Part shown: in pieces, positions 1-6,189 of the stretch | Position numbering within the stretch: position 1 is the first letter of the stretch | Layout: each line of letters begins with the position of its first letter | From: a virus | Length of the DNA: 6,189 bases | IMG/VR virus record: IMGVR_UViG_3300045988_001100 | Span: 1 to 6,189 of that record | Reading direction: 5' to 3' (one strand) | The notes under the pieces: generated by a model | Seen by the model: the letters and a program-made list of their open reading frames with translations, nothing else | The model's database searches: none | What the model was told of the DNA's origin: nothing | Made by a program: the position numbers and the translations under genes

Positions 1-55
1 ACCAACCTCCAATATAATGACAATGGTTTCCCATGTATTCAGGGGCTTTAATACC
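1..55. repeat. Terminal direct repeat, copy 1 (identical to 6135..6189); assembly overlap marking a circular 6,134-nt genome
   Basis: accaacctccaatataatgacaatggtttcccatgtattcaggggctttaatacc occurs at both window ends with 55/55 identity. The repeat lies inside an uninterrupted coding frame (VP1), which fits circular closure rather than a biological terminal repeat. Confidence 0.95.
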
Positions 56-1132
56 AAACTGGGCGGCCATCTGATCCGAATAATCCTTACTAGAGAATTG
101 TATTACTTCCTTCCAACGCTGGAGGTATTCAGTTGCACGGATTGAGAGGGCAGAAAGATTAGAATTAAGAAAAGCATTACGAGCATTAGAAGAATTCTGG
201 TTGGTGACAGTAAGATTAGGAGTACCCTTATCCTGCTTTATTAAGCCATAATAAGGAGCAGATCGAGCAGAATAAACAACTAGACTATTAGGCTCATCAG
301 ATGGAGAGTAAAAAGACGGCAAAGCAGCTACCGAACCATATTGAGAATTAGGGAGTATACCCATAAAGTAGTCTTTCGAATAATTAGCATAACGAAGTTT
401 CAACATATCGGCAGCAAGAGTAATGGGAGAATTTCCAGTCCAATAGTCTACATTATATGCATATGCTAGATGTTTTTCCCATTGAGAATTTGAAAAAGCG
501 TCATAATAAATTTTTTGATACGTAAGAAGAGGAAGGATATTAACAGTTTGAGGCGTATCGAAGACCAATGGATTAACACCGTCTGACAGATTGTCAAGAC
601 CTAAATACTTCTGAGTGATGGCAGCTTTAGCAGTATTACCAGTTCCAACCATAGAACCATAACCAAGCATATCAAGCAGCTTACAAGAACCATAAACTAA
701 CGGCAAACCAGCATCATCACGGGTATTAGTCTGATCATTAGCATTCGCCGCCTGCAAGTAAGAACTTATATGAGACTGTTGAACATAAGGAACTTGAGCA
801 AGTTGAGTAGTGTTCTCATTGTAACTAGCGGCAGAAGTCATATAATCGGACATCTGAGTAAACGCCTGAGGAAGAGCACGAGAAATCAAGCGTAACGGCA
901 CAGCATAAAAGTCATAATACTCTTTAATACGAGTATAAGCAGCCGTATTAACGGGAACAGTACGGGTAAACCAATCAGAGGAAATACGGTATTTATTACC
1001 GGGGATAGCAATCTGCCAATAGACGGGCAGAATTTCACCAACTTTCGCCGTAAACAACTTTTTACTAGACAGGTCAAAGGAAGAGCGATGAACGGCAACT
1101 TTCGCTCGGTCTAGCGGATTAAAATCACTCAT
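1..1132 (-). CDS. VP1: Major capsid protein (Microviridae VP1 / F family), N-terminal 377 codons; continues through the circular junction into 6134..5521
   Basis: ATG at 1132..1130, preceded in frame by TAA at 1141..1139. I scanned every + strand triplet from 2-4 to 896-898 in this phase (starts 2,5,8...) and translated 1132 down to ~775 directly; neither pass shows a minus-strand stop (no tta/cta/tca). Translation: MSDFNPLDRAKVAVHRSSFDLSSKKLFTAKVGEILPVYWQIAIPGNKYRISSDWFTRTVPVNTAAYTRIKEYYDFYAVPLRLIS ... LPLLTYQKIYYDAFSNSQWE ... LKLRYANYSKDYFMGILPNSQYG ... LSIRATEYLQRWKEVIQFSSKDYSDQMAAQFGIKAPEYMGNHCHYIGGW. These are the conserved blocks of microvirus major capsid proteins. The ORF is absent from the supplied track because it is open at the window edge. 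Confidence 0.95.
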   Translation of the reverse strand, partial: MSDFNPLDRAKVAVHRSSFDLSSKKLFTAKVGEILPVYWQIAIPGNKYRISSDWFTRTVPVNTAAYTRIKEYYDFYAVPLRLISRALPQAFTQMSDYMTSAASYNENTTQLAQVPYVQQSHISSYLQAANANDQTNTRDDAGLPLVYGSCKLLDMLGYGSMVGTGNTAKAAITQKYLGLDNLSDGVNPLVFDTPQTVNILPLLTYQKIYYDAFSNSQWEKHLAYAYNVDYWTGNSPITLAADMLKLRYANYSKDYFMGILPNSQYGSVAALPSFYSPSDEPNSLVVYSARSAPYYGLIKQDKGTPNLTVTNQNSSNARNAFLNSNLSALSIRATEYLQRWKEVIQFSSKDYSDQMAAQFGIKAPEYMGNHCHYIGGW

Positions 1133-1139
1133 TAATAAT

Positions 1140-1155
1140 TAATTTAATTAAATTA
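1140..1155. repeat. 16-nt perfect AT-only palindrome TAATTTAATTAAATTA at the VP4 stop / VP1 start junction
   Basis: Bases 1140..1155 are self-complementary. The palindrome overlaps the VP4 TAA (1153-1155) and fills most of the 20-nt VP4-VP1 spacer. Low-complexity AT sequence, so chance is plausible. Confidence 0.5.
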
Positions 1156-2982
1156 GACCATACGGTTAAATATATTATTAGCGTCATTTAGCTTCTTATG
1201 TTTAATCATATCACGGCAGAACTTCGATGCACGGTTATAAAGACACCTTTGTAAGTCGTCGCACAAATCGTTGTAATTTGCAGGTTGCGAGGCTTTAAAG
1301 GATGGTCCGACCAGACGAGAAAGAGCTGGGGAAAGTAATAATTTTCGGGGGTCATCAAAGTATAAAACGGTTGGTTTGATTCCGGCCATAACATCTCGAA
1401 TAGTGTAGTCGGAAAAGGTTCCGTCTTCTTCCTCTTTAACAATCGACCTTTCACATCCTGAGGCTGGTACATAAAAATATCGCAATAAAGGGAATTCACA
1501 TGTTTCTTGTATTCGCAACGAATCACACATTCGTACATAGTCCGCTTTCTTTTCATAGTCTATACCTGTTTTAATGATAAAATTAATACGGGCGGCATAA
1601 GGAGACAAATCATCACCGATGCCAGGGAGATGCCAATTGCGGAGAAACTTAGCGACATAAAGGAACAGCCGATATAGCTTATTAATAAAATATTCAACAT
1701 CGACATCGCTAGAACTGTTAACGAACCTAGTAAGGCACCTAGCATTATGTAATAAAATCTTATCATCATCAGTTAATATATGATTTAAAGTTATGTATTT
1801 ATAATAAGCACGCACGATAGACAAGATAGAATCACTATCATAATCTATGATACCGAAGCGTGCGATTCTTTTCGGCGCTGTTCCAACAGCACTAATAACT
1901 CTATATATCGCAACAGAATCATCATTGCGAGCTCCTGAAAATCTGGGGAGTAAGGAACGGATATACGATAAGGGGGGAGTCGAGTTGACAACGATGCCAT
2001 TAAAGTTATACTCTCGTCCATTAATGACTGAATCGATTTTCGTTTCAATTTGCGCATAGACATCTTCACCTTCATCGAATGTCTCACCTTTTTCAAAGAA
2101 TCCAAGAGAGGCTCTGGACCGGGGTTTAAACGAGCGGCATGATCGATAAAGAGAGGGAGCAGAAGCCAAGCTGTTAACGTACGACGCAACGTACGATGAA
2201 CATCCACCGTTGGAACGTTGGATATCTGAACGACCGAGCTTCCAACTTTTACTATGACACTCTCGAAGGACATCGGCGATTTCCTTCGAGTTGAAGAATA
2301 GTAACAAATGGAAATGCGGGCGGAAATGGACTGGGCCATATTCTCCCACAGCGTAAAAAGATATCTTTTCATTGGTATATCTATCTAAATGTCTACGTAA
2401 TCGTTTAATATAATTCTGAACATCTACGTAATTCAGGTAAGGGATAAGGTTATTACCGTATTTACGGGAAAGCTCTCCATCCTTACCGTAAGGTGTAGCG
2501 GACTGCGTCTTACCAATAAAGGAACGGATAGCATCCATAGAAAGAAACCAATTCTCTCTAATCGGCTCATATTGACCTGTCTCACGATTATACGGTACTG
2601 TACCTTGTACTTGTGTAAAGTATATATGCTGCAATCGCTGAGGATCAGTGGTGCAAAACTTAGACACCTGGACATAAGCGTGTTTCTCATAACCATGAAC
2701 AACACCGGAATCACTTAAAACATCATCGTATTCAGAATAGTATACTTCACAATTGAATAGAGGAATGTGTTCATTATCATAGGTGAGCGTAACAAACCAA
2801 CACTGTTCGAAGGCACTTCCAGCGGTCTTCACACGCATGGACGCCTTTTGAGCTCGCTTATGGATACAGTAGTCACATTGACCGCAATCTACAGCGATAC
2901 GCTTACCGGTATATTTGTTGGTAATAAATGAACGATGCTGACAATGGTCAACAGCTTTAAGCAATTCCGGCGAATATTTCAT
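1153..2982 (-). CDS. VP4: Replication initiation protein (HUH rolling-circle endonuclease, microvirus VP4 / phiX174 gene A-like), unusually long (609-612 aa)
   Basis: Single long ORF. N-terminal Cys cluster HCQH...CGQCDYC. Motif I is FVTLTY (2779..2796). The KRLRR...SFYAVGEYGP block leads into motif II, RPHFHLLLF (HFH at 2308..2316). Motif III is the two-tyrosine YVASY (2179..2193; compare YVAKY in phiX174 A). The track start at 2991 is TTG, overlapping the upstream TGA as TTGA; the first ATG is at 2982 (MKYSPELL). Either start is possible. Confidence 0.95.
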   Translation of the reverse strand: MKYSPELLKAVDHCQHRSFITNKYTGKRIAVDCGQCDYCIHKRAQKASMRVKTAGSAFEQCWFVTLTYDNEHIPLFNCEVYYSEYDDVLSDSGVVHGYEKHAYVQVSKFCTTDPQRLQHIYFTQVQGTVPYNRETGQYEPIRENWFLSMDAIRSFIGKTQSATPYGKDGELSRKYGNNLIPYLNYVDVQNYIKRLRRHLDRYTNEKISFYAVGEYGPVHFRPHFHLLLFFNSKEIADVLRECHSKSWKLGRSDIQRSNGGCSSYVASYVNSLASAPSLYRSCRSFKPRSRASLGFFEKGETFDEGEDVYAQIETKIDSVINGREYNFNGIVVNSTPPLSYIRSLLPRFSGARNDDSVAIYRVISAVGTAPKRIARFGIIDYDSDSILSIVRAYYKYITLNHILTDDDKILLHNARCLTRFVNSSSDVDVEYFINKLYRLFLYVAKFLRNWHLPGIGDDLSPYAARINFIIKTGIDYEKKADYVRMCDSLRIQETCEFPLLRYFYVPASGCERSIVKEEEDGTFSDYTIRDVMAGIKPTVLYFDDPRKLLLSPALSRLVGPSFKASQPANYNDLCDDLQRCLYNRASKFCRDMIKHKKLNDANNIFNRMV

Positions 2983-2987
2983 AAGTA

Positions 2988-3293
2988 TCAACGCTTATCT
3001 ATTACCTGTCGACGATTACGTGAACAGAATGAAACATGAATAAATGTCGGATATATAATAAGCTGGTCAAATGGCGAAACATTATCAGAAAAAAAATGAA
3101 TCTCTTCAAGCAACTTATTAAACGTAGTAGAACCAAAAGGCTTAATATCAACAGCTTCACCTACAAGATGCTGAGAATTCGGAGCACCATTGCAAGCTTT
3201 ATTCTGCTCAGGAGTACGTCTGGCACTAGTTACAGAAAAATGAACATTAGAATACAACAAGTACTCAAGAAAATGCATAAGAGTATAATTCAT
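2988..3293 (-). CDS. Peptidase M15-like (Peptidase_M15_3 / LAS-type zinc peptidase) small protein; putative peptidoglycan hydrolase
   Basis: The 101-aa ORF contains TSARRTPEQNKACNGAPNSQHLVGEAVDI, which matches the family signature SGYR-x4-N-x3-GG-x3-S-x-H-x2-G-x-A-x-D. It also has a C-terminal FIHVSF in place of the usual F-V-H-V-D. Putative zinc ligands are H42 (3168-3170), D49 (3147-3149) and H86 (3036-3038). No signal peptide. The start ATG overlaps the upstream micro-ORF stop (ATGA). Confidence 0.8.
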   Translation of the reverse strand: MNYTLMHFLEYLLYSNVHFSVTSARRTPEQNKACNGAPNSQHLVGEAVDIKPFGSTTFNKLLEEIHFFSDNVSPFDQLIIYPTFIHVSFCSRNRRQVIDKR

Positions 3294-3373
3294 AGTCCAA
3301 TAGCATTAAGAATGTAACCTAAAGCAGCAGAAACAGCGCCAATAACAATTTTCCAGATATTACTACTTTTCAT
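3290..3373 (-). CDS. 27-aa micro-ORF encoding a single transmembrane helix (MKSSNIWKIVIGAVSAALGYILNAIGL); holin-like / small membrane peptide candidate
   Basis: ATG at 3373. Its TGA stop overlaps the peptidase ATG (ATGA at 3290-3293). It has a charged N-terminus followed by a ~20-residue hydrophobic stretch. Both other sense frames contain stops across 3294-3362, so this is the only coding option for an otherwise empty 69-nt spacer. The upstream part of the 74-aa track ORF (3374-3514) looks like a +1-frame artefact of the 66-aa gene. Confidence 0.4.
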   Translation of the reverse strand: MKSSNIWKIVIGAVSAALGYILNAIGL

Positions 3374-3563
3374 TGTCTTGAGATTTAAAATAAACAAAAT
3401 CACTTTCTTCTTTAATCGAATCCACAATAATGATAAAGCCCAACGAAGACATTCGCTCAGAATAACTTCCAAGACCATCGAGAGAATTGACAATATAAGG
3501 CGGAACAACATCACAACCAGTAGATTTTCCTTTAACTGAAATAATAAATTTCTGCATAATCAT
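3363..3563 (-). CDS. Hypothetical protein, 66 aa (MIMQKFIISVKGKSTGCDVVPPYIVNSLDGLGSYSERMSSLGFIIIVDSIKEESDFVYFKSQDNEK)
   Basis: Globular-looking composition, in contrast to the Leu-rich overlapping frame. ATGs at 3563 and 3557; the 82-aa track version starts at a TTG (3611). TAG stop at 3363-3365. No family recognised by eye. Confidence 0.55.
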   Translation of the reverse strand: MIMQKFIISVKGKSTGCDVVPPYIVNSLDGLGSYSERMSSLGFIIIVDSIKEESDFVYFKSQDNEK

Positions 3564-3608
3564 AATCTTTTTTAATGTTAATAATACTGAGTTAGCTTCT
3601 ACAGAGGA

Positions 3609-3640
3609 CAAAGGAAGATATTATTTTTTATATATACAAG
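3609..3640 (-). promoter_or_regulatory. Candidate Bacteroidetes-type promoter for the small-ORF / peptidase / VP4 block
   Basis: The sense strand reads CTTG (3640-3637), then 20 nt of AT-rich spacer, then TTCCTTTG (3616-3609). This approximates the Bacteroides -33 TTTG / -7 TAnnTTTG consensus with one mismatch in each box, about 45 nt upstream of the ATG at 3563. Pattern match only. Confidence 0.25.
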
Positions 3641-3651
3641 ATTTCTACGGA

Positions 3652-3660
3652 TTTTTTTTT
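3652..3660. repeat. T9 (sense strand A9) homopolymer flanked by a TACGG direct repeat
   Basis: ctacgg-a-ttttttttt-ag-tacgg at 3645-3667. The tract is non-coding. Confidence 0.9.
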
Positions 3661-3706
3661 AGTACGGTCTTGTGTGAGTTCGACGTTTATGGACAAGAGA
3701 GGAGAG

Positions 3707-3729
3707 AAACTGAGAGGATAACTCAGTTT
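3707..3729 (-). terminator. Hairpin (8-bp stem AAACTGAG / CTCAGTTT, 7-nt loop) followed on the sense strand by a T/C-rich run; possible terminator of the VP1-VP3-VP2 transcript
   Basis: Perfect inverted repeat 3707-3714 / 3722-3729. The sense strand continues TTTCTCTCCTCTCTTG. The stem is AT-rich and the U-tract is imperfect. Confidence 0.3.
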
Positions 3730-3750
3730 TGCGTTCGCATCGAACTAGGG

Positions 3751-3757
3751 GCTTCGC
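3751..3757 (-). other. GCGAAGC heptamer on the sense (virion) strand: sequence of the hyperstable DNA mini-hairpin
   Basis: The + strand reads gcttcgc at 3751-3757, so the sense strand reads GCGAAGC. A 5-bp/3-nt-loop hairpin GTTCG-cat-CGAAC lies next to it at 3733-3745. Confidence 0.6.
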
Positions 3758-3796
3758 TTGAATAACAAAGTGGATGTATACAAGGTGTATAGGCAC

Positions 3797-3818
3797 GGCA
3801 GGTCAGGTAGAACCTGCC
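3797..3818 (-). other. Hairpin, 7-bp GC-rich stem GGCAGGT / ACCTGCC with 8-nt loop; alternative 5-bp CAGGT / ACCTG pairing within it
   Basis: Perfect inverted repeat 3797-3803 / 3812-3818. ACCTG is duplicated on the sense strand, which allows two registers. Confidence 0.65.
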
Positions 3819-3847
3819 TTTGCGCACCTACGTGCTAAAATACCGAA

Positions 3848-3878
3848 GCGGAACGCTTCTCTAAGGAAGTCGCTCCGC
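3848..3878 (-). other. Strongest hairpin of the region: 12-bp stem with one bulge, 6-nt loop; competes with a 6-bp triloop hairpin at 3845-3859
   Basis: On the sense strand GCGGAGCG-A-CTTC [CTTAGA] GAAG-CGTTCCGC pairs. One position is a G.T(U) wobble on the sense strand, which becomes an A.C mismatch on the + strand. The segment 3848-3859 can instead fold as GAAGCG-TTC-CGCTTC (3845-3859). Confidence 0.7.
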
Positions 3879-3904
3879 TCCATTTTATACCAGGCCTTAC
3901 GCAG

Positions 3905-3933
3905 GCGGCGGGTGTATATCGCTCAAGCGCCGC
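3905..3933 (-). other. Hairpin with 6-bp all-GC stem (GCGGCG / CGCCGC) and 17-nt loop carrying GATATACACC; alternative ATCGC / GCGAT stem at 3918-3936
   Basis: Inverted repeat 3905-3910 / 3928-3933. On the sense strand the loop reads CTTGAGCGATATACACC. Confidence 0.6.
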
Positions 3934-3955
3934 GATGGGCTTTTAGTCCTAAAGG

Positions 3956-5071
3956 TTATTTTCGACCAATACTATTGCCAATACCTTGAAAAATACGAGA
4001 GCCGTAATCTATAGCGTTACGCAATTCATAAGAATCAACATCCTTCTGCTTCTGTTTGGAAGACCATTTATAATAATCACGCAAAGCCTTATCTTTAGAA
4101 TACTCTATATTCTTCAATACATTCATATTCTTAGAATCCCAAAGAGAAGACAAACCACGAGCACGATTAGACTGGATATTAGCATAGATCAAAGAATCAG
4201 CGGTAGACTCAGCAATCTTATTGTTAATACGAATACCATTCGTTTCAGCGGCAGTTTTCACGGCCTGAGCCATCTGATTTTTATACTGAGCTTCAGAAAG
4301 AGCACCTTGGGCATATAGGTTAGCAAGAGTCTGACCTTTAATAAAGAGGTCGGCTTGTTGCTGTTCATCCAGATACTTATTCAAGACCTGTTGAGCCTGA
4401 GAATCTAAAAGAATCTGAGCTTCCTGGGCAGAAGTAAGACGACCAGCAAACTCCATATTCTTTAACTCCTGATACTCTTTAGATTGATCTAGGAGAGCGG
4501 AACGACGACCAGTAGAAGCATTCCAATAACCAGACTGACCAATACCGATATTACGATAATTCGTGTTACCAAGGATCTCCTGCATGCGATAAGGTGTAAG
4601 AACGGCATTCTGTTCGGCATTCATCATAGCAGCACGAGCCTGAGCCATAGAAGCAAGAGAGGTGCCGACATCAGAGAAATCAGGGCGGAAGGCTTGAAGA
4701 GAAGGCATACCAGCGGCTTGAGCAGCAGAACCTCCAGAAGCGGGGGACCTAGAAACACCAGCACCAGCGGAAGAACCAATAAACGGATTCAAACCACGAG
4801 CGACCATAGCATTGGGAGAATTGTAAGAATTATTCATACCCCACATCTTCTCTTGCCAATCACGCTGAATCTGAGCTTGCTCGGCATTAAACGCATTATT
4901 CTCACGATTAATGTCAATACTGGTCTGATTAGTCTTATTCTGCGAAGATGCGCCAATAGCATTACCTGCAAGTGAAGCGCCAGCAGCGATAATTCCTCCA
5001 AGAACAAGCGGAGCAATATGTTTTTCGGAGTGCCCCATTAAGGGGCTTTCTCCGATATCATAGAACCTCAT
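3956..5071 (-). CDS. VP2: Minor capsid / DNA pilot protein (microvirus VP2, functional analogue of phiX174 H)
   Basis: The 371-aa ORF has an N-terminal Gly/Ala-rich hydrophobic segment (PLVLGGIIAAGASLAGNAIGASS) and the block RDWQEKMWGMNNSYNSPNAMVARGLNPF, which resembles the conserved ...NSP.aqm.r...AGLNP region of VP2 proteins. It also has a long Gln/Ala-rich predicted helical region. The ATG at 5071 overlaps the upstream TGA (ATGA); an alternative Met lies at 5038. Confidence 0.85.
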   Translation of the reverse strand: MRFYDIGESPLMGHSEKHIAPLVLGGIIAAGASLAGNAIGASSQNKTNQTSIDINRENNAFNAEQAQIQRDWQEKMWGMNNSYNSPNAMVARGLNPFIGSSAGAGVSRSPASGGSAAQAAGMPSLQAFRPDFSDVGTSLASMAQARAAMMNAEQNAVLTPYRMQEILGNTNYRNIGIGQSGYWNASTGRRSALLDQSKEYQELKNMEFAGRLTSAQEAQILLDSQAQQVLNKYLDEQQQADLFIKGQTLANLYAQGALSEAQYKNQMAQAVKTAAETNGIRINNKIAESTADSLIYANIQSNRARGLSSLWDSKNMNVLKNIEYSKDKALRDYYKWSSKQKQKDVDSYELRNAIDYGSRIFQGIGNSIGRK

Positions 5072-5508
5072 TGAGCAGATGAGTCAGGTGCGGACGAAGA
5101 CTCGGGCTCTGACTTTTGCTCTGCCAACATAGATTCAGCGAACCTGGATAATTCAGAATGTTCAGAAGCCAATTGACGCAATACAGCCTGACGTTCAGAC
5201 ATTGTTTGACAATGACGAGAAATAACACAATTGAAACGTTCTTCATCAGTCATATCATCCATTAAGGTAGACTGCGTAGGATGCATCTGGGCTAGGATGT
5301 TATTCACATTCATATCACCAAGAAGGCGACGGTATTTTTCCTGATTCAAAAGAATCTGAGTCATATCGCATTGAATCAAATCACCGTCAGGAGTTTCATC
5401 ATACATAACAGAGTCATACGAGGAAGCTACATAGCACGGATTACCTTCAACTAATTGAGGTTGATAAGTATCAGGAATAAACTCAGGAGTAAAATCAAAT
5501 TTTCTCAT
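5068..5508 (-). CDS. 146-aa acidic protein between VP1 and VP2; putative internal scaffolding protein (VP3-like)
   Basis: Clean ORF starting 12 nt after the VP1 stop and ending in an ATGA overlap with VP2. It is acidic with a Ser/Glu-rich tail (EQKSEPESSSAPDSSAQ). Its size and position match scaffold genes of non-phiX microviruses. The function is inferred from synteny only. Confidence 0.8.
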   Translation of the reverse strand: MRKFDFTPEFIPDTYQPQLVEGNPCYVASSYDSVMYDETPDGDLIQCDMTQILLNQEKYRRLLGDMNVNNILAQMHPTQSTLMDDMTDEERFNCVISRHCQTMSERQAVLRQLASEHSELSRFAESMLAEQKSEPESSSAPDSSAQ

Positions 5509-5520
5509 AACGACACATAA

Positions 5521-6189
5521 TTAATAAGGTAAACCATTTCTGTCCAAATTCTGAACCGCATATACTTGGAAATTAACATTACACAACAGTTGGTCAAAAG
5601 CAACGGAACAATTCGTAGCGTCAATCTGCGGAACGAAAATAGAATTCAATTGCTGAGGACGAACTTTCATAGACTGATAAGACCAAGCGCCGGAACCAGT
5701 TAACACTTGGTAGCCATTCAAGGGGGCAGCCCAAGCTTGATACGCAGCACCATTACGGAAACCAGCGTGGACGGTATCAATATTAGATTTCCATTGCCAA
5801 TAACGGAGATTATATCCAAGAGCACCAGAGGTCTTAAGACCAGGATTATTTTGAAGATTCAAAGCAGGAACAACTTGCATACCAAGTTGATCGAATGCAG
5901 GTTGAGGGAAGTCAGATATAGCGGTTACGGTCAATTGAGGATTCTGGCCAGTAAGATTCCAATCCAGCATAGGGACAGCATGATAAACACACATAATAAC
6001 CTGATGTTCAGCACCACAATCATAAGTAATAGTATGACCGGAGTTACTAGAAACACCTTTACCGGCAATAGAAGCCTGCGAAGAATCAGTATCAAGGTTA
6101 GTATTAACTACCTCATTAATATTGATTACACTAGACCAACCTCCAATATAATGACAATGGTTTCCCATGTATTCAGGGGCTTTAATACC
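5521..6189 (-). CDS. VP1: Major capsid protein, C-terminal part of the same gene as 1..1132 (6135..6189 duplicates 1..55); whole gene 1,746 nt = 581 aa
   Basis: Track ORF 5521..6168 (MGNHCHYIGGWSSVININEVVNT...NLDRNGLPY, TAA at 5521-5523) is in phase with the 1..1132 frame once 6135 is equated with base 1: 1132 + 614 = 1746 nt, divisible by 3. The track's Met is internal residue 367, not a start. Confidence 0.95.
   Translation of the reverse strand, partial: GIKAPEYMGNHCHYIGGWSSVININEVVNTNLDTDSSQASIAGKGVSSNSGHTITYDCGAEHQVIMCVYHAVPMLDWNLTGQNPQLTVTAISDFPQPAFDQLGMQVVPALNLQNNPGLKTSGALGYNLRYWQWKSNIDTVHAGFRNGAAYQAWAAPLNGYQVLTGSGAWSYQSMKVRPQQLNSIFVPQIDATNCSVAFDQLLCNVNFQVYAVQNLDRNGLPY
6135..6189. repeat. 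Terminal direct repeat, copy 2 (identical to 1..55)
   Basis: Exact 55-nt match to the window start. 55 is a common maximal k-mer in de Bruijn assemblers, which is consistent with a circular contig overlap. Confidence 0.95.

Follow-up and report, generated by a model that had tools for sequence, protein, structure and literature searches.

By sequence profile and predicted fold, the 101-aa ORF at positions 2988 to 3293 of the window (the whole 6,189-nt stretch of viral DNA analysed here, from IMG/VR record IMGVR_UViG_3300045988_001100) is a real, miniaturised LAS-fold zinc peptidase of the M15A/PF08291 family in which the ligand residues are all retained, and its product is most likely the endolysin of a two-gene lysis cassette, shared with a holin-like membrane protein, of a gut microvirus. 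The peptidase itself adds nothing new, the M15 enzymes of gut microviruses having been known since 2012 (PMC3394797), and the little-known status which the first-pass annotation had accorded to a microvirus M15 peptidase is accordingly outdated. The new lead is the overprinted gene for the membrane protein.

Genome organisation

The window amounts to one entire microvirus genome, a complete circle of 6134 nt plus a terminal repeat of 55 nt, in which the capsid, pilot and replication initiator (Rep) genes are encoded on the same strand as the peptidase. The peptidase gene is located outside the capsid-scaffold-pilot block and next to Rep, within the following arrangement:

3363 to 3557, minus strand: acidic 64-aa ORF (MQKFIISVK...), first gene of a tightly packed run, its C-terminal two-thirds dual-coding with the membrane protein
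3290 to 3511, minus strand: gene of the ~73-aa membrane protein, candidate holin-like, overprinted in the +1 frame of the upstream small ORF, its TGA overlapping the peptidase ATG (ATGA)
3290 to 3373, minus strand: C-terminal 27 codons of the membrane gene, MKSSNIWKIVIGAVSAALGYILNAIGL, encoding the most conserved helix and starting at a conserved internal ATG
2988 to 3293, minus strand: M15A/PF08291 zinc peptidase, putative mini-endolysin, 101 aa (Pfam, PHROG, AlphaFold2 and Foldseek), stop codon at 2988 to 2990
1153 to 2982, minus strand: Rep (PF23343, PHROG 942), its ATG 5 nt after the peptidase stop

The 64-aa ORF, which is kept in relatives, where it is annotated as "hypothetical protein", displays an omega of 0.125 in the part before the overlap and returned no match in Pfam or PHROG. 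A search of the window against Rfam returned nothing. No gene resembling a spanin stood out in the 6.1 kb of the genome, although its host is probably Gram-negative.

A truncated M15A peptidase

The first-pass annotation, made from the sequence, had read the ORF as an M15/LAS peptidase with an H-x6-D...H pattern, short at its N terminus and with SARR in place of SGYR, and had called for profile and structure searches; these readings were all borne out. The 101-aa ORF matches Pfam PF08291 (Peptidase_M15_3) at 36.5 bits (E=5.9e-9), above the curated gathering cutoff of 23.2 bits, and PHROG 894, "endolysin", at E=1.9e-14, while 49 viral M15A matches were recovered at E<=1e-3. Its AlphaFold2 model is compact (pLDDT 97.5, pTM 0.88), and the best PDB structures matched by Foldseek are all LAS-fold enzymes (1LBU, VanY and ShhN), with 1LBU foremost (probability 1.0, TM 0.62, rmsd 3.0 Å). 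A PDB search with the single sequence yielded nothing useful; with the profile of the family, 1LBU was hit at E=1.4e-12. Zinc binding and peptidoglycan cleavage would be expected of the product from its homology to 1LBU and to the endolysin of phage ST79; for this M15 form no functional test was found in the literature, as the first-pass annotation had supposed.

The PF08291 alignment spans profile positions 43 to 107 of 108, the N-terminal ~40% of the domain being missing, and alignment with full-length relatives places the deficit at ~35 to 45 N-terminal residues, a segment (F-x-L-x-E-F...G-I-x-N) which is conserved in those relatives. The reading frame is closed by a stop 5 codons ahead of the ATG; the short N terminus is therefore real, the start is not mis-called and a longer product is excluded. 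A 124-aa peptidase is annotated in three GenBank relatives; its extension, however, is the membrane-protein region read in the wrong frame, a frame which is interrupted by a stop both in the window and in further relatives. A signal-anchor endolysin, made by frameshifting from the membrane helix into the peptidase, is unlikely, there being no slippery heptamer in the last codons before the ATGA and ATGA being the customary signal of coupling. The peptidase is without an export signal or membrane segment (maximum 17-residue hydropathy of 1.0), its N terminus being a packed amphipathic helix in the model, and its gene is under purifying selection (dN/dS 0.19).

Three motifs are located where the first-pass annotation had placed them:

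3216 to 3227, minus strand: S23-A-R-R26, with S23 and R26 conserved and A24 and R25 replacing the family Gly and Tyr/Phe
3147 to 3176, minus strand: S-Q-H42-L-V-G-E-A-V-D49 (residues 40 to 49), first two putative zinc ligands
3030 to 3044, minus strand: F-I-H86-V-S88 (residues 84 to 88), third putative zinc ligand followed by the Ser typical of the subfamily

Residue conservation was counted over 126 diverged homologs, among which the ligand positions are kept in 125 (H42), 126 (D49) and 118 (H86), and the flanking motif in 122 (S23) and 123 (R26). R26 aligns to R138 of 1LBU, the substrate-binding Arg of S-x-x-R; the counterparts of H42 and D49 are H154 and D161 in 1LBU and His77 and Asp84 in the endolysin of ST79; and F-I-H-V-S aligns to H-I-H-C-S of Sonic hedgehog and W-V-H-I-G of ST79, so that H86 corresponds to the last ligand His of Hedgehog. 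In the model, H86 is located in the C-terminal beta-strand (residues 85 to 88). Replacement of H42, D49 and H86 by Ala in silico lowered the Pfam score by 14 bits, to below the cutoff, whereas restoration of G-Y in S-A-R-R raised it by 6.1 bits. Position 25 is Arg or Lys in 29 of 46 short forms, whereas in 93 long forms neither ranks with the residues commonly seen there; the N-terminal truncation together with S-A-R-R is, on these alignments, a real feature that is specific to the short forms.

The Ser that follows the last His had been regarded as a departure from the family. The final Pfam position does slightly prefer Asp, in that S88D gains 1.0 bit and extends the alignment to 108/108 of PF08291. 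Within the subfamily, however, Ser is the norm (102/126, against 15/126 for Gly and 0/126 for Asp), and the claim that HVS is unusual does not stand: the closest tailed-phage homologs, which are located in lysis cassettes, also read HVS, and the endolysin of ST79, which is biochemically active, has H-I-G. Where a general base would be expected, in the columns of the catalytic Glu (Hedgehog, VanX and ST79 type) or of the initial His of the 1LBU H-x-H, the peptidase has Tyr81 and Phe84. Tyr/Phe is the majority state at these columns, seen in 90 proteins of which 60 belong to the 93 of full length, and the pair covaries, replacing Glu/Trp as a unit.

An overprinted membrane-protein gene

The gene that overlaps the peptidase start is unannotated in the GenBank relatives examined. 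Its upstream ATG (3511) is conserved in 84 of 86 sequences, none of which carries a stop before MKSSN, and the internal start (3373) is ATG in 84 and GTG in 2; this internal ATG could give rise to a separate short product. A 27-aa peptide as the whole product was replaced by one of ~73 aa after the overlap had been analysed. The C-terminal 27 codons are intact in 72 of 72 evaluable loci, and the helix that they encode displays a dN/dS of 0.08 to 0.11, compared to 1.0 to 6.8 in the other frames. Where the gene overlaps the 64-aa ORF, the pS of the latter halves (0.207 against 0.42 to 0.45) and the membrane frame has an omega of 0.60, against 2.4 to 2.6 in controls; the two frames are dual-coding in the overlap. 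Conservation of the membrane frame solely through a nucleotide-level element or the overlapping ORF is refuted by these dN/dS contrasts with internal controls and by codon-position contrasts.

The product is predicted to be a two-helix membrane protein, with helices at residues 2 to 48 and 51 to 71 of the AlphaFold2 model, and to insert into the membrane. It is strongly basic (9 K+R, 2 D+E), and its C-terminal helix holds three small-xxx-small motifs at a mean hydropathy of 2.0. A charged C-terminal tail is typical of holins, and the protein is without one. Searches against Pfam and PHROG returned no match and no similarity to a holin family, and the 214 database clusters of the protein carry neither a Pfam domain nor a meaningful name.

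ATGA is a usual signal of translational coupling, and the overlap is present in nearly all loci of this lineage; the membrane protein and the peptidase are, therefore, probably made together by termination-reinitiation. In the L008/L010 lineage, a different, analogous membrane ORF of 58 to 66 aa precedes the peptidase, and its product in L008 weakly matches the holin PHROG 443 (E=0.012). When pairings of a peptidase with a small membrane ORF were looked for in other microvirus lineages, any pattern was obscured by the many hydrophobic ORFs that arise by chance in AT-rich alternative frames.

Distribution and loss of the peptidase

Clustering at 90% identity produced 1418 clusters of the peptidase, the best 120 of which lie mostly on ~6 kb contigs; relatives in GenBank are annotated "peptidase", and full-length M15 forms of 138 to 178 aa occur in other microvirus lineages. 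The survey of related genomes which the first-pass annotation had suggested established that the peptidase is an accessory, optional module, lost by some close relatives which retain the membrane protein: nine relatives possess the membrane gene and no M15 sequence in any of the six frames, and in a Rep tree these are nested among peptidase-bearing genomes. In them, Rep follows the membrane gene after ~55 nt. Their existence shows that the enzyme is dispensable for lysis.

The host was also sought. Among 185,579 species genomes no close relative of the peptidase was found, a peptide-pattern search returned chance hits only, in proteins of Dehalococcoidia and Chloroflexota, and scans for Bacteroidota-type and sigma-70-type promoters remained at chance level.

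Proposed lysis mechanism and alternatives

An enzyme of a muralytic family without an export signal, adjacent to a small membrane protein gene whose stop overlaps its start, is the arrangement expected of a holin-endolysin cassette; the membrane protein of the window, on the other hand, falls outside the described holin families. The closest tailed-phage homologs of the peptidase lie in lysis cassettes: Stenotrophomonas phage Siara has an endolysin followed by two holin/antiholin genes, an i-spanin and an o-spanin, and Bacteroides phage BS-TP2 has a holin gene whose stop shares 4 nt with the ATG of the endolysin, the same overlap that joins the membrane gene to the peptidase in the window. We propose that the membrane protein and the peptidase are co-produced by termination-reinitiation at the ATGA and that the peptidase, being without a signal or membrane segment, would accumulate folded in the cytoplasm. 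Late in infection, the membrane protein would damage the inner membrane in the fashion of a holin, the peptidase would thereby reach the cell wall and cut peptide stems or cross-links, and this cleavage would speed the release of virions. Hole formation by the membrane protein, and a role for the pair in lysis rather than in entry, are presumed from this context. A further reading, to which we accord somewhat less than even chances, is that the overprinted ~73-aa protein is the core lysis effector, a minimal holin, and that an M15A endolysin was recruited to it by translational coupling and is sometimes discarded.

The same loss of the enzyme would suit a membrane protein that is sufficient for lysis on its own, through inhibition of cell-wall synthesis or through collapse of the membrane potential and the consequent action of autolysins, with the peptidase as a non-essential accelerator or host-range accessory. 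This possibility, which we hold to be distinctly the less likely, draws on the nine relatives that keep the membrane gene without any M15 peptidase, on the stronger conservation of that gene (omega 0.08 to 0.11) than of the enzyme (0.19), and on the likeness of its product to E of phiX174, also a small membrane protein and also encoded in the +1 frame of another gene. A cytoplasmic, signal-less peptidase would nevertheless serve no purpose behind a membrane that held until the burst, the tight ATGA coupling in essentially all peptidase-bearing genomes of the lineage points to joint action, and the membrane protein has no similarity to E.

The first-pass annotation had offered an endolysin, an entry enzyme or a degenerate domain, of which the genomic context favours the first. 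A virion-associated enzyme which opens a local hole in the peptidoglycan at genome delivery appears improbable. Tailed phages do carry M15A domains in their tail-hub and Gp5-like proteins and in one tape-measure protein, and traces of a peptidoglycan hydrolase, Gp7, were detected in the virions of microvirus Ebor (PMC11980548); the peptidase gene, however, is separate from the capsid-scaffold-pilot block, adjoins Rep and is coupled to the membrane-protein gene, its nearest free-standing homologs belong to lysis cassettes, close relatives live without it, and neither a packaging signal nor a fusion to a structural protein was seen in the peptidase. Least probable of all is a degenerate or repurposed domain that has kept the fold and lost hydrolysis, for example as a peptidoglycan-binding or regulatory module, as the missing N-terminal ~40 residues, the cost of ~6 bits of S-A-R-R relative to the consensus and the Tyr/Phe in the columns of the catalytic Glu/His of Hedgehog, ST79 and 1LBU might suggest, given that the three ligands and the substrate Arg are kept under purifying selection, the Tyr/Phe sub-type prevails even in full-length proteins (60/93) and so did not arise by decay in this lineage, the predicted structure is compact and of very high confidence, and a dead gene of 300 nt would hardly persist over >1400 clusters in a ~6-kb genome.

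Implications

Gut microviruses are among the most abundant phages of mammalian guts, and lysis by microviruses beyond the phiX174 group is now directly testable with a two-gene unit of ~530 nt, encoding proteins of 73 and 101 aa, for which the peptidase-less relatives represent natural "knockouts" of the enzyme. Should it prove active, the enzyme of 101 aa would rank with the smallest muralytic enzymes of the LAS fold and would mark the parts of M15A that are dispensable. If the membrane protein is indeed a minimal holin, the pair would constitute the first holin-endolysin system defined in the Microviridae and one of the smallest known, with a holin born by overprinting, as was phiX174 E, in a very abundant gut lineage. 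Standard microvirus annotation, as this case shows, overlooks overprinted genes and at times translates an incorrect frame.

Comparison with known systems

PF08291 (M15_3) peptidases were reported in 11 gut microvirus genomes as proposed endolysins, with horizontal acquisition suggested and adjacent "unknown" ORFs noted (Roux et al. 2012, PLoS One, PMC3394797), and peptidases have since been described as lysis-associated accessory genes of microviruses (Kirchberger et al. 2022, PMC9239249). The enzyme of the window shares with these Alpavirinae and Gokushovirinae proteins the Pfam family, the kind of virus, the proposed endolysin role and the accessory distribution, whereas a truncated form of 101 aa, the S-A-R-R variant and a membrane gene that is overprinted and coupled to the peptidase do not figure in that report (PMC3394797).

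Among characterised enzymes, the endolysin of Burkholderia phage ST79, "peptidase M15A" (PF08291, modelled on 1LBU), aligns to the window peptidase with 30% identity (E=6e-10), has its His, Asp and His at the same positions and likewise lacks an Asp after the last His; its muralytic activity has been demonstrated, and its gene lies between holin and spanin genes (PMC5025407). It differs in its length of 149 aa, in possessing the N-terminal segment and S-G-Y-R, and in belonging to the Glu/Trp sub-type at the columns upstream of the last His, the window peptidase being of the Tyr/Phe sub-type. The best match of the peptidase among solved structures, by profile and by fold, is the zinc D-Ala-D-Ala carboxypeptidase of Streptomyces albus G (1LBU, MEROPS M15A), a secreted bacterial enzyme of 213 aa with an extra N-terminal domain and H-x-H where the window has F-x-H.

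With respect to the cassette as a whole, BS-TP2 and Siara also combine a free-standing M15A endolysin reading H-V-S with immediately neighbouring membrane lysis proteins; their holins, however, are of 104 to 149 aa, are not overprinted and have no similarity to the membrane protein of the window, alignment scores being at the shuffle mean, and Siara possesses spanins in addition. In microvirus Ebor, a peptidoglycan hydrolase verified by zymogram in 2025 (Gp7) is accompanied by a small predicted membrane protein of 45 aa (Gp1), in a virus of a different subfamily, "Tainavirinae", with an alphaproteobacterial host, whose Gp1 and Gp7 genes are not reported as coupled (PMC11980548); Gp7 has a length of 146 aa.

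In phiX174, the +1 frame of gene D encodes the small membrane protein E, which inhibits MraY and brings about lysis without a muralytic enzyme. E resembles the membrane protein of the window in its small size, its membrane location and its overprinting on another microvirus gene, the dual coding of the latter pair of frames having been shown by the overlap analysis; the two proteins differ in that no PHROG, Pfam or sequence similarity connects them and in that the membrane protein of the window is coupled to a peptidase.

Genome organization and conserved elements

An exact 55-nt direct repeat at the ends of the window (positions 1-55 and 6135-6189) indicates that it represents a complete circular genome of 6134 nt, in which the major capsid gene crosses the circle junction and appears split while the terminal repeat is left in. 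The minus strand carries all genes, in the order major capsid protein, 146-aa protein, DNA pilot protein, non-coding gap, 64-aa ORF, peptidase and Rep.

Features of the window
Across the junction, minus strand: major capsid protein
Between the capsid and pilot genes, minus strand: 146-aa protein
5071-3956, minus strand: DNA pilot protein
3954-3672 (~283 nt), minus (gene-sense) strand: conserved structured non-coding element, GC-richer, directly after the pilot stop
3557-3363, minus strand: 64-aa ORF, conserved, acidic (pI 4.8)
3511-3290, minus strand: overprinted membrane-protein ORF
3293-2988, minus strand: peptidase, 101 aa
2982-1153, minus strand: Rep

The same gene order is found in deposited gut microviruses, among them MG945572 from dog faeces (peptidase 93% identical to that of the window), OP549867 and many of the "Dulem" and "bajarodmic" viruses derived from lemur and rodent faeces. 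Genome size, gene order, the faecal sources and published work would be the sole grounds for placing the virus in the Alpavirinae with a Bacteroidales host. The 64-aa ORF (MQKFIISVK...), which is annotated as "hypothetical protein" in relatives and is the first in a tightly packed gene run toward Rep, matched nothing in Pfam or PHROG.

The non-coding element is retained in 158 of the 185 fetched microvirus loci at 76-86% nucleotide identity. It folds into 67 pairs in 11 helices (99.2% of cells paired), and compensatory double changes affect 13 pairs, compared with 5.6 ± 1.4 in shuffles (0/500 as high) and 0-4 in slid controls. G-C pairs alternate with G-U pairs, which assigns the structure to the gene-sense strand. 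Rfam gave no match to the element, which could be a complementary-strand origin (cf. phiX174 and G4), a structured RNA or a terminator cluster. Some relatives, e.g., contigs L075, L159 and L117, have an additional hairpin of ~35 nt inserted within the element (CCTAGATCTATTAGTAATGGATCTAGG; columns ~196-230 of the element alignment, A3); the window has no such hairpin.

Identity and predicted active site of the M15 peptidase

The first-pass annotation of the 101-aa ORF as an M15/LAS cell-wall peptidase is borne out by both profile and structural comparison. The protein scores 36.5 bits with Pfam PF08291 (Peptidase_M15_3), for which the curated cutoff is 23.2, over profile positions 43-107 of 108, and matches PHROG 894 ("endolysin") at E=1.9e-14; in silico replacement of H42, D49 and H86 by Ala costs 14 bits and brings the score below the Pfam cutoff. 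A profile built from 142 homologs retrieves 1LBU, the zinc D-Ala-D-Ala carboxypeptidase of Streptomyces albus G (E=1.4e-12), pairing R26/R138, H42/H154 and D49/D161, and also Hedgehog N-domains, where F-I-H-V-S of the peptidase lies opposite H-I-H-C-S. AlphaFold2 predicts a compact fold (mean pLDDT 97.5, pTM 0.88), whose best matches among solved structures are exclusively LAS enzymes (1LBU, VanY, ShhN, LdcB, the RB49 L-Ala-D-Glu peptidase and LysB4), with 1LBU at probability 1.0 and TM 0.62. All 49 predicted viral structures matching at E<=1e-3 are of the M15A type.

The presence of such peptidases in microviruses is already known. PF08291 peptidases were described in 11 human-associated Alpavirinae and Gokushovirinae genomes, for which horizontal acquisition was inferred and an endolysin role proposed (Roux et al. 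2012, PMC3394797), and peptidases were later listed among the few accessory, lysis-associated microvirus genes in an analysis that, as stated there, omitted overprinted genes (Kirchberger et al. 2022, PMC9239249). Peptidoglycan degradation by purified Gp7 of microvirus Ebor is, according to its authors, the first such activity to be verified for an ssDNA phage (PMC11980548). The literature searched contained no functional test of the M15 form. The window peptidase and its relatives make up 1418 clusters at 90% identity; the 120 best are 97-103 aa in length and mostly located on ~6-kb contigs. Many GenBank records label the protein "peptidase".

Three oddities had been flagged, namely HVS in place of HVD, SARR in place of SGYR, and a short N-terminus, the last two of which are genuine departures. 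Because the same frame has a stop five codons before the ATG, the protein can be no longer than 101 aa; such short forms begin at the helix preceding the S-x-x-R strand and are without a conserved segment of ~35-45 residues, and peptidases in other microvirus lineages measure 138-178 aa. The truncation is real and specific to this lineage. For SARR, putting G-Y back gains 6.1 bits against the Pfam profile; among 46 short forms, 29 have Arg or Lys at position 25, where the long forms (n=93) have mostly Tyr (65) or Phe (23). We infer that residue 25 would pack on the N-terminal segment where this is present, as in full-length proteins, and become exposed once it is lost.

The HVS motif is a departure only from the broad Pfam family, whose last position mildly prefers Asp (S88D adds 1.0 bit and extends the alignment to 108 of 108). 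HVS is normal within the subfamily itself: of 126 representatives, mostly of 130-150 aa and clustered at 50% identity, 102 have Ser at residue 88, 15 have Gly and none has Asp. H-V-S also occurs in proteins annotated as endolysins in Stenotrophomonas phage Siara and Bacteroides phage BS-TP2. W-V-H-I-G is found in the ST79 endolysin, which aligns with the peptidase at E=6e-10 and breaks down peptidoglycan in both zymogram and turbidity assays (PMC5025407).

Tyr81 and Phe84 occupy the columns of the Hedgehog/ST79 catalytic Glu and of the first His of the 1LBU H-x-H. Upstream of the last zinc His, the homolog alignment (A1) resolves two M15A sub-types with almost perfect covariation, Tyr/Phe (90 proteins) and Glu/Trp (29); the former is also the majority among full-length proteins, and the Tyr81/Phe84 state is not decay. 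From these alignments, the Tyr/Phe type may employ a general base different from the Hedgehog-type Glu. P0162, a full-length Tyr/Phe homolog of 134 aa, is encoded at 3001-3405 of L208 (JGI metagenome 3300000228), a PRD1-like contig with a double jelly-roll capsid (P3, PRD1_DD domains), and is bordered on either side by small ORFs with 4-nt overlaps; the Tyr/Phe sub-type therefore circulates among very different phage groups.

An overprinted gene for a predicted membrane protein precedes the peptidase

What the first-pass annotation overlooked is a +1-frame ORF directly upstream of the peptidase, the TGA of which overlaps the peptidase ATG (...GGACTATGAAT...). A single hydrophobic helix bearing three small-xxx-small motifs is encoded by the final 27 codons of this ORF (MKSSNIWKIVIGAVSAALGYILNAIGL), and the frame is unbroken in 72/72 evaluable peptidase-bearing loci, one of which has a GTG start. 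It reaches an upstream ATG at 3511 that is kept in 84 of 86 unique sequences, none of which has a stop between this ATG and the C-terminal part. In locus L045, the membrane-gene/peptidase junction is duplicated over a short stretch ~40 nt upstream of the peptidase ATG (...NSIGL* then MIILCNAIGL*), both ORFs being intact.

Substitutions in the membrane ORF fall predominantly at third codon positions (0.291, relative to 0.126 at first and 0.059 at second positions). As dN/dS is only semi-quantitative in overlapping genes, weight is placed on internal contrasts: 0.11 in the membrane frame, 1.0 and 3.9 in the other two frames, and 0.19 in the peptidase. When selection was compared by region and frame over an ungapped 268-nt block, the 64-aa ORF passed from pS 0.424 and omega 0.125 before the overlap to pS 0.207 and omega 0.35 within it, the membrane frame from omega 2.6 upstream of its ATG to 0.60 within the overlap, and the third frame gave omega 2.4 within the overlap. 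The overlap with the 64-aa ORF bears a dual-coding signature.

The product is likely 73 aa long, 9 of its residues being basic and 2 acidic, and AlphaFold2 predicts helices at 2-48 and 51-71; a separate 27-aa product could arise from an internal ATG. More distant relatives encode versions of 75-78 aa, and the L008/L010 lineage of related loci has an unrelated 58-66-aa analogue, likewise overlapping the upstream annotated ORF and weakly matching holin PHROG 443 (E=0.012). Gene callers predict the 73-74-aa ORF in 214 database clusters, none with a Pfam domain or a meaningful name, and the gene is unannotated in 10/10 GenBank records examined. In three of these records, the 124-aa "peptidase" or "hypothetical protein" CDS deposited for Dulem viruses 238, 226 and 243 (PP511332, PP511396 and PP511322; loci L005, L006 and L007) probably starts 21 codons early, its extension representing the membrane region in the wrong frame.

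Probable loss of the peptidase and retention of the membrane gene

A scan of viral contigs with the helix core recovered mostly ~6-kb contigs (5.4-9.4 kb) and one unrelated tailed-phage match, with the peptidase downstream in 118 of 129 distinct peptide-plus-downstream combinations. This survey of peptidase presence and absence revealed nine microvirus genomes with the membrane gene and an M15 peptidase in 0/6 frames (positive controls, 1e-43 to 1e-45); in these, the membrane gene is followed by ~55 nt and then Rep, and its product usually terminates in ...GYILSAIGV. The peptidase is optional, the membrane protein is not. The nine are IMG/VR contigs L075, L106, L111, L121, L129, L132, L144, L153 and L159.

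In the Rep tree, these genomes are scattered within the peptidase-bearing radiation, their nearest peptidase-bearing neighbours being 83-94% identical, and the enzyme is present in all outgroups, a distribution which suggests repeated peptidase loss, or loss spread by recombination, in these close relatives.

Proposed lysis mechanism

As no hydrophobic or signal-like N-terminus was found on the peptidase, the enzyme would be expected to fold inside the cell and to depend on a lesion in the membrane for contact with the wall. We propose that this lesion would be provided by the membrane gene product, acting as a holin-like protein and giving the cytoplasmically folded peptidase access to the wall, and that the two would be made jointly through translational coupling.

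Chief among the rival readings is lysis by the membrane protein on its own, with the enzyme only assisting; the peptidase-less genomes support this reading. Tight coupling to a signal-less enzyme argues for a membrane protein that at least permeabilises the membrane. The 30-nm capsids of peptidase-less phages have to pass the wall. It is possible that the peptidase is an entry enzyme, M15A domains being known in tail hubs and tape-measure proteins, although neither gene context nor the dispensability of the peptidase is favourable to such a role. The conservation of the peptidase makes a dead domain improbable.

A translationally coupled holin-like membrane protein and mini-endolysin is considered moderately probable, and is favoured because the peptidase is signal-less, because its nearest tailed-phage relatives are located in canonical lysis cassettes, and because the junction resembles that of Bacteroides phage BS-TP2, where holin stop and endolysin start share 4 nt, as do the membrane gene and the peptidase in the window.

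What the first reader, a model, noticed from the sequence alone, without database searches (positions are those of the whole stretch)
3564..3955. About 390 nt of non-coding DNA (6% of a very compact genome) with a GC-rich, hairpin-dense core
Elsewhere the genes abut or overlap by 1-11 nt. Here there is a long ORF-free gap whose core is about 15-20 G+C percentage points richer than the blocks I counted elsewhere. It contains at least six stable inverted repeats (3707-3729, 3733-3745, 3751-3757, 3797-3818, 3848-3878, 3905-3933), several with alternative registers. In phiX174/G4-type phages, structured intergenic hairpins on the virion strand act as complementary-strand origins (primosome assembly site or primase recognition site). 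Alternatives are a structured ncRNA or leader controlling the downstream early genes, stacked terminators for the capsid operon, or a folded ssDNA attachment site.
Basis: partly seen in the sequence, partly recalled or inferred. Interest (0 to 1): 0.7.

Follow-up and report, generated by a model that had tools for sequence, protein, structure and literature searches.

The report
Folded replication-origin region of a microvirus
The one long gene-free stretch of this 6.1-kb gut phage genome is a strongly conserved, hairpin-forming DNA control region, most likely where copying of the single-stranded genome starts, and its core module occurs across a whole subfamily of Bacteroidetes-infecting microviruses yet I found no description of it.

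Summary
Window 3564-3955 is non-coding, its core is G+C-rich (51% against 40% for the genome), and it folds better than shuffles. Five of the six listed hairpins are backed by compensatory changes in more than 100 relatives.

All genes lie on the minus strand, and so does the folded strand. The gap has two modules.
- **3' module (3672-3769).** A Y-shaped fold: an 8-bp stem encloses a GNA mini-hairpin, a second hairpin and the single-stranded CTCTTGTCCATAAACG. A covariation model finds it once per genome, on the coding strand, in nearly all Alpavirinae tested, including the cultured Bacteroides fragilis phage phiHBP1. Their Rep proteins are only 27-43% identical to this one.
- **5' module (3770-3949).** Specific to this clade. 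It carries further hairpins and a terminator-like hairpin.

A Bacteroidetes-type promoter follows the fold. In most relatives a terminator precedes it.

DNA-type GNA triloops, rare G·T pairs and this position argue for DNA rather than RNA. phiX174 is nicked at CTTG|A, and four gokushoviruses show CTTG in the loop of a major intergenic hairpin. I therefore read the 3' module as the viral-strand origin. The 5' module would be a complementary-strand priming signal plus terminator.

The parts
3564..3955 (-). Whole gene-free control region between the VP2 (pilot protein) stop and the next gene.
   Evidence: ORF lists. No frame stays open in 116 relatives. The region is conserved at 76-83% identity in 34 GenBank microvirus records whose genomes are 70-80% identical overall.
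3770..3949 (-). 5' module: a clade-specific cluster of short hairpins, 54% G+C. Candidate complementary-strand priming signal plus terminator.
   Evidence: Present in about 110 IMG/VR contigs and 34 GenBank records. In close relatives L260, L270, L273 and L279 a plain intrinsic terminator stands in its place. nhmmer does not find it in distant Alpavirinae.
3918..3936 (-). Hairpin Ha: ATCGC, a 9-nt loop, GCGAT. The invariant ATATACACCCGCC follows it.
   Evidence: The pair at core positions 30:42 reads GC 84, AU 6, CG 4, and no cell is unpaired.
3894..3906 (-). Hairpin Hb: GCCT, loop GCGTA, AGGC.
   Evidence: The closing pair reads CG 92 and UA 4, with no mismatch.
3872..3878 (-). GCGGAGC mini-hairpin motif (a C[GNA]G triloop).
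   Evidence: Invariant except at the N position, which is G or A.
3835..3859 (-). Terminator-like hairpin GAAGCG-TTC-CGCTTC followed by GGTATTTTAG.
   Evidence: The consensus scan flags it. The pair at 105:117 covaries perfectly: GC 64 and AT 27. In relative L255 the tail is a longer T run.
3824..3835 (-). Hairpin Hd: GCAC, loop GTAG, GTGC.
   Evidence: The pair reads AU 71 and GC 25, with no mismatch. Many relatives have a GGA triloop here.
3797..3818 (-). Hairpin He: GGCAGGT, an 8-nt loop, ACCTGCC.
   Evidence: Two stem variants, GGCAGG/CCTGCC and GGCAAG/CTTGCC, keep the pairing.
3777..3791 (-). Optional hairpin Hf: TATAC, loop ACCTT, GTATA. It overlaps two of the three TATACAYC repeats; the third is at 3911-3918.
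   Evidence: Deleted in about 16 of 96 relatives. The same motif recurs after hairpins in distant clades.
3672..3769 (-). 3' module: a Y-shaped element shared across the subfamily. Candidate viral-strand (+) origin.
   Evidence: Model R1 hits all 7 more distant genomes tried. Five are significant; the two weakest have E = 0.07 and 0.15. It also hits 36 of 41 further Alpavirinae contigs. There is one hit per genome, always on the Rep-coding strand. In the alignment of 56 hits, 99.9% of cells pair and 18 of 20 pairs show compensatory change.
3751..3757 (-). Mini-hairpin Hg, GCGAAGC.
   Evidence: Has a GNA triloop in 50 of 56 subfamily-wide sequences.
3677..3746 (-). Closing stem Hh (3739-3746 pairs with 3677-3684). 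It encloses Hi, Hj and the single-stranded motif.
   Evidence: Six of 8 pairs show changes on both sides across the subfamily, and 100% of cells pair.
3731..3738 (-). Mini-hairpin Hi. It reads GCGAACGC here and mostly GCGAAGC or CCGAAGG in relatives.
   Evidence: C[GNA]G in 48 of 56 subfamily-wide sequences and in 111 of 132 close relatives.
3708..3728 (-). Hairpin Hj: AACTGAG, loop TTATCCT, CTCAGTT.
   Evidence: All 8 pairs covary across the subfamily. The loop begins with TTA or TTTA.
3684..3699 (-). Single-stranded conserved motif CTCTTGTCCATAAACG inside the multiloop. Candidate Rep nick and recognition site (CTTG|TC).
   Evidence: CTTGTC occurs in 49 of 56 subfamily-wide sequences and CTCGTC in 5. 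phiX174 is nicked at CTTG|A. CTTG also lies in the loop of a major intergenic hairpin in Chp2, phiMH2K, SpV4 and Chp1.
3652..3660 (-). A9 run between the fold and the promoter. Possibly an UP-element-like tract.
   Evidence: An A run sits at this place in close and distant relatives. The functional reading is inference.
3609..3641 (-). Bacteroidetes-type promoter. It is degenerate here: TCTTG-N20-TTCCTTTG. The canonical form is TTTG-N17-22-TAnnTTTG.
   Evidence: The canonical motif starts 31-44 nt after the fold in 71 of 105 relatives. In 59 of those contigs it is the only such motif on the coding strand. The window itself has no exact match.
3558..3608 (-). Leader of the downstream operon, with the invariant TTATTAAC at 3577-3584.
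   Evidence: Alignment A1. Its resemblance to the phiX174 origin 18-mer has 5 mismatches and is no better than chance: 123 of 300 shuffles do as well.

Best explanation
The gap is the replication and transcription control region of an Alpavirinae microvirus. Its structured core works as DNA, folded in the single-stranded virion-sense strand, which is the window's minus strand.

**Layout, in coding-strand order:** VP2 stop, 5' hairpin cluster containing a terminator-like hairpin, 3' Y-shaped module, A run, the main Bacteroidetes-type promoter, leader, then the operon of small genes, peptidase and Rep.

**Proposed mechanism (inferred, not shown).**
- The 3' module presents the single-stranded CTCTTGTCC inside a loop closed by an 8-bp stem and braced by two very stable GNA mini-hairpins. 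The HUH Rep protein (VP4) nicks there, at or next to CTTG, to start and to end rolling-circle synthesis of the viral strand. phiX174 protein A does the same at CAACTTG|A.
- The 5' cluster lies just upstream, so it is the last part to be displaced. It keeps hairpins free of single-strand-binding protein. These hairpins serve as the host priming signal for complementary-strand synthesis.
- One of the 5' hairpins also ends the genome-length transcript.

This arrangement parallels the intergenic region of filamentous phages, which runs terminator, (-) origin, (+) origin, promoter.

**Shown here:** conservation, folding, strand, modularity and position. **Inferred:** which protein acts on which module.
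For: 1. **It is real and under selection.** The core has 83% mean column identity in 96 distinct relatives whose Rep proteins are only 59-97% identical to this one. The revised 11-helix model gives 98.9% paired cells, 16 pairs with compensatory change and 218 such cells. None of 500 shuffles matches this, and slid controls give 22-48% pairing.
2. **The 3' module spans the subfamily.** R1 scores 75.8 bits in mar56, 50.7 in Dulem virus 257, 43.2 in Dulem virus 236, 42.8 in B. fragilis phage phiHBP1 and 27.6 in mar63. It hits 36 of 41 further contigs. Rep identity to the window in these clades is 27-43%. In the 56-hit alignment, 99.9% of cells pair and 18 of 20 pairs are compensatory.
3. **DNA rather than RNA.**
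   - X-C-G-N-A-G-X' mini-hairpins occur at 10.6 per kb inside the element. The rest of the coding strand has 0.59 per kb, and the opposite strand has 0.04 per element.
   - Caps are GNA triloops in 111 of 132 cases against 13 GNNA. These are the extraordinarily stable DNA mini-hairpins found at the G4, St-1 and alpha3 primase sites and in ssiA (PMC13037366).
   - G·T cells number 25 of 1114, and 21 of them are at one terminal pair.
   - No Rfam match lies in the gap.
4. **It lies outside the main transcript.** The promoter starts 31-44 nt downstream in 71 of 105 genomes. A strong hairpin plus T run lies within 480 nt upstream of the 3' module in 32 of 46 genomes. Thirty-five of about 54 such sites genome-wide fall in that 500-nt interval. 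In L260 the terminator sits directly before the 3' module.
5. **(+) origin reading of the 3' module.** CTTGTC is nearly invariant and single-stranded. The phiX174 record places the viral-strand origin at 4306, within CCCCCAACTTG|ATA. In four of four gokushoviruses, a top-two intergenic hairpin on the coding strand has CTTG in its loop:
   - Chp2: TCTACTTGAT
   - phiMH2K: CCCTACTTGTTG
   - SpV4: ATTACTTGTTATA
   - Chp1: CCTCTTGGCT

   In phiMH2K a mini-hairpin precedes the hairpin and ACTCACAG follows it, as in Alpavirinae.
6. **The pattern of conservation fits.** The module shared by all clades behaves like the phiX174/G4/alpha3 (+) origin. The labile 5' module behaves like their unrelated (-) origins; that comparison rests on established knowledge. 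In distant clades the non-homologous 300 nt upstream are again rich in mini-hairpins: 5.0 per kb against 0.41.
Against: - Nothing here is experimental.
- CTTG is only four bases, and 15% of close relatives have CTCG.
- R1 finds no significant match in gokushoviruses, G4, phiX174 or the M13 intergenic region. The best hit is 9.2 bits at E = 1.2, although it falls exactly on the phiMH2K hairpin. Homology beyond Alpavirinae is therefore a pattern-level argument.
- The 8-bp closing stem spans 55-65 nt. It would not extrude easily from double-stranded replicative form, which suits a purely single-stranded role such as a (-) origin.
- Conservation of about 35 nt across very divergent Reps could equally reflect recognition by a conserved host protein.
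- GNA mini-hairpins are documented at complementary-strand priming sites, not at (+) origins, and two of them sit inside the 3' module.
- Close relatives replace the 5' module with a plain terminator, so any priming role is dispensable or is taken over by other sequence.
- In the window's own clade the terminator-like hairpin is weak. Ha and Hb lie upstream of it, so at least part of the element is transcribed.
Confidence: 0.5

Rival explanations
1. The whole element, including the 3' module, is a complementary-strand (-) origin. It would be a folded single-stranded DNA signal on the virion strand. Bacteroidetes primase, PriA or RNA polymerase would recognise it and start the primer near the pyrimidine-rich CTTG tract, as DnaG does at CCCTACTG next to hairpin I of G4.
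For: - Mini-hairpins of the G4/ssiA type are 18-fold enriched and strand-specific (PMC13037366).
- In G4, a hairpin containing GCGAAAGC is followed by CCCTACTG, and the primer template ends there. This layout resembles Hi and Hj followed by CTCTTG.
- The long-range stem Hh and the Y shape are natural in single-stranded DNA and awkward in duplex DNA.
- Conservation across Reps of 27-43% identity fits recognition by a conserved host factor.
Against: - Known microvirus (-) origins are evolutionarily labile. phiX174 and G4 use unrelated ones (established knowledge). Yet this module is the most conserved non-coding sequence of the subfamily.
- Under this reading no other candidate for the obligatory (+) origin was seen.
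- The CTTG-in-loop pattern extends to gokushoviruses of four unrelated host groups. That argues for the phage Rep rather than a host primase.
- R1 finds nothing in G4.
Confidence: 0.22
2. The fold acts as RNA. It would be a structured 3' UTR that stabilises or processes the genome-length mRNA, or a separate non-coding RNA.
For: - The RNA fold z-score is -4.21.
- Covariation cannot tell RNA from virion-sense DNA, because both have the same polarity.
- In the window's clade the fold starts directly after the VP2 stop, with only a weak terminator-like hairpin inside it. Part of it must therefore be transcribed.
- Long invariant unpaired stretches are typical of complex RNAs.
Against: - No Rfam family reaches even E = 10 in the gap.
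- Caps are GNA triloops, not GNRA or UNCG tetraloops.
- G·U pairs are almost absent and are no commoner than other mismatches.
- In most relatives a strong terminator lies upstream of the 3' module and the only canonical promoter lies downstream of it.
- No promoter was seen upstream of the fold.
Confidence: 0.12
3. The region is only transcription punctuation: stacked terminators for the capsid operon plus upstream promoter elements.
For: - A terminator-like hairpin with a covarying stem lies at 3845-3859.
- Close relatives have a plain terminator in place of the 5' module.
- An A run and a promoter follow directly.
Against: - A terminator needs one hairpin, not about ten.
- The 3' module has no T run. 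It lies downstream of the terminator in most genomes, and it is conserved in sequence as well as in pairing across the subfamily.
Confidence: 0.06
4. The region is an attachment site for lysogeny. It would be a dif-like site, possibly formed by folded single-stranded DNA as in CTXphi, used by host XerC/D.
For: - Bacteroidetes microvirus proviruses BMV1-7 are flanked by dif-like sites.
- Their att site lies upstream of the Rep gene, in the same intergenic position as this gap.
- BMV4-6 carry a second dif-like sequence (PMC3091885).
Against: - The window has no match to the bacterial dif consensus with up to 3 mismatches.
- The fold contains no 28-bp duplex.
- Every contig carrying the element that I sampled is a free microvirus genome of about 6 kb or an assembly concatemer. 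None is integrated.
- The element is present in phiHBP1, for which lysogeny was ruled out experimentally (PMC13064476).
- The provirus junctions themselves could not be examined.
Confidence: 0.04

Closest known systems
phiX174-type viral-strand (+) origin (protein A nick site CAACTTG|ATATTAATAAC)
   Same: Same virus family and a homologous HUH Rep. Both have a C-rich run followed by CTTG on the virion-sense strand, with A/T-rich sequence ending in AAC after it.
   Different: The phiX174 origin lies inside gene A and needs no hairpin. Here the motif is intergenic and sits in the multiloop of a Y-shaped fold. Only CTTG is shared. The best 18-mer match in the window has 5 mismatches and is no better than chance.
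G4 / St-1 / alpha3 primase-dependent complementary-strand origins
   Same: Intergenic, on the virion strand, with several hairpins including a GCGNAGC or GCGNNAGC DNA mini-hairpin. A pyrimidine-rich tract ending in (C)TG follows.
   Different: No sequence or structure homology: R1 gives E > 3 in G4. The element is about twice as long. The host is Bacteroidetes, and its primase start preference is unknown. The most conserved module looks more like a (+) origin.
Intergenic region of filamentous phages (M13/f1)
   Same: Same order of parts on the viral strand: terminator, hairpins of the (-) origin, hairpins of the (+) origin, then the promoter of the Rep gene. The window's Rep matches Pfam PF23343, the 'REP_ORF2-G2P' family, which includes the filamentous-phage gene II protein.
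   Different: No significant sequence similarity: the local alignment score equals the shuffle mean, and R1 gives E = 3.3. No packaging hairpin is expected in a microvirus.
Single-strand origins of rolling-circle plasmids (ssoA, ssoU) and RSF1010 ssiA/ssiB
   Same: Strand-specific, highly folded non-coding DNA of 100-300 nt located just upstream of the nick site. ssiA contains a CCGAAGG mini-hairpin, and CCGAAGG is the commonest form of Hi across the subfamily.
   Different: No match in 72,556 plasmid records. The conserved ssoA boxes were not tested.
Stem-loop origins of CRESS-DNA viruses and gokushovirus intergenic hairpins
   Same: A nick motif for an HUH Rep displayed in a loop closed by a covarying stem. 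Gokushovirus hairpin loops carry CTACTTG, TTACTTG or CCTCTTG.
   Different: Those are simple hairpins. In Alpavirinae the loop has grown into a three-way junction with two internal hairpins. The nick site has not been mapped experimentally in gokushoviruses either, as far as the library I searched shows.

Membership tests
phiX174-type viral-strand origin | 30-nt consensus CAACTTGATATTAATAACACTATAGACCAC | tested here: not met
   The best 18-mer match has 5 mismatches, at window 3594. In 123 of 300 shuffles the match is at least as good. Only the CTTG core is shared with the 3' module.
phiX174-type viral-strand origin | Cleavage by the phage HUH Rep after CTTG on the virion-sense strand | not testable with these tools
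   Needs nick mapping or in vitro cleavage with VP4.
G4-type primase-dependent complementary-strand origin | Intergenic hairpins on the virion strand that include a GCGNAGC or GCGNNAGC mini-hairpin | tested here: met
   Three to four such motifs per element, 18-fold enriched and strand-specific.
G4-type primase-dependent complementary-strand origin | Sequence and structure homology to the G4, St-1 or alpha3 origin | tested here: not met
   R1 on the G4 genome: best hit 6.8 bits, E = 4.9, and not at the origin.
G4-type primase-dependent complementary-strand origin | Primer synthesis by host primase on SSB-coated virion DNA starting at the element | not testable with these tools
   Biochemical assay.
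Rolling-circle plasmid single-strand origins (ssoA and others) | Homology to known sso sequences on plasmids | tested here: not met
   blastn with 11-nt words against PLSDB found no match at E <= 1.
Rolling-circle plasmid single-strand origins (ssoA and others) | Conserved RSB and CS-6 boxes | not tested
   I could not recall the exact consensus reliably.
Xer/dif-type attachment site (CTXphi, gokushovirus and BMV proviruses) | A 28-nt dif-like site made of an XerC arm, a spacer and an XerD arm | tested here: not met
   The bacterial dif consensus with up to 3 mismatches gives 0 matches in the window. A Bacteroidetes-specific consensus was not available.
Xer/dif-type attachment site (CTXphi, gokushovirus and BMV proviruses) | Provirus junctions fall inside the element | tested here: inconclusive
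   No integrated copy was found among the contigs sampled. The genome scan returned only chance 17-mer hits.
Any Rfam RNA family | Covariance-model match | tested here: not met
   cmscan at E <= 10 gave no match in 3564-3955 on either strand. No tRNA or tmRNA was found.
Intrinsic terminator | G+C-rich hairpin directly followed by a T run on the coding strand | tested here: met
   Site 3859-3845 with tail GGTATTTTAG, and the stem covaries. It is weak and does not pass the stricter test of dG <= -12 with at least 6 T in 9. It accounts for only about 25 nt of the element.

The most novel reading that the evidence does not exclude
The fold is also, or instead, a functional RNA: a structured non-coding RNA of about 280 nt, or a 3'-end element, made by a 6-kb single-stranded DNA phage. 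No such RNA is known for any microvirus. Its Y-shaped 3' module would then be a new RNA class shared by the dominant gut microviruses.
Probability: 0.1. Interest if true: 0.8.

Novelty: new variant of a known kind. Interest (0 to 1): 0.55.

Why it matters
- **An open gap in phage biology.** Alpavirinae are among the commonest phages of the human and animal gut. In the library I could search, no replication origin is described for any microvirus outside the phiX174/G4 group.
- **It makes the question testable.** The work yields a defined module of about 95 nt with a candidate nick motif, a covariation model that finds it, and its presence in phiHBP1, the first cultured Bacteroides microvirus. 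The origin question can now go to the bench.
- **Practical uses.**
  - It could supply origins for small Bacteroides replicons or phagemids.
  - It gives a non-coding marker for recognising and orienting Alpavirinae genomes.
  - It flags 'hypothetical protein' calls laid over the element in GenBank records as probably spurious.
- **A family-wide hypothesis.** The CTTG-in-loop pattern in gokushoviruses suggests one nick signal for the whole family Microviridae.
- **A natural case of DNA mini-hairpins.** The dense, strand-specific use of GNA mini-hairpins shows DNA-specific folding motifs under selection.

Tried and rejected
1. **Rfam and ARAGORN.** Nothing in the gap.
2. **Protein-coding reading.** No frame is conserved.
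3. **My first model of a long hairpin Hc (core 82-118).** Covariation at 105:117 supports the local hairpin 104-118 instead.
4. **Using G·T wobbles to assign the folded strand.** Most apparent wobbles came from the wrong Hc model or from misalignment of the two He variants. The strand is assigned from the mini-hairpin asymmetry instead.
5. **Genome-contig scan with a 17-mer.** It returned 120 chance matches with no microvirus genes, so the scan was wasted.
6. **Large IMG/VR contigs.**
   - Three matched the 17-mer only by chance: L031, L047 and L049.
   - The other oversized contigs carrying the element are assembly concatemers of about 6-kb genomes.
   - Thirty-three further large contigs matched a looser pattern, but R1 finds nothing in them.
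7. **Similarity of CTCTTGTCCATAAAC to the M13 gene II binding core.** The alignment score equals the shuffle mean.
8. **Similarity of the leader TAACTCAGTATTATTAAC to the phiX174 origin.** Not above chance.
9. **dif consensus.** No match.
10. **Plasmid database.** No match.
11. **Shared k-mers across the subfamily as a search for another origin candidate.** Uninformative, because conserved protein motifs dominate the result.
12. **Literature searches for a prior description.** None found. The phiMH2K paper was not held.
Full report
**Context.** The window is a complete circular microvirus genome. Bases 1-55 repeat 6135-6189, so the true length is 6134 nt. All genes are on the minus strand:
- Rep/VP4 at 2991-1153 (Pfam PF23343);
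- VP1, running across the window junction;
- a 146-aa protein;
- the pilot protein VP2 at 5071-3956;
- two small ORFs;
- an M15_3 peptidase at 3293-2988.

The gene order, with the peptidase between VP2 and VP4, matches Alpavirinae described from human gut (PMC3394797). The closest GenBank records are lemur, dog and human 'Dulem virus' and Microviridae genomes at 70-80% identity.

**The observation.** The gap 3564-3955 is real, non-coding and structured.
- No frame stays open across 116 homologous cores.
- The core 3672-3949 is 51.1% G+C against 40.4% for the genome. The remaining 108 nt of the gap are only 25%.
- Folding energies beat dinucleotide shuffles. As DNA, z = -3.82 on the minus strand and -2.18 on the plus strand. 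As RNA, z = -4.21 on the minus strand. The whole gap gives -3.22 and -1.96.
- Rfam at E <= 10 and ARAGORN find nothing in the gap.

**Conservation and structure.**
- The gap matches 34 GenBank records at 76-83% identity. That is at least as high as the coding regions.
- An invariant 17-mer retrieves 112 IMG/VR stretches. Almost all are microvirus contigs of about 6 kb; three are chance matches and seven are concatemers.
- Ninety-six distinct cores align with 83% mean column identity, although their Rep proteins are only 59-97% identical to the window's.
- A hand-built model of 11 helices, revised once, gives 98.9% paired cells. Sixteen pairs carry changes on both sides, in 218 cells. None of 500 shuffles matches this, and slid controls give 22-48% pairing.

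**Two modules.** Some close relatives (L260, L270, L273, L279) keep only the last ~100 nt of the core. In place of the rest they have a classical terminator, a 17-bp hairpin plus a T run.

I built a covariation model of this 3' module, R1, from 65 sequences. R1 finds one copy, always on the Rep-coding strand, in more distant Alpavirinae whose Reps are only 27-43% identical to the window's:

| Genome | Score (bits) | Note |
|---|---|---|
| mar56 | 75.8 | |
| Dulem virus 257 | 50.7 | |
| Dulem virus 236 | 43.2 | |
| B. fragilis phage phiHBP1 | 42.8 | cultured phage |
| mar63 | 27.6 | |
| Dulem virus 263 | 17.7 | E = 0.07, borderline |
| Dulem virus 245 | 16.2 | E = 0.15, borderline |

R1 also hits 36 of 41 further contigs. 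In the alignment of 56 hits, 99.9% of cells pair and 18 of 20 pairs show compensatory change. The covariation score is 0.661 against 0.186 for shuffles. This alignment is fitted to the model, which favours pairing.

The fold is a Y:
- a mini-hairpin GCGAAGC;
- an 8-bp stem enclosing a second mini-hairpin (mostly CCGAAGG or GCGAAGC), a 7-8-bp hairpin whose loop begins TTA, and a single-stranded pyrimidine tract ending in CTTGTC-Y-ATA-A-CG;
- then (A)CTCACA(C/G).

nhmmer does not detect the 5' module (window 3770-3949) outside the window's clade. Even so, the corresponding 300 nt in other clades are again rich in mini-hairpins: 5.0 per kb against 0.41 elsewhere. They also repeat the TATACACC motif after hairpins.

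**DNA or RNA.** In Microviridae the virion strand has the sense of the mRNA (established knowledge). Covariation therefore cannot separate the two. Four other observations favour DNA.
1. The motif X-C-G-N-A-G-X' occurs 3.1 times per element, or 10.6 per kb. The rest of the coding strand has 0.59 per kb, and the opposite strand has 0.04 per element. The N position varies while the rest is fixed. This is the d(GCGNAGC) mini-hairpin, extraordinarily stable as DNA and poorly bound by SSB. It is found at the primase site of the G4, St-1 and alpha3 complementary-strand origins and in ssiA of RSF1010 (PMC13037366).
2. Caps are three-base GNA loops in 111 of 132 close relatives and 48 of 56 subfamily-wide sequences. 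The RNA-typical GNRA loops are a minority.
3. G·T pairs are almost absent: 25 of 1114 cells, 21 of them at one terminal pair. They are no commoner than other mismatches. From general knowledge, G·U is usually much commoner in RNA families.
4. The fold lies outside the main transcription unit. A canonical Bacteroidetes promoter (TTTG-N17-22-TAnnTTTG) starts 31-44 nt after it in 71 of 105 genomes and is usually the only one on the coding strand. Strong hairpin-plus-T-run terminators cluster in the 500 nt before the 3' module: 35 of about 54 sites genome-wide, and 32 of 46 genomes have one there.

In the window itself the promoter is degenerate. The only terminator-like site is the covarying hairpin 3845-3859 followed by GGTATTTTAG. 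The first ~100 nt of the fold are therefore probably transcribed as a 3' UTR.

**Which origin.** Known microvirus (-) origins are labile, whereas phiX174, G4 and alpha3 share one (+) origin (established knowledge). The subfamily-wide 3' module behaves like a (+) origin, and the clade-specific 5' module behaves like a (-) origin.

The phiX174 record places the viral-strand origin at 4306, in CCCCCAACTTG|ATATT. I checked four gokushoviruses. In each, one of the two strongest coding-strand hairpins is intergenic and has CTTG in its loop:

| Phage | Stem | Loop |
|---|---|---|
| Chp2 | 14 bp | TCTACTTGAT |
| phiMH2K | 11 bp | GGACCCTACTTGTTGTAA |
| SpV4 | 10 bp | ATTACTTGTTATA |
| Chp1 | 9 bp | CCTCTTGGCT |

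In phiMH2K a mini-hairpin ACGCAGT precedes the hairpin and ACTCACAG follows it, as in Alpavirinae. R1's best hit in these genomes, not significant at 9.2 bits and E = 1.2, falls exactly on that hairpin.

I therefore read the single-stranded CTCTTGTCC at 3684-3699 as the probable Rep nick and recognition site. I read the 5' hairpin cluster as the probable priming signal for the complementary strand, combined with a terminator. The order terminator, (-) origin, (+) origin, promoter parallels the filamentous-phage intergenic region. There is no significant sequence similarity to M13.

**Caveats and rivals.**
- CTTG is short, and 15% of close relatives have CTCG.
- The long-range stem suits single-stranded DNA better than a supercoiled duplex.
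- Mini-hairpins are documented at priming sites, not at (+) origins.
- The reading that the whole element is a (-) origin therefore stays alive (about 0.2).
- An RNA role is not excluded (about 0.1).
- A dif-type attachment site is unlikely. There is no dif match and no integrated copy in what I sampled. The element is also present in phiHBP1, which does not lysogenise (PMC13064476). However, Bacteroidetes microvirus proviruses do carry their att site in this same intergenic position (PMC3091885), and I could not inspect their junctions.
- The element is not a member, by homology, of the G4, phiX174, M13 or plasmid sso families.

**Novelty.** Six searches of the held literature found no description of this element, nor of any origin for Alpavirinae or Gokushovirinae. 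It is best filed as a new variant of a known kind, a replication-origin region of a single-stranded DNA phage. Its architecture is distinctive, and a cultured host-phage pair is available to test it.

Noticed in passing
window 1-55 and 6135-6189: An exact 55-nt terminal direct repeat, which is the assembly overlap of a circular genome. The true length is 6134 nt, and VP1 reads through the junction only once the repeat is removed.
   Followed up: yes
window 3609-3641 (-); relatives L014-L125: A Bacteroidetes-type promoter (TTTG-N17-22-TAnnTTTG) sits 31-44 nt after the fold in 71 of 105 relatives. It is usually the only such motif on the coding strand. This points to a Bacteroidetes host and to one genome-length transcription unit. 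The window's own copy is degenerate (TCTTG ... TTCCTTTG).
   Followed up: partly
L004:358-684 (Dulem virus 242, XCD03858.1); L246:2326-2736 (phiHBP1, CNECMEOK_00004); L002:694-990 (OP549867, UYL88412.1); L006 and L008:260-412: Several GenBank records annotate 'hypothetical protein' genes on top of, or running into, the conserved fold. No frame is conserved across relatives, so these calls are probably spurious.
   Followed up: partly
window 3911-3918, 3784-3791, 3773-3780 (-); L339, L330, L351 upstream regions: The direct repeat TATACAYC occurs three times in the 5' module, each time just after or inside a hairpin. TATACACC recurs after hairpins in distant clades whose upstream regions are otherwise not alignable. 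It could be a protein-binding iteron.
   Followed up: partly
L471:2904-2941, L472:3296-3335, L473:512-544, L474:2750-2777: In Chp2, phiMH2K, SpV4 and Chp1, one of the two strongest coding-strand hairpins is intergenic and carries CTTG in its loop. This suggests a family-wide Rep nick signal related to phiX174 CAACTTG|A.
   Followed up: partly
L260:2940-2979, L270, L273, L279, L255: The intergenic region is modular. Close relatives swap the 180-nt 5' hairpin cluster for a plain intrinsic terminator followed by TTTTTCCGAAAGTATCG. L255 is an intermediate that keeps only the terminator-like hairpin.
   Followed up: partly
window 3290-3514 and 3363-3563 (-): Two small ORFs of 74 and 66 aa overlap by about 150 nt in different frames. 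Both give tblastn matches in relatives. GenBank records annotate only the 65-aa one, and which of them is expressed is unclear.
   Followed up: no
window 2988-3293 (-): A 101-aa M15_3 peptidase gene lies between the small ORFs and Rep. It is the horizontally acquired candidate endolysin described for some Alpavirinae (PMC3394797).
   Followed up: partly
window 3577-3584 (-) and alignment A1: An invariant TTATTAAC lies in the leader about 20 nt upstream of the start codon. Its likeness to the A/T-rich part of the phiX174 origin is not above chance, and why it is invariant is unexplained.
   Followed up: partly
window 3652-3660 (-); same place in L246, L326, L329, L331: A run of 7-11 A on the coding strand lies between the fold and the promoter in close and distant relatives. 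It may be an UP-element-like tract.
   Followed up: no
L025, L029, L035, L045, L063, L070, L125: Several IMG/VR 'genomes' of 6.9-9.4 kb are head-to-tail or chimeric concatemers of about 6-kb microviruses. They sometimes join two different variants, which suggests assembly artefacts or co-infecting recombinants.
   Followed up: no
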